A stretch of 63,790 nucleotides of DNA, filler included, from Basidiobolus ranarum (Eukaryota): NCBI GenBank assembly GCA_040143965.1. It is 38 parts of 38 records of this genome, joined end to end, with 100 filler letters (N's around TTAATTAATTAA, not from the genome) between each part and the next. Parts side by side here need not be neighbours in the genome. Positions count along the whole stretch, not along the records: positions 45,466 to 47,041 come from JASJQH010004798.1; positions 47,142 to 48,717 come from JASJQH010004799.1; 36 more parts are not named here. The stretch is one strand, 5' to 3'. Below are positions 1 to 63,790 of this stretch, piece after piece; position 1 is the first letter of the stretch; every line of letters begins with the position of its first letter. The translations under genes were made by a program, and so were the position numbers. The notes beneath the pieces were generated by a model. It ran no database searches and was not told the origin of the DNA. It saw nothing but the letters and a program-made list of their open reading frames with translations.

Positions 1-188
1 AGGCTGGCACAATATCTCTAATAAAATCATTGTGCCCAATTGTGGTGGGATAGTGCCATATTGTTCCTTATAGTGTCCAATTGAGTGTTTAACGACCCAG
101 CCATGGTAATTGACAGATTGTGCCAGATGGTATACTAGTATGCTGGATTGAGCGGCACAATCTGACCTGGTCCAATGGAACAAGTTTA
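1..188 (-). mobile_element. Terminus of putative hAT-like DNA transposon (family F)
   Basis: Same sequence at 11820-12069 and 39785-40330; all copies stop at the terminus TAGACTTGTTCCAT (one mismatch here); subterminal GGCAC/GTGCC repeats. Confidence 0.55.
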
Positions 189-295
189 TTTATTAACTTT
201 GTTCAAATGGATAATTCAATATTACATCTTCTGGTGCTTTTCATCCCCCTTAACCCTTACACAGCTGCCTGTGAAGCTACAAAAGAAGCAATATG

Positions 296-570
296 TGTTA
301 AGGTTTATTATCTTTATCATATTTGTTAACTCTATCTTTATACACCTAACTATTTCATATATCAAATATAAGTTAGTTAACATCACTTAGTCAAATATCA
401 CTTAACTGCAAATTGGAACATATATTATGAATATATGTGAATAATTTGAGAATTAGCAATTCCATATTAGAAATTTTAAACTCATTCAAATTGCTGCAAA
501 GGCAGCTCATTTTACTCCCACAGATGTTCTTAACACAACCCCAGTGTTAGTTTTCTGTATTTTCATCATT
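296..570 (+). mobile_element. Partial Copia LTR family A inserted in a Copia RNase H fragment
   Basis: Begins TGTTAAGG directly after AACEATKEAI-coding sequence; homologous to 45847-46224. Confidence 0.8.
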
Positions 571-867
571 ATTATTATACTCAAACTAAGGCCTACAGAT
601 AGTATGATAAAAAAATATCAGAGTTAGTCAAGTCCAGAGATGTTTGGTGCAATGATAACAAAAGATGTTAACTCAAAATGACCTCATAAGCCAACTAATA
701 TAAATTTCCTCTTGATCCAAATTTACAAAGTGATCAAGCTAAAATAATGAAGAAAGTAGCAATTCTATGTATGCTGCAACTAACATTCAGGCTACTGAAT
801 TGCCCAACACAGTGAGAGAAGTCATAGTACCTTAATGCTAAACTAGGAGATTGAATTAGATTTAAAC

Positions 868-1090
868 TGTTGATATTAGCTTTCCTTGACACCTATATAG
901 TTGTATATAGCTTAGTACTTAGTTATATCATATTTCACTAGGATATTACCTACTATTCTCAATTGCTATTTACTCCAAATATTGTGATAAACTTCTCAGA
1001 TATACAGATTTTTCAAACTTGTGCTAGAAGCCCCAAACTTTGCACACACATTCCTGGGATCTTCCTTAACACACTTTGCACATTAGCTTG
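868..1090 (+). mobile_element. Partial Copia LTR family B
   Basis: TGTTGATATTAGC start, homologous to the LTR beginning at 43622; interrupted by LTR family E. Confidence 0.8.
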
Positions 1091-1590
1091 TGTCATGATT
1101 CTGATCTTGGCATACTTATCTACCGCAAATAGAACTCCTATAGCATTAGATCATGATATCATATCTGCTGTGCCACACTCTCTTAGCAATCCTGTGCAAG
1201 TTCATCCTGGTTACCTTAAATAGAAGTCATATTTTTAGATCATTCCATGAAACCTAACCAATCATGCTATCCTGCATATAGTGTTTTTCTGCCAAGGCCT
1301 TCCATGGAAGGTAACCTGATCATCCTCACATCAACCTTAAATCATCCCTTTTTATATTGGTCCTTGTAGTCCCCAACACCCCAACACTTGAACCTGCTAC
1401 CATAAATTCCCTATTCAATATATTATGTTTCACCCTGCAGTATCTATATTAGCTCCATGTATTCCTTGATCAGACCTAAGTCTGATCAATGCCAGTTATT
1501 AATAAAGATTCTTGCCAAAGTATCTTCCTTGTCCAGTCTTGTCTTGTCTTGTCTTGTGGTCTACACCCAAGTACTCTCCTGCCTTCTGGC
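1091..1590 (+). mobile_element. LTR family E (probably Gypsy-type, >500 bp), partial
   Basis: Starts TGTCATGATTCTGATC; copies at 28260-28565(-), 32366-32510(-) and 46852-47041(+). Confidence 0.7.
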
Positions 1591-1690
1591 NNNNNNNNNN
1601 NNNNNNNNNNNNNNNNNNNNNNNNNNNNNNNNNNTTAATTAATTAANNNNNNNNNNNNNNNNNNNNNNNNNNNNNNNNNNNNNNNNNNNN
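1591..1690. other. Artificial contig-joining spacer (N44-TTAATTAATTAA-N44); first of 37 that recur every ~1.68 kb
   Basis: Identical 100-nt linker with stops in all six frames between unrelated sequences; contig lengths decrease steadily from 1590 to ~1573 bp. Confidence 0.99.
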
Positions 1691-1824
1691 TATCTACCAT
1701 GACAAGATCCATTACCGCCATAGTCCTTGGTATCATAGCTGCCACCGCATCCCCCGCCGTTGTTTCCCTCATATTCATTTTAATGACAACCACCCCCTTT
1801 ACCATTTACATTTACAGACTAAGA

Positions 1825-2400
1825 TTAGTCTTGACCTTGCCCGCCACCTTCGTATTCACCTTTACCTTCACCACTGTAATCTTTAGCATCATAGCTATCA
1901 GTACCACCACCGCCATTTCCACCATAATTTTCCTCATGACCTCCACCACCGCCTCCGTTTCCACTATAGCTTTCCTCATGGCCTCCATCACCACCACCGT
2001 TTCCACCATAACTGTCTTCGCGATTACCTTCATACTCCTTCGTATCGTAGGTATCACCACTACCGCCACCGTTTCCACCATAACTTTCCTCATGGCCTCC
2101 ACCACCACCATTTCCACCATAGCTCTCTTCGTGGTCACCTTCATAGTCCTTTGTGTCGTAGTTATCACCACCACCACCACCGTTTCCATCATAATTCTCT
2201 TCATGGTCACCCTCATATTCCTTTGTGTCGTAACTATTACCGTTGCCACCACCACCGCTTCCACCATAGCTTTCCTTATGCCCATTACCACCACCTTCAC
2301 CAGAATAGTCTTTAACGTCGTAACTACCAGAATTGCTACCCGTGGGAAGAGCAGAAATGGAAGCAACATATAGTAGAGCTGTAACAAGTGTCACTTTCAT
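1825..2400 (-). CDS. Secreted Gly/Glu/Tyr-rich repeat protein (cell-wall or structural type), 191 aa
   Basis: Signal-peptide-like N-terminus MKVTLVTALLYVASISALP; repeats YGGNGGGGGHEES and YDTKEYEG. Confidence 0.85.
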   Translation of the reverse strand: MKVTLVTALLYVASISALPTGSNSGSYDVKDYSGEGGGNGHKESYGGSGGGGNGNSYDTKEYEGDHEENYDGNGGGGGDNYDTKDYEGDHEESYGGNGGGGGHEESYGGNGGGSGDTYDTKEYEGNREDSYGGNGGGDGGHEESYSGNGGGGGGHEENYGGNGGGGTDSYDAKDYSGEGKGEYEGGGQGQD

Positions 2401-3060
2401 TTTAGTACCGATTTGCTTAGTTGGAGGGTATAGTGTGTGTGTAGTGAATCGTTGTAGTGAACGTGTATACTATCATCAGAGATTACTTTCCATTTTATAT
2501 GTTCTTAATGTGATTAAAGAAGTAGCTCCTATATGTTCATACTATCGTCACTTGAGGTACCTACCGATATTGTTATGCAAACGAGTCACTGTTCTGCATT
2601 TACCTACGCTAATTAGGTTGTGTACGCTGCATACATCTCCTTTTCAATTGGCTCTACTATATAGCATAGTTTATTCGTATTTCTCTATTTTTATTTCTAA
2701 TTCGAATAATTACAGCAAACTTAATCACATCATATTTATAAATGAGCTAGAATTATCGACAGGGAGGGTCAACAATGGAGCATGTAAATGACCAGAACAA
2801 TAATAAACCAAGCATTATTTTTGATGGTTGTATGATTTGTTATTACTAATTCAAATGCATAACTGATAGCCACACGATGTGATGAAATAAATTTATTGAG
2901 ATGTAAGTTTAGTGAACACGTCAAGGTGAATATACCAATCACGAAGTAAAGGGAATACAACAATACATGCTATTTTGATATATGGAGTAGAGGTTGTAGA
3001 ATGGAAATGTTCTTTATGTCTGGGAATTCTCTATTGGCAAGGCAAGCGTGTATTGGTATC

Positions 3061-3280
3061 TTAATTCTTTTTGACTGCGAGGAAACGAGCGATGTTTCGT
3101 TTCTGGATTGCTCTCTTGTAGCTACCATGACCAGCTCCATTACCGCCATAGTCCTTGGTATCATAGCTGCCACCGCTTCCACCGCCGTTGTTTCCCTCAT
3201 ATTCTTTTTCATGACTACCACCACCTTTACCATTGCCATTTCCAGAGGATGATTAACTATGGCCTTGCCCGCCGCCTTCA
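3061..3280 (-). CDS. 3' end of a tandem paralogue of the Gly-rich protein (TAA at 3253-3255, then 63 more in-frame repeat codons)
   Basis: Nucleotide similarity to 1691-1855; translates EGGGQGHS*SSSGNGNGKGGGSHEKEYEG...KRAIQKRNIARFLAVKKN*. Confidence 0.7.
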
Positions 3281-3380
3281 NNNNNNNNNNNNNNNNNNNN
3301 NNNNNNNNNNNNNNNNNNNNNNNNTTAATTAATTAANNNNNNNNNNNNNNNNNNNNNNNNNNNNNNNNNNNNNNNNNNNN

Positions 3381-4678
3381 GAACTTGCTTCAGAAAGCTT
3401 AGCCCTGAGGAGAAATATTGACACCAACAAGAGAATCTATGCCTCTATTGTGGAGCTCCTGGACATGCAGCATGAACCTGTCCAAAAAAGAATTCTGAAT
3501 TTAAGATCATCAATATGCAAGTAGAAGAGAACTCTTCCCAACCCTCAGAAAACTTCAATGCCCAGCTGAAATAATGGGCATGCAGTTGGGCAAACCATTG
3601 TCAAAAATGTATCTTCACCATATATTGCAATCTCTGCAGTCATACAAATCATTAAAGCTGCCCATTACACTCCTGCTACCAAATTCCAAGTCAATAAAAA
3701 CAACTCCACTTCTTGATTCAGGTGCTTCCTCCTGTTTTATTGACTCTGCCTTTGTAAAATCCCACTCTATCCCAACAATCAAGAAATCTAGTCCAGTCCT
3801 TGTAGAAGTAATTGATGGAAGGCTGCTACCATCAGGTGCTGTAACACTTGAGACAACCTTTATGACACTCACGTCCACTGCTCTTCAAGAAAAAATAGCC
3901 TTTAATATTATTTCTTCACCTCACCACCCAGTCATCCTTGGTATCTCTTGGCTCATGCAGCATAACCCAGTAATCAATTGGAAGACAAAGATTATCATGC
4001 TCTAGCAAACTCCACCTCCTAGTCTATATTTGCCAACCTGCAAAGTATGCAACTCATCATCAGCTCAGCTCCTAAAAACATCTATGAAGCCAATATCCAT
4101 TGACAGTATTGCTGAAGAGCTGAAACCAATGAAACCTATGGTTCATAAGCTCCCACCCAAATGCCAATCCTTTGCTGATGTCTTTGACAAGAAGAAATTT
4201 GATATAATCCTAGCTCACTGCCCATATGATTGCCCTATATATCTACAAGAAGGAAAACAACCACCATTAGGGCCTATATATGGGCTGACCCAGCCAGAAT
4301 GCAACATTCTGAAAGAGTACATTGCAGAAAATCTGGAGAAAGTATTTATCAAACATTCAAAGTCCCCAGCAGGCTCTCCAGTCTTATTTGTTATGAAAAA
4401 GGATGGATCTCTTTATCTCTGTGTTGATTATTGAGGCCTAAATAGCATTACAGTCAAAAATTGGTACCCCTTGCCATTAATCAACTCTCTCTTGGATCAG
4501 CTTGCTTCAGCCAAGATGTTTACAAAGATTGATCTAAGAGGTGCTTACAATCTTGTAAGAATCAAACCAGGAGACCAATGGAAAACTGCCTTTCAAGCTT
4601 GCTATGGACACTATGAATACAATGTCACGCTATTTGGACTTACCAATGCCCCTGCAGTCTTTCAACACATGATGAATG
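3381..4678 (+). mobile_element. Decayed Ty3/Gypsy (Tf2/chromovirus-like) gag end, protease and RT
   Basis: Zn knuckle CLYCGAPGH; protease LLDSGAS; RT motifs [40 protein letters not shown]; in-frame stops. Confidence 0.93.
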
Positions 4679-4969
4679 TGTTGAAGTTTATTGTCTATAA
4701 CATATTTGTTATCTCTATCTTTACACACCTAACTATTTCATATATCACATATAAGTTAGTTAACATTACTTAGTCAAATATCACTCAGCTGAAAACGGGA
4801 ACATATATTATATATATGTGAATAATGTGAGAATTAGCAATTCCATATTGGAAATTTCAAACTCATCCAAATTGCCCAGAGATAGCTCAAATTAAACCCA
4901 CAGATGTTCTGAACACAACCTCAGTGTTAGTTTTTTGTATTTCCATCAAAATGTAAAATGCTTTATTTT
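4679..4969 (+). mobile_element. Copia LTR family A inserted into the Gypsy RT
   Basis: TGTTGAAGTTTATTG start immediately after FQHMMN-coding sequence. Confidence 0.85.
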
Positions 4970-6171
4970 NNNNNNNNNNNNNNNNNNNNNNNNNNNNNNN
5001 NNNNNNNNNNNNNTTAATTAATTAANNNNNNNNNNNNNNNNNNNNNNNNNNNNNNNNNNNNNNNNNNNNGCTTATGCCTCCATTTTAAAGACTGGTAATG
5101 GCAATCAGTAAATTGGATCCGGCTATCAAGTACCATAATAACAGCTGTACTTTTTACAATTACGCCAATTGCCCATCGGAGATATATACACCTGCATAAC
5201 CTATTTATAAAGTAACTGCTCTTGTAACAAGTAGAGTTCTTTAGCATCTCCTCCAGCAATGACTTATACCTTGTTTATACAGAGTTCTTTGGAATTTCAT
5301 TGTTCCCTTATTTTTCACTCTCTCTTATGCTATTGATTTTTTCACTCTTCATACCTTTGTAAGTCAACATTCACATCCTCATCTATATTGACTAAAATCG
5401 CTACTTTGCAACAATTTTCTAAAAATCTAATAATTCACGGTTGGATTTACATAGATTCAACTGTGGTCAGAGCAATTCGTTTCCTAGTCGCCACCTTCTA
5501 TTGATAAACTTGATTCTGCCAAAGGTATCTGAAATAATAGATAAATATAGTCGAAAATACTTCAACTCTGGATCGGTTATTTTCATGAAAAGCCGACGAA
5601 AATATTTATTAAGTGAACAAAATAGGTTAGCTGGGTTTCAGATAAGCTCCAGTTATCATCATGTCATCTGATACGAACCCTTCAGTTTCCACTTGAAATC
5701 ATGCACTTCCAAGATTTAAGGTTCCGATAAATTCAGTAACCAATTAGAGTCCAATGGAACCAATCTATGAGAGTTGAAGTAACCCATTCTCTTTTCTATG
5801 TTACTATAACAAATATGTTCCAAAGCGAACCAACGTGCAGATGGAATGAATTTGATTTGTCTACATATTTGTCTCACAAAAATCATGCATATCCACTATT
5901 TGAAATTTGTCTAATACGAACTTTCCGTTACAGCTAGAGGCTACTAAGAACTCCAAAATAGTTTGTGGAGTTCGCCTTGGGAAAAGAAGTAGGCAGTAAA
6001 GTAATGAAAAAAAATGATTCATCAGGGGCCATCATAGAATAGAAGGGTGGCTTTTCGCTTATCTGATAAATGATTCATTTTTGATCAATATTTAAGAAAC
6101 ACTCCAACTACTTAGACAGTCAAAAAAGCAACCATCAAAGCAATCAGTTGAATTGTCAGAAATCCTCCATC

Positions 6172-6657
6172 ATGCATATCAGTTTGAAAGCTTTGAGCCT
6201 TATAGCTGCTTTGAGTACGTTGAATACCAATGTCATAGCCGACCAGTTCACTAGATTTCCTGGATGTCCAGATAAAGCATGCATTATCCCACCTTCTAGG
6301 TAAGCATACATCACTGAGCATACATTTGACAAATTATTCATTTGTAATTCTTCTTAACATCTTGCTAACTATTTATATTCTACTAGTGCTGAAATGCTCT
6401 TGGGTGCCAACTTCGATGTTAGAATCGAGATTCATGACGAAGCTCCCGCACCAGGAGGAGTTGCTGGTCAACCCAATCCTAATTTCGAGGTGACCATTAC
6501 CAAAGTTCGCTTGAATGATGATGGTAAAATCATTAGCGAGTCTAATCCTGTTCCCTTGGCTCAGTACCTTCGCTTGAAGCCAGTTCCATTGGAATCTTGG
6601 AACTTCACTTACTATCAAGATGCTGCTCACTTCTGGAAGGGCCAGAGTGGAGATAAG
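6172..6657 (+). CDS. Secreted fungal alkaline-phosphatase-like protein, N-terminal part (exon 6172-6299, intron 6300-6386, exon 6387 to contig end)
   Basis: Spliced product MHISLKALSLIAALSTLNTNVIADQFTRFPGCPDKACIIPPSSAEMLLGANFDVRIEIH...ESWNFTYYQD resembles the N-terminal domain of fungal alkaline phosphatases; GTAAGC...GCTAAC...TAG intron restores frame; catalytic region not present. Confidence 0.65.
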
Positions 6658-6827
6658 NNNNNNNNNNNNNNNNNNNNNNNNNNNNNNNNNNNNNNNNNNN
6701 NTTAATTAATTAANNNNNNNNNNNNNNNNNNNNNNNNNNNNNNNNNNNNNNNNNNNNTAGTAAATTTTCCTTGGATTTTATTTAGCAATGGACATGTCTG
6801 TAACGGCATTTTGAACTATTTTTGCAG

Positions 6828-7521
6828 AATCCAAGAGCTTGTTCAAAATCACGACTGTAAATAGAAGCATTGAGAAGTTTGTTTTAGAAGCGACTAGTGA
6901 ACAAGATCGAGCACGCTGGATAGAAAAGATCAACCAAATCATTCCTCTCCACACTAGACGCAAATCTGATTCTGGTAAATGCATCTTTTGGTCTAGATTC
7001 ACGAATCAATCCAACATTAACCACTCTGATATTGACTCTTTCCATATGAGAAGACTACGGGCTACTGCAAAATTGTGAGCCTCATGTCGACTGCCCTCTG
7101 CTTATAAAAGATCTTGGAAGTGTTAAAGTTAATCTCCATGCATCGGGGGATTCCTTTTCAATGCTGACCAAGGACAAGTTTCTTGAAGAGTTGCAAGAGC
7201 ATGGTATGTAGCACTCATTCTGAATATTAAATTGTGTTAAGCATAAACTTATTCCATATTTGCTGCCCAGATGCATGCTTTTTACAAGAGTACCGAGCAG
7301 TATTGCCGTTCTGGATCCATTTGCAAACGTGCAACGAATCTTTGAATCACTCTCATACGATACGCTTAATGCCGAAGAAGTCCAAATCAAATGAAAGGTT
7401 CTGGATTGCTCCTACTTCAATGCCTGGTAGAAGAGCTCTACCGGATGTACCTATATCAGCCCCCTTATCTGGCAGAAAGTCACTTCCTGTCCCTCCTCAG
7501 CCCAAGATCACAAACCTGTAG
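6828..7521 (+). CDS. 3' exons of a PH-domain protein with Pro-rich C-terminus
   Basis: FVLEATSEQDRARWIEKINQ is a typical PH C-terminal helix; GT-AG introns near 6975 and 7205; RRALPDVP and KSLPVPP PxxP motifs. Confidence 0.55.
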
Positions 7522-7991
7522 AATACTTCGAGGTCGTATGTACATTTCAACACAAGCCAATTAGACAGCATCTTAACTCAACATCACCAAAAAAGATATT
7601 TATAAAATTAACAAAATCCAACATATTGTATAACAGCTTATTCCTGATATGAGCATGTGTAATCATTAAAGCACCGGCTTTCTCTAGGTCTTAGCTTATC
7701 AGATATAGGACTGAACATTTACAGATGAGGACTAAGAAAGAATTTCTGTTACTGATTGAAGCGTCTAGCTCTATACTGAATTTGGTACCCAACAATGTCT
7801 AGAATCTACGGCACTAGTCAATAAATTTAAGTCAAGATTGACGACTGCGCCCACTAGTAGCCCTTAATTAGGTATCAACAATTCTATTTATTTATTACTC
7901 TATATCTATAAACAAGGTGGGTTGCAAAGGAATATCTACATTATTGCTTTCTAAAGGTAATCGGGTATATGAGGCGATATACAAGATGTGA

Positions 7992-8345
7992 TTAACAATA
8001 TGTAGGATGACCTGCAGTTACGTAAGGTTTGGAATAATAATAGCTGGAACTATGAGATATGCTCTTCATCAGCTCAGAGAAGCTGGGAAGCTTGATGGCA
8101 TTTTCCTCTAGATTTGTACGATAAGAGGTATATGATCCCTGAAGAGTGTTCAGTTGATTATAAGGGTGATACTCTTTGATTACGTCTTCCGAGTCGGAAG
8201 AACACGAGGAGAGGGCCGGGCTCAAACTAGGGCTAGGTATAAGCTCTGACATGTAAGTTAATTGGGTTCTTGGTTTGCCAGGTGACTGGCTATTAGTACG
8301 TGGTTTCTTTCTAGACTTGTTGTGAATACGTTGATGTCTGACAAG
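7992..8345 (-). CDS. C-terminal part of a C2H2 zinc-finger transcription factor (Nrg1/CreA-like layout)
   Basis: Frame is open from the contig edge: LVRHQRIHNKSRKKPR..., then a Ser/Pro-rich region and an LPSFSEL motif. Confidence 0.7.
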   Translation of the reverse strand, partial: LVRHQRIHNKSRKKPRTNSQSPGKPRTQLTYMSELIPSPSLSPALSSCSSDSEDVIKEYHPYNQLNTLQGSYTSYRTNLEENAIKLPSFSELMKSISHSSSYYYSKPYVTAGHPTYC

Positions 8346-8445
8346 NNNNNNNNNNNNNNNNNNNNNNNNNNNNNNNNNNNNNNNNNNNNTTAATTAATTA
8401 ANNNNNNNNNNNNNNNNNNNNNNNNNNNNNNNNNNNNNNNNNNNN

Positions 8446-8546
8446 AAGGTCATAAAAAACCTTTTTCCAACTATGGATTTTGTCTGCATTGGGCCACACA
8501 GATCTGAATGTATCAGGCCCAATTTTTTATCAATTTTGCTTGTTCC
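8446..8546 (-). mobile_element. Copia integrase fragment acting as target of a nested Copia insertion
   Basis: LGLIHSDLCGPMQTKS integrase motif directly after the LTR A end. Confidence 0.85.
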
Positions 8547-10032
8547 TATTGGGAAGAAATAGGCTGTTTGGAGCAACTTTAAAAAGTGGAGTTGTGAATA
8601 GCTTTGTGTGATAATTATTTATTGTCTAGAAATAGAGCATTTATACATTTAGGTAGAAATATAGAAAACTAACACTGGGGTTGCATTCAAAATATCTGTG
8701 GGAGTCAAATGAGCTATCTCTGGCACAATTTGGACCAGTTTGAAATTTCCAATATTTAATAGCTAATTCTCACTTTATTCACATATATATATAATATCTA
8801 TGTTCCAATTTTCAGTTAAGTGATATTTGACCTAGTAATGTTAACTAACTGATATGTGATATATGAAATAGTTAGGTGTATAAAGATAGAGATAACAAAT
8901 ATGATAAAGACAATAAGCTTCAACACTCCCATTCAACTAAACATTCATATATCTTAGTCCTAACTTAAGTCTTAATTCTTCCAATTTTGGCTTGGGTAAT
9001 GGTTAGGTAAGTATGTCAGCAATCATGTCCTCAGTTGGACAGTACTCCAGTTGGACATGCTTATTCTCAATAGCTTTTCTAACAAAGTGATTTTGGTAGC
9101 TTACATGTCCTCAGGGTTCTCACTATCCACAAAACCATCAGGTTGATCCACAAATATATTCTGTTGCAAGTCCTCATTCAAAAAAGCAGTTTTAATATCC
9201 ATTTGATGAATTTTTCAGCTGCATTCTGCTGCTACAGCTAGTACAGTTCTGATGGAATTGAACTTTGCTACAGGAGCAAATGTTTCATTGTAGTACACAC
9301 CTTCCATTTTACAGTATCCCTTAGCCACTAGTCTGGCTTTATATTCTTCTACAGATCTATCAGCTTGCTGTTTAACTTTAAACACCCATTTGCATCCAAT
9401 TGATTTTTGGTCATCTGGTAACCTAACCAAAGTCCAAGTTTGGTTATCTATGAGTGACTGATACTCCTCAGCCATTTCAGCACTCCAAAACTTTGTGTTG
9501 GGAATCTCCATAGCCTCCTGTACTGATATGGGCTTATTGGAAATGGCCAAATTAGCACTAGGTTCCTTTTGGCTAGTGTGGGAGTAGTAACCAGGTGGAG
9601 ATCTCATCCAATTGGACCTCCTAAGAGGGGAAATTAGCACTTCACTTCTGGTACCAATTTAGGCAATGAAACCACATCAGGCTTGGTTGAGGAGACTGCA
9701 GGTGAGGAATTTTGAATGTTTGTCTCACTGATCAGGATCTGGTGACAAAAAGAACAATTTTCATCAATTTTTGGTTGTTTTTCTTGATCCTGGATTTTTT
9801 TGATTGGAAATTTTTCTTGTTCAGCAAATTCCACTTCCCTTGACTTAATTAGCCTCTTATTTTCAGTGTCATATAGGCTGCACCCTTTTGTTCTGTCACA
9901 ATATCCCAAAAAAAGATATTTCTGGCTTTTTTGCTCTAATTTTGATCTTTTCTGGTCTGGAATCTTTGAATATGTGGTACCTCTAAAAACTCTCAGATTA
10001 GCAACATCAGGCTTACTTCAAAACCGACCTAC
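8547..10032 (-). mobile_element. Copia family A 3' half: integrase C-term, RT with large internal deletion, RNase H end, PPT, 3' LTR (8547-8925)
   Basis: IGCKWVFKVK, YKARLVAKG, ETFAPVAK, DMIADILT; GAATGGGAG purine tract then TGTTGAAGC...CCCAATA. Confidence 0.92.
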
Positions 10033-10413
10033 NNNNNNNNNNNNNNNNNNNNNNNNNNNNNNNNNNNNNNNNNNNNTTAATTAATTAANNNNNNNNNNNN
10101 NNNNNNNNNNNNNNNNNNNNNNNNNNNNNNNNGTGAGAGGCTTACCTGACATTGATGGCTCGCATCACATATCCCTTTATCACTTACAAGGGATCTTTCC
10201 TATAATTTACTATTTAAAAAGAAACCCATTCTTTCCATTCCTAATACGATCAGTGTGACGGTTTTCTCTTGATTCTTTCTTTTCCCTTTTGATTTAGACA
10301 CTTTCCTCTCACCTACACCTTACCTTTCCGTTGGCTTTAGGTTTATCTAATCATCATCGATTCTCTTCCCCTTCTCCCACCTTCAATTGAGTATTTATTC
10401 GTCTGAGAAAATA

Positions 10414-11719
10414 ATGAGTGGAAATAACGACGATTTGGAACTCTCCTTCGAGAATGTCATGTTTGAAGATGAAGTACAGAACGATTCTCCCTCACCAGAC
10501 TCTGAGACTCATAGTGAGACAGCTGAATCACCCATTTCTGGGAAAGAGGAAGAAAAGAATGGGGAAAGGGAAAGTTCAAGTGAAGGTAATCCCGAAGCAA
10601 ATAAGATAAAGGTATAGTTGAAACCATAAACGTATCCACTCAAGTTCATGGTTCTCTTAACTAAAGCTTATTTCAGATTGAAATTGACCCTATCCATGGT
10701 GATATCATTACTACAGCAATTGTCATCAAAAATATCCCATTTTCAGTTAAAAGAGATGCGTTACTATCCTCTATGGTACAGTTGACTTCTTGGTAATCTT
10801 TGGGTTTTCTATTTTATTCTAAACTACCTCATTTATTAGCTCGCCCTAGAATTGCCAAAGCCATATGCTTTGAATTATCACTATGATAATGGGGCCTTCC
10901 GAGGATTAGCTTTTGCGAACTTTAAAACTCCAGAGGAAACCGACCAAGTGATCGCAGCCTTCAATGGTCATGATATTGGTGGAAGGAAGTTGAAAGTGGA
11001 ACACAAACGTACAGTCATGGGTGGCGTAGAGAACAAAAAGGAGACTGACAAATTAAGCGTAGAAAAACCTACCAAAAAAGAGAAACTAAAGAAAGGGGAT
11101 AAGAAATCCAAATCAGTCCCAACTTCCCCTATGACAGGTAATGTTAATTTCGATGAATCTCGATGAATGATTAAATCATGTCTAACCTTTCTCTCCTAGA
11201 CTCCAGTAACTTGCTAGAATTAATTGAGGACCCTGATACACGTGAAATTTACAATAAAATAGTGTCTTTCAGGGACGATATGTCCAAAGAAGAGCTGACC
11301 ATTTTCCTGTCAAGCACGCCAGTGTCTAAGAAGATAATCCATACGTTGGCTCAAAGATTAGGCATGCTACACAAAAGTGATGTAGAAGGTAACCAAAAAT
11401 GCTCCAAAGTTTACCGTAAAGCCGCTCCCATCAAAACCCAGGTGCTTAGAAAGCAGCCCATTCCCATTGCTCGCTCGCGACTATCTCCAAGTCCAGCTTC
11501 CAAATTCTCCAGAAGTATGGGTGATCTTGGACAATATTCACCTTCCTCTCGTTCACCTTTCCGAAGCAGCTTTAAACTACCCGATGGGTTCCCTTCTGTT
11601 GTTCCCATTCGTCAACCAAAGGGGCCTGATCTTGATCGAAATTTCGCTAATCGTAGTCGTAAGGTGATCGTTAGTAACCTGAATCCTACTTTCACACTCA
11701 CTCCAGCAGAAAATAACAC
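10414..11719 (+). CDS. PIN4: Pin4/Cip1/Cip2-like RNA-binding protein (RRM + R3H), three introns, 3' truncated
   Basis: TAIVIKNIPF, PYALNYHYDNGAFRGLAFANF, GRKLKVEHKR; R3H-like IIHTLAQRLGMLHKS; QPKGPD motif; introns at approximately 10612-10676, 10776-10839 and 11139-11199. Confidence 0.85.
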
Positions 11720-11819
11720 NNNNNNNNNNNNNNNNNNNNNNNNNNNNNNNNNNNNNNNNNNNNTTAATTAATTAANNNNNNNNNNNNNNNNNNNNNNNNN
11801 NNNNNNNNNNNNNNNNNNN

Positions 11820-12069
11820 AACTTACTTTGTCAGTTACCCAAAATTGTAATTTGGCAATACTAAATTGGGTAACTTGGTATGGGCTGGCACAATATCTCA
11901 AATAAAATCATTGTGTCCAATTGTGGTGGGATAGTGCCATATTGTTGCTTATAGTGTATGATTGAGTGTTATAGGACCCGGCCATGGTAATTGACAGATT
12001 GTGCCAGATGGTGTACTAGCAGGCTGGATCAAGCCACACAATCTGACCAGGTCCAATGGAACAAGTCTA
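11820..12069 (-). mobile_element. Family F (hAT-like) terminus inserted in the CMC element second ORF
   Basis: Ends ATGGAACAAGTCTA; homologous to 1-188. Confidence 0.55.
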
Positions 12070-13406
12070 TTATGATGTTTTGCCTGCAATTCCCTTGTTG
12101 TAATAATTCTATCCAAATTTTCTACAGATCATGGTCCAATAGTGAGCATAGTAGCCATTTGGGAAGTTGATGGTCTTGACGGTGTTTTGGTTGAACTTTG
12201 CTCAACTATTAATTTACAATATAATTGGGGGATTACAATCTCTTCACTTGCACTATTGCTGGACAGGAACACATCTGGTAAATTGATTAATGCTTCATCA
12301 TTACTTGAGTTAGTTGCTGGCATGTTAATGCCTTGTAAAGTGGATAGTGGATCACTAGACTGCTCATCAATTAAGTCCTCTGTTCTTGCTGTTTTTTTCC
12401 TTTTGTGCCAGCAGGCTTTGGCTTGGAACCAATTTTGATTTAGATTTTGAATGCTTCTTGAATGGCATTGAAATTTTCAGATGGTAAACCTGGTGTAAAG
12501 AAATTACTTAGAAACAGCTAATACCAAACCAAAATTGCCATCCACTATTGGAAATATTTTGTAGATCCCCTGACAATTTATCTGTGACACTCTCTTAGAA
12601 TCAGCTGATGCTATTGATGGACTATATATAAAGTACTACCTTTACATAGGAGGTGTTTTTTTTTCTACAATATCCTTCACATGCCACAACACAATCATTA
12701 AAAACAGCCCTCCTGTTATTGTCACAAATTCTTGGGCTATGAAAGCCTGAGGCTTCAGAGATAAGATAATTGCATGCACAGTCACTGTACAAAGCTACCA
12801 GATGCACAAAGCCTGGCATATATCAACTGTAATAGATGTACTAAATCAACATAAGTTTTGCCCATTGAGTCCACTGACTGCACTTTACCTCAAAGTTTTG
12901 GTAACACTGCCAAAAGTCAAGATACTGTGGAGTTACCACAATTATATGCCCTGAATGATGTATGTAAAAATGCAACTTTGGTAGAACCAGAAGTCTAGAC
13001 AACTTTGAGGACTTGCTGCTAGCTGTCAACCTTGGTTATTCCAGTACCAATGGTAGTATATCAGAAGTCAAAGAAGAAGACAATGGTTTTGTTATGGACT
13101 CTTTGATATAGGCAAATATTAGTCCACTTATAATACTTACTATAAAGTAAGCAGCTTTGATTATTGAAGAATGGGGAGTTCAATCTAATCTCAGCAACCA
13201 GGTGTTTATTGGTTTTCTTACACTTTTACCACAGTTGATTGGCAACTGGTGCTTGCCACAGACCTGGTACAAGTGGAAAACACTTGTCAATTGTATGACT
13301 TATAATCCTTCAGTGATTAAACTACCTTCATGTCCAAATGGTTGTTTGGCTTTCACCAGTGATCTGAAAAACCTGAAGTCATGTACTGTTTGCACACAAT
13401 TGGCAA
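12070..13406. mobile_element. Decayed CACTA/CMC-type DNA transposon, central region: ORF B on minus (ATG 12468) and transposase N-term on plus (ATG 12681)
   Basis: Homologous to contigs at 15193, 21933, 25301, 28817, 45466 and 55640; CPNGCLAF...CTVC motif typical of the Tnp2-type transposase N-region. Confidence 0.8.
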
Positions 13407-13506
13407 NNNNNNNNNNNNNNNNNNNNNNNNNNNNNNNNNNNNNNNNNNNNTTAATTAATTAANNNNNNNNNNNNNNNNNNNNNNNNNNNNNNNNNNNNNN
13501 NNNNNN

Positions 13507-15043
13507 GTTAGTTTGCTTACATCCTGACAAAACTATAAATGTCAACTGAATACTCAATAAATTAACAAGTGAAAACCACCAATTCCTCTAATTCTCCAAA
13601 CCACATCCAAAAGGCTCCCAAATCCTTTAATAGGTTATGAGTCCCAAGCTTGCACTCTCTGTAATGTCTACTTCTCAATTTTATGGAACCTTTCCCTCTT
13701 CTGAAAAATTGAATGGTATCAATTAACAAGTTTGAAAAATTAAAATGAAAATGCTGCTGCAAGAAAAAGGACTTTGGTACACTGTTGTAGGAGAAGAAAA
13801 CAATGCAAAACTAACAGAAACCAAAGTTTTACTACAAGTTAAAAAAGAACAAAGTGCTTTTAACACAATTTGTCTTAATGTTAAAGACAAATTGCCAATT
13901 CAATGTTCAAGAGCTAAAACTGCCAAGAAGGTATGGAAAGCCTTGGAAGACATCTACCAAGCATGTTCTGCTGCCTACAAAATATTTCTAAGAAGACAAT
14001 TGTTTAACTTAAAGATGAAGACAGGAGAAGACATTAAATCACTAATTGATAAAATAACTATTTAGTGAATGAAATGGAATGTATTGGAGTATGTACCACT
14101 GATCAAGATATCATAGTTACAGTCCTGAATAGCCTGCCACACAAGTTTCAGAGCCTAGTAATGGCTCTAGAATCAAGAATTAAAATTTTTACCTAAACTT
14201 ATGTATTTGGCATACTTCTGGATGAAGATTTACACAAATCAGGACTCAACCAAAAGAATGAGGAAAATGCTTTAATAGGATACGAGAAACCTTCCTATAA
14301 AGGTCTACAGCAATTTAATAACAAAAGTAACACATTCTGTGATTACTGTAAAAGAACTGGCTATTTAAGCAAAGATTGCTTTAAAAGAATTGTAAAAGAA
14401 GAAAAACATACTGAATCTGGAAAAGTGGTTGCAACAGAAGATCACTTGTTCATATCTGTGCTATCTATGACTACCAACAAGGATTCTCAGATGCAGTATA
14501 TCGATTCTGGAGCTTCCTAACATTTCACAAATGAAAAACATTGGTGTGTGGAATATGAAGATATCCCTATTACAAAGGTTTTCATGGGAGATGATCACAC
14601 ATTGGATGCTATTGGAATGGGAACAATTTAAGTCAATTTAACTGGAGCTTCTGAAGAGAAAGCTTATACCTTTACTGATAAAAATGGGAAGTTTTTAGCT
14701 TTAGGAGAAAAGGATCAAAACTTATACAAACTTACATGGAATTTAACCCCTCAACCAAAATGGAAATTCATGAGGGTAGTATATATGGAAAACAAGCCAG
14801 GCAACCATTCAAGAGCCCTGGTTTAAACAAATCTATCAAAAAATTGGATATAGTTCTTTCTGATTTAGGTGGACCTATGCAAAATTTATCTTTAGGCCAA
14901 AAAAGATATTTAATCACATTAATTGGTGATTATACAAAATACTCTTGGGTTAACTTTATGGAAAGAATACAAGAAGCTCTCTCTATCTTCAGAGATTTTA
15001 AAACACTTGTGAAGACTGATACTAGAACTAAAATGAAGAATAT
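13507..15043 (+). mobile_element. Copia family B 5' part: LTR end (13632), PBS, gag (ATG 13664), Zn knuckle, protease, integrase start; LTR A inserted at 15044
   Basis: MKMLLQEKGLW, CDYCKRTGYLSKDC, YIDSGAS, SDLGGPMQ; many stops and frameshifts. Confidence 0.92.
13633..13645 (+). promoter_or_regulatory. Primer-binding site complementary to the anticodon stem-loop of initiator tRNA-Met (half-tRNA priming)
   Basis: GGTTATGAGTCCC directly after the LTR end; variants GGTTGTGAGCCCC (minus, from 21445 down) and GGATATGACCCC (48118); consensus GGTTATGAGCCC is the reverse complement of GGGCTCATAACC. Confidence 0.8.
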
Positions 15044-15192
15044 TGTTGAAGTGTATTGTCTTTATCATATTTGTTATCTCTATCTTTATACANNNNNNNN
15101 NNNNNNNNNNNNNNNNNNNNNNNNNNNNNNNNNNNNTTAATTAATTAANNNNNNNNNNNNNNNNNNNNNNNNNNNNNNNNNNNNNNNNNNNN

Positions 15193-16182
15193 TCAATACT
15201 GGAATAACCAAGGTCAACATCTAGCAGCAAGTCCTCAAAGTTGTCTGGACTTACTGGTTTGACCAAAGTTGCATTTTGACCTACATCATTCTGGTTATAT
15301 AACTGTGGTAACTCCATGGTATCTTGACTTTTGGCTGTGTTACCAAAACTTTGAGGCAAACTACAATCAGTGGACTTAATGGGCAAAATAAAAGTCAATT
15401 TAGTGCACTTATTACTGCTGTTATACACCAGGCTTTGTGCAGCTGGTGGCTTTGTACAATGACTGTGCTTGTGGATGTTTATTCTATGGAGCGTCTGGCT
15501 TTCATAGCTCAAGAACTTGTGACAATAATAGCAGGGCTTCTTTAAACGTTTGTGTTGTGGCATGAGAAGAATATTGTAGAAAAAAGAACACCTCCCTCAT
15601 AAGGGTGCTATTTTAGTTATAGCCCATTAATATCATCAGCTGATTCTGAGACAGTGTCACAGATGAATTGTCAGGGGATTTCCAAGATATTTCCGGCAAT
15701 GGATGGCAATTTTGGTTTATTTCATGCTGTTTCTAAGCAATTTCATTACACTAAGTTTACCATTTGAAAATTTCAAAGCAATTCAGAAAGTGTTCAAAAT
15801 CTAAATCAAAACTGGCATCCAAGCCAAAGCCTGCTGGTACAAAAGGAAAAAAACCAGCAAGAACAGAGGACTTAATTGATGAACAGTCTAGCAATCCACC
15901 ATCCACTGTGGAAGGCATTAACATGCCGGAAACTAACTCAAGTAATGATGAAGCATTAATCAACTTACCACATGTGTTCCTTTCCAGTGATAGTGCAAGT
16001 GAAGAGATTATGATACCCCAATTACATAGTAAATCAATAGTTGAGCAAAGTTTGACCAAAACACTTTCAAGACCATCAACTTCCAAAATGGCTACTTTGC
16101 CCAATATTGAACAACCCTCCATAGAAAATTTGGATAGAATTATTACAACAAGAGAATCAAAGGCAAAACACTGTATTGATTT
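15193..16182. mobile_element. CACTA/CMC element: transposase N-term (minus, ATG 15563, C2H2-like CYYC...H...H) and divergent ORF B (plus)
   Basis: MPQHKRLKKPCYYCHKFLSYESQTLHRINIH; SKSKSKLASKPKPAGTKGKKP. Confidence 0.8.
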
Positions 16183-16778
16183 CATTAACAGAAATTTGAG
16201 GATTGTTATTGTTGGAAAACTGTCAAAATTTTAATCCATTTGGGATTGCCCACTTACTGTCATAAAATTGTCAAGTTAGGTTTTATTTTAATCATTTTTT
16301 TCAGTTTCAGGAGTGAAATTTCAAGATCTCACAAAATAATTGTGCATGATTGGCTACAATCTCAGTGAACTATGGATCAACACATGTGCAAAAAACATAA
16401 CTGAAATTTTATATAATTACCACCTGAATGCTAATTTGTCACCTTCAAAATCCCTAGTATTTTTGATATATTCTCCTGAATATTTTTATAGAGTTTTTCA
16501 TACCCAAGGTTTAGCTCATACCTAACATGAGTTTGTATCAATATCTTCATTGTAGCCTACCATTGTATTAACATTTCTGAATCAACATTCTTCCAGCTAT
16601 TGGGTGGATACCCTGCAATATTGTGCCACTCAGTATTAAGTTCTTCCCAGATATCAGCACAGTCAACACCAGACTGAATGTCAAGTTGAATGTTCTTCTT
16701 CTGAAGCCACTTTCTGCATACTTGCATTGCATTTTTCCCTTCATACTTTTGAAAATACTCCTCAAGCACTTTGACTAT
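16183..16778 (+). mobile_element. DNA-element terminus family C (consensus CCCTAACAGAAATTTGAGG) plus interior sequence
   Basis: Same terminus at 28816(-), 32365(-), 53423(+) and 63557(+), each joined to a different host sequence. Confidence 0.65.
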
Positions 16779-16878
16779 NNNNNNNNNNNNNNNNNNNNNN
16801 NNNNNNNNNNNNNNNNNNNNNNTTAATTAATTAANNNNNNNNNNNNNNNNNNNNNNNNNNNNNNNNNNNNNNNNNNNN

Positions 16879-18463
16879 AGATATACCTATTTAGAATATA
16901 GGGGCTATAGATATGTTGCTTTCTGTTTCTGATATATGTATCATAACTAAAGTTAACTATGATCTTGAATAAAGATTAATTATCCAACAGTTTAGGCAAT
17001 GCTAATTTCAACATGAAGACATATGCATATTGTTAGAGTATTTGGGAGCTTGTTAGAAGTGGTTTGGAGTATTAGAGAAATTGGTGGTTTTTTTCTGATT
17101 GATTTATTGAGTATTCAGTAGCCATTTATAGTTTTGTCAAAATGTAAGCAAACTACTGCATAGAATGTTTTATAAAAGGTCCCAGAAACATTTGTGCAAA
17201 GTTTGGGGTTTCTATCATAAGTTTGAAAAATCTATATATTTGAGAACTTCTAAGTTGGTAAAAATATTCCAAGTGAACTCCAATTGAGAACAATGGGTAA
17301 TATTGTTGCAAGATATAAGATAACTAAATACTGAGCTATATATGTCTCTATATGTGCTTAGGTAATGCCAATTTCAATGCTCTCCCTCAACCAAATAGTC
17401 ATATAAACTAATCCCAAGTAAAGTCTAAATTTCTCCAATTTCTGTCTAGCTAATGGTTTGGTTGTTATATCAGCAAGCATATCTTAGATCAAACAACAAG
17501 TTAAATAAATAAGCTAATCCTCTATAGTCTGTCTAACAAAATGAAGCCTATTATCTCTATGCTTACATCTAGCATGAAATATGGGATTTCTAACTAATTT
17601 GATACAACTTTAATGTCTTCAAATATTGTAGTTGGCAAATTTTGAGAATAGTCTAAATCTGTTAAGAGTCTGCTTAACTATATTGTTTCTTTTGTTCCTT
17701 CACCGGCAGCCATGTATTCTGCTTCTATTGTTGAAAGTGTTAAGATAGGTTATATCTTTGAATTCCAAGAAATAGCTTTATTACATCAAAGAAAAAAGCA
17801 TCCTATTGTAGATAATATATCTTCAATATCTCTTCTCCAATTTGTATCTGAATAAAGTCACTGTTTTGGCCGCACTCTCTATCTTATTATGAATATGTCA
17901 GTTTACCAGGATCAGTGATTTGAATTTGGGAGATAGCTGGATGTGATTTTCTCCAAAGTTTTCAAGTCATTGGTTGCTATAATAAGGCTATCTACATATA
18001 AGGCTAATAAGGCTGGGTTTGTCTTATCTGGCATGCAGTAGATACTATAATCAGCATTACTCTTTTGAACTTGAGTCTTGCCAAAAAAGTGTATATTTTG
18101 CTATTCCCAGCTCTTAAAGATTATTTTAAGCCATAGAGTGTTTACTAAAGTCTGCAAGCTTTTTAGGGTTCTCTAGGTCCACAAATCTCTCTGCCTGGTT
18201 CATATAGATCTTCTCAGCAAGCTCACCATTTCAAATAGCTGCTTTAACAACCATTTGACGCCTAATAAGCTGGTATTTAGCTGAAATTACTAAAATCAAT
18301 TCAATTGAATCAAACTCTCTAACAGGAGCAAAAGTTTATGTATAATCTATTCCTAGTGGTTGAGAATAGCTTTTGGCTACTAGCCTAGCCTTGCATCTCT
18401 CCATTTTGCCATCAGAGTTGTATTTAACTTTAAACACTCCTCAGCATCCAATTGATTTTCAGT
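16879..18463 (-). mobile_element. LTR D end (to 16989) nested in LTR B, then Copia B 3' LTR (17031-17379) and decayed RT/RNase H
   Basis: Homology to 42110-43687 and 21070-21384. Confidence 0.88.
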
Positions 18464-18563
18464 NNNNNNNNNNNNNNNNNNNNNNNNNNNNNNNNNNNNN
18501 NNNNNNNTTAATTAATTAANNNNNNNNNNNNNNNNNNNNNNNNNNNNNNNNNNNNNNNNNNNN

Positions 18564-20148
18564 ACTGAATCAGGTAAATATTGTTCATATTTGGCTTACA
18601 TACCATTGATTCCTCATCTTAAAGCTTTGATGAAATCACCCAAATATAGATCATTGATCCAATACCAAAGTACTAACCATAAAGCTGATTGTATTACCAA
18701 TATACTTGATGGATATCACCACCAGAATCTTAGATGTCAAGGTTTCTTTGAGAACACATATGATCATGCATTTGCTTTGGCTCTGGATGGTTTCTTGCTA
18801 AACATATATACCATTGGAACGGCTTGCTGGCCAATATTTTAAATTAACATATATCTTCCTCCTTCTGGATGGCATAAGAATCATAATGGTATGATACTAT
18901 CCATCATATCTGGACCTAAATCACAAGTGTTTATAGATGGCTTTTTGGAGCATTTGCTTGCAGAATTTGAATGGTTATCTAGTGGGGTTAAGATGGGTGA
19001 ATATTTTATTAAAGCTAATAAAATTGTATATATTGGTGACACTCCTGCCATCAGTAAACTTGGAGGTTTTTGCAGGCACAATGCACTATCTTGCAGTAAA
19101 TTTTGTCAAATCAATGGAATCTACTAAATCAGGCATACACATTACTACTATTTAATCACAAAACTAAACTTCATGATTTTACCATCAAGAGCCTGGTCAG
19201 ATTTCCACATGATCACTGATATCAATTCACCAAATAGTTAGTCTAATATCAAACTTAGTACAAGTCATAACCCTAAGATTATATTGCCAAAGGAGATCAG
19301 CTGGAGCCTGAGCTTCCCATTAGGCACTATTCACTTACTATTGAACAACATTCCAATACTACTTACTCAGCTATATAGTGGAAAATTCAATATGAATGAG
19401 CCAGTTGGGATAGGATCAAAGTTTGAAATGATTAGGAAAATGCTTGAAAATGTCAGCCTACCATCATATTTTGCCAGGATTCCCATCAATATCCACTCAT
19501 CTAGGCATTTACTCAAATGCAAAGACTGGAAGTGTTGGATTTGTATATAGTCAAGTAGAATCTTGAAAAGATTTCTGCCTGATAAGTATTGGCTACATTG
19601 GATGTTGTTTGTTAATGTTGTTAATATATTCTTATGGCATCAACTCACATGGGCAGATTTCAGGCAGATATGGTGACTGTGCAAAGAATTGTAATTGGAT
19701 ATGAAAACATTATTATAGATTTATAGAAGATAGACTGAATTTATGCTGGTATTCAATACATTCCCTATTGAATCTTTCCCAATGCTTAGAGATTATAGGC
19801 CCTTGCTATACATTCTAGGGGTTCCCAATGGAGTGCACCTGCAGTGAAATGATGCTATGTGTGAAATCATCAGTATTACCATATGCTAATCTGATTTTTA
19901 ATGTATCAGCAATATCAGTGATGGATGTAATGTGATGGGTTAAGGAGACTCCAGAGTATATTAACCTGCCAACAAAGGGCTCTTTTCAATGTGCTCATGG
20001 GTTTTCACATTGTTTGAGCACAATAACAGCAACAAAGCCCAATCCATGGACACAGAGTAAGTACCTTTATAATCGGACTAATTTGCTTGTGTGATAATCT
20101 GACGGTATTTTTAGGAAAGCTGCAAGACAGACTTCTTGGTGAGATAGA
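18564..20148 (+). mobile_element. Decayed CACTA/CMC (Tnp2/Transposase_21-like) transposase core and C-term, with intron 20057-20114
   Basis: FALALDGF, CWPI, SIISGPKS, GDTPAISKLGGF.RHNA...C..C, FPMEC/ER; GTAAGT...CTGAC...TTTTTAG intron. Confidence 0.85.
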
Positions 20149-20248
20149 NNNNNNNNNNNNNNNNNNNNNNNNNNNNNNNNNNNNNNNNNNNNTTAATTAA
20201 TTAANNNNNNNNNNNNNNNNNNNNNNNNNNNNNNNNNNNNNNNNNNNN

Positions 20249-21793
20249 ACATATATCAGAAACAGAAAGCAACGTATCTATAGCCCCTATATTCTAAATA
20301 GGAATATCTCTATATCTATATAACAAGTATGTCTTATTACCCCCACATATCTATTATATGTTATTACACAAACTCCTGAATATCTCAAACAATTGATTTA
20401 CTTCTCTACTATATAAGTCACCATGTACTCTAAGAATAAAGTAACTAAAACACACAATCATAAGTTGCTTCTAATACACAAAGTCTACCCCCATTATGTT
20501 AAGATAGGTTGAGTCTTGATTTGCATAAATCTTTATCCAGAAGTCTGCTAAATACAAAATTTAAGGTCAAATTTTGAATTCTTGGTTCTAGAGCCATTAT
20601 TAGGCTCCGAAACTTGTGTGGCAGGCTATTTGGGACTGTACCTATGATATTGTGATTGGTAGTAGGTATCCCAATGCATTCCATTTTGTCCACTGAAATA
20701 GTGACTCTATTATTTAGTGATTTAATGACTTCCCCCAGCTTCATATTTGAGTTAAAGAATTACCTTCTTAGAAGCACCTTGTTAGCAGCAGAACTTGTTT
20801 GGTAGGTGTCTTCCAAGGCTTTCCATATGTTCTTGGCAGTTTTAGCACTTGAACATTGAATTTGCAATTTGTCTTTAGCTTTAAGACAAATTGTGTTAGA
20901 AGCACTTTGTTCTTTTCTAACCTGGAGTAAACTTTGATTTCAGAAAGTTTTGCATTGCTTTCTTCTCCTACAACAGTGTCCCAAAGTCCTTTTTCTTGCA
21001 GCAGCATTTTCATTTTGGTATTGCAAACTTGATAATTGGTTCCATCCAATTTTTCAGAAGAGGGAAAAGTATTGGAGGATCTTGACATAATGGGGGTAGA
21101 CTTTTGGTATTAGAAGCAACTTGTGAAAGTGTGTTTTAGTAAAATTATTCTTAAAAGTATATGGTGACTTAAATGGTAGATTAATAAATCAATTGTTTGA
21201 GATATTCAGGAGTTTATAAATAAGATACAGTAGATAAGTGGGGCAAATAAGACATACTTGTTACAAAGATATAGAGATATTCTGGTTTTGAATATGGGGC
21301 TATAGATATGTTGCTTTCTGCTTCTGATATATATCTCATATCTAAAGTTAACTATGATGTTGAATAAAGATTAATTATCCAACAAAAAGTTCCATAAATT
21401 TGAGAAGTAGACATTACAGAGATTGCAAGCTTGGGGCTCACAACCTGTTAAAGTATTTGGGAGCCTGTTCAAAGTGGCTTGGAGAATTAGAGAAATAGGT
21501 GGTTTTCACTTGTTGATTTATTGAGTAGAAAGTTGACATTTATAGTTTTGTCAAGATGTGAGCAAACCAACATGTAGAATTTGTTGAGGAAGGTCCCTGG
21601 AACATATGTGTAAAGTTTGGGGCTTCTAGCACAAGCTTGAAACATCTATATATCTGAGAAATTGAAAGTTGGTAAAAATATTGTAAGCAAATTCCTATTG
21701 AAAAAAATGGAAAATATCTTAGTGAAACATAAGATAACTAAGTACCAAGCTATATATGACTATATAGGTGTTTTGGCAATGCCAATTTCAACA
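20249..21793 (-). mobile_element. Partial LTR D (20249-~20500); Copia B gag with 5' LTR (21446-21793) and PBS
   Basis: gag EKLDGTNYQV...MKMLLQEKGLW; LTR TGTTGAAATTGG...TTTAACA followed by the PBS. Confidence 0.88.
21070..21384 (+). mobile_element. Complete solo LTR family D (315 bp) with AAAAG target-site duplication, inserted in the Copia B gag start
   Basis: TATTGG...AATAAA...CCAACA flanked by AAAAG at 21065-21069 and 21385-21389; empty site visible near 13664-13700. Confidence 0.9.
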
Positions 21794-21932
21794 GATGTAT
21801 ATCATTGCTTTTGTAGCAAAGTTTAATTCAATNNNNNNNNNNNNNNNNNNNNNNNNNNNNNNNNNNNNNNNNNNNNTTAATTAATTAANNNNNNNNNNNN
21901 NNNNNNNNNNNNNNNNNNNNNNNNNNNNNNNN

Positions 21933-23440
21933 TAGTAATAATGCATATACCTGATAGAGTAAACTTCATTGATTTGACAAAATCTACAGCAAGATAGTGC
22001 ATTGTGCCCACAAAAACCTGCATGTTTACTGATGGCAGAAGTGTCAGCAATACATACAATGATATCAGCTTTAATAAAATATTCACCCATCTGAACCCCA
22101 TTAGATAACCATTCAAATTCCACAATCAAAGGCTCCAAGAAGCTATCTATAAGCACTGCTGATTTAGGTCTAGATATGATGGATAGTATCAAGATATTAT
22201 GACTCTTATACCATTCAGAAGGAGGAAGATTTAAGTTGATTAAAATTATTGGCCAGCAAGCCTTTCCAACAGGATATTTGTAGAGTCAGAAACCATACAG
22301 ATCCAATGCAAACACATGATCATACATGTTCTCAAAGGAAACCTTGACTTTTCAGATTCTGGTAGTGATGTCCATCAATTATATTAGTAATACCAGCAGC
22401 TTTATGGTGAGTACTTTGGTATTGGATCAATGATCTATATTTGGGTGATTTCATCCAAACTTTAAGACAAGGAATCAATTATATGAAAGCCAAAAACAAA
22501 CAATATTTACCTGATTTAGGGATTAGCAATTGTATACAAACAGTACATGACTTCAGGTTTTCAGATCACCAGTGCAAGGCAACAACCATTTGGACATGAA
22601 CATAGTTTAATTACTGCAGGTTTATAAATCATATAATTGACAAGTGATTTCCACTTGTACCAGGTCTGAGGTAAGCAACAGTTGCCAATTAACTGTGGTA
22701 AAAGTGTAAGAAAACTAATAAACACCTGGTTGCTAAGATTGGATTGAACTCTCCACTCCTCAATATTCTAAGCTGCTTCCTTTACAGTAAGTGTTATGAG
22801 TGGACTAATCTTTGCAGATAACAAAGAGTTCATAACAAAAACATTGTCATCTTCTTCAACTTCTAATATACTACCATTGGTACTGGAGTAACTGTGGTTA
22901 ACATCTAGCAGCAAGTCCTCAAAGTTGTCTGGACTTACTGTTTCTACCAAAGTTGTATTTTGACTTACATCATTCTGGTCATATAAGTGTGGTAACTACA
23001 TGGTATCTTGACTTTTGGCAGTTTTACCAAAACTTTGAGGCAAAGTACAGTCAGTGGACTCAATGGGCAAAACTCAAGTCAATTTAGTGCACTTGTTACA
23101 GTTGTTATACACCAGGCTTTGAGCAGCTGGTGGAGTATACAGTGACCATGCTTGTTGTCATTTTTTCTTTGATGCCTCTGGCTTACATAGCTCAAGAATT
23201 GGTGACAATAATAGAAGGGCTTCTTTAAACATTTGTATAGCAGCATGAGAAGGATATTATAGAAAAAAGAGCACCTCCCACATAAGGGTGGTATTTTAGG
23301 TATAGCCCATCAATATCATCAGCTGATTTTGAGACAGTGTCACAGATGAGCCATTGGGGGATTTACAAGATATTTTTGGTAATGGATGGCAATTTGGGTT
23401 TATTATAAGCTGTTTATAAGCAATTTTATTACACCAAGTT
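21933..23440 (-). mobile_element. Decayed CACTA/CMC transposase (ATG 23246), followed by an LTR A end at 23441
   Basis: LINLNLPPSEWYKSHN, DSFLEPLIVEF, GFCGHNALSCCRFC. Confidence 0.85.
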
Positions 23441-23616
23441 TATTGGGAAAATATGGGCTGTTTGGAGGAACTTTAGAAAAGTGGAGTTGTGAATAGCTTT
23501 GTGAGATTTGACTAAANNNNNNNNNNNNNNNNNNNNNNNNNNNNNNNNNNNNNNNNNNNNTTAATTAATTAANNNNNNNNNNNNNNNNNNNNNNNNNNNN
23601 NNNNNNNNNNNNNNNN

Positions 23617-25200
23617 TGCATAGGTCCACACAAGTCTGAATGAATAAGATCCAATTTTTGATAGATTTGATTAATGCAGAGCTCTTGAATGGTTGCCTGG
23701 CTTGTTTTCCATATATTCAACCCTCACAAATTCCCATTCTGGTTAGTGGTTAATTTGAATTACAGAAACTAGGCAATGTTTGATCATTTTGCCCATATTA
23801 TCAAATTCAATATAGCCAAATCTCTTATGCTATAATTGAAAAGTTTCTTGATTGAAGTAACTTCTATTTAGACATAAACCTCTTTTATTATATGTAAGTT
23901 TGTATAGGTTTTCATCCTTTTCTCCTAAAGCTAAATAATTCCCATTTTGAGCAGTGATGGTACATCCAGACTTATTAAAATTGAATTTAGCCCATCTGAG
24001 GTGGCCTTGCATATTGATATTAATTTCTCGGCAATATCTGGAACATGTAGTATATTCTCAAAAGTTTACTCATTCTCTTCAGAAGCTCCAGTTAAATTGC
24101 CTTGATCTGTTCCCATTCCAATAGCATCCAATGTGCAGTCATCTCCCATGAAAACCTTTCTAATTGGGATTTCTTCATGATCAACAAACCAATTTTTTTC
24201 ATTTGTGAGATGTTGTGAGGTTCTAGAATGAATATACCACATCTGGGTATCCTTGTTGATAGTCATAGATGGAGCAGATATGAACAAGTGAACTTCTGTT
24301 ATAATCACATTTCAAGATTTAGTATATTTTACTTCTTTTGCAATTCTTTAGAAGCAATCTTTGCTTAGATGGCCAGTTCCTTTACAGTTATCACAGAATG
24401 TGTTTTTTTTTTCTTGAAGTGTTTTTGACCTTTGTAGGAAGGTTTCCCATAGCCTATTAAAGCATTTTCTTCATTCTTTTGGTTGGATCCCAATTTTTGT
24501 AGAACTTCATCCAGAAGTCTGCCAAATACATAATTTAAGGTCAAATTTTCCATTCTTGATTATTGAGCCATTACTAGGCTCTGAAACTTGTATGGCAGAC
24601 TATTCTGGACTATAACCATGATATCTTAATCAATAGTAGGTACTCCAATGCATTACATTTCATTGACTAAAATGGTGACTTTGTTAATATATGATTTAAT
24701 GTCTTCTCCTGGCTTTGACTTTTAGATAAAGAATTGTGTTCTTAGAAACATCTTGTTGGCAGCGGAAATTGTTTGGTAGGTATCTTCCATGGCTTTCCAT
24801 ACCTTCTTGGCAGTCTTAGCTCTTGAACATTGAATTAGCAATATGTCTTTAACATTAAGATAAATTGTGTTAAAGGTGCTTCAGTATTTGGGAGGCTGTT
24901 GGGAGTGGTTTGGAGAATTAGAGGAATTGGTGATTTTCACTTATTGATTTATTGAGTAGAAAGTCAACATTTATAGTTTTGTCAAGATGTAAACAAATTA
25001 ACAAGTAGAATATATTAAGGAAGGTCCCAGGAACATGTGTGCAAAGTGTGGGGCTTCTAGCACAAGTTTGAAAAATCTATATATCTGAAAACTTCCAAGT
25101 GGGTAAAAATATTCTAAGTAAATTCCAATTGAAAATAATTGATAATAGCTCAGTGAGATATAAGATAACTAAGTACTAAGTTATATATGACTATATAGGT
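23617..25200 (-). mobile_element. Copia B gag-protease-integrase start with LTR B (~24880-25200)
   Basis: Homologous to 13664-15043; IHSDLCGPM at the contig edge. Confidence 0.88.
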
Positions 25201-25300
25201 NNNNNNNNNNNNNNNNNNNNNNNNNNNNNNNNNNNNNNNNNNNNTTAATTAATTAANNNNNNNNNNNNNNNNNNNNNNNNNNNNNNNNNNNNNNNNNNNN

Positions 25301-26883
25301 GTACTGAAATAACCAATGTCAACATCTAGCCGCATATCCTCAAAGTTGTCTGGACTTACTGGTTTGACCAAAGTTGCATTTCTCTCTACATCATTCTGGT
25401 CATATAACTGTGATAACACCATGGTATCTTGACATTTGGCAGTGTTACCTAACCTTTGAGGCAAAGTACAGTCAGTGGACTCAGTGGGCAAAACTAAAGT
25501 GAATTCTGTGCACTTATTACTGTTGATATTCACCGGTCTTTGTGCAGCTGGTGGCTTTGTAGAGTGACCAAGCTTGTGATTATTTTTTCTATGAAGCATC
25601 TGGCTTTCAAAGCACAAGAATTGTTACAATAATAGCAGGGCTTCTTTAAATGTTTATGTTGTTGTATGAGAAGGATATTGTGGAAATAAGAATGCCTCCT
25701 GTGTAAGGGTGGCATTTTAGGTATAGCCTATGAATATCATTAGTTGATTCTGAGATATTGTCACAAAAGAGTCATCAGGAGATTTACAACATATTTCCAG
25801 TAACTGATGGCAATTTTGGTTTATCATAAGCTGTTTCTAAGCAATTTCATTACACCAAGTTTACCATCTGAAAATCTCCATGCCATTCAAGAAGCCTTCA
25901 AAATCTAAATCAAAATTGGCTTCCAAGCCAAAGCCAGCTGGCACAAAAGGAAAAAAACCAGCAATAGTGCAAGTGAAGAGATAGTAGTTCCCCAAGTATG
26001 CAGTGAATCAATAGTTGAGCAAAGTTCAACCAAAACACCATCAAGATCATTAACTTCTAAAATGGCTACTTTGCCCATTATTGAAAAACCATCCATACAA
26101 GAATTGGATACAATTATTACAACAAGAGAATTGCAGGCAGAACACCTTAATGATTTGTATGTGATCATAAGTAAAAACTACAAAGTTGCTTCACAGGCCA
26201 TGACAAGTAATAATGCCACAATGTTGCTATTAATGCAGCATTTGGAAGCAACTAGTCAACAGTCAGAAAGTCACTCAACAATGATACAAGACCTTCAGAA
26301 TGCTGTACTTGAGCCACAGCAACATGCAGCTCCCTCCATACATTCTCATACAGGATTTTAGTCAATCCCACACCATTCATTTGAATGTCACCATGATAAT
26401 CTAGCAGAGCAGAATATGTGTTGCACAATTAAGCCTACATAGCATCCTGAAGTTGCCTGGGCACATGAAAGTAGAAATCTCATAGGAAAAATAGCAAACC
26501 AAAAGACCCGGAATGTCAGAGCTGCCATCACTTGCCCTGATGATGAGTGGTTTAACATCTTGGAAGCTGTGCGGAATCTTGCCCAAAATCACATGGATTT
26601 GAGCCAATTGTGGAATAACCAAAAACCAGGCATTACTCTGAAGGGGTCTTGACTTATTTCATGTTGCTTATACTGGGTTTTTGCAAACAAATGGCAATTG
26701 GGCTAGTGTGGGCCTATTCATGAATCATCTCAAAAATGTAAGGAATTATCAACTTGGAAAAGAAAGAAAAGCAGCTAAAGAAGTACTCAAGGAGCAGGAA
26801 GTTAGTAAACTCAAGGGAAAAGCAAAGGAGCCAGTGAGTTTAGGCTCTACTGTCCCACTTACCAAATTCTTAACACCATTACA
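25301..26883. mobile_element. CACTA/CMC element: transposase N-term (minus) and the longest copy of divergent ORF B (plus, ATG 25880)
   Basis: ORF B: Lys-rich N-term, coiled-coil-like MATLPIIEKPSIQELDTII...LQNAV, then NGNWASVGLFMNHLKNVRNYQ. Confidence 0.75.
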
Positions 26884-26983
26884 NNNNNNNNNNNNNNNNN
26901 NNNNNNNNNNNNNNNNNNNNNNNNNNNTTAATTAATTAANNNNNNNNNNNNNNNNNNNNNNNNNNNNNNNNNNNNNNNNNNNN

Positions 26984-28259
26984 CTATTAAGAAATGTGGG
27001 AATTTAAGCAAATTGTGCACAATTTGATTATCTTGAAATATTCTGTTTGGTGAACCATAGGAATAACCCCAATCTGTTAAGAGTTTTCTTAACCATAATG
27101 CTTCTTTTGTTGCTTCACAGACAGCCATGTATTCAGCTACTGTTGTTGAAAATGCTATGGTAGGTTTTTGCTTTAAATTCCAAGAAATAGCTCCATTAGA
27201 GCAAGGAAATAAGTATCCTGTATTAGATCTCCAGTCTTCAATATCTCTTCCCCAATTTGCATGAATATCCCATCAGATCAAAGTTTCATCCAGAATATGT
27301 GTATTTTAAGCATGGATCCACAGTACCTTTCAAATATCCAAAAATGCCCTCAACTGCTATGATTTGATCAGATCCATAATTTTGAAGATATTGGCACATA
27401 ACTCCTACAGAATATGCAATATCTGGCCATATTCCAACCATAATACACATCAAACCATCAACCATAGATTGATAAGGAAATTTCTGGCTTTCATTTCAGT
27501 CTAAAAACATCTGATTTGAGCTATTGTTAGTCAAGTTCAGGTTTGTCTCCATTGGGATAGATATTGGATTACATTCTTCCATTTTAAACTTCTTTACTAT
27601 ATCTAAGATATATTAGACTGGCTTAAAGTAATTGTTTTGGTAGTTCTATATATCTTAATATGGATTCCAAGATAGTACATCAGTTCACCAAGATCAGTCA
27701 TTTTGAATACGGCAGATAAGCTGGATTTGGTTTTCTCCAAGGTCTTCAAGTCATTGGTTGCTACAATAAGGTCATCTATATACAGGGCTAATGAAGCTGG
27801 GTTTGTCTTATCTGGCATGAAGTAGTTACTATAGTTGGCTGTACTCTTTTGGAATTTGAATATTTGCAAAAAAGTGTCTATATTGCTATTCCAATATCTT
27901 GAAGATTGTTTTAAGCCATAGAGTTTTTCTAGTGTCTGCAAGCTTTTTTAGGGCTTTTTGGGTCCACAACTCCATCTGGCTGGTTCATATAGCTCTCCTC
28001 AGCTGGCTCACCATTCAAAAACACTTTTAACATCCATTTGATGTATAATAAATGATATTTAGCTGAAATTGCTAAAATCAGTCTGATTGAATTAAACTCT
28101 GCTACAGGAACAAAAGTTTCTGCATATTCTATTCCTGGCATTTGGGAATAGCCTTTAGCTACTAGTCTAGCCTTGTACCTTTCTATATTGCCATCACAGT
28201 TGTATTTAAATTTAAACACCCATTGGCAGCCAGTTGATTTTCTATCATCAGGTAAGTGG
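26984..28259 (-). mobile_element. Copia B RT/RNase H, decayed; LTR E inserted at 28260-28565
   Basis: YKARLVAKG, LYGLKQ, LYIDDL, EATKEALWLRKLL. Confidence 0.92.
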
Positions 28260-28665
28260 TATAATAAGAAATGGACAAGGACTGGAAGCAATGACAAGAG
28301 GCTAGAAGGCTGCAGAGTACTTGGGTGAGGACCACAAGACAAGACTGGACAACAAAGATACTTTGGCAAGAATCTTTATTGATGACTGGCATTGATCAGA
28401 CTGAGGTCTGATCAAGAAATACATGGGGCTTATATAGATATTGCAAGGTGAAAAATAATATACTGAATAGGGAATATACTGTGGCAAGTTCAAGAGTTGG
28501 GGTGTTGGGGACTACAAGGACCAATACAAAGAGGGATGATGTAAGGATGATGTAAGGATGATCAGNNNNNNNNNNNNNNNNNNNNNNNNNNNNNNNNNNN
28601 NNNNNNNNNTTAATTAATTAANNNNNNNNNNNNNNNNNNNNNNNNNNNNNNNNNNNNNNNNNNNN

Positions 28666-30247
28666 AGATCTTGAAATTTCACTCCTGAAACTGAAAAAAT
28701 TGATTAAAATCAAATCTAACTTGACAATTTTATGATGGTAAGTAAATGGTCAATCCCAAATGGATTAAAATTGTGATGGTTTTCCTATCATAACAATCCT
28801 CAAATTTCTGTTAGGGGTATGGCAACAGTAATAAGTGCTCTAAATCAACTTGAGCCATGAAAGCCGGAGGCTTCATAGAAAAATTAAGCACAAGCACAGT
28901 CACTGTACAAAGCCTGTTGTATAACAACAGTAATAAGTGCACTAAATCAACTTTAGTTTGCCCATTGAGTCCACTGACTGTAATTTGCCTCAAATATTTG
29001 GTAACACAGCCAAAAGTCAAGATACCATGTAGATACCACAGTTATATAACCAGAATGATGTAGGTTAAAATGCAACTTTGGTCAAACCAACAAGCAAAGA
29101 CAACTTTGAGGACTTGCTGCTAGATTTTGACCTTGGTTATTCTAGTGCCAATGGTAATATATCAGAAGTTGAAGAAGACAATGGTTTTGTTACAGACTCT
29201 TTGTTATTGGCAAACATTAGTCCACTCATAACTCTTACTGAAAAGAGTGCAGGTCTGATTATTGAGGAGTGGAGAGTTCAATCCAATCTTAGCAACCAGG
29301 TGTTTATTGCTTTTCTTACAGTTTTACAACAGTTGATTGGCAACTGTTACTTGCTGCAGACCTGGTATAAGTGGAAAACACTTGTCAATAGCATGACTTA
29401 TAATCCTTCATTAATTAAGCTACCTTCATGTGAAAATGTTTGTTTGGCTTTCACTAGTGATTCAAAACCTGCAGTCATGTACTGTTTGCACACAATTGGC
29501 AATTACTGAATCAGGTAAATATTGTTTATATTTAGCTTACATACCATTGATTCCCCATCTTAAAGTTTTGATGAAATCACCCACTGTCAAGCACCTGGTC
29601 AGATTTCAACATGATCACTGATGTCAGTTCACCAAATAGTCAGTCTAACATCAAACTTGGTATTAGCTTTAAGCCTAAAATTATATTGCTAAAGAGGGAT
29701 CAGCTGAAGCCAGAGCTTCCCATTAGGGAATATGTACTTACTATTCAACAACAATCCAATACAACTTGCTCAGTTATATAGTGGAAAATCCAATATGAAT
29801 GAGCCATTTGAGATAGGATCAAAGTGTGAATTGATTGGGAAAATGCTTGAAAACATCAAGATACCATGATATTATACCAGGACTTCCATCAATATCCACT
29901 CATCTAGGCGTTTAGTCAAATGCAAAGACTGGAAGTGTTGAATTTGTATATATTCAAGTGGAATTGTGAAAAGATTTCTGCCTGACAAGTATTGGCAACA
30001 TTGGGAGTTGTTTGTGGATATTGTTTATAATTTCTTATGGCATCAACTCACATTGGCAGATCCCAGGCAGATGCAGCAACTATGCAAAGATTTGGTAATT
30101 GGATATGAAAAACTTTATTACAGGTTTGAAGAAGATAGACTGAATCTATGCCAGTATTCAATACATTCCCTGCTGCATCTTTCACAATGCTTAGAGAATA
30201 TAGGCCCTTACTATACATTCTGGGAGTTCCCAATGGAGCGCACCTGC
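28666..30247. mobile_element. Family C terminus (28666-28816, minus) inserted in a decayed CACTA/CMC transposase (28817-30247, plus, internal deletion near 29585)
   Basis: GYEKLYYRFEEDRLNLCQYSIHSLLHL...GPYYTFWEFPMERTC, the Tnp2-type C-terminal motif. Confidence 0.85.
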
Positions 30248-30804
30248 NNNNNNNNNNNNNNNNNNNNNNNNNNNNNNNNNNNNNNNNNNNNTTAATTAAT
30301 TAANNNNNNNNNNNNNNNNNNNNNNNNNNNNNNNNNNNNNNNNNNNNCTATTTGATTAGAACGACATGTTAATGGATGGATGCCTCGTACAACCTCTGTA
30401 ATAACTGGAACATACCATCTTGAGCTGACTTTGGATGAATTGGAAAGAGGGAGCTACTCAAGAAAATTGCCAAACTAATATGGTCACCGAGAGAAGCATC
30501 TGATTGGGCAATCGAGAACATGGTCTTCTCCGAGCCATACTTTTCAATTTATTTTTGCAATACTGAGCAGGATGGATATCTATAATCAACAAGCTCAAGC
30601 AGATAATCAAACTGCCTTACTACTTGAATAAGTTGTTTTGCACCTCGAATGGGAATGGAGGTACGTACTGTACTGGAGATGAACTTTTTTTTTATTTTTC
30701 CTTGAAAAAAAATTGAAATGTGTTGTTGGGGGAGCCTTAGAATAAAACCGAGAGATTACTAAGTTTGTTCCTTACGAAGCAACTTTTGACTTCTGTGATT
30801 CGTC

Positions 30805-31707
30805 ATGTTGGTTACTATTCCCACTTTTCTTTTACCCACACCACCCAGCTCCTGGACCGCTGGTACCGGCAGCAAGGTCCATGCTAGTGTCTCAGCCCCT
30901 TCCAAGCGTACTTTGGAACCTGTTGGTCGTCACTTCGTCGGTTTCGCCAGACGCAAGTTCCACGAACGTACCTACTCCGAAGATGAACGCATCGAAAGTG
31001 CCAAGAACGCTGGTAATGACGATGACGAGGAGGATTTGAGTGAAGATGAAGAAGAATCCCGTGACCTTTTGGAAAGCGACCCTAAGGACTGGAAGGAGCA
31101 AGATCACTATGAAGTCCTCGGTTTGAGCAAGTACCGTTATAAGGCTGATGAGAAGCGTATTATTAAGGCTCACCGCAAGAAGGTTCTTAAGCATCATCCT
31201 GATAAGAAGGCTGCTTCTGGTAACATCAACGATGATGCCTTCTTCAAGTGCATTCAAAAGGCATTTGAGATCTTGATGGATCCCATTAAGCGTCGTCAAT
31301 TCGATTCAGTTGACCCTGGATTGCCTGATATTGAGCTTCCTTCCAAGTCCAAGGATTTCTTCGAATCCTTCGGTCGTATTTTCGAATTGGAATCTCGTTT
31401 CTCCAACAAACAACCTGTCCCTGTTCTCGGTGATATGAACTCCGTTCGTGAGGATGTTGAAGCTTTCTATGACTTCTGGTATAACTTTGACTCTTGGAGA
31501 ACTTTCGAGTACCTTGACAAAGAGTCATCAGAAACTGCTGACAACCGTGATGATAAGCGTTATTACGAGAAGAAGAACAAGGCTGAGCGTGCCCGCAGAA
31601 AGAAGGAGGACAATGCCCGTCTTCGTGAACTTGTAGATGCTGCTCTTAAGAGAGATCCTCGTATCGCTATCTTCAAGGAGGAGGAGATCGGAAGAGCACC
31701 AAATTAA
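30805..31707 (+). CDS. ZUO1: Zuotin (ribosome-associated Hsp40 J-protein), intronless here, C-terminus truncated by an adapter chimera
   Basis: LEPVGRHF, DPKDWKEQDHYEVLGL, HHPDKK, FYDFWYNFDSWRTFEY, DPRI. Confidence 0.95.
   Translation: MLVTIPTFLLPTPPSSWTAGTGSKVHASVSAPSKRTLEPVGRHFVGFARRKFHERTYSEDERIESAKNAGNDDDEEDLSEDEEESRDLLESDPKDWKEQDHYEVLGLSKYRYKADEKRIIKAHRKKVLKHHPDKKAASGNINDDAFFKCIQKAFEILMDPIKRRQFDSVDPGLPDIELPSKSKDFFESFGRIFELESRFSNKQPVPVLGDMNSVREDVEAFYDFWYNFDSWRTFEYLDKESSETADNRDDKRYYEKKNKAERARRKKEDNARLRELVDAALKRDPRIAIFKEEEIGRAPN
31685..31699 (+). other. Illumina TruSeq adapter remnant AGATCGGAAGAGCAC
   Basis: Exact 15-nt match to the adapter start, at the switch from zuotin coding sequence to unrelated AT-rich DNA. 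Confidence 0.9.
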
Positions 31708-32028
31708 AAATCTTAAGTTCACGAAAACTTTTTTCAAATTTTTGGTTCCCCAAATCTTAAATGTTAAAGTAGCACAAATTAATCCAAGATTCGTACAGTT
31801 GATGTGTAAATTATTTTTAAAAAATTCGAAATACAAAATATTTAAATTTGGAAATTAAAATAAATAAACCATTGCATGTTTAATATTTCGTCTAACTCTA
31901 AATTTGTATTATGCACATTTCGAAACTTNNNNNNNNNNNNNNNNNNNNNNNNNNNNNNNNNNNNNNNNNNNNTTAATTAATTAANNNNNNNNNNNNNNNN
32001 NNNNNNNNNNNNNNNNNNNNNNNNNNNN

Positions 32029-32510
32029 GTAAAACCTTGGGTACAAAGAACTCTATAAAAATACTCAGGAGAATATATCAAAGAGACTAGGGATTTCAAA
32101 GGTGACAAATTAGCATTCAAGTGGTAATTGTGTATAATTTGAGTTACATTTTTTGCTCAAGTGTTGATCCATAGTTCTCTGAGATTGTAGCCAATCATGT
32201 GCAACCATTTTGCAAGATCTTGAAATTTCACTCCTGAAACTGAAAAAATTGATTAAAATCATATTGAACTTGACAATTTTATGATTGGAAGTAAGCAGTC
32301 AATCCCAAATGGATTAAAATTGTGAAGGTTTTCCTACCATAGTAATCCTCAAATTTCTGTAAGGGACAACATGACTTCCATATAAGGTAACCTGGAGGAA
32401 CTAATACAAGATTGCCAAGAAGGGATGGCATAGCTGATATGATGTCATAATCTAATAATAGAAGCAATCTATTTGCAGTGGATGAGTGTGCCAAGATCAG
32501 AATCATGACA
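32029..32510 (-). mobile_element. Family C terminus (32029-32365) inserted in the LTR E 5' end (32366-32510)
   Basis: CCCTTACAGAAATTTGAGG and TGTCATGATTCTGATC on the minus strand. Confidence 0.7.
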
Positions 32511-33709
32511 TCATCAGTATTTACTCATCTTTACTCTATTACTTTCTAGAAATTTCTATAATCTTCCTGAACATTTCATAAGATTTTTGGAATATTTGAT
32601 GACTGATTGAAGTGTAACCAATTAAAACTTTAGTTTGCCAGAATATTCCATGACTTTTGGGATTATACCACAACCTTATGCACCATTCCATGGATTACTA
32701 ATCTTATGATTTATGATGATGTAGTATCACTTTATCCTCACCAATACAAATATCTGAAACTATCCAGAAATTCACATTAGTAATCCTTTCTACCTGCAGA
32801 GAATCATAAATAGGAGCCATATCTTTACAGTAAAAATCGTCCCAGCTTTCAATTAACAATCACTGCATGTGATCTCCCCTAATTTTCATCATTGCTTATA
32901 AGAACTTTAAAGTGAAAGCTCAAGAGTGACTACTGGGGACAGTTCCTGGCTACTATGTGACCAGAGAGGACTTGACTGGCTCAACAGAACTACTGAGAGG
33001 TTGGTGTTATATTTTCTCATACTTTACATAGTTTTCCCTGGCTTTGTGTGAGTAGGCAAGGAACTTTTTGTATACATGGATAAAGTAATACCAGTGCATC
33101 CTTGTTCAAGACCTTGCTGGCAGAGCTTACAGCTGTTTTTGAAAGGATACACTCTTTTTATTGGCTTATTCTCAATGGACATTGAGACCAGTATAGTCTT
33201 TTGTGATATGCCTGCATATTGCTCAACAAAAGCAAGACATTACATGGAGATGTATCAGTCCTTAGACATTCCTTGAGATATGATTCCCTTTTTACAAAGA
33301 CCCCAGAGGCTAGAGATAGACCCATATTTTACTACATCCCAGAGTTGTTCAATTGCAATTATTACTCCATTTGGACATCTCAAAGACCCTTAAGATGTTG
33401 AAGTTATAGATGTGGCATATATCCTAAATCTTCCACAATGGTAAAATCTTGAAGTTTAGTATTTTAATTAGATAGTAGTAATGCAGATACCTAGTGGAGA
33501 TAGCCTTTGTTCTGATATCCTAATAGGATACATTTAATTGCCTTTTTGTCCAATTTCCTATGCTGAGGTTTAGGAATATGAGCATATACTATTGATCCAA
33601 AAATTCTGANNNNNNNNNNNNNNNNNNNNNNNNNNNNNNNNNNNNNNNNNNNNTTAATTAATTAANNNNNNNNNNNNNNNNNNNNNNNNNNNNNNNNNNN
33701 NNNNNNNNN

Positions 33710-35290
33710 TGGTAGTTTTCACTTATTGATTTATTCAGTAGAAAGTTGACATTTTCAGTTTTGTCAAGATGTAGACAAACAAACATGTAGAATATGTTAA
33801 GGAAGGTCCCAGGAACATGTGTGCAAAGTTTGGGGCTTTTAGCACAAGTTTGAAAAGTCTATACATCTGAGAATTTCTGAGTTGGTAAAAATATTTGAAG
33901 TAAATTTTGATTGAGAATAATTGATACTATCTTAGTGAGTTATATGATAAATAAGTACTAAGTTATATATGACTATCTTGGTGTTTAGGCAATGCTAATT
34001 TCAGCACTCTCCCTCAACTAAATAGTCATATAAACTAATCCTAACAAAGGTCTAAATTTCTCAAATTTTTGTCTAGCTAATGGTTTGGTTAGTATATCAG
34101 CAATCATGTCTTCTGTAGAACAATAAGTTAAGTCAATAAACTTATTCTCTATAGTCTCTCTAATGAAGTGATGCTTAATAGCTATGTGTTTGCTTCTTTG
34201 ATGAAACTTGGAATTTTTAGCTAATTTGTCACAACTTTGATTATCTTGAAATATTGTAGTTGGTGAATTTTGAGAATAACCCAAATCTGTCAAGAGTTTT
34301 ATTATCATATTGCTTCTTTTGTTGCTTCACCGGCAGCCATGTATTCAGCTTCTGTTGTTGAAAGTGCTACAGTAGGTTGTTTCTTTGAATTCCAAGAAAT
34401 AGCTCCAATAGAGCAAAGAAATAAGTATCTTGCTATAGATCTCCTGTCTTCATTATCTCTTCCCCAATTAGCATCTGAATATCCCATAAGATTAAAATTT
34501 GATCCAGAATATATGTATTTTAAGCATAGATCCACAGTACCTTTCAAATATCTGAAAATACTCCTAACTGCTATGATTTGAGCAGATCCATAATTTTGAA
34601 TATATTGGCATAAAACTCCAACAGAATATGCAATATATGGCTGTGCTCCAACCATGATATAAATCAAACTACCAGTCATAGATAGATAAGGAAATTTCTG
34701 GCTTTCATTTGAATCCAAGAACATCTGATTAGAGCCATTTTGGTCAAGTTAAGATTTGTCTCCATTGGGGTAGATACTGGATCATATTCTTCCATTTTAA
34801 ACTTCTTTTGTATATCTATGATATACTTAGACTGGTTTAAAGTTATTGTTTTGGTAGTTCTATATATCTTAATTTGGATTCCAAGATAGTATGTCAGTTC
34901 ACCAAGATCAGTCATTTTGAATATGGCAGATAAGCTGGATTTGGTTTTCTCAAAAGTCTTCAAGTCATTGGTTGCTATGATAACATTGTCTCCATATAAG
35001 GCCAATAAAACTGGGTTTGTCTTATCTGGCCTGAAGTAGATACTATAGTCAGCATTACTCTTTTGGAATTTGAGTATTTCTAAAAAAGCATCTATCTTGC
35101 TATTCCAAGCTCTTGGAGATTGTTTTAAGCCATAGAGTGTTTTCTGGAGTCTGCAAACTTTTTTTGGGTTCTCTGGGTCCACATATCCATCTGGCTGGTC
35201 CATATCGATCTCCTCAGCAAGCTCTCCTTTCAAAAAGACAATTTTAACATCAACTTGATGTATAGTAAACAGATATTTAGCTGAAACTGC
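33710..35290 (-). mobile_element. Copia B RT-RNase H, PPT and 3' LTR
   Basis: LYGLKQSPRAW, YSDANW, SKKQPTVALSTTEAEY, ADILTKPL; TTGAGGGAGAG before the LTR. Confidence 0.95.
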
Positions 35291-35875
35291 NNNNNNNNNN
35301 NNNNNNNNNNNNNNNNNNNNNNNNNNNNNNNNNNTTAATTAATTAANNNNNNNNNNNNNNNNNNNNNNNNNNNNNNNNNNNNNNNNNNNNTTCCCCTCTG
35401 TCTAAGCATATCACCTTATGTCACTTGGAGACCTTTTATTTCAATATTCCGAAATTTTACCAATTAGCACTTAACTGCATATTGTGTCATTAAAGAGAAT
35501 AAGTAAGAGAAATGTAACCCTAAATAACCTACTTTCTTACTAGCGGAAGATCACTAATAACCTACTTTCTTACTAGGCCATTGGATGTCTCTGTAGTAGA
35601 GGTATTCAAGGAATATTGTCATAAGTTGCTGTTACAAAATAAAGGAGAACAAGCACAGATCATCTTATATAAAAGCAATGTTGGGGTTGAAAGGCGGTAA
35701 GTAGCAAGGTTGCAGTTATGAGGTGTTATCAAACCAACCCTAAGTCACTGGGGGCATGATCCAATGTAAGTTGCAGTTATTGCGAAGTGAAGTGCAGTTG
35801 GCTTGATCTTCATTTTGCAATCATAGTGATTTCTAAGGACAAAGTGGTATTTTCAATATTCTGCCCAGTCCATCA

Positions 35876-36241
35876 GTGATCCAAGGATTGGCTAATACTC
35901 TTATGAAGGGACAAGGCTATTGGGGCTTCATATATAGCCAGGGAGGAGTGATCGGTACTAAGATGGGGAGTACTGCCTATGTGCATCGCAAGGCCGTTGC
36001 TAGCTTTCAATTTGGTGTGTCTGATCCAGAGAGTGTATCATGGCTCACGGATTTATATAAATTCTTGCGCCCTCATTACAGCGAAAGCGAGCAAAACTAT
36101 GCTGACTTGGATGAGCGTGACTGGAAAACGCTCTATTACGCCTCAAATTTAGAGCGCTTGATACAAATCAAGAGAAAGTATGACCCTGGGAATCTGTTCC
36201 GTTATCCTTTCAGCATACCTCTGAATACTTCCGGTGTCTGA
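35876..36241 (+). CDS. C-terminal berberine-bridge-like (BBE) domain of an FAD-linked oxidoreductase; fragment
   Basis: TAYVHR, QNYADLD, YYASNLERLIQIKRKYDPGNLFRYPFSIP; no FAD-binding N-terminal part recognised upstream. Confidence 0.8.
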   Translation: MIQGLANTLMKGQGYWGFIYSQGGVIGTKMGSTAYVHRKAVASFQFGVSDPESVSWLTDLYKFLRPHYSESEQNYADLDERDWKTLYYASNLERLIQIKRKYDPGNLFRYPFSIPLNTSGV

Positions 36242-36485
36242 CTTGTGCTCGTCACCAACCCGATATTCTAATGATAAATTAGAGCAATCCCATCTGCAAT
36301 ATATATCAATATCTGCAATATGTATCAATTTAACATTAGTCCAGTCGTATCAAATGCTTAGCAAAGGACAGATCAATGCAGTAATACCTCTAATAACGAT
36401 AGTAGCAAGTACACCTTAGGGAGTTAAATCAATTAGCAGCACATTGGAAGCAAATTTAATGTACCAGTATTAAGTATGCTAGAGA

Positions 36486-36807
36486 TGTTAAAATTAACAT
36501 AAGCCTAAGCACCTTTACAGTCATAAATAGCTTAATATTTAGCTATTTCGTATTTCACGAAGTCATCTCCCATTATTTTTAATTAGAATCTACTTAGAAG
36601 TTTGAAGATATATAGATTTTGATAACTTGCACTAGAAGCCCCAAACTTTGCTCACGTGATCCTTACTCAACACATTCTGCATACTCATTTGTTTACATCT
36701 CAACAAAACTATAAATGTGCTTATCTACCAAATAAATCAGCAAGTAAAAACCTTTAATTCTTCCAGTACTCCAACACACTCCCGACAAATTCCAAAACAC
36801 TTCAATA
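36486..36807 (+). mobile_element. Diverged LTR family B
   Basis: TGTTAAAATTAAC...TTCAATA, homologous to the other LTR B copies. Confidence 0.75.
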
Positions 36808-36813
36808 GGCTCA

Positions 36814-36971
36814 AAAGCCTTGGAAGACACTTACGAAACATGTCCTACTGCCCACAAGATAAAGCCTTGGAAGACACTTACGAAACATGTCCTACTGCCC
36901 ACAAGATAAAGCCTTGGAAGACACTTACGAAACATGTCCTACTGCCCACAAGATAAAGCCTTGGAAGACAC
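36814..36971 (+). repeat. 47-bp perfect tandem repeat (3.4 units to contig end) derived from Copia B gag
   Basis: AAAGCCTTGGAAGACACTTACGAAACATGTCCTACTGCCCACAAGAT at 36814, 36861, 36908 and 36955; matches gag at ~13937-13983. Confidence 0.9.
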
Positions 36972-37071
36972 NNNNNNNNNNNNNNNNNNNNNNNNNNNNN
37001 NNNNNNNNNNNNNNNTTAATTAATTAANNNNNNNNNNNNNNNNNNNNNNNNNNNNNNNNNNNNNNNNNNNN

Positions 37072-37266
37072 CAGCTTGGTAAGATCAACATTAAGGCAAG
37101 CCTTAGCGCTGGCATGGATACCGAATACTGCAAGTCTCGTGATTACACCATCGCAGACGGAGTTTGAGTGTTTTGTAGTAATGGGGGAGCCATTCAAGAA
37201 TGTTGGTTCTTTGGCCATTACGAGTACAGCTGGTAAAAATACTAGGGCACTTGCAAAGAACTTCAT
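37072..37266 (-). CDS. Small secreted Cys-containing protein, 3' truncated
   Basis: Signal peptide MKFFASALVFLPAVLVMA; TATA-like CTATAAAA upstream on the minus strand. Confidence 0.7.
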
Positions 37267-38146
37267 GGCTGTTGCAGATGAATGGATGACTAGGGAACTG
37301 CAAATATGATATACTATATCTATGTGCAGTGCGCTGCCTTTTTATAGAACTTCTGTTTCCTTATGATTGAAGCTAGGTTTGTTCTATACATATTGGCCAC
37401 TGGGTGTAGTGTAACATTTGTTTGAACTGAATCGCGGATTCTCATGTGTAACTTGGCCTCTATAACGATACATGACGCGATTAAATAAAAAAGTAGATTA
37501 ATTCTACAGAAAAAGATTAATAGAAAACCTATAATTTGTTAGATAAGATTCATTTGCCATGTTAAGTGGATAGAATTTCACTATCCCCAGATGTGACATA
37601 AAATTACCTTTACATGAATGATCATAACAACAATTTCTATTTCTATCTAACAATGCTAATTTGTGGCACCAAACAGATTTTCGCAAGTCTTGGTTCTTGG
37701 ATCATGAATTACGACTACGTGAAAATTGGAATATTACAATCTGTGTCATATACGGTTTATAGGGTCATATATGTTTGTACCGTTACTCAGAATTTCTGTA
37801 TCCCAACCTCATATGGCGTGAAAGGTTTAGTCGTTGACTAATCTGGCGTACATGTTGCTTGATCGCTTTTGAAGCATCCATGTCATAAAGCGCAAATACC
37901 TCAGAGAAATTGTGGGTAGGAGGGCAGAAATATAAGGTAATGACGTAGGGTGAAAGCACTACTGGTACTGTTTCTCTTTCGAACAACATCAGAATCATGC
38001 CTGATATAGCTATTAACCCAGTATACACAATCAGTAAGTGATAATTATGAAAGGTTAACTGCTTGAGGATACTTTATTTGTACTAACTATTATAGAAGAA
38101 ACCTCTTGCTATACAATTTATATTCGCACACATTCAAATAAAAATA

Positions 38147-38651
38147 TTAAACTTCTACGCTTCTACGGCCATATCCGTGACCATATCTAACATTATGGCG
38201 GAAGTGGTTACGCTCATTAAACCCAATGTGAATTCTACCATCCAACAGATTACACACTCCAGGGCTAACTCTAACACCAGCAAGTTGAGCAGCACCGACA
38301 ATTACCCGACATTTGAGTCGCTCAAGACGAAGCAAGTCAATATCGATGCTCAAGTTGAGACAGAAATTGATATCAATGTCAGTACCACATACTGTGCGGA
38401 TTTTGGTAATGATTGCCTTACAAGACTTTGGACTGCATGGCTTTCCCGGAGTTGGTGGACGGATAGAAGGCATAGGTGGATATACTGGTGGCTTGGAAGG
38501 CTTGCACGTCTTGCATGGAGGCTTCTCATATGTTGGTGGCTTGACTGGAGGCTTAGGTGGTTTACAAGCCTTGCAAGGAGGATTAACAGGTTTTGGGGGC
38601 TGGACTGGAGGTTTCGTAGGTTTACATGTCTTACAAGGAGGCTTCTCATAT
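38147..38651 (-). CDS. Pro/Lys-rich extensin-like protein with CxxC repeats and a C-terminal Cys domain, 5' truncated
   Basis: Open from the contig edge: YEKPPCKTCKPTKPPVQPPKPVNPPCKACKPPKPP...SCKAIITKIRTVCGTDIDINFCLNL. Confidence 0.75.
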
Positions 38652-38859
38652 NNNNNNNNNNNNNNNNNNNNNNNNNNNNNNNNNNNNNNNNNNNNTTAAT
38701 TAATTAANNNNNNNNNNNNNNNNNNNNNNNNNNNNNNNNNNNNNNNNNNNNATATTGAATTCAATAAAACATAAGTGTCTAATTCACAAATCCAAATCTT
38801 GTCTAAAACACTTCCAAATCCCCTAAACACTTTTATCAACCATAACTTAAATAGTAAGA

Positions 38860-39591
38860 GGCAACCTATGATAGCAATTTCTACTACAGAACATGAGTTT
38901 ATGGCTGCCTCTGCTACTACACAAGAAGCTATGTTGTTTAGGAAGTTATTTACAGACCTAGGATATATGCAAAAATGTCCTACTACTGTAATTGAAGATA
39001 ATCAAAGTTGTATTTCATTAGCTAAAAACTCTATATTTCATTCTTGAACAAAACATATAGATATTAGGCATCATTTTCTAAGAGAAGCAATAGAGAGTAA
39101 TATAATTGAACATGTCTTTTGCACTATTAAAGTAAAGATTGCAGACACCTTAACCAAACCTTTAGCTAAAGCCCAACTCAAAATATTAAGATATAAGTTA
39201 GGTTTAAGAGAAATACATAATAATTTGTTTAGTGGGAATGTTGCAATCAGGTAGAGAGCAACTCATTATTTAGTACTTGGTTGATTCATATTCTGATTAT
39301 TTAGCACTTAGTTCTGTCATTGAAAAATGTGTGTTTATTGCTCCAATTGATATTTCTTTCAATTAGTGCATTTTATCAATTATCACTATTTTTGTAAATC
39401 TTCTCTAAAGCATCTGTATTTTTCATCCATCCTTATCAGGCATGTTTGTTATGATGTAAGCACATCCAATAGTTGTATTTCATAGTATACTAGAAACAGG
39501 ACCTATTCAATTTTATAAAAGTTAAGTGTTGAACTCAAAAATCTAAAACCTGTCCAAAACACTTCCTATTCCACTAAGCACTTTTATCATA
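38860..39591 (+). mobile_element. Third Copia family: RNase H end, PPT and LTR family G (39239-~39591), followed by a Copia protease fragment
   Basis: AISTTEHEFMAA, EDNQSCISLAKN, ADTLTKPL; AGTGGGAA then TGTTGC; similar LTR end at 38752-38840. Confidence 0.8.
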
Positions 39592-39784
39592 GCAAACACT
39601 CAAAAACATGCTACATTGTTGCAGGAGCTTCACAACACATGTCAAATAAAAAAGATTGACTTTCCAGTGGAAAACCCATCCAAACAAGGTGAGTCTACTT
39701 AGGTGATGACTACATGTTGGAAGCAGTTTGTGAAGCAAATGTGCTCAAAGACCAAAATTCAGCTGCACCATCTGCCAAATTGTA

Positions 39785-40330
39785 TAGACTTGTTCCATCA
39801 GAGCAGGTCAGATTGTGCCGCTCAATCCAGCCTACTAGTACACCATCTGGCGTGATCTGTCAATTACCATGGCTGGGTCCTATAACACTTGATTGGACAC
39901 TAAAAGGAACAATATGGCACTATCACACCACAATTGGACACAATGATTTTTTTGGAGATATCGTGTCAACCCGTACCAAGTTACCCCATGTAGTATTGCC
40001 AAATTATGATTTTGGGTAACTGACAAAGTAAATTCATCCCCTAATTTGTAACTTACAAATTGCTGAATGTGTAACAATGAACAATTTATACTGTAACTTA
40101 CCCAATTAAATGTATAACCAAGACATTTACATGTTTTTAGGCCAATCATTTGTCCCTCACTAACACAGTACCCTGATTTTCAATTGGGCACGACAGCTCC
40201 TGCATTACAAAACACCAGCAGTTTTGGCACACCGGTGACAAATCACAGCACTCAATGATGGATCAATCTGCAGTATGATAGTAGTGATCAGGATTGCTTG
40301 ATTCATCATTTTTAGATCAGCAAATTATTT
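39785..40330 (+). mobile_element. Family F (hAT-like) terminus, longest copy
   Basis: Begins TAGACTTGTTCCATC; GTGCC/GGCAC and TTACCC subterminal repeats. Confidence 0.55.
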
Positions 40331-41765
40331 NNNNNNNNNNNNNNNNNNNNNNNNNNNNNNNNNNNNNNNNNNNNTTAATTAATTAANNNNNNNNNNNNNN
40401 NNNNNNNNNNNNNNNNNNNNNNNNNNNNNNAGCCAGTAGATAGCCAGTAGATAGCCAGTAGATAATAACATAGCATTAGTACTCTATTTAATACCCCTTA
40501 GGGTTAGGGTTAGGATCAGACTTAGTACCTTATTGGCATCTATTAGTTAATCCATAGAATACATAAATAAATTGGAGGTGTTTAGTTTAATCAGAAGTAA
40601 TATGTGATTTGCACTGATTAATTGAAGCAAAAATACATATCTATTCCCAAGTTGAAGGGTTGGAAGAATACAAGGTGCTTAGGAGTTGAGAAATGTAAAT
40701 ATTATGATTTCGAAGGATGTATATGACCTGATCACAAATAAAGTATAGTAGGATAATGTGTCTGTGTTTGAAACATCTGTGGGAGCAAAATGAGCTATCC
40801 ATTAGATAATTTGGACAATTTCACAATTTCAAGATCAGTATGGTGAATCTTTGATAATTCCCATATCTCCTTAATATATACTCTAATTTCAAGTTGAGCA
40901 ACAACTAACTTGGACCACATGTATGACATAGAGGAATGCATTGAATATGATTGAGATAATATAACTCAGCATGAAAATAACGTAAAATAGTAAATGGTAT
41001 ACATTTTGGAGATACCACCGATTTCAGACAAAAGGCCAAACTTCCTGGAGAATATAATGACTAAATATGCAGATGCTCCTTGCGCTAGTTCCATGATTAA
41101 TAGTACTTGTGGGAGAAAAATATTTCTTGTTTAACATGCTATAGGCAGTATACTCAGCTGTGCATATTCACAATAATACAAAGAAATACCAAATTTGAAC
41201 TTTGTAGTTAATTTAGCCGATTTTAAAGTATTTACAGAGAGTGAGTATAGTATCATGCATCTAGGATAATGAGGAACTTGAGGTAGAAGTACAAGTTGCC
41301 TTGTACAAGCTTGAAATATTAGAATTAGCGCTTGGCTGCTCAGATTTCTTGCTTAGCACAGTTGATAAATTTTAGTTCAAATATGAAGGTCAAATGTGTC
41401 ACATATATTTTGGATATTTCTGACAAATGTTACAAATATTTGAAACTTTTGGGAATTTTGAAACTCATTTGAAGCTCTTCATCCTTCAAGCCCAACTTTG
41501 CAAGCATACTATATGCACATTATAGGCTTTAACTGTCTTGATTTTCATCATAAGTATATATACCAATTTTCAATTAAACATTGCACCAAGGCCAAATCAG
41601 ATATTTCCTCTGGTAGTCCCAGTGGCTTTCAATAGCTCCTAAATACTCACAACAGAATGTACCCTTTTATAGGTCCCTCAATATTTTGATACTTTCACCA
41701 TTGTCAAAGTTGCTATAGTCTCTAGGGAAATGATTTCTTGCATCCGTCAGAGTATTGAGAGGCCT

Positions 41766-42009
41766 GTTGGAAGTGGATTTGCAAACTAGAGAAACTGGTG
41801 GTTTTCACATATTAATTATTGAGCAGAAGGTAGACAATTATAGTTTTGTCAAGACATGATCAAAAAAACATGTAGAATATGTTAAGGAAAGCCTCAGGAG
41901 CATACGTGCAAAGATTGGGGCTCCTAGCAAAAAGTTGAAAAATCTATATATCTGAGTACTTCTGATCTGGTAAGTATATTACAAGTAAGTTCTGATTGAG
42001 AATGGAGAG
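41766..42009 (-). mobile_element. Diverged partial LTR family B
   Basis: GGTGGTTTTCAC...ATAGTTTTGTCAAGA...GTGCAAAGATTGGGGCT shared with the other LTR B copies. Confidence 0.7.
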
Positions 42010-42109
42010 NNNNNNNNNNNNNNNNNNNNNNNNNNNNNNNNNNNNNNNNNNNNTTAATTAATTAANNNNNNNNNNNNNNNNNNNNNNNNNNNNNNNNNNN
42101 NNNNNNNNN

Positions 42110-43687
42110 GGAGATCTGCAATGGCTGATGAGTACCAGGCTTTGATTGATAATCAAACTTGGATTTTAACCAACTTACCTGATGATAGAAAATCAAATGG
42201 CTGCCAATGGGTGTTTAAAGTTAAATACAACTCTGATGGCAATATAGAAAGGTACAAGGCTAGACTAGTAGCCAAAGGCTATTCCCAAACATCAGGAATA
42301 GATTATACAGAAACTTTTGCTCCTGTAGCAAAGTTTAATTCAATTAGATTGATTTTAGCAATTTTAGCAAAATATCAGTTTATTTTATATCAAATGAATG
42401 GTGAGCTTGCTGAGGAGATCTATATGGACCAGCCAGATGGATTTGTGGATCCAGAAAACCCTAAAAAAGTTTGCAGACTCCAGAAAACATTCTATGGCTT
42501 AAAATAATCTCCAAGGGCTTGGAATAGCAAGACAGATGCTTTTTGGGAAACACTCAAATTGCAAAAGAGTAATGATGACTATAGTATCTATTTCAGGCCA
42601 GACAAGATGAACCCAGTTTTATTAGCCTTATATATAGATGATCTTATTATAGCAACCAATGACTTGATGACTTTGGAGAAAACCAAATCAAGCTTATCTG
42701 CCAAATTCAAAATGACTGATCTAGGTGAACTAACATACTATCTTGCAATCCAAATTAAGATGGATAGACTACAAAAACAATAACTTTAAACCAGTCTAAG
42801 TATATTCTAGATAAACTAAAAAAGTTTACATTGGAAGAATGTAATCCAGTATCTATCCCAATGGAGACAAATCTTAACTTGACCAAAAATGGCTGAAATC
42901 AGACGATCTTGGATTCATATCAAAGCCAGAAATTTCCTTATCAATCTATGGTTAGTAGTTTGATGTACATCATGGTTGGAGCATGGCCAGATATTGCATA
43001 CTCTGTGGGAGTTATGTGTCAATATCTTCAAAATTATGGATCTGATCAAATCATAGCAGTTAAGTTGATTTTCAGATATTTGAAAGGTACTATGGATCTA
43101 TGCTTAAAATACACATGTTTTGGATCAAATTTTGATCTGACGGAATATTCTGATGCAAATTGTGGAAGAGATATTAAAGATACAAGATCTACAACAGGAT
43201 ACTTATTTCTTTGCTGTAATGGAGCTATTTCTTGGAATTCAAAGAAACAACCTACCATAGCACTTTCAACAACAGAAGCTGAATACATGGCTGCCTGTGA
43301 AGCAACAAAAGAAGCAATATGGTTAAGAAAACTCTTAACAGATTTGGGTTATTCTCAAAATTCACCAACTACAATATTTCAAGATAATCAAAGTTGTATC
43401 AAATTAGCTAAAAATCCCACGTTTCATAATAGAAGCAAACACATAGATATTAAGCATCACTTCATTAGAGAGACTATAGAGAATAAGTTTATTGACTTAA
43501 CTTATTGTTCTACAGAAGACATGATTGCTGATATATTAACCAAACCATTAGCTAGACAGAAATTTGAGAAATTTAGACCTTTATTAGGATTAGTTTATAT
43601 GACTATTTAGTTGAGAGAGAGTGTTGAAATTAGCATTGCCTAAACACCTATATAGTCATATATAGCTTAGTACTTAGTTATCTTATA
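42110..43687 (+). mobile_element. Copia B RT-RNase H (stop 43610), PPT and 3' LTR start (43622)
   Basis: YKARLVAKGYSQ, LYIDDL, YSDANCG, RSKHIDIKHHFIRE; TTGAGAGAGAG|TGTTGAAATTAGC. Confidence 0.95.
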
Positions 43688-45465
43688 NNNNNNNNNNNNN
43701 NNNNNNNNNNNNNNNNNNNNNNNNNNNNNNNTTAATTAATTAANNNNNNNNNNNNNNNNNNNNNNNNNNNNNNNNNNNNNNNNNNNNCCTAATCAGGGCA
43801 TCAGTATTAGTAATAGGTACATCTGATTTACGTATTAGGTTAGTCGTGAAATACTTGGCTAATTAATTTGACTGTGCTACACGACTCCAACACTACCCAC
43901 TCCGAAATGTTTCAGGCGCAAAAGTTGAAAATCATTCCCAGTAATGGTACAGATGGAGTGTCATGAAGCATACCTAGATTTGATTGGCTTAGGCAATACC
44001 AAGTGATCGTTGACAGGAAGCATGGTTCAACTCCCCGATTAATGTACAGAGCTCGATTGATCTAGATTTCTTTAATCCGGCAATCGCGATACAAGATGGA
44101 TGGTATAGTCACATGCAGTGAAGAATAAAAAGAAGTAATTGAAGGTTGCAGACAACATGTAAACATATGTGAAGCAGTACTAGAATGTTTCATTTATTAA
44201 ATCAAATCCTAGCCATTATCACCAAATCAGGCCCATAACAGTGATTAATTCTATTAACGACACGTTTGTGAAGTCTGTGGGCTAATGTTCCACAAGAATA
44301 TGAAGTATCCCAATCTAAGGATCAGTATATAAGTGTTGTTGAAATCTCGGATACGCATGAGAGACTAAGCAAACATAAGATAGAGACTCAGGCCCATGAC
44401 TATAACCAACATTCGTATATTACCTTTCGCATAGCTCATCTCGATAGTGATTGGATGCCAATGGATTACATCCTGTAGTAAAGAAGATGCCCAAAATCTA
44501 CTATCGACGGTCAATCTTAGTGGCATATATTATTTGGAGAAGCGGCGTGAACGCAGATGATATCGAGTATCAGATTAGACATGTTATCGAATGGAGAAGA
44601 TATAATTATCATTTAGCATGCATGGGTCATTTTTTCAAACATGACTTCAAGTACTATACAAGCTCTTTGCCATATACATGACCGTGTGACCAAGTATATG
44701 GGTGTTGTATATTGCACGGAAAAACCTTTAACACCATCTCTTAAAGAAAAAGTTATCTTCCGAGTAATCCAGTATGTATCATGTGTAATGAATCAACAAT
44801 GGAAATATGACTTACTATAGAGAAGTTATGTAAGATGTAGTGGTCTCAAATATATCATAAAAATACGCCTAATTGAAATTTGATCGTTAAGTAACGATGG
44901 CAATTTTTTGAAACAAAAGAGTACTCTAACATCTTTCATATTTATCCACCCACAGCCCATCACTAAGCCTCAACCTCCATCTTTTAAGTCAGTGAACTAT
45001 TAGTACGTCTATGGTCAAGTATGGCCTAAATTCAAGGCAATGTTATCTGAGTTAAATATAACACGATCAAGTTGCTATAAAGTAGCATATTGAGCTTGGT
45101 TCCAGAGGTGAGTGCAATTTTCGGGACTTGATTCACTGATAAATTGACTGATCAACTTTATTTCAATTGTGCTATTTTGATAGGGTTGATCAGGGGAAAA
45201 TCGAGTGGCATTCCTGCCCGATTTGGGAGTGTGATAATGTTGAAACTTGTGTATAAAAATGATGACCCATTTCCGATGTCTTATAACTTTGGTTTCCGAT
45301 ATTGGTTTGATTTGAAATTTACACATATAATAAAATTATAGTAGGGAAATATGTATCTAAAGTGTNNNNNNNNNNNNNNNNNNNNNNNNNNNNNNNNNNN
45401 NNNNNNNNNTTAATTAATTAANNNNNNNNNNNNNNNNNNNNNNNNNNNNNNNNNNNNNNNNNNNN

Positions 45466-46851
45466 TCAAATCATTATGGTGTTCTGCTTGCTATTCCCTA
45501 TTTGTAATACTTCTATCCAATTTTTCTATGGAGGGTTGTTCAATAGTTGGCAAAGTAGCCATTTTGGAAGTTGATGATCTTGATGGTGCTTCTATTAAAC
45601 TTTGCTCAACTATTGATGTACTATGTAATTGGGGGATTACAATCTCTTCACTTGCCTTATTGCAGCAAAGGAGCACATCTGGTAGATTGATTAATGCTTC
45701 ATCATTACTTGAGTTAGTTTCCACCATGTCAATGCCTTCCAAAGTGGATAGTGGATTTCTAGACTGCTTGTCAAGTACGTCCTCTGTTCTTGCTGGTTTT
45801 TTTCCTTTTGTGCCACAGGCTTTTGCTTGGAAACCAATTTTGATTTTGTTGAAGTTTATTGTCTTTATCATATTTGTTATCTCTATATTTATACACCTAA
45901 CTACTTCATATATCACGTATAAGTTAGTTAACATTACTTAGTCAAATATCACTCAACTGAAAATTGGAACATATATTATATATATATGTGAATAATGTGA
46001 GAATTAGCAACTCCATATTGGAAATTTCAAACTTATCCAAATTGCCCCAAAGATAGCTTATTTTACTCCCGCAGATGTTCTGAACATAACCCCAGTGTTA
46101 GTTTTCTGTATTTCTACCAAAATGTATAAATGCCTTATTTCTGGACAATAAATAATTGTCTCACAAAGCTATTAACAACTCCACTTTTCAAAAGTTCCTC
46201 CAATCAGCCCATATTTTCCCAATAGATTTAGATTTTGAATGCTTTTTGATTGGCATTGAAATTTTCAGATGGCAATCTTGGTATAATGAAATTGCTTAGA
46301 AACAGCTTTTAATAAACCAAAATTGACATTTATTACTAGAAATATCATGTAAATCCCCTGATGAATCATTGGTGACACCATTGCAGAATCAGCTGATGAT
46401 ATTGATAGGCTATATCTAAAATACTACCCTTACATAGGAGGTGTTCTTTTTTCTACAATATCCTTCTCATGCTGTAAAACAAACATTAAAAGAAACCCAG
46501 CTATTATTGTCACAAATTCTTGTGCTGTGAAAGCTGGAGGCTTTGTAGAAAAAATAATCACAAGCATGGTCACTGTACAAAGCCACCAGCTGCACATAGC
46601 CTGGCTAATATCAACAGTAATAAGTGTACCAAATCAACTTTAGTTTTTCCCACTGAGTCCACTAGCTATGCTTTGCCTCAAAGTTTTGGTAACACTGCCA
46701 AAAGTCAAGATACTGTGGAGTTACCACAGATATATGACCAGAATAATGCAGGTAGAAATGTGACTTTGGTGAAACCAGCAAGTCCAGACTGCTTTGAGGA
46801 CTTGCTGCTAGATGTTGACCTTGGTTATTCCAGTACTGATGGTAGTATATC
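45466..46851. mobile_element. CACTA/CMC central region (ORF B minus, transposase N-term plus), interrupted by solo LTR A; LTR E begins at 46852
   Basis: Homology to 12070-13060. Confidence 0.8.
45847..46224 (+). mobile_element. Complete solo LTR family A (378 bp) with GATTT target-site duplication
   Basis: GATTT at 45842-45846 and 46225-46229; empty allele CCAATTTTGATTTAGATTTTG near 12429-12449; ends TGTTG...CCCAATA. Confidence 0.92.
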
Positions 46852-48155
46852 TGTCATGATTCTGATCTCGGCATACTGATCCACTGCATATGGAACTCTT
46901 CTATTATTAGATTATGACATCATATCTACTGTGCCATCCCTTCTCGGCAATCTGGTGTCAGTTCATCCAGATTACCTTATATGGAAGTCATGTTCTTTGG
47001 AACATTCCATGAAACCTAACCAATCATGTCATCCCTCACATNNNNNNNNNNNNNNNNNNNNNNNNNNNNNNNNNNNNNNNNNNNNTTAATTAATTAANNN
47101 NNNNNNNNNNNNNNNNNNNNNNNNNNNNNNNNNNNNNNNNNCAAGTTTGAAAAATCTATATATCTGAGAACTTCTAAGTTGGTAAAAACATTCTAAGTAA
47201 ATTCCAATTGAGAATAATTGATAATATCTTAGTGAATTATAAGATAACTAAGCACTAAGCTATATATGACTATATAGGTGTTTAGGCAATACTAATTTCA
47301 ACAAGTGCAAGTGTTGAGTTTATTGTCTTTATCATATTTGTTTCCTCTATCTTTATACACCTAACTATCTCATATATCACATATAAGTTAGTTAAGATTA
47401 CTTAGTCAAATATCACATTATTGCAAATTAGAACATATATTATATACATATGTGAATAATATGAGAATTAGCAATTCTATATTGGAAATTCAAACTTGTC
47501 CAAATTACCCCAAAGATAGCACATTTTACTCCCACAGATGTTCTGGGCACAACCCCAGTGTTAGTTATCTGTATTTCTACCAAAATGCACAAATGCTTTA
47601 TTTTTGGACAATAAATAACTATCTCACAAAGCTTTTCACTACCCACTTTTCTAAAGTACCTGCAAACAGCTCATATCTTCCAATAGTTTAATATGTCTTA
47701 ATTAGGATTTCAAGATAGAACATTGGTTCACCATGATCAGTGATTTTGGATTTGGCTGGTAAGCTAAATCTTGTTGAAAATAGCATTGTATAAACACCTA
47801 TATAGTCATATATAGCTTAGTGCTCAGTTATCTTGAAATTCACTAAGATATTATCCATTATTATCAATTGGAATTTAATTAGTATATTTTTACCAACTTA
47901 CAAGTTCCTAGATATATAGTTCTGTCAAACTTGTGCTAGAAGTCCCAAACTTGAACACACATTCCTGGGACCTTTTTAATGAATTCTTCACGTTAGTTTG
48001 CTTACATCTGGACAAAACTTTAAATGACGACTGAACACTCATTCAATCAATAAGTGAATATCACCAATTTCTCTAATTCTTTACATTACTTCCAACAGAC
48101 TCTCAAATACTTGAGCAGGATATGACCCCAAGCTTGCACTCTGTGATGTGTCTAC

Positions 48156-48438
48156 TATTGAAATTATTTAGGGAGAAATATAGGTCTGGCCAGTATTTGA
48201 ACCTGGGACCTCCTTCACTCTATCAAGGTGCTCTAACCACTGAGCTACCAGTCCTTGTATGCTATGCCTATATTACTAGGGAACCTTAACCTAGTCTGTC
48301 AATGTATGGTACTTTTGGCATTTTAGCTATACAAGCAACTGATTGGCCTTAGACTTTGTGTTCAGATGCAGTCACCATACTCCATATTTTCCTCTTTGGG
48401 AATTACTGCTAGTATCACAAGTGACCAGACTTTCAACA
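48156..48438 (-). mobile_element. 283-bp solo LTR containing a tRNA-like sequence, inserted at the start of Copia B gag
   Basis: Inverted termini TGTTGAAA...TTTCAATA (minus strand); 5-bp TSD TCTAC/TCTAG at 48151-48155 and 48439-48443; absent from the homologous gag starts at 13664 and ~21410. Confidence 0.8.
48183..48254 (-). ncRNA. tRNA-like / pseudo-tRNA Pol III unit inside the LTR
   Basis: GGACTGG TA GCTC AGTGGTTA GAGC A CCTTG ATAGAGT GAAGG AGGTC CCAGG TTCAAAT ACTGG CCAGACC folds as a cloverleaf with A box (TAGCTCAGTGG) and B box (GGTTCAAAT); single mismatches in acceptor, anticodon and T stems; atypical anticodon loop. Confidence 0.8.
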
Positions 48439-48817
48439 TCTAGTTCCCAGATTTATGAAACTTTTCCCTGCTCTGAAAATTGGATGGGACCAATTATTAA
48501 GTTTAAAAAATGACAATGAAAATGCAGCTGCAAGAAAAAGGACTTTGGGACACTGTTGCAGAAGAAGAAAACAATGCATAACTTTCTGAAACCAAAGTTT
48601 GAAAGTGCCTTTGACATAATAAGCCTTAATGTTAAAGACAAATTGCTTAATCCATGTTCAAGAGCTAAAACTACCAAAAAGGTATGGGAGGCCTTGGAAG
48701 ACACCAACTAAGCAAATNNNNNNNNNNNNNNNNNNNNNNNNNNNNNNNNNNNNNNNNNNNNTTAATTAATTAANNNNNNNNNNNNNNNNNNNNNNNNNNN
48801 NNNNNNNNNNNNNNNNN

Positions 48818-49000
48818 CTTGGTAGGAATAGGCCAGTCACCTTCAGCGGCGTGGAGATCAGTGTGGCAAACACCGGTGTATTCAATCTTGACGAGAACAT
48901 CATCAGGTCCAGGAGTAGGGACGGAGATTGTCTTGATCTCAACGGGTTTCTCGTGAGATTCAATGACGGCAGCCTTTTGAGTCTTAGGAATTTGACACAT
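48818..49000 (-). CDS. ADH1: Zn-dependent medium-chain alcohol dehydrogenase (Adh1-type), N-terminus
   Basis: MCQIPKTQKAAV...VPTPGPDDVLVKIEYTGVCHTDLHAAEGDWP; TATA-rich tract at ~49045-49062. Confidence 0.92.
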
Positions 49001-49940
49001 GATTACAATGTTTTGTAAGTAAGGAATAATCACGCTCTGTACTGTATATATATATAAATATATGCACTGTCGAAGCGAATACACGCCTATTATTTCTATC
49101 TTATTCGCTAGCTAATCATATCGATTGTCGTGGGCGAGATGAACCTAGGGTATTTACTGTTGGGGTATCTACTCCGATGTCACCCTTTTGGCATATTGTG
49201 GGTGATGTTAGAATGACTAGAAAAGTAAATACCCGGAAAAACCGGTGTATTGCGTCAATTTTAGTTCGATCAAATTGAGATTCAAAAGATTGTATTCTCT
49301 TTTGTTTCGGTCCAGAGCATAATCTTACCCTCATAATCGGCTCTCTTCAAGCACATGTAAAGATTAAATCCTTATTCGAGTAAGCCTGAATTTGGGGGCT
49401 ATTTCTCGAGGTTAATATGGTGAAACTCAAATTCCAATGATTAAGGTATTGGACTTTGTTGCTTTAATAGTAGCTTGTTTGATATTGTTTTCATCCTTAC
49501 GCTTAGTTTTTAAGGTAGATCCTTTTTGCCAATAATTCTACTTCGATCGTAATAATTTAGGCTTTGCTTTTACACCATCAGATTAACTCAGTAATCATGA
49601 TCTCTCCAATCACTTAGACGATCGGATCGATAGCATAGTATCTTGGGGATTTGCACTCTCGAGCGGCCTGAATAAATGTTCCTTGAAGAGTGTTTTGATC
49701 AAGCCTAGAATTTGTGTCTTAGTTGAAAATGTGGTTCCAAGGATCCCAATCTGCTAACTTTAGAAATCGAATTACTAAATTTCAAAATCTCCTAAGTAGT
49801 GGACCCTGATTGTTTTAATCCATGGCTGGGGGTGAATTCTGATAATGAGTTGATCTGGTATATATAGGCCTCTCAAAACTTGCTCAAACTTCACAGCTTC
49901 AAATAAGTAGCATTTGCTTTTATTAACGCATATAGTCACC
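49001..49940. promoter_or_regulatory. Putative bidirectional promoter between ADH and PDC (940 bp)
   Basis: Divergent ATGs at 49000 and 49941; TATA-like tracts at ~49045-49062 and ~49859-49867; no TE or long ORF between them. Confidence 0.65.
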
Positions 49941-50393
<453 letters not shown>

Positions 50394-50493
50394 NNNNNNN
50401 NNNNNNNNNNNNNNNNNNNNNNNNNNNNNNNNNNNNNTTAATTAATTAANNNNNNNNNNNNNNNNNNNNNNNNNNNNNNNNNNNNNNNNNNNN

Positions 50494-52069
50494 TGGCTAA
50501 AACAGTAATACTGTGTATCTCCATCTATCTCACCAAGAAGTCTGTCTTGCAGCTTTCCTAAAAATACCATCAGATTATCACACAAGCAAATTAGTCCGAT
50601 TATAAAGGTACTTACTCTGTGTCCATGGATTGGGCTTTGTTGCTGTAATTGTGCTCAAACAATGCAAAAACCCGTGGGCACATTGAAATGAGCCCTTTGT
50701 TGGCAGGTTAATATACTCTGGAGTCTTCTTAACCCATTGCATTACATCCATCACTGATTTTGCTGATACATTGTTAATCAGATTAGCATAGAGTAATACT
50801 GATGATTTCACACAGAGCATCATTTCACTGCAGGTGCGCTCCATTGGGAACTCCCAGAATGTTTAGCAAGGGCCTATAAACTCTAAGCATTGCAAAAGAT
50901 GCAGCAGGGAATATATTGAATACTGGCATATATTCAGAGTATCTCCTTTAAACCTGTAATAAAGTTTTTCATATCCAATTACAGAATCTTTGCATAGTTG
51001 CTGTATCTGCCTGAGATCTGCCAATGTGAGTTGATGCCGTAAGAATATATTAACAATATTCACAAATAACTCCTAATGATGCTAATACTTATCAGGCAGA
51101 AATCATTTCAAAATTCCACTTGAATATATACAAATCCATTACTTCCAGTCTTTGCATTTGAATAAATGCCTAGATGAGTGGATATTGATGGGAGTCCTGG
51201 TAAAATATGATGTTTCTTGATGTTTTCAATCATTTTCCCAATCAATTCAAACTTTGATCCTATCTTGAATGGCTCATGCATATTGAATTTTCCACTATAT
51301 AGCTGAGTAAATAGTATTGGAATGTTGTTTAAGAGTAAGTTATATGGTGCCTAATGGGAAGCTCTGGCTCCAGCTGATCCCCTTTAGCAATATAATCTTA
51401 GGTTTATGGCTAATACCAAGTTTGATGTTAGACTGACTATTTGGTGAATTGATATCAGTGATCATGTTGAAATCTGACAGGGCTCTTGATGGTAAAATCA
51501 TGAAGTTTAGTGTTGTATTAGGATAGTAGTAATGTGTATGCCTGTTAGAGTAAACTCCATTGATTTGTCAATATCTACACCAATATAGTGCATTGTGCCT
51601 GCAAAAACCTCCAAGTTTACCAATGGCAGGAGTGTCACCAAAACATACAATGATATTAGCTTTAATAAAATATTCACCCATCTGAACCCCATTTGATAAC
51701 CGTTCAACTTCCGCAATCAAAGGCTCCAAGAAGCTATCTGTAAGCACTGGTGATTTTGGTCCAGATATGATGGATAGTATCAAAATATTATGACTCTTAT
51801 ACCATTCAGAAGGAGGAAGCTTTAAGTTGATGAAAATTATTGGCCAGCAAGTGTTTCCAATGGTATATTTGTTGAGTGAGAAACCATCCAGAGCCAATGC
51901 AAATGCATGTTCATACATGTTCACAAAGAAACCTTGACTTTTCAGATTCTGGTAGTGATATCTATCAAGTATATTGGTAATACCATCAGCTTTATGGTGA
52001 GTACTTTGGTATTGGATTGATGATCTATATTTGGGTGATTTCATCAAAACTTTAAGATGGGGAATCAAC
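50494..52069 (-). mobile_element. Decayed CACTA/CMC transposase core to C-term; intron 50558-50615
   Basis: AFALALDGFSLN, CWPIIFINLKLPPSEWYK, GDTPAIGKLGGF, FPMERTC. Confidence 0.87.
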
Positions 52070-52169
52070 NNNNNNNNNNNNNNNNNNNNNNNNNNNNNNN
52101 NNNNNNNNNNNNNTTAATTAATTAANNNNNNNNNNNNNNNNNNNNNNNNNNNNNNNNNNNNNNNNNNNN

Positions 52170-52362
52170 GAATAAAGCTTTCATTATCTTTTGAATGTGC
52201 AATAATGTCTAAAAGTACTTTTCTTAAACATACCACATAAGTAAAATATACTGTTTCCAAAATGGTAAATAACATCGTGCTGGATAGTGCCCAATCATGC
52301 CAATTTGTGCTGGCACACTTTTTAGCTGGCCTGATCTGGCTCAATAAAATGGAACAAGTCTA
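52170..52362 (-). mobile_element. Second (opposite) end type of family F, inserted in LTR A (52363-52592)
   Basis: Shares the terminal ATGGAACAAGTCTA and GTGCC/GGCAC repeats but the interior differs from the other three copies. Confidence 0.5.
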
Positions 52363-52592
52363 ATGTGAGAATTAGCAATTCCATATTGGAAATTTCAAAC
52401 TTGTCCAAATTGCCCCAAAGATAGCTCATTTAACTCCCACAGATGTTCTGAACACAACCCCAGTGTTAGTTTTCTGTATTTCCACCAAAAAGTATAAATG
52501 CTTTATTTCTGGACAACAAACAATTATCTCACAAAGCTATTCTCAACTCCACTTTTCTAAAGTTCCTCCAAACAGCCCATACTTTCCCAATA

Positions 52593-53422
52593 GTAATCAG
52601 GTGGAGATCTCTTCCAATTGCATCTCCTAAGATGGAAAAATGGCACTACAACTTCTTGTTCCAATTTAGGCAATGAAATAACCTCAGGCTTGTTTAGCAG
52701 ACTGCAGGTGAGAGATTTTGAGTGTTTCTCTTACTGATCAAGATCTGGTGAAAGTAGAATTTTCATCAATGTTTGGTTGTTTTTCTAGATCCCAGATTGT
52801 TTTGCTTAAAATTTTTCTTCTTCCACAAATTCCACATCCATTGATTTATTAGCCTCTTATTTTCAGTGTCATACAGCCTGTACCCTTTTGTTCCATCATA
52901 ATATACCAAAAAAAGACATTTCTGGCTTTTTCAATCTAATTTTGATCTCTTCTTGTCTGGAATTGTTGCATATGTGGTACTTCCAAAAACTCTGAGATTA
53001 GCCACATCAGGCTTACTTCCAAACCAAACTTGATAAGGTGTCATAGCCAATAGAGACCTAGAAGGACATCTATTCCAAATATATACTGCAGGTGCAACCT
53101 ATTCAGCCCAGATATGTTTTGGTAAATATTTATCATGAAGCATTGATCTAGCCTTTTCCATTATTGATCTGTTTGCACATTCTGCTACTCCATTCTGCTG
53201 TGGAGAATATGGCACTGTAGTCTGCTGTATTATCCTATGTGTTGAGTAGGAGTTAGAGAAGAGTTTTGAGGTGTATTCCCCTCCATTATCAGTACTGATA
53301 ATCTTAATCTTTAGACCTGTTTCAGTCTCCACCATTGCTTTGCATTTCTTGAAGGTATCAAAGGCTTCATCCTTATGGGCCAGAAAGTACACCCAAGTAT
53401 ACCTTGTCTTATCATCAATAAA
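52593..53422 (-). mobile_element. Copia family A integrase core; family C terminus inserted at 53423-53745
   Basis: FIDDKTRYTWVYFL, STDNGGEY, PYSPQQNGVAE.ANRSIMEKARSML. Confidence 0.92.
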
Positions 53423-53845
53423 TCCTAACAGAAATTTGAGGATTGTTACTGTAGGAAAACTATCACAATTTTAATCCATTTGGGATTGACCATTTACTTA
53501 CCATCATAAAATCATCAAGTTAGATTTGATTTTAATCAATTTTTTCAGTTTCAGGAGTGAAATTTCTAGATCTATCAAAATAGTTGCAAATGATTGGCTA
53601 AAATCTCAGAGAACTATGGATCAACACATGTGCCAAAAACATAACTCAAATTTTACACAATTACCACTTGAATGCTAATTTGTCACCTTCAAAATCCCTA
53701 GTCTCTTTGATATATTCTCCTGAATATTTTTATAGAGTTCTTCATNNNNNNNNNNNNNNNNNNNNNNNNNNNNNNNNNNNNNNNNNNNNTTAATTAATTA
53801 ANNNNNNNNNNNNNNNNNNNNNNNNNNNNNNNNNNNNNNNNNNNN

Positions 53846-55283
53846 GTTTAAAGTCTCTTTGGGTTCCTTGGTAAACTTTCAATAAACAGAAATATGAGTA
53901 CAAATCCATAAAGTCGTTTTGAAATGGGGTAGCGGTAATAAGTAGCATTTTGCGAGTGTAAAGTTTTATAATACTATTGAAACTCAAGCCAGCGGAGTTC
54001 TTTAGAACATCTGCTTCGTCAGCTATAATACGCTGGAACTTAATATGCCAAAGAGGCGAGTTACCATCAATGGCTTCAATACTCAACGTTCCATAAGTGG
54101 TGATAACTATCCGCTTTTGTTCCAGATCTTCAGGTCGCATAGCTCGGTATCGCCCATGAAATAAGTGAATATCATCTTGAGGGATGTTGGTTTTTTCCAT
54201 AATCTCCTCCATCCAATTGAGGATTAAACCGTGTGGAACCACAATTAAATTGGGACGCAATTCCGGTGTTTCTAATATCAGACTTAACACTTGTATTGTT
54301 TTTCCTAATCCCATGGCATCAGCTAACAACACATTATGATAGCGCGCTTCGGTCCGTTTAAGCCATAATACTCCAACTTTCTGATAATCCTTCAATTGCA
54401 CCTTCAAATCAGATAAATATCTGAGTGGAGTACTCTGTGTTGAAAAATTATTTGCTGTAAACCCAATCTCATCGGTAATTTGACCCAAAAGCTGTCGTGT
54501 GCTAAGATGTTGCGCTTCATCAGGAGGATAAACCCACATTCGGTTGTCAACATCGTAAATAAAACTAGTATTGGCATCGTTGGTATATCGAATTAAATTG
54601 CCAAACTCATTCACCAACCCTATAAATGTCGTGCCTAAGGCGCAAATTTTGGAGTGGATATAGAGTTTCTCCCAAGTGTGTGACGTCAAGTTCAAACAAT
54701 AAAATTCCTTAAGCATACTGTCTTCTGTAGGGTTCTGCTGAGACTGATATCCTCCGAGAAGAAATAATTGGTCATAAGCATGAGTGAGTGTTGCCCAACT
54801 ACGTGCAGATGGCATATTTTGTGGATTTCCCAAAAATCCACTTGTCTGGATGGTAGTAACAGTGCATTGGCTGTGGTCGTCTCGAAATTCCATCACCTGA
54901 ATAACACTAGGATCTACATTTTCAAGAGTAGTGAGATAAAATCCACCAAATACAAATAGCCGTGCATCATCGGCAGCACAACTGTTTCCACCAATTGGCG
55001 ATCGGATTGCATTTACGGGAAAGATGGGGATTGCTTGCGTTTGACAACCAATATTACTATAGGTAGCAAATTGCTGTATATAGCAATTTGGTCTTCCTAT
55101 TCTCCAGTCAATTGTTAAATTCCTCTGCTGTAAACGCTCATGTGAGAAGCCACCAAACATGATGACGCACTTCATCGAGGGCGGAACTGCCATGCATGAA
55201 TAACCTCGTCCAGATATCTCGGCTAACGTTATCATAAGTGGTCCGATCTTTGTGCGTAACTCATAATAGGATACAGCTGACAT
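53846..55283 (-). CDS. Kelch-repeat beta-propeller fused to an SNF2-family ATPase N-terminal lobe; intronless, 3' truncated
   Basis: Kelch GG motifs VIMFGG, LFVFGG, PSARSWATL...LFLLGG; SNF2 motifs LKDYQKVGVLWL, LLADAMGLGKT, LIVVP, IVITTY, IIADEAD, LLITATPFQN. Confidence 0.85.
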
Positions 55284-55520
55284 TGAATAGCTAAGAGAAA
55301 TTTTCAAACGTGTAATCTCTTGTTAGTAGCACTCTATTTATTTAACCATCTATGATGGTACAGCAAAACCAATACAAGCCTAATAAGATGAATATTGCAT
55401 AATAAGCTTCATAATTTTTANNNNNNNNNNNNNNNNNNNNNNNNNNNNNNNNNNNNNNNNNNNNTTAATTAATTAANNNNNNNNNNNNNNNNNNNNNNNN
55501 NNNNNNNNNNNNNNNNNNNN

Positions 55521-57095
55521 TATGTTCCAATTTGCAGCTAAGTGATATTTGACTAAGTAATATTAACTAACTTATATGTGATATATGAAATTGATAGGTG
55601 TATAAAGATAGAGATAATAAATATGATAAATATAATCTGTTCATGCTTGTTTTTTTTCTTTTTGTGCCAGCAGGCTTTTGCTTGGAAGCCAATTTTGATT
55701 TGATTTTGAATGGCATTGAAATTTTCAGATGGTAAACTTGGTGTGGTGAAATTGCTTAGAAACAACATATGATAAACCAAAATCACCATCCATTACCAGA
55801 AATATCTTGTAAATCACCTGATGACTCATCTGTGATACTGTCTCAGAATCAGCTGAAGATATTTATGGGCTATACCTAACATACCACCCTTATGTTGGAG
55901 GTGTTCTTTTTTCTACAATGTCTATACCTAGAATTATGTAGGTAGAAATAAAGCTTTAGTTGAACCAGTAAGTCCTGACAGCTTTGAGGACATGCTGCTA
56001 GATGTTGACCTTGGTTATTCCAGTACTGATGGTAGTATATCAGAAGCTGAAGAAGAAGACAATGGTTTTGTTACAGACTCTGTGTTATTGGCAAGCACTA
56101 GTCCACTCAAAACACTTTCAGTAAAGGAAGCAGCTTTGATTATTGAGGAGTGGAGGGTTCAATCTAATCTTAGCAACCAGGTGTTTATTGGTTTTCTTCA
56201 ACTTTTACCACAGTTGATTGGCAACTGTTGCTTTCCACAGACCTGTTATAAGTGGAAAACACTTGTTATTTGTATGACTTACAATTCTTCCATAATTAAA
56301 CTACCTTCATTTGCAAATGTTGTTTGGCTTTCACTAGTGATCTGAAAAACCTGAAGTCATGTACTGTTTGCACCCCATTGGCAATCACTGAATCAGGTAT
56401 ATATCATTCATATTTGGCTTATATATGCTTGATTCCCCATCTTGAAGTTTAGATGAAATTACCCAAATATAGATCATTGATCCAATACCAAAGTACTCAT
56501 TGTAAAGCTGATGGTATTACAAATACTTTATGGATATCACTACCACAATCTGAAAAGTCCAGGTTTCTTTGAGGACATGTATGATCATGCAAATGCATTT
56601 CCTCTGGATGATTTCTCACTAAATAAATATACTGTTGGAAATGCTTGCTGGCCAATAATTTTAATTAACTTAAATCTTCCTCCTTCTGATTGGTAAAGGA
56701 GTCATAATATCTTGATACTCTCCATTGCATCTGGACCTAAGTCACCAGTGCTTGCAGATAGTTTCTTGGAGCCTTTGATTTTGGAATATGAATGGTTATC
56801 TAATGTGGTTCAGATTGGTGAATATTTTATTAAAGCTAATAACATTGCATGTATTGGTGATACTGCTGCTATCAGTAAATCTGGAGGTTTTTGTGGGCAC
56901 AATGCACTATTTTGCTGTAGATGTTGTCAAATCAATGGAATCTACTTTATAAGACATATACCTTTTTACTATCCAAATACAAAACTAAACTCCACAATTT
57001 CATCATCAAGAGCCCAGTCAGATTTCAACATGATCACTGATATAAATTCACCAAATAGGTGGCCTAACATTGATCTTGGTTTTTGCTGTAAGGCT
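55521..57095. mobile_element. Partial LTR A (-, to ~55640) then deleted CACTA/CMC element (ORF B start and transposase, plus)
   Basis: CWPIILINLNLPPS, DSFLEPLI, GFCGHNALFCCRCC. Confidence 0.85.
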
Positions 57096-57195
57096 NNNNN
57101 NNNNNNNNNNNNNNNNNNNNNNNNNNNNNNNNNNNNNNNTTAATTAATTAANNNNNNNNNNNNNNNNNNNNNNNNNNNNNNNNNNNNNNNNNNNN

Positions 57196-57306
57196 CTAAG
57201 TAAATTCCTTATGAGAATAATGGGTAATATCTTAGTTCAATATAAGATAACTAAATACTAAGCTATATATGACTATATAGGTGTTTAGGCAATGCTAATT
57301 TCAACA
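57196..57306 (-). mobile_element. 5' end of LTR family B
   Basis: GGCAATGCTAATTTCAACA terminus. Confidence 0.8.
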
Positions 57307-58187
57307 GTTTATACGCTAGCTTGATATGTGTATATGCATCATTTAGCCATCAATATTATACAAAGCTGCTTCACTGATTGATGGGATTCCAAACATGTCA
57401 CCAAGATATGTATCCTTCCAAAGTTGTTGAGCCAACCATGGGATTATCTAATGTGTGTGAAGTAATCACTTGATCTACTTTAAGGTTTGAAGAGAATTCT
57501 CAAAAGGTCGACTAGTATTTAATCAAGGGAAAGCCATAAGAAACGAGGGGGGTCCCACTCTTTTTAAAGATAAACCATTAAGCAAGACATATGTATAATT
57601 CATCTCAAGCTTATCCTGAATGAAGTGAAACTTTTCAATTTCAACCTACATTGTCATAGGGTGAATATAGCCTGGACTAACTTCTGATATATACTATTTA
57701 TTCAGCAATACTTGTGGAGAGTGTTACTTCATTTAACATATGCTTCTCTAGATATTCTGCTAAACAGATGACAACATTAAACACTAGAAAAAGTATACTG
57801 AAATGTAGACATCCTCCAACACTACACTCAGCAAGGTAATAATCATGGAAAACATCACCTCCACACATTGAAGCAATGGTTGAAGGGAACACCGATAGAT
57901 ATGTAGATAAGTTACACGTTTACTCATCATCCACTGTACACTACCAGCCGAGCAGATAATTCAATCAATATACTTTCAACCCAACCAGCAAGTGAGTTAG
58001 GTAGGTCTCAATGCCTTGCCCATGGTTCAAGTCATAGTTTAATTAACTATTAAAGAGATTGAGGTACTTAAATGGAAAGAGGGTAGTGGGAAATATTGTG
58101 TATATATGTGGGGGTGAACTAAGGCGTATTCGCTAGAAATCGTAAGTAAGAGATATGGTATTATCAAAATGGACTGGAGGGGTTCTT

Positions 58188-58769
58188 TTAGGCAGTAGAT
58201 TCATCATGGGTATCAACCACTCCCTTACCATTTGGCTTTTGCTTACGTTCACGTTGATAAAACTCGGAGAGAGTCTTTTGGGGAATACGATTAAGAAGTT
58301 CCTTAGGGAAGATACGAAGGAGTGACCATGCGTGATCAAGAGATTCGAAAATCGTTCTAGATTCGTAGTGTCCTTGAGCAATGAAGGTTTTCTCAAATTT
58401 GTCCAAGAATTCCAACGATAATTTATCTTCTTGGTTGAGTGCTTCTTCACCTACGACGGCCTTCATAGCAGCAGCATCACGACCAATAGCATATTTGGCA
58501 TATAACTGATTGGAAACATCACCATGATCCTTACGGGTCATACCTTCACCGATGGCGGATTTCATGAGACGGGAGAGTGATGGCAATACGTTAATGGGTG
58601 GGTAGATTTGACGATTGTGAAGTTGACGATCGACGTAGATTTGTCCCTCGGTAATGTAACCAGTCAAATCAGGAATTGGATGAGTAATATCATCGTTAGG
58701 CATGGTCAGAATTGGAATTTGAGTGATAGAACCGTTTCTACCTTCCACACGACCGGCACGCTCATAAAA
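58188..58769 (-). CDS. VMA2: V-type H+-ATPase subunit B, C-terminal part
   Basis: [73 protein letters not shown]. Confidence 0.97.
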
Positions 58770-58869
58770 NNNNNNNNNNNNNNNNNNNNNNNNNNNNNNN
58801 NNNNNNNNNNNNNTTAATTAATTAANNNNNNNNNNNNNNNNNNNNNNNNNNNNNNNNNNNNNNNNNNNN

Positions 58870-60443
58870 TCTTGAATCGATTGAACTTGCATTCGATGGA
58901 CCTGGAATGTGGATTCTTCCATGGGTACGACTCTTATCTTCAACTCACCTTCTGAATATGAGCAGCGACTGCGGAGTAGATCGTGGTGATTTGCAAGAGC
59001 ATGGATGGCTTGATATAACTTATCCTTGGTCGTTGGATCACGCAATCTCAAAAGCCAGGACTGATTGAAGTGATGTATATTTCCCTCAGTGGCATCCAGG
59101 AAGCGTCTCTGAATCGGTGTTAGAGTAAGATAACCGTTATTGCTGGGGAGTGATACAACTCGGGTCATATCCAAAGATGCAGCCACTGCAGCAAGAGAAC
59201 GAATAGTAGGGTTTTGCATAATTTGCTTCACCGAGAGTGAAATGCCATTTTGACGACTTAAAGAAGACACTCGAATGGCAGAAATGGAGTCTCCACCTAG
59301 TTGAAAGAATGTATCTTCAGCTGAGATACTGGTGGCCGGAATATTCAGTGTTTCAGACCATATCGCTAATATTTTCTTCTCCAAAGGTGTTGTTACTTGG
59401 CTACTAAGATCATTACCGCACTTCGACATTCTTAAGATTTCCTCCAGACTTGAAGACGAGAAGAGATCTGATAGTTTACGACGATCAGTTTTGCCACTCG
59501 AGTTGATTGGAATGATGTTGAGTGGTAACCAAATATTTGGAATCATATATGATGGCAGTTTTCTCCTAACAGTATCTTTCAGCTCCTCAATGTACGCAAA
59601 GGCAGTAACCGCTTGTGATCCGGTTAGAAAACTAGGTGCAGAAAGTGAACTTTCCATGTCACTGAAGGTCAAAAATGCCACCAACGAGTTATGATTAGCT
59701 TTCTCATCAGTCACTAATGGAAGTATACATGCTCTGACTAGCTTGGGGTGTTCATGCAGTGCATGCTCTATCTCATCCAACTCAATTCGTAGCCCATTTA
59801 TCTTAACCTGGTTGTCTATTCTTCCCATCAGCTCCACTGATCCATCTTGATTGAACCGTGCAAGATCCCCACTTCTATACAGACGTTCCTCCATTACAAA
59901 CGGACTCGACACAAAGGCCTTCTCTGTCAGATCAGGTCTGTTTAGATAACCTCGAGCTAGTTGAGGTCCAGCAACACAAAGCTCTCCAACAACTCCGAGT
60001 GGAGCTGGATGGTGGTCTTCACCAAGAATATATATTCTGTTATTTCCAACGGGTCTTCCAACATTGGAGCACGATGTTACTGATTCCATTTGGGTATTGA
60101 CAGTCATCAGAACTGTGGATTCTGTTGGACCATAGCCATTGCTTATGTCAACATATGGCGACCAAATGTTTCGAGCTGTGGTCGACAACATCTCTCCAAT
60201 GAACATCAAGTTCTTCACTGTGGGCAACTTAAGTGGATCGACCATTGTGGCAATGGTAGGAGTCAACATCAGAAAAGTAATATTTAACTTGCTGATCCAT
60301 TCCTCTAAGTTTGTGAGTAAGTAATCCTTTCGAGCCATTGCCACTGAAGCACCAATAGCAAGTGGGGCATATATCTCGAACACCGAAGCGTCAAAAGTGT
60401 AGTTGGCGAATTGCAGGACTGAATCCTTGGCCGTAAGCTGATA
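58870..60443 (-). CDS. Non-ribosomal peptide synthetase fragment: adenylation, thiolation and probable epimerization domain; open at both ends
   Basis: FDASVFEI, NGYGPTE, GELCVAGPQLARGYL, YRSGDL, GRIDNQVKINGLRIEL, NSSGKTDR; FFQLGGDSI; LTPIQRRF...HHFNQSWLL...HHDLLR. Confidence 0.95.
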
Positions 60444-60543
60444 NNNNNNNNNNNNNNNNNNNNNNNNNNNNNNNNNNNNNNNNNNNNTTAATTAATTAAN
60501 NNNNNNNNNNNNNNNNNNNNNNNNNNNNNNNNNNNNNNNNNNN

Positions 60544-62117
60544 AAGATCTGATTGATTTTGGTATTCCATGTGCAAGGAGCCTGTTTCAAACCATATAGA
60601 CTTCCCTGAGGTTTACATACTTAATGTTCTTTTCCTTTTGCAATTTATCCCTCTGGTTGATCCATATATATACCTCCATCAACTTCTCCATTAAGAAATG
60701 CTGTCTTGACATTGATTTGTTCAATCAGCATTCCTTGGTGGGTAGCAATAGCAAAGATTACTATGATTGAGGTAAACTTAGCAACCAGAGAAATTGTTTC
60801 ATTGTAGTTATTGCCATGTTTTTCAGCATAGCCCTTTATTACTAATCTTGCTTTGTACTGGTTGATGAATCTATCTGAGATAAGTCTCAGTTTCAACACC
60901 CATTGATTACCAATAGTCTTATTCCAGTAGGTAAGCACCCAAGGATCCATGTGTTATTCTTGATCAAGGAGCGAGTTTCATCATCAGTAGCTTCTCTCCA
61001 TTCTGTTGCTTCATTAGATTTTTGAGCTTGTGTCAAATTTTCTGGCTCAAAAAATGCTATATGTGCAGATATATTCTACCCATTTTCTGAATTGAATCTG
61101 TTGACTTCATGCTCTGATTTGAGACATCCAAAGTCCTTAGTAGAATGGTCAGATGTTGCACATACAGAATGTTACTAATTTCCACTTGGTAGAATTTCAG
61201 GGACCTGATTGCCTGAATTTTGTGACTGATAGAATACTTGTTGGGATTGATTGCATACTTCTAATAATTGATTACATCCAATATTAGCCATATTGAGAGC
61301 AGGATATTTCATAGGTATATTATTAGTCAGAAAAATATTGCCTTGTTTCTGAGCCCAATTTCCTGATTCCTGATTGGCTGAAAAAATATCCTTTTCCTAA
61401 TTATTGTATTAATCATTGGCAGAGATAATATGCTGATTTCCAGAAGCTGGTTCCAAGTTATTAGCATCCTCAGAGTAATTATCAGGTTTTCTTGCATAAA
61501 TTGGTGCATTTCCAGTGCTGCCTAATGTTTTACTACTCTTATAGCTGCTTGATTCCAGAACATCATGTAGTAGTTTGTTCTCCTTGGTTGCAGTACTTGT
61601 AGTGAAGTTTGAGACAGGATCATTGCATGTTGGATTTTTTGCTAGGAATATTCACCACAAGGATTGGTAATGATTTGAGCTCTGCCATATATTCATTGGT
61701 GGCTGATGTTTTAGACCTTGTCCCAGGTGTGATATTTACTAAACATGGATAATGTTGATATATAGTTTCAGATTGCAAATTTGGCTTAATTCCAGAATCT
61801 ATTTCCAATGTATCATTTTCCAAGTTGGTTTCAGTATTCATTAGCTCAAGATTGGTTTCAGAACTTGTTAACTCAGAATCTGAGTTATTGAGAAATTGAT
61901 TTTCAGCCAAAATCAAAATCCCTTGATTAGAAGATTTGAGATTTTCTTCAATGAATATAGTATCTTGGGAGTTGATGATTTGATTTGTGCCAGCAATTAG
62001 GAGGAAACAGCCTTTGTTTTGATATCCTAATAGGATAAAATTAATTGCCTTTTTGTCCAATTTCCTATGCTGATGTTTAGGAATATGAGCATATACTATT
62101 AATCCAAAAATTCTGAG
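60544..62117 (-). mobile_element. Decayed Copia (distinct family): integrase C-term, long linker, RT start
   Basis: LDKKAINFILLGY, YKARLVIKG, VKTAFLNG, LYGLKQAP; a similar segment lies at ~33520-33609. Confidence 0.85.
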
Positions 62118-62217
62118 NNNNNNNNNNNNNNNNNNNNNNNNNNNNNNNNNNNNNNNNNNNNTTAATTAATTAANNNNNNNNNNNNNNNNNNNNNNNNNNN
62201 NNNNNNNNNNNNNNNNN

Positions 62218-63361
62218 TTGTGTTGGTAGTACAATCCATCTTAAATTAGATTCAAATATAGTATGTCAGTTCACTAAGATCAGTCATTTTGAATTTGGCA
62301 GATAAGCTGGATTTGGTTTTCTCCAAAGTCTTGAAGTCATTGGTTGCTATAATAAGGGCATCAACATATCAGGCTAACAAAACTGGGCTTGTCTTATCAG
62401 TCCTGAAGTAGATACAATAGTCAGCATTACTCTTTTGGAATCTGAGTGTTTGCTAAAAAGTGTCTATCTTGCTATTCCAAGCTCTTGGAGATTGTCTTCA
62501 GCCATAGAGTGTTTTCTGGATTCTGCAAACTTTTTTAGGCCTCTCTAGGCTTACAAATCCATTTGGCTGGTCCAAATAGATCTCCTCAGAAAGCTCACCA
62601 TTCAAATAAGCACCTCAAACATCCATTTGATGCAAAATAAGCTGATATTTAGCTGAAATTGCCAAAATTAGTCTAATTGAATTAAATTTTGTTCTATGAG
62701 AAAAAGTATCTGTATAATCTATTACTGTTGCTTGGGAATAGCCTTTGGCAACTAGTATAGCTTGTTCCTTTCTATATTGCCATCACATATGTATTTAATT
62801 TTAAACACCTATTTGTGGCCAATTTATTTTCTATCTTCAGATAAGCTGGTTATAGTCCAAGTTTGATTTTCAATCAGAGCCTGGTACTCATCAGCCATTG
62901 CAGCTCTCCAAAATTCTGTGTGAGGGCCATTCAGGGCCTCCTTTACAGTTAGGGGCTCATGTATTTGAGCCGTGCAGACATAGGCCCAATATTGGGACTC
63001 ATTGGTAGAGTAATCTGTTAAAGTATTTGGGAGGCTGTTGGAAGTGGTTTAGAGAATTAGAGAAATAGATGGTTTTCACTTATTTATTTATTAAGTAGAG
63101 AGTTGACATTTATAGTTTTGTCAAGATGTAAACATACTAACATGTAGAATGTGTTAGGCAAGGTCCCAGGAACATGTGTGCAAAGTTTGGGGCTTCTAGC
63201 ATAAGTTTAAAAAATCTACATCTCTGCAAACTTGTAAGTTGGTGAAACATTCTAATCAAATTCCAATTCAGAATAATTGATAATATCTTGGTGAATTATA
63301 AGAAACTAAGTACCAAGCTATATATGACTCTAGAGGTGTTTAGGCAATGTTAATATCGACA
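62218..63361 (-). mobile_element. Copia B RT fragment with nested LTR B (63016-63361)
   Basis: Homology to 42110-42780 and to LTR B. Confidence 0.88.
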
Positions 63362-63498
63362 ATTTATGATATGATTTGATCTCCTGGTTTGGAATAAAGG
63401 TACTACAACTTCCGGCATTGTATTGGGCACTTCAGAAGGCAAATATTTAGTTAAAGGATCCACAGCAATGTTATTTCTTCATTGTTTTGGTTTGAATC

Positions 63499-63790
63499 TG
63501 TTGGAGGATCTTGATATAATGGCAGTAGACTTTGAGTATAAGAAGCAACTTATGATCCCTAACAGCAACTTGAGGATTGTTATTGTAGGAAAACCATCAA
63601 AATTTTAATACATTTGGGATTGACTGTTTACTTAACATCATAAAGTTGTCAAGTTAGATTTGATATTAATCAATTTTTTCAGTTTCAGGAGTTGCACATA
63701 ATTGGCTATAATCTTAGAGAACTATGGATCAACACATGTGCAAAAAACATAACTCAAATTTTACACAATTACCACTTGAACACTAATCCC
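63499..63790 (+). mobile_element. LTR D 5' end (63499-63556) interrupted by the family C terminus (63557-63790)
   Basis: TGTTGGAGGATCTTG then CCCTAACAG. Confidence 0.75.

What the first reader, a model, noticed from the sequence alone, without database searches (positions are those of the whole stretch)
48151..48443. Solo LTR carrying a tRNA-like Pol III unit: candidate tRNA-in-LTR retroelement
Seen: a 283-bp insertion at the start of Copia B gag, absent from the homologous gag starts at 13664 and ~21410. It has LTR-type inverted ends (minus strand TGTTGAAA...TTTCAATA) and a 5-bp TSD (TCTAC/TCTAG). Its 3' third is a 72-nt cloverleaf (48254-48183) with A and B boxes. A TAATATA lies about 15-20 nt upstream, and there is no T4+ terminator between the tRNA and the LTR end. 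The anticodon loop (ATAGAGT) is atypical, and an AGA/Ser reading conflicts with the missing long variable arm. Known: Cassandra TRIMs carry 5S rRNA promoters in their LTRs, and I recall a tRNA-in-LTR group (Helenus) having been described, so it should be compared. Inference: this is a small non-autonomous LTR element transcribed by Pol III from a captured tRNA, reading through into its internal domain and using Copia or Gypsy proteins in trans.
Basis: partly seen in the sequence, partly recalled or inferred. Interest (0 to 1): 0.75.

Follow-up and report, generated by a model that had tools for sequence, protein, structure and literature searches.

The report
Helenus-type tRNA LTR hitchhiking on Copia
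This is the leftover end-repeat of a tiny parasitic jumping gene that carries a tRNA look-alike as its probable promoter, a kind described in 2024, and the one extra is that its copies in this fungus are often spliced to three different helper retrotransposons, which points to the helpers it borrows proteins from.

Summary
Confirmed: 48156-48438 (-) is a 283-bp solo LTR with a 5-bp TSD, inserted in a dead Copia gag, and it holds a tRNA-like module (Rfam 42.8 bits). It is one of at least 251 copies in a Basidiobolus-like fungus. The full element is LTR + 51 bp (PBS matching the host initiator-tRNA anticodon arm, then PPT) + LTR, about 617 bp. That meets every Helenus feature testable here (Kojima 2024); fungal Helenus was listed only from Basidiomycota. 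The scan noted this family before on other DNA of this genome.

Two details fail as family traits: TAATATA and the ATAGAGT loop are minority variants. Pol III transcription is untested.

New here: a census of hybrids joined at the shared PBS. 10 of 21 internal regions sit behind an LTR of one of three Copia families, and 7 of 23 tRNA-LTR/PBS junctions lead into Copia gag. No Copia gag start carried another Copia family's LTR (0 of 87). This fits co-packaging and plus-strand transfer between the parasite and several helpers, but no hybrid could be checked by TSD or reads.

Verdict: new member of a known kind, with a testable lead on its helpers.

The parts
48156..48438 (-). Solo LTR (283 bp) of a Helenus-type TRIM; ends TGTTGAAA...TTTCAATA
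   Evidence: 41 full-length matches at 94-100% among 43 listed
48151..48155 (+). Left copy of the 5-bp target-site duplication (TCTAC)
48439..48443 (+). Right copy of the target-site duplication (TCTAG, one mismatch)
48182..48254 (-). tRNA-like module (LTR positions 185-257); no long variable arm; mismatches A3:A70 and G31:G39 are family-wide
48236..48247 (-). A box (TAGCTCAGTGGT)
48192..48202 (-). B box region (GTTCAAATACT in this copy)
48217..48223 (-). Anticodon-like loop, ATAGAGT here (2 of 54 copies), CTAGAGT in 41 of 54
48156..48181 (-). 26-nt tail from module to LTR end; longest T run is 3 in 50 of 54 copies
48269..48275 (-).
47772..48117 (+). 5' LTR of the host Copia B element (its own LTR, unrelated to the tRNA LTR)
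48118..48129 (+). Decayed PBS of the host Copia B element (same type as the TRIM PBS)
48444..48717 (+). Decayed Copia B gag continuing after the insertion, up to the contig end
   Evidence: family assignment by Pfam on a sister copy

Best explanation
A solo LTR left by LTR-LTR recombination of a non-coding TRIM of the Helenus type (283-bp LTR + 51-bp internal region + 283-bp LTR). Shown: the anatomy, the copy number, the 5-bp TSDs, and a PBS complementary to the anticodon arm of the host initiator tRNA. Inferred (about 0.65): Pol III starts at the A/B-box module in the 5' LTR and reads through PBS, PPT and the 3' LTR, meeting no T4 run. Inferred (about 0.9): the RNA is packaged, reverse transcribed from a half-tRNA primer and integrated by Copia proteins. 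Inferred (about 0.6): it is co-packaged with RNAs of at least three Copia families, and plus-strand transfer between the two genomes at the shared PBS makes the hybrids seen. A mixed dimer opened at one LTR or the other would give each hybrid class. The tRNA-like module is a promoter remnant, not a working tRNA.
For: 251 matches of a 26-mer of the module, reversed control 0. TSD: 15 exact and 22 with at least 4/5 among 31 copies without PBS/PPT; shuffles mean 1.55, max 7. 22 internal regions, all PBS + spacer + PPT in about 51 bp. Host tRNA-Met with initiator features holds the 14-nt complement of the PBS. Copia B, C and X (copia gag by Pfam) share 13 nt of that PBS and similar PPT/LTR starts, while their LTRs give no BLASTN match to the tRNA LTR. 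Hybrids: 10 of 21 internal regions follow a Copia LTR; 7 of 23 tRNA-LTR/PBS junctions lead into Copia gag; 0 of 87 Copia gag starts carry another Copia LTR (Fisher p 9e-9). Helenus as defined in PMC10886601.
Against: A and B boxes are no more conserved among copies than the rest of the LTR (0.026 and 0.044 against 0.035). The absence of T4 is within chance. Only one uninterrupted two-LTR copy with both LTRs nearly whole was seen, and it shows no TSD (L128); the other whole copy is interrupted and has a 4/5 TSD (L066). No contig holds both ends of a hybrid, so no TSD test was possible, and the right flank of L055 matches none of three left flanks of the reciprocal class. A short-read assembly under-represents plain LTR-internal-LTR copies, so 10 of 21 is probably too high as a fraction. 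9 of 31 tested copies have 3 or fewer TSD matches.
Confidence: 0.85

Rival explanations
1. Same element, but the hybrids arose in the chromosome (ectopic recombination or gene conversion at the 14-17 shared bases, or recombination of one-LTR circles into a Copia PBS), so they say little about packaging.
For: L131 and L067 look like one internal+LTR unit placed into a Copia B PBS with the PBS doubled. Recombination is the usual account of tandem TRIMs (PMC7215508, PMC11899658, passages seen). No TSD proof was possible.
Against: The three Copia families share the same PBS and are more numerous, yet 0 of 87 gag starts carry another Copia LTR (95% upper bound 3.4%). Circle insertion does not by itself give the classes that lack the rest of the Copia or of the TRIM. 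14-17 shared bases are short for homologous recombination (own knowledge).
Confidence: 0.25
2. The hybrids are assembly or library chimeras.
For: The assembly is very fragmented (13,754 contigs), many contigs end inside this LTR, and reads could not be checked.
Against: 16 loci with different flanks and private mutations on both sides; junctions always at the PBS; only 14-17 exact shared bases, shorter than usual assembly words (own knowledge); no Copia-to-Copia chimeras.
Confidence: 0.1
3. An autonomous Copia family uses the tRNA-bearing LTR as its own LTR.
For: 8 loci have tRNA LTR + PBS + Copia gag.
Against: 83 of 87 gag starts carry the family's own LTR. Of 54 full-length tRNA LTRs, the 10 preceded by a PPT-like word all follow the TRIM internal region, none a Copia RNase H end. 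The one candidate 3' end (L051) was an unrelated repeat.
Confidence: 0.05
4. The tRNA module is a passenger (an old SINE or tRNA insertion) and the element is transcribed by Pol II from U3 or from neighbouring Copia promoters.
For: No excess conservation of the boxes among copies; no transcript data; PMC10886601 itself says Pol III function of Helenus is unvalidated and proposes an origin by SINE insertion.
Against: The module is only 44-49 of 73 bases like the best-scoring host tRNAs, yet both boxes and 19 of 21 stem pairs are kept, which suggests long-term selection on the master lineage. No family-wide TATA box.
Confidence: 0.3
5. A SINE, or a working tRNA-Ser(AGA) gene family.
For: ARAGORN calls Ser(AGA) in 25 of 28 loci.
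Against: Always inside the LTR, no tail (30 of 30). No long variable arm, unlike host Ser tRNAs. A3:A70 unpaired in 64 of 64 and 31:39 unpaired in 63 of 64 modules. No T4 terminator, whereas 161 of 163 host tRNA gene calls have one within 25 nt.
Confidence: 0.03

Closest known systems
Fungal Helenus (TRIMp3), e.g. LTR-1_PGr, Helenus-2_MLP, Helenus-6_CroRib; Kojima 2024, PMC10886601
   Same: TRIM under 1 kb; tRNA-like module with A/B boxes in the 3' part of the LTR; TGTTG...CAATA/CAACA ends; PBS GGTTATGAGCCC (48 occurrences in the supplement); G-rich PPT; 5-bp TSD; many solo LTRs; false Ser(AGA) calls; loop word CTAGAGT in several rust families.
   Different: Host is Basidiobolus-like (Zoopagomycota), while Table 1 lists only Basidiomycota among fungi. 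The internal region (51 bp) is shorter than any fungal value in the part of Table S1 that I read (75-354 bp), though Helenus-1_CCin-I looks about as short. By eye most rust families have a T4 run after the module; this one has none. The paper infers helpers from PBS likeness and one shared internal sequence; it reports no hybrids in the parts read.
Cassandra and Ajax TRIMs
   Same: Small-RNA-derived Pol III promoter inside a TRIM LTR; tandem copies sharing an LTR (L015).
   Different: They carry 5S rRNA sequence; Rfam found only tRNA here. Pol III transcription is validated only for Cassandra (PMC10886601).
Ty5 and Drosophila copia half-tRNA priming
   Same: PBS complementary to the anticodon stem-loop of initiator tRNA.
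   Different: Those are autonomous and have ordinary LTRs.
Chimeric TRIMs of sugar beet (PMC13570524) and LTR swapping in soybean (Du et al. 2010, seen only as a reference title)
   Same: LTRs exchanged between families; template switching proposed; 'decentralized' use of any helper proposed.
   Different: In the passages seen, the beet chimeras are between TRIM families and the helper idea is a hypothesis. Here the exchange is between a TRIM and three coding Copia families with unrelated LTRs, always at the PBS. The soybean case, as I recall it, involves partners with homologous LTRs.

Membership tests
Helenus (TRIMp3) | TRIM shorter than 1 kb with two LTRs | tested here: met
   L128: 616 bp, LTRs 96.8% identical; 11 internal regions directly follow a tRNA LTR
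Helenus (TRIMp3) | tRNA-derived sequence with A and B boxes inside the LTR | tested here: met
Helenus (TRIMp3) | PBS and PPT between the LTRs, no coding capacity | tested here: met
   about 51-bp internal region in 22 copies
Helenus, fungal type | 5-bp TSD | tested here: met
   15 exact 5-bp, 0 exact 4-bp, 0 exact 6-bp among 31 copies
Helenus, fungal type | PBS complementary to a tRNA anticodon arm (mostly initiator Met), shared with Copia | tested here: met
Helenus (TRIMp3) | Module does not encode a working tRNA | tested here: met
   by sequence only: no variable arm, two fixed mismatches, no terminator
TRIMp3 | Transcription by RNA polymerase III | not testable with these tools
   also unvalidated for published Helenus
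Helenus, rust lineage | Common descent with Pucciniales Helenus | tested here: inconclusive
   shared words of 17-20 nt with rust families, but the 20-mer also occurs in an oyster family; no alignment could be run; the paper treats Helenus as born several times
SINE2 | tRNA head at the 5' end, variable flanks, A/T-rich tail | tested here: not met
   30 of 30 motif loci inside the LTR
Cassandra / Ajax | 5S rRNA-derived sequence in the LTR | tested here: not met
   only RF00005 at E up to 1
Autonomous Copia | This LTR at both ends of gag-pol | tested here: not met
   83 of 87 gag starts have their own LTR; no Copia 3' end directly before a tRNA LTR among 54 copies

The most novel reading that the evidence does not exclude
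This TRIM is a generalist parasite that is routinely co-packaged in the particles of three Copia families with unrelated LTRs, needing only the shared half-tRNA PBS and the PPT/att ends. The 16 PBS-junction hybrids are fossils of plus-strand transfer between the two packaged genomes, so they name a TRIMp3 element's helpers directly and offer a general way to find helpers for other TRIMs. A further, less likely extension (about 0.2): the shared loop word, PBS and ends mean that fungal Helenus is one lineage reaching back to the Zoopagomycota-Dikarya split or moved between them.
Probability: 0.55. Interest if true: 0.6.

Novelty: new member of a known kind. Interest (0 to 1): 0.4.

Why it matters
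The element itself adds a fungal phylum to Helenus and warns that a few hundred 'tRNA-Ser(AGA)' calls in this genome are transposon pieces. The hybrids matter more. PMC10886601 says it is not known how a TRIM's dependence on its helper is maintained, and PMC13570524 proposes, without direct evidence in the passages seen, that non-autonomous elements use any available helper. A TRIM joined at the PBS to three Copia families that do not join each other is the pattern co-packaging predicts, and long reads can test it.

Tried and rejected
1) L051 as a Copia RNase H end with a tRNA LTR: its upstream DNA belongs to another repeat; only 10 PPT-like bases precede the LTR. 2) L140/L232 as a Copia-U3/TRIM fusion that would map the start site at position 181: it is a nested Copia B solo LTR with its own TSD. 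3) L066 as a hybrid: it is a TRIM with a Copia B solo LTR inserted in its PBS; dropped from the 10-of-21 count. 4) TATA box: minority variant. 5) Depletion of T4: P 0.35. 6) Excess conservation of the boxes: none. 7) Parent tRNA: none clear among 70 distinct host tRNA sequences; best-scoring Cys, Ile, Thr at 44-49 of 73; a 15-nt T-arm word is shared with Ser tRNAs. 8) A by-eye match of 56 of 72 bases to the module of Helenus-1_SMo (text) looked striking, but unrelated host tRNAs reach a median best of 51 and a maximum of 61, so it is not evidence of kinship. 9) Metagenome scan for the PBS-gap-PPT anatomy: one hit, L218, with no tRNA and no LTR pair by eye, a chance match. 10) Copia B polyprotein search for a rust-like neighbour: best hits 35-40%, mostly unnamed, uninformative. 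11) Pfam gave nothing for three short pol-end frames, so the RNase H call in L055/L133 rests on the translated motif. 12) Exact look-up of two window proteins found nothing. 13) The two tRNA LTRs 50 bp apart on C2117 are separate insertions, not a TRIM.

Full report
Context. The window is 38 contigs of about 1.58 kb joined by N/TTAATTAATTAA spacers; the finding lies in the piece 47142-48717, which is G000:C4799. A peptide synthetase frame in another piece has its best named relatives in Basidiobolus ranarum (8 of the top 9 hits, 49-62% identity), and a zuotin frame has best hits at 64-66% among Mortierellomycota, Zoopagomycota and Taphrinomycotina. The host is therefore Basidiobolus or a close relative, assuming that the assembly is one organism.

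Observation. The 283-bp insertion, its ends and the TCTAC/TCTAG duplication are as described. Sister Copia B copies at about 13664 and 21410 are empty at this site. Rfam gives tRNA at 48182-48254 (-), 42.8 bits, and nothing else. Two details are minority forms: TAATATA-type upstream word in 3 of 54 full-length copies and the ATAGAGT loop in 2 of 54, against CTAGAGT in 41.

Family. A search with the LTR gave 401 candidates, 40 scored, and 43 matches, 41 of them full length at 94-100%. A 26-mer from the module has 251 matches with up to 2 mismatches, reversed control 0; this is a lower bound. ARAGORN found the module in 28 of 28 loci given to it. In the first 30 loci returned for the 26-mer the module lay inside the LTR every time; one LTR was interrupted by a nested Copia B LTR and one was cut at its 3' end. 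Of 54 distinct full-length copies, 23 were set aside (21 next to a PBS or PPT, 2 with short flanks); of the other 31, 15 have an exact 5-bp TSD, 22 at least 4 of 5, and none an exact 4- or 6-bp TSD; shuffles gave a mean of 1.55 and at most 7. Mean pairwise identity is 93.4% (85-99%), so the copies seen are not very young.

Full element. 22 copies of an internal region of about 51 bp were found: PBS, spacer, PPT. L128 is LTR-internal-LTR, 616 bp, with LTRs 96.8% identical and a clipped 3' end without TSD; L066 has LTRs 89.4% identical, a 4/5 TSD and a Copia B solo LTR in its PBS; L015 is a tandem chain. The host has a tRNA-Met with initiator features (features recalled) that holds the 14-nt complement of the PBS in its anticodon arm. 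The sense strand of L128 has no T run over 3, while the three Copia LTRs have 2, 3 and 6 runs of T4 or more; but 35% of shuffles also lack T4. 161 of 163 host tRNA gene calls (overlapping loci, duplicates included; 2 of 165 dropped for short flanks) have T4 or more within 25 nt, so T4 probably terminates Pol III in this host and the element would be read through.

The module is not a working tRNA by sequence: among 64 of 69 distinct modules that could be put in register, pair 3:70 is A-A in 64 and pair 31:39 is unpaired in 63, while the other 19 stem pairs hold in 60-64. It lacks the long arm of host Ser tRNAs, and no host tRNA among 70 distinct sequences is a clear parent. The boxes are not more conserved among copies than the rest of the LTR, as expected for neutral decay, so this gives no support for promoter function.

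Hybrids. Three Copia families (B, C, X; copia gag by Pfam) use the same PBS, sharing 13 bases with the TRIM plus 1-4 bases of LTR end; their LTRs give no BLASTN match to the tRNA LTR. Of the 22 internal regions, 11 follow a tRNA LTR, 1 is the interrupted L066, and 10 follow a Copia LTR directly: B in L130, L131, L136, L067; C in L055, L133, L141; X in L015, L132, L143 (85-95% identical to a family copy, over 85-126 bases only in L130, L132, L143). In L055 and L133 that LTR is a 3' LTR behind an RNase H-like tail and PPT; in six others non-PPT flank precedes it; two are unresolved. Conversely, of 23 tRNA-LTR/PBS junctions among the 87 matches (the rest, by their matched letters, are Copia LTR ends; 11 of them were opened and all lead into X gag), 14 lead into the TRIM internal region, 5 into Copia C gag, 2 into Copia B gag and 2 are unclear; L258 adds a third B case. 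That makes 16 hybrid loci. As a control I took the 30 best gag starts of each family: 87 of 90 had enough upstream DNA, 83 carry their own LTR, 4 the tRNA LTR (one of them was the query) and 0 another Copia LTR. Fisher p is 9e-9 for 10 of 21 against 0 of 87. Two internal copies (L134, L140) share a 3' breakpoint and may not be independent.

Mechanism. Inferred: Pol III starts near LTR position 185, runs through PBS, PPT and the 3' LTR; the RNA enters Copia particles; the 5' part of initiator tRNA primes; Copia integrase makes the 5-bp TSD; LTR-LTR recombination leaves solo LTRs (about 11 LTR motifs per internal region). Particles hold two RNAs, and the second strand transfer moves plus-strand strong-stop DNA to the other end of the minus strand (PMC6894440, passages); that it pairs through the PBS is textbook knowledge. 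If a TRIM and a Copia cDNA exchange partners at this step, the products are Copia LTR + TRIM, tRNA LTR + Copia, or a mixed dimer opened at either LTR, which covers all classes seen. Unlike LTRs cannot be inherited through a normal cycle, so each hybrid locus should be a separate event (inference). A TRIM must always share a particle with a helper, which explains why it swaps and the Copia families do not.

Comparison. I read PMC10886601 parts 1-4 and 6 of 6 of the main text (abstract to discussion, tables, legends), supplement parts 1, 4 and 10 of 11 and two supplement searches. The element meets each Helenus feature that I could test; Pol III use is untested here and there. Table 1 lists no fungus outside Basidiomycota, and 'Basidiobolus' does not occur in the supplement. 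Searches for a prior report listed nothing on Helenus in Basidiobolus by title or abstract; one search listed 3 of 9 and 4 of 5 matching papers; searches for such hybrids listed nothing that matched; Repbase and most subscription journals were not searched, and bioRxiv supplements are closed. From PMC13570524, PMC11899658, PMC7215508, PMC6894440 and bioRxiv 10.1101/2025.06.16.659975 I saw passages only. Du et al. 2010 was seen as a reference title only. Word matches to rust Helenus modules (17-20 nt, loop CTAGAGT) exceed those to host tRNAs (15 nt), but the same 20-mer is in an oyster family, so kinship is open.

Earlier notes. The scan has noted solo copies of this family many times and single LTR-gag joins several times. 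I had found the hybrids before reading them. Their summaries do not mention the reciprocal class, the three helpers or the control.

Verdict. Real; a new member of Helenus in a fungal phylum not listed for it; interest 0.4, carried mainly by the hybrids.

Noticed in passing
window 21070-21397 (-): The Copia B copy used as an empty site carries another solo LTR of about 320 bp (TGTTGGATA...CCAATA, TSD CTTTT) some 25 bases further into gag.
   Followed up: no
L174, L176, L184-L210: Host tRNA genes lie in dense mixed clusters, up to 8 different tRNAs in 3 kb, with recurring gene orders on several contigs.
   Followed up: no
L211-L216 (G000:C6957, C7711, C1407, C639, C220); similar scores on C6885, C1188, C9726: tRNA-Arg(TCG) is expanded: near-identical copies, several per contig and in both orientations, with unlike flanks and T runs behind.
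   Followed up: partly
L051:189-198 (-); L005 start: A tRNA LTR preceded by only the last 10 PPT-like bases, inserted in an unrelated repeat; may be an unprocessed plus-strand primer end or a deletion.
   Followed up: partly
L025:1501-1520; L231: tRNA LTR followed by a PBS-like word and then sequence that is neither TRIM internal region nor gag.
   Followed up: no
L233-L243, L274-L303: The Copia X LTR end resembles the tRNA LTR end (3 mismatches in the 30-base junction pattern), and its PPT/LTR start is the closest to the TRIM's; X may be the ancestral donor of the ends, yet 0 of 29 X gag starts carry the tRNA LTR.
   Followed up: partly
L248:2-1495 (-), L260, L237, L239: In Copia B and X the gag frame is open through the PBS, whose ATG is in frame; in the Copia C copies translated it is not.
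   Followed up: no
window 39514-39587 (-): ARAGORN's tRNA-Pro call lies at the end of a Copia LTR-like stretch and looks spurious by eye.
   Followed up: no
window 58870-60443 (-), 30799-31707 (+), 57196-58769 (-), 53846-55322 (-): Host gene pieces: a peptide synthetase, zuotin, a frame that looks like V-ATPase subunit B, and a frame with a helicase-like C-terminal part behind an unrecognised N-terminal part (the last two by eye).
   Followed up: partly
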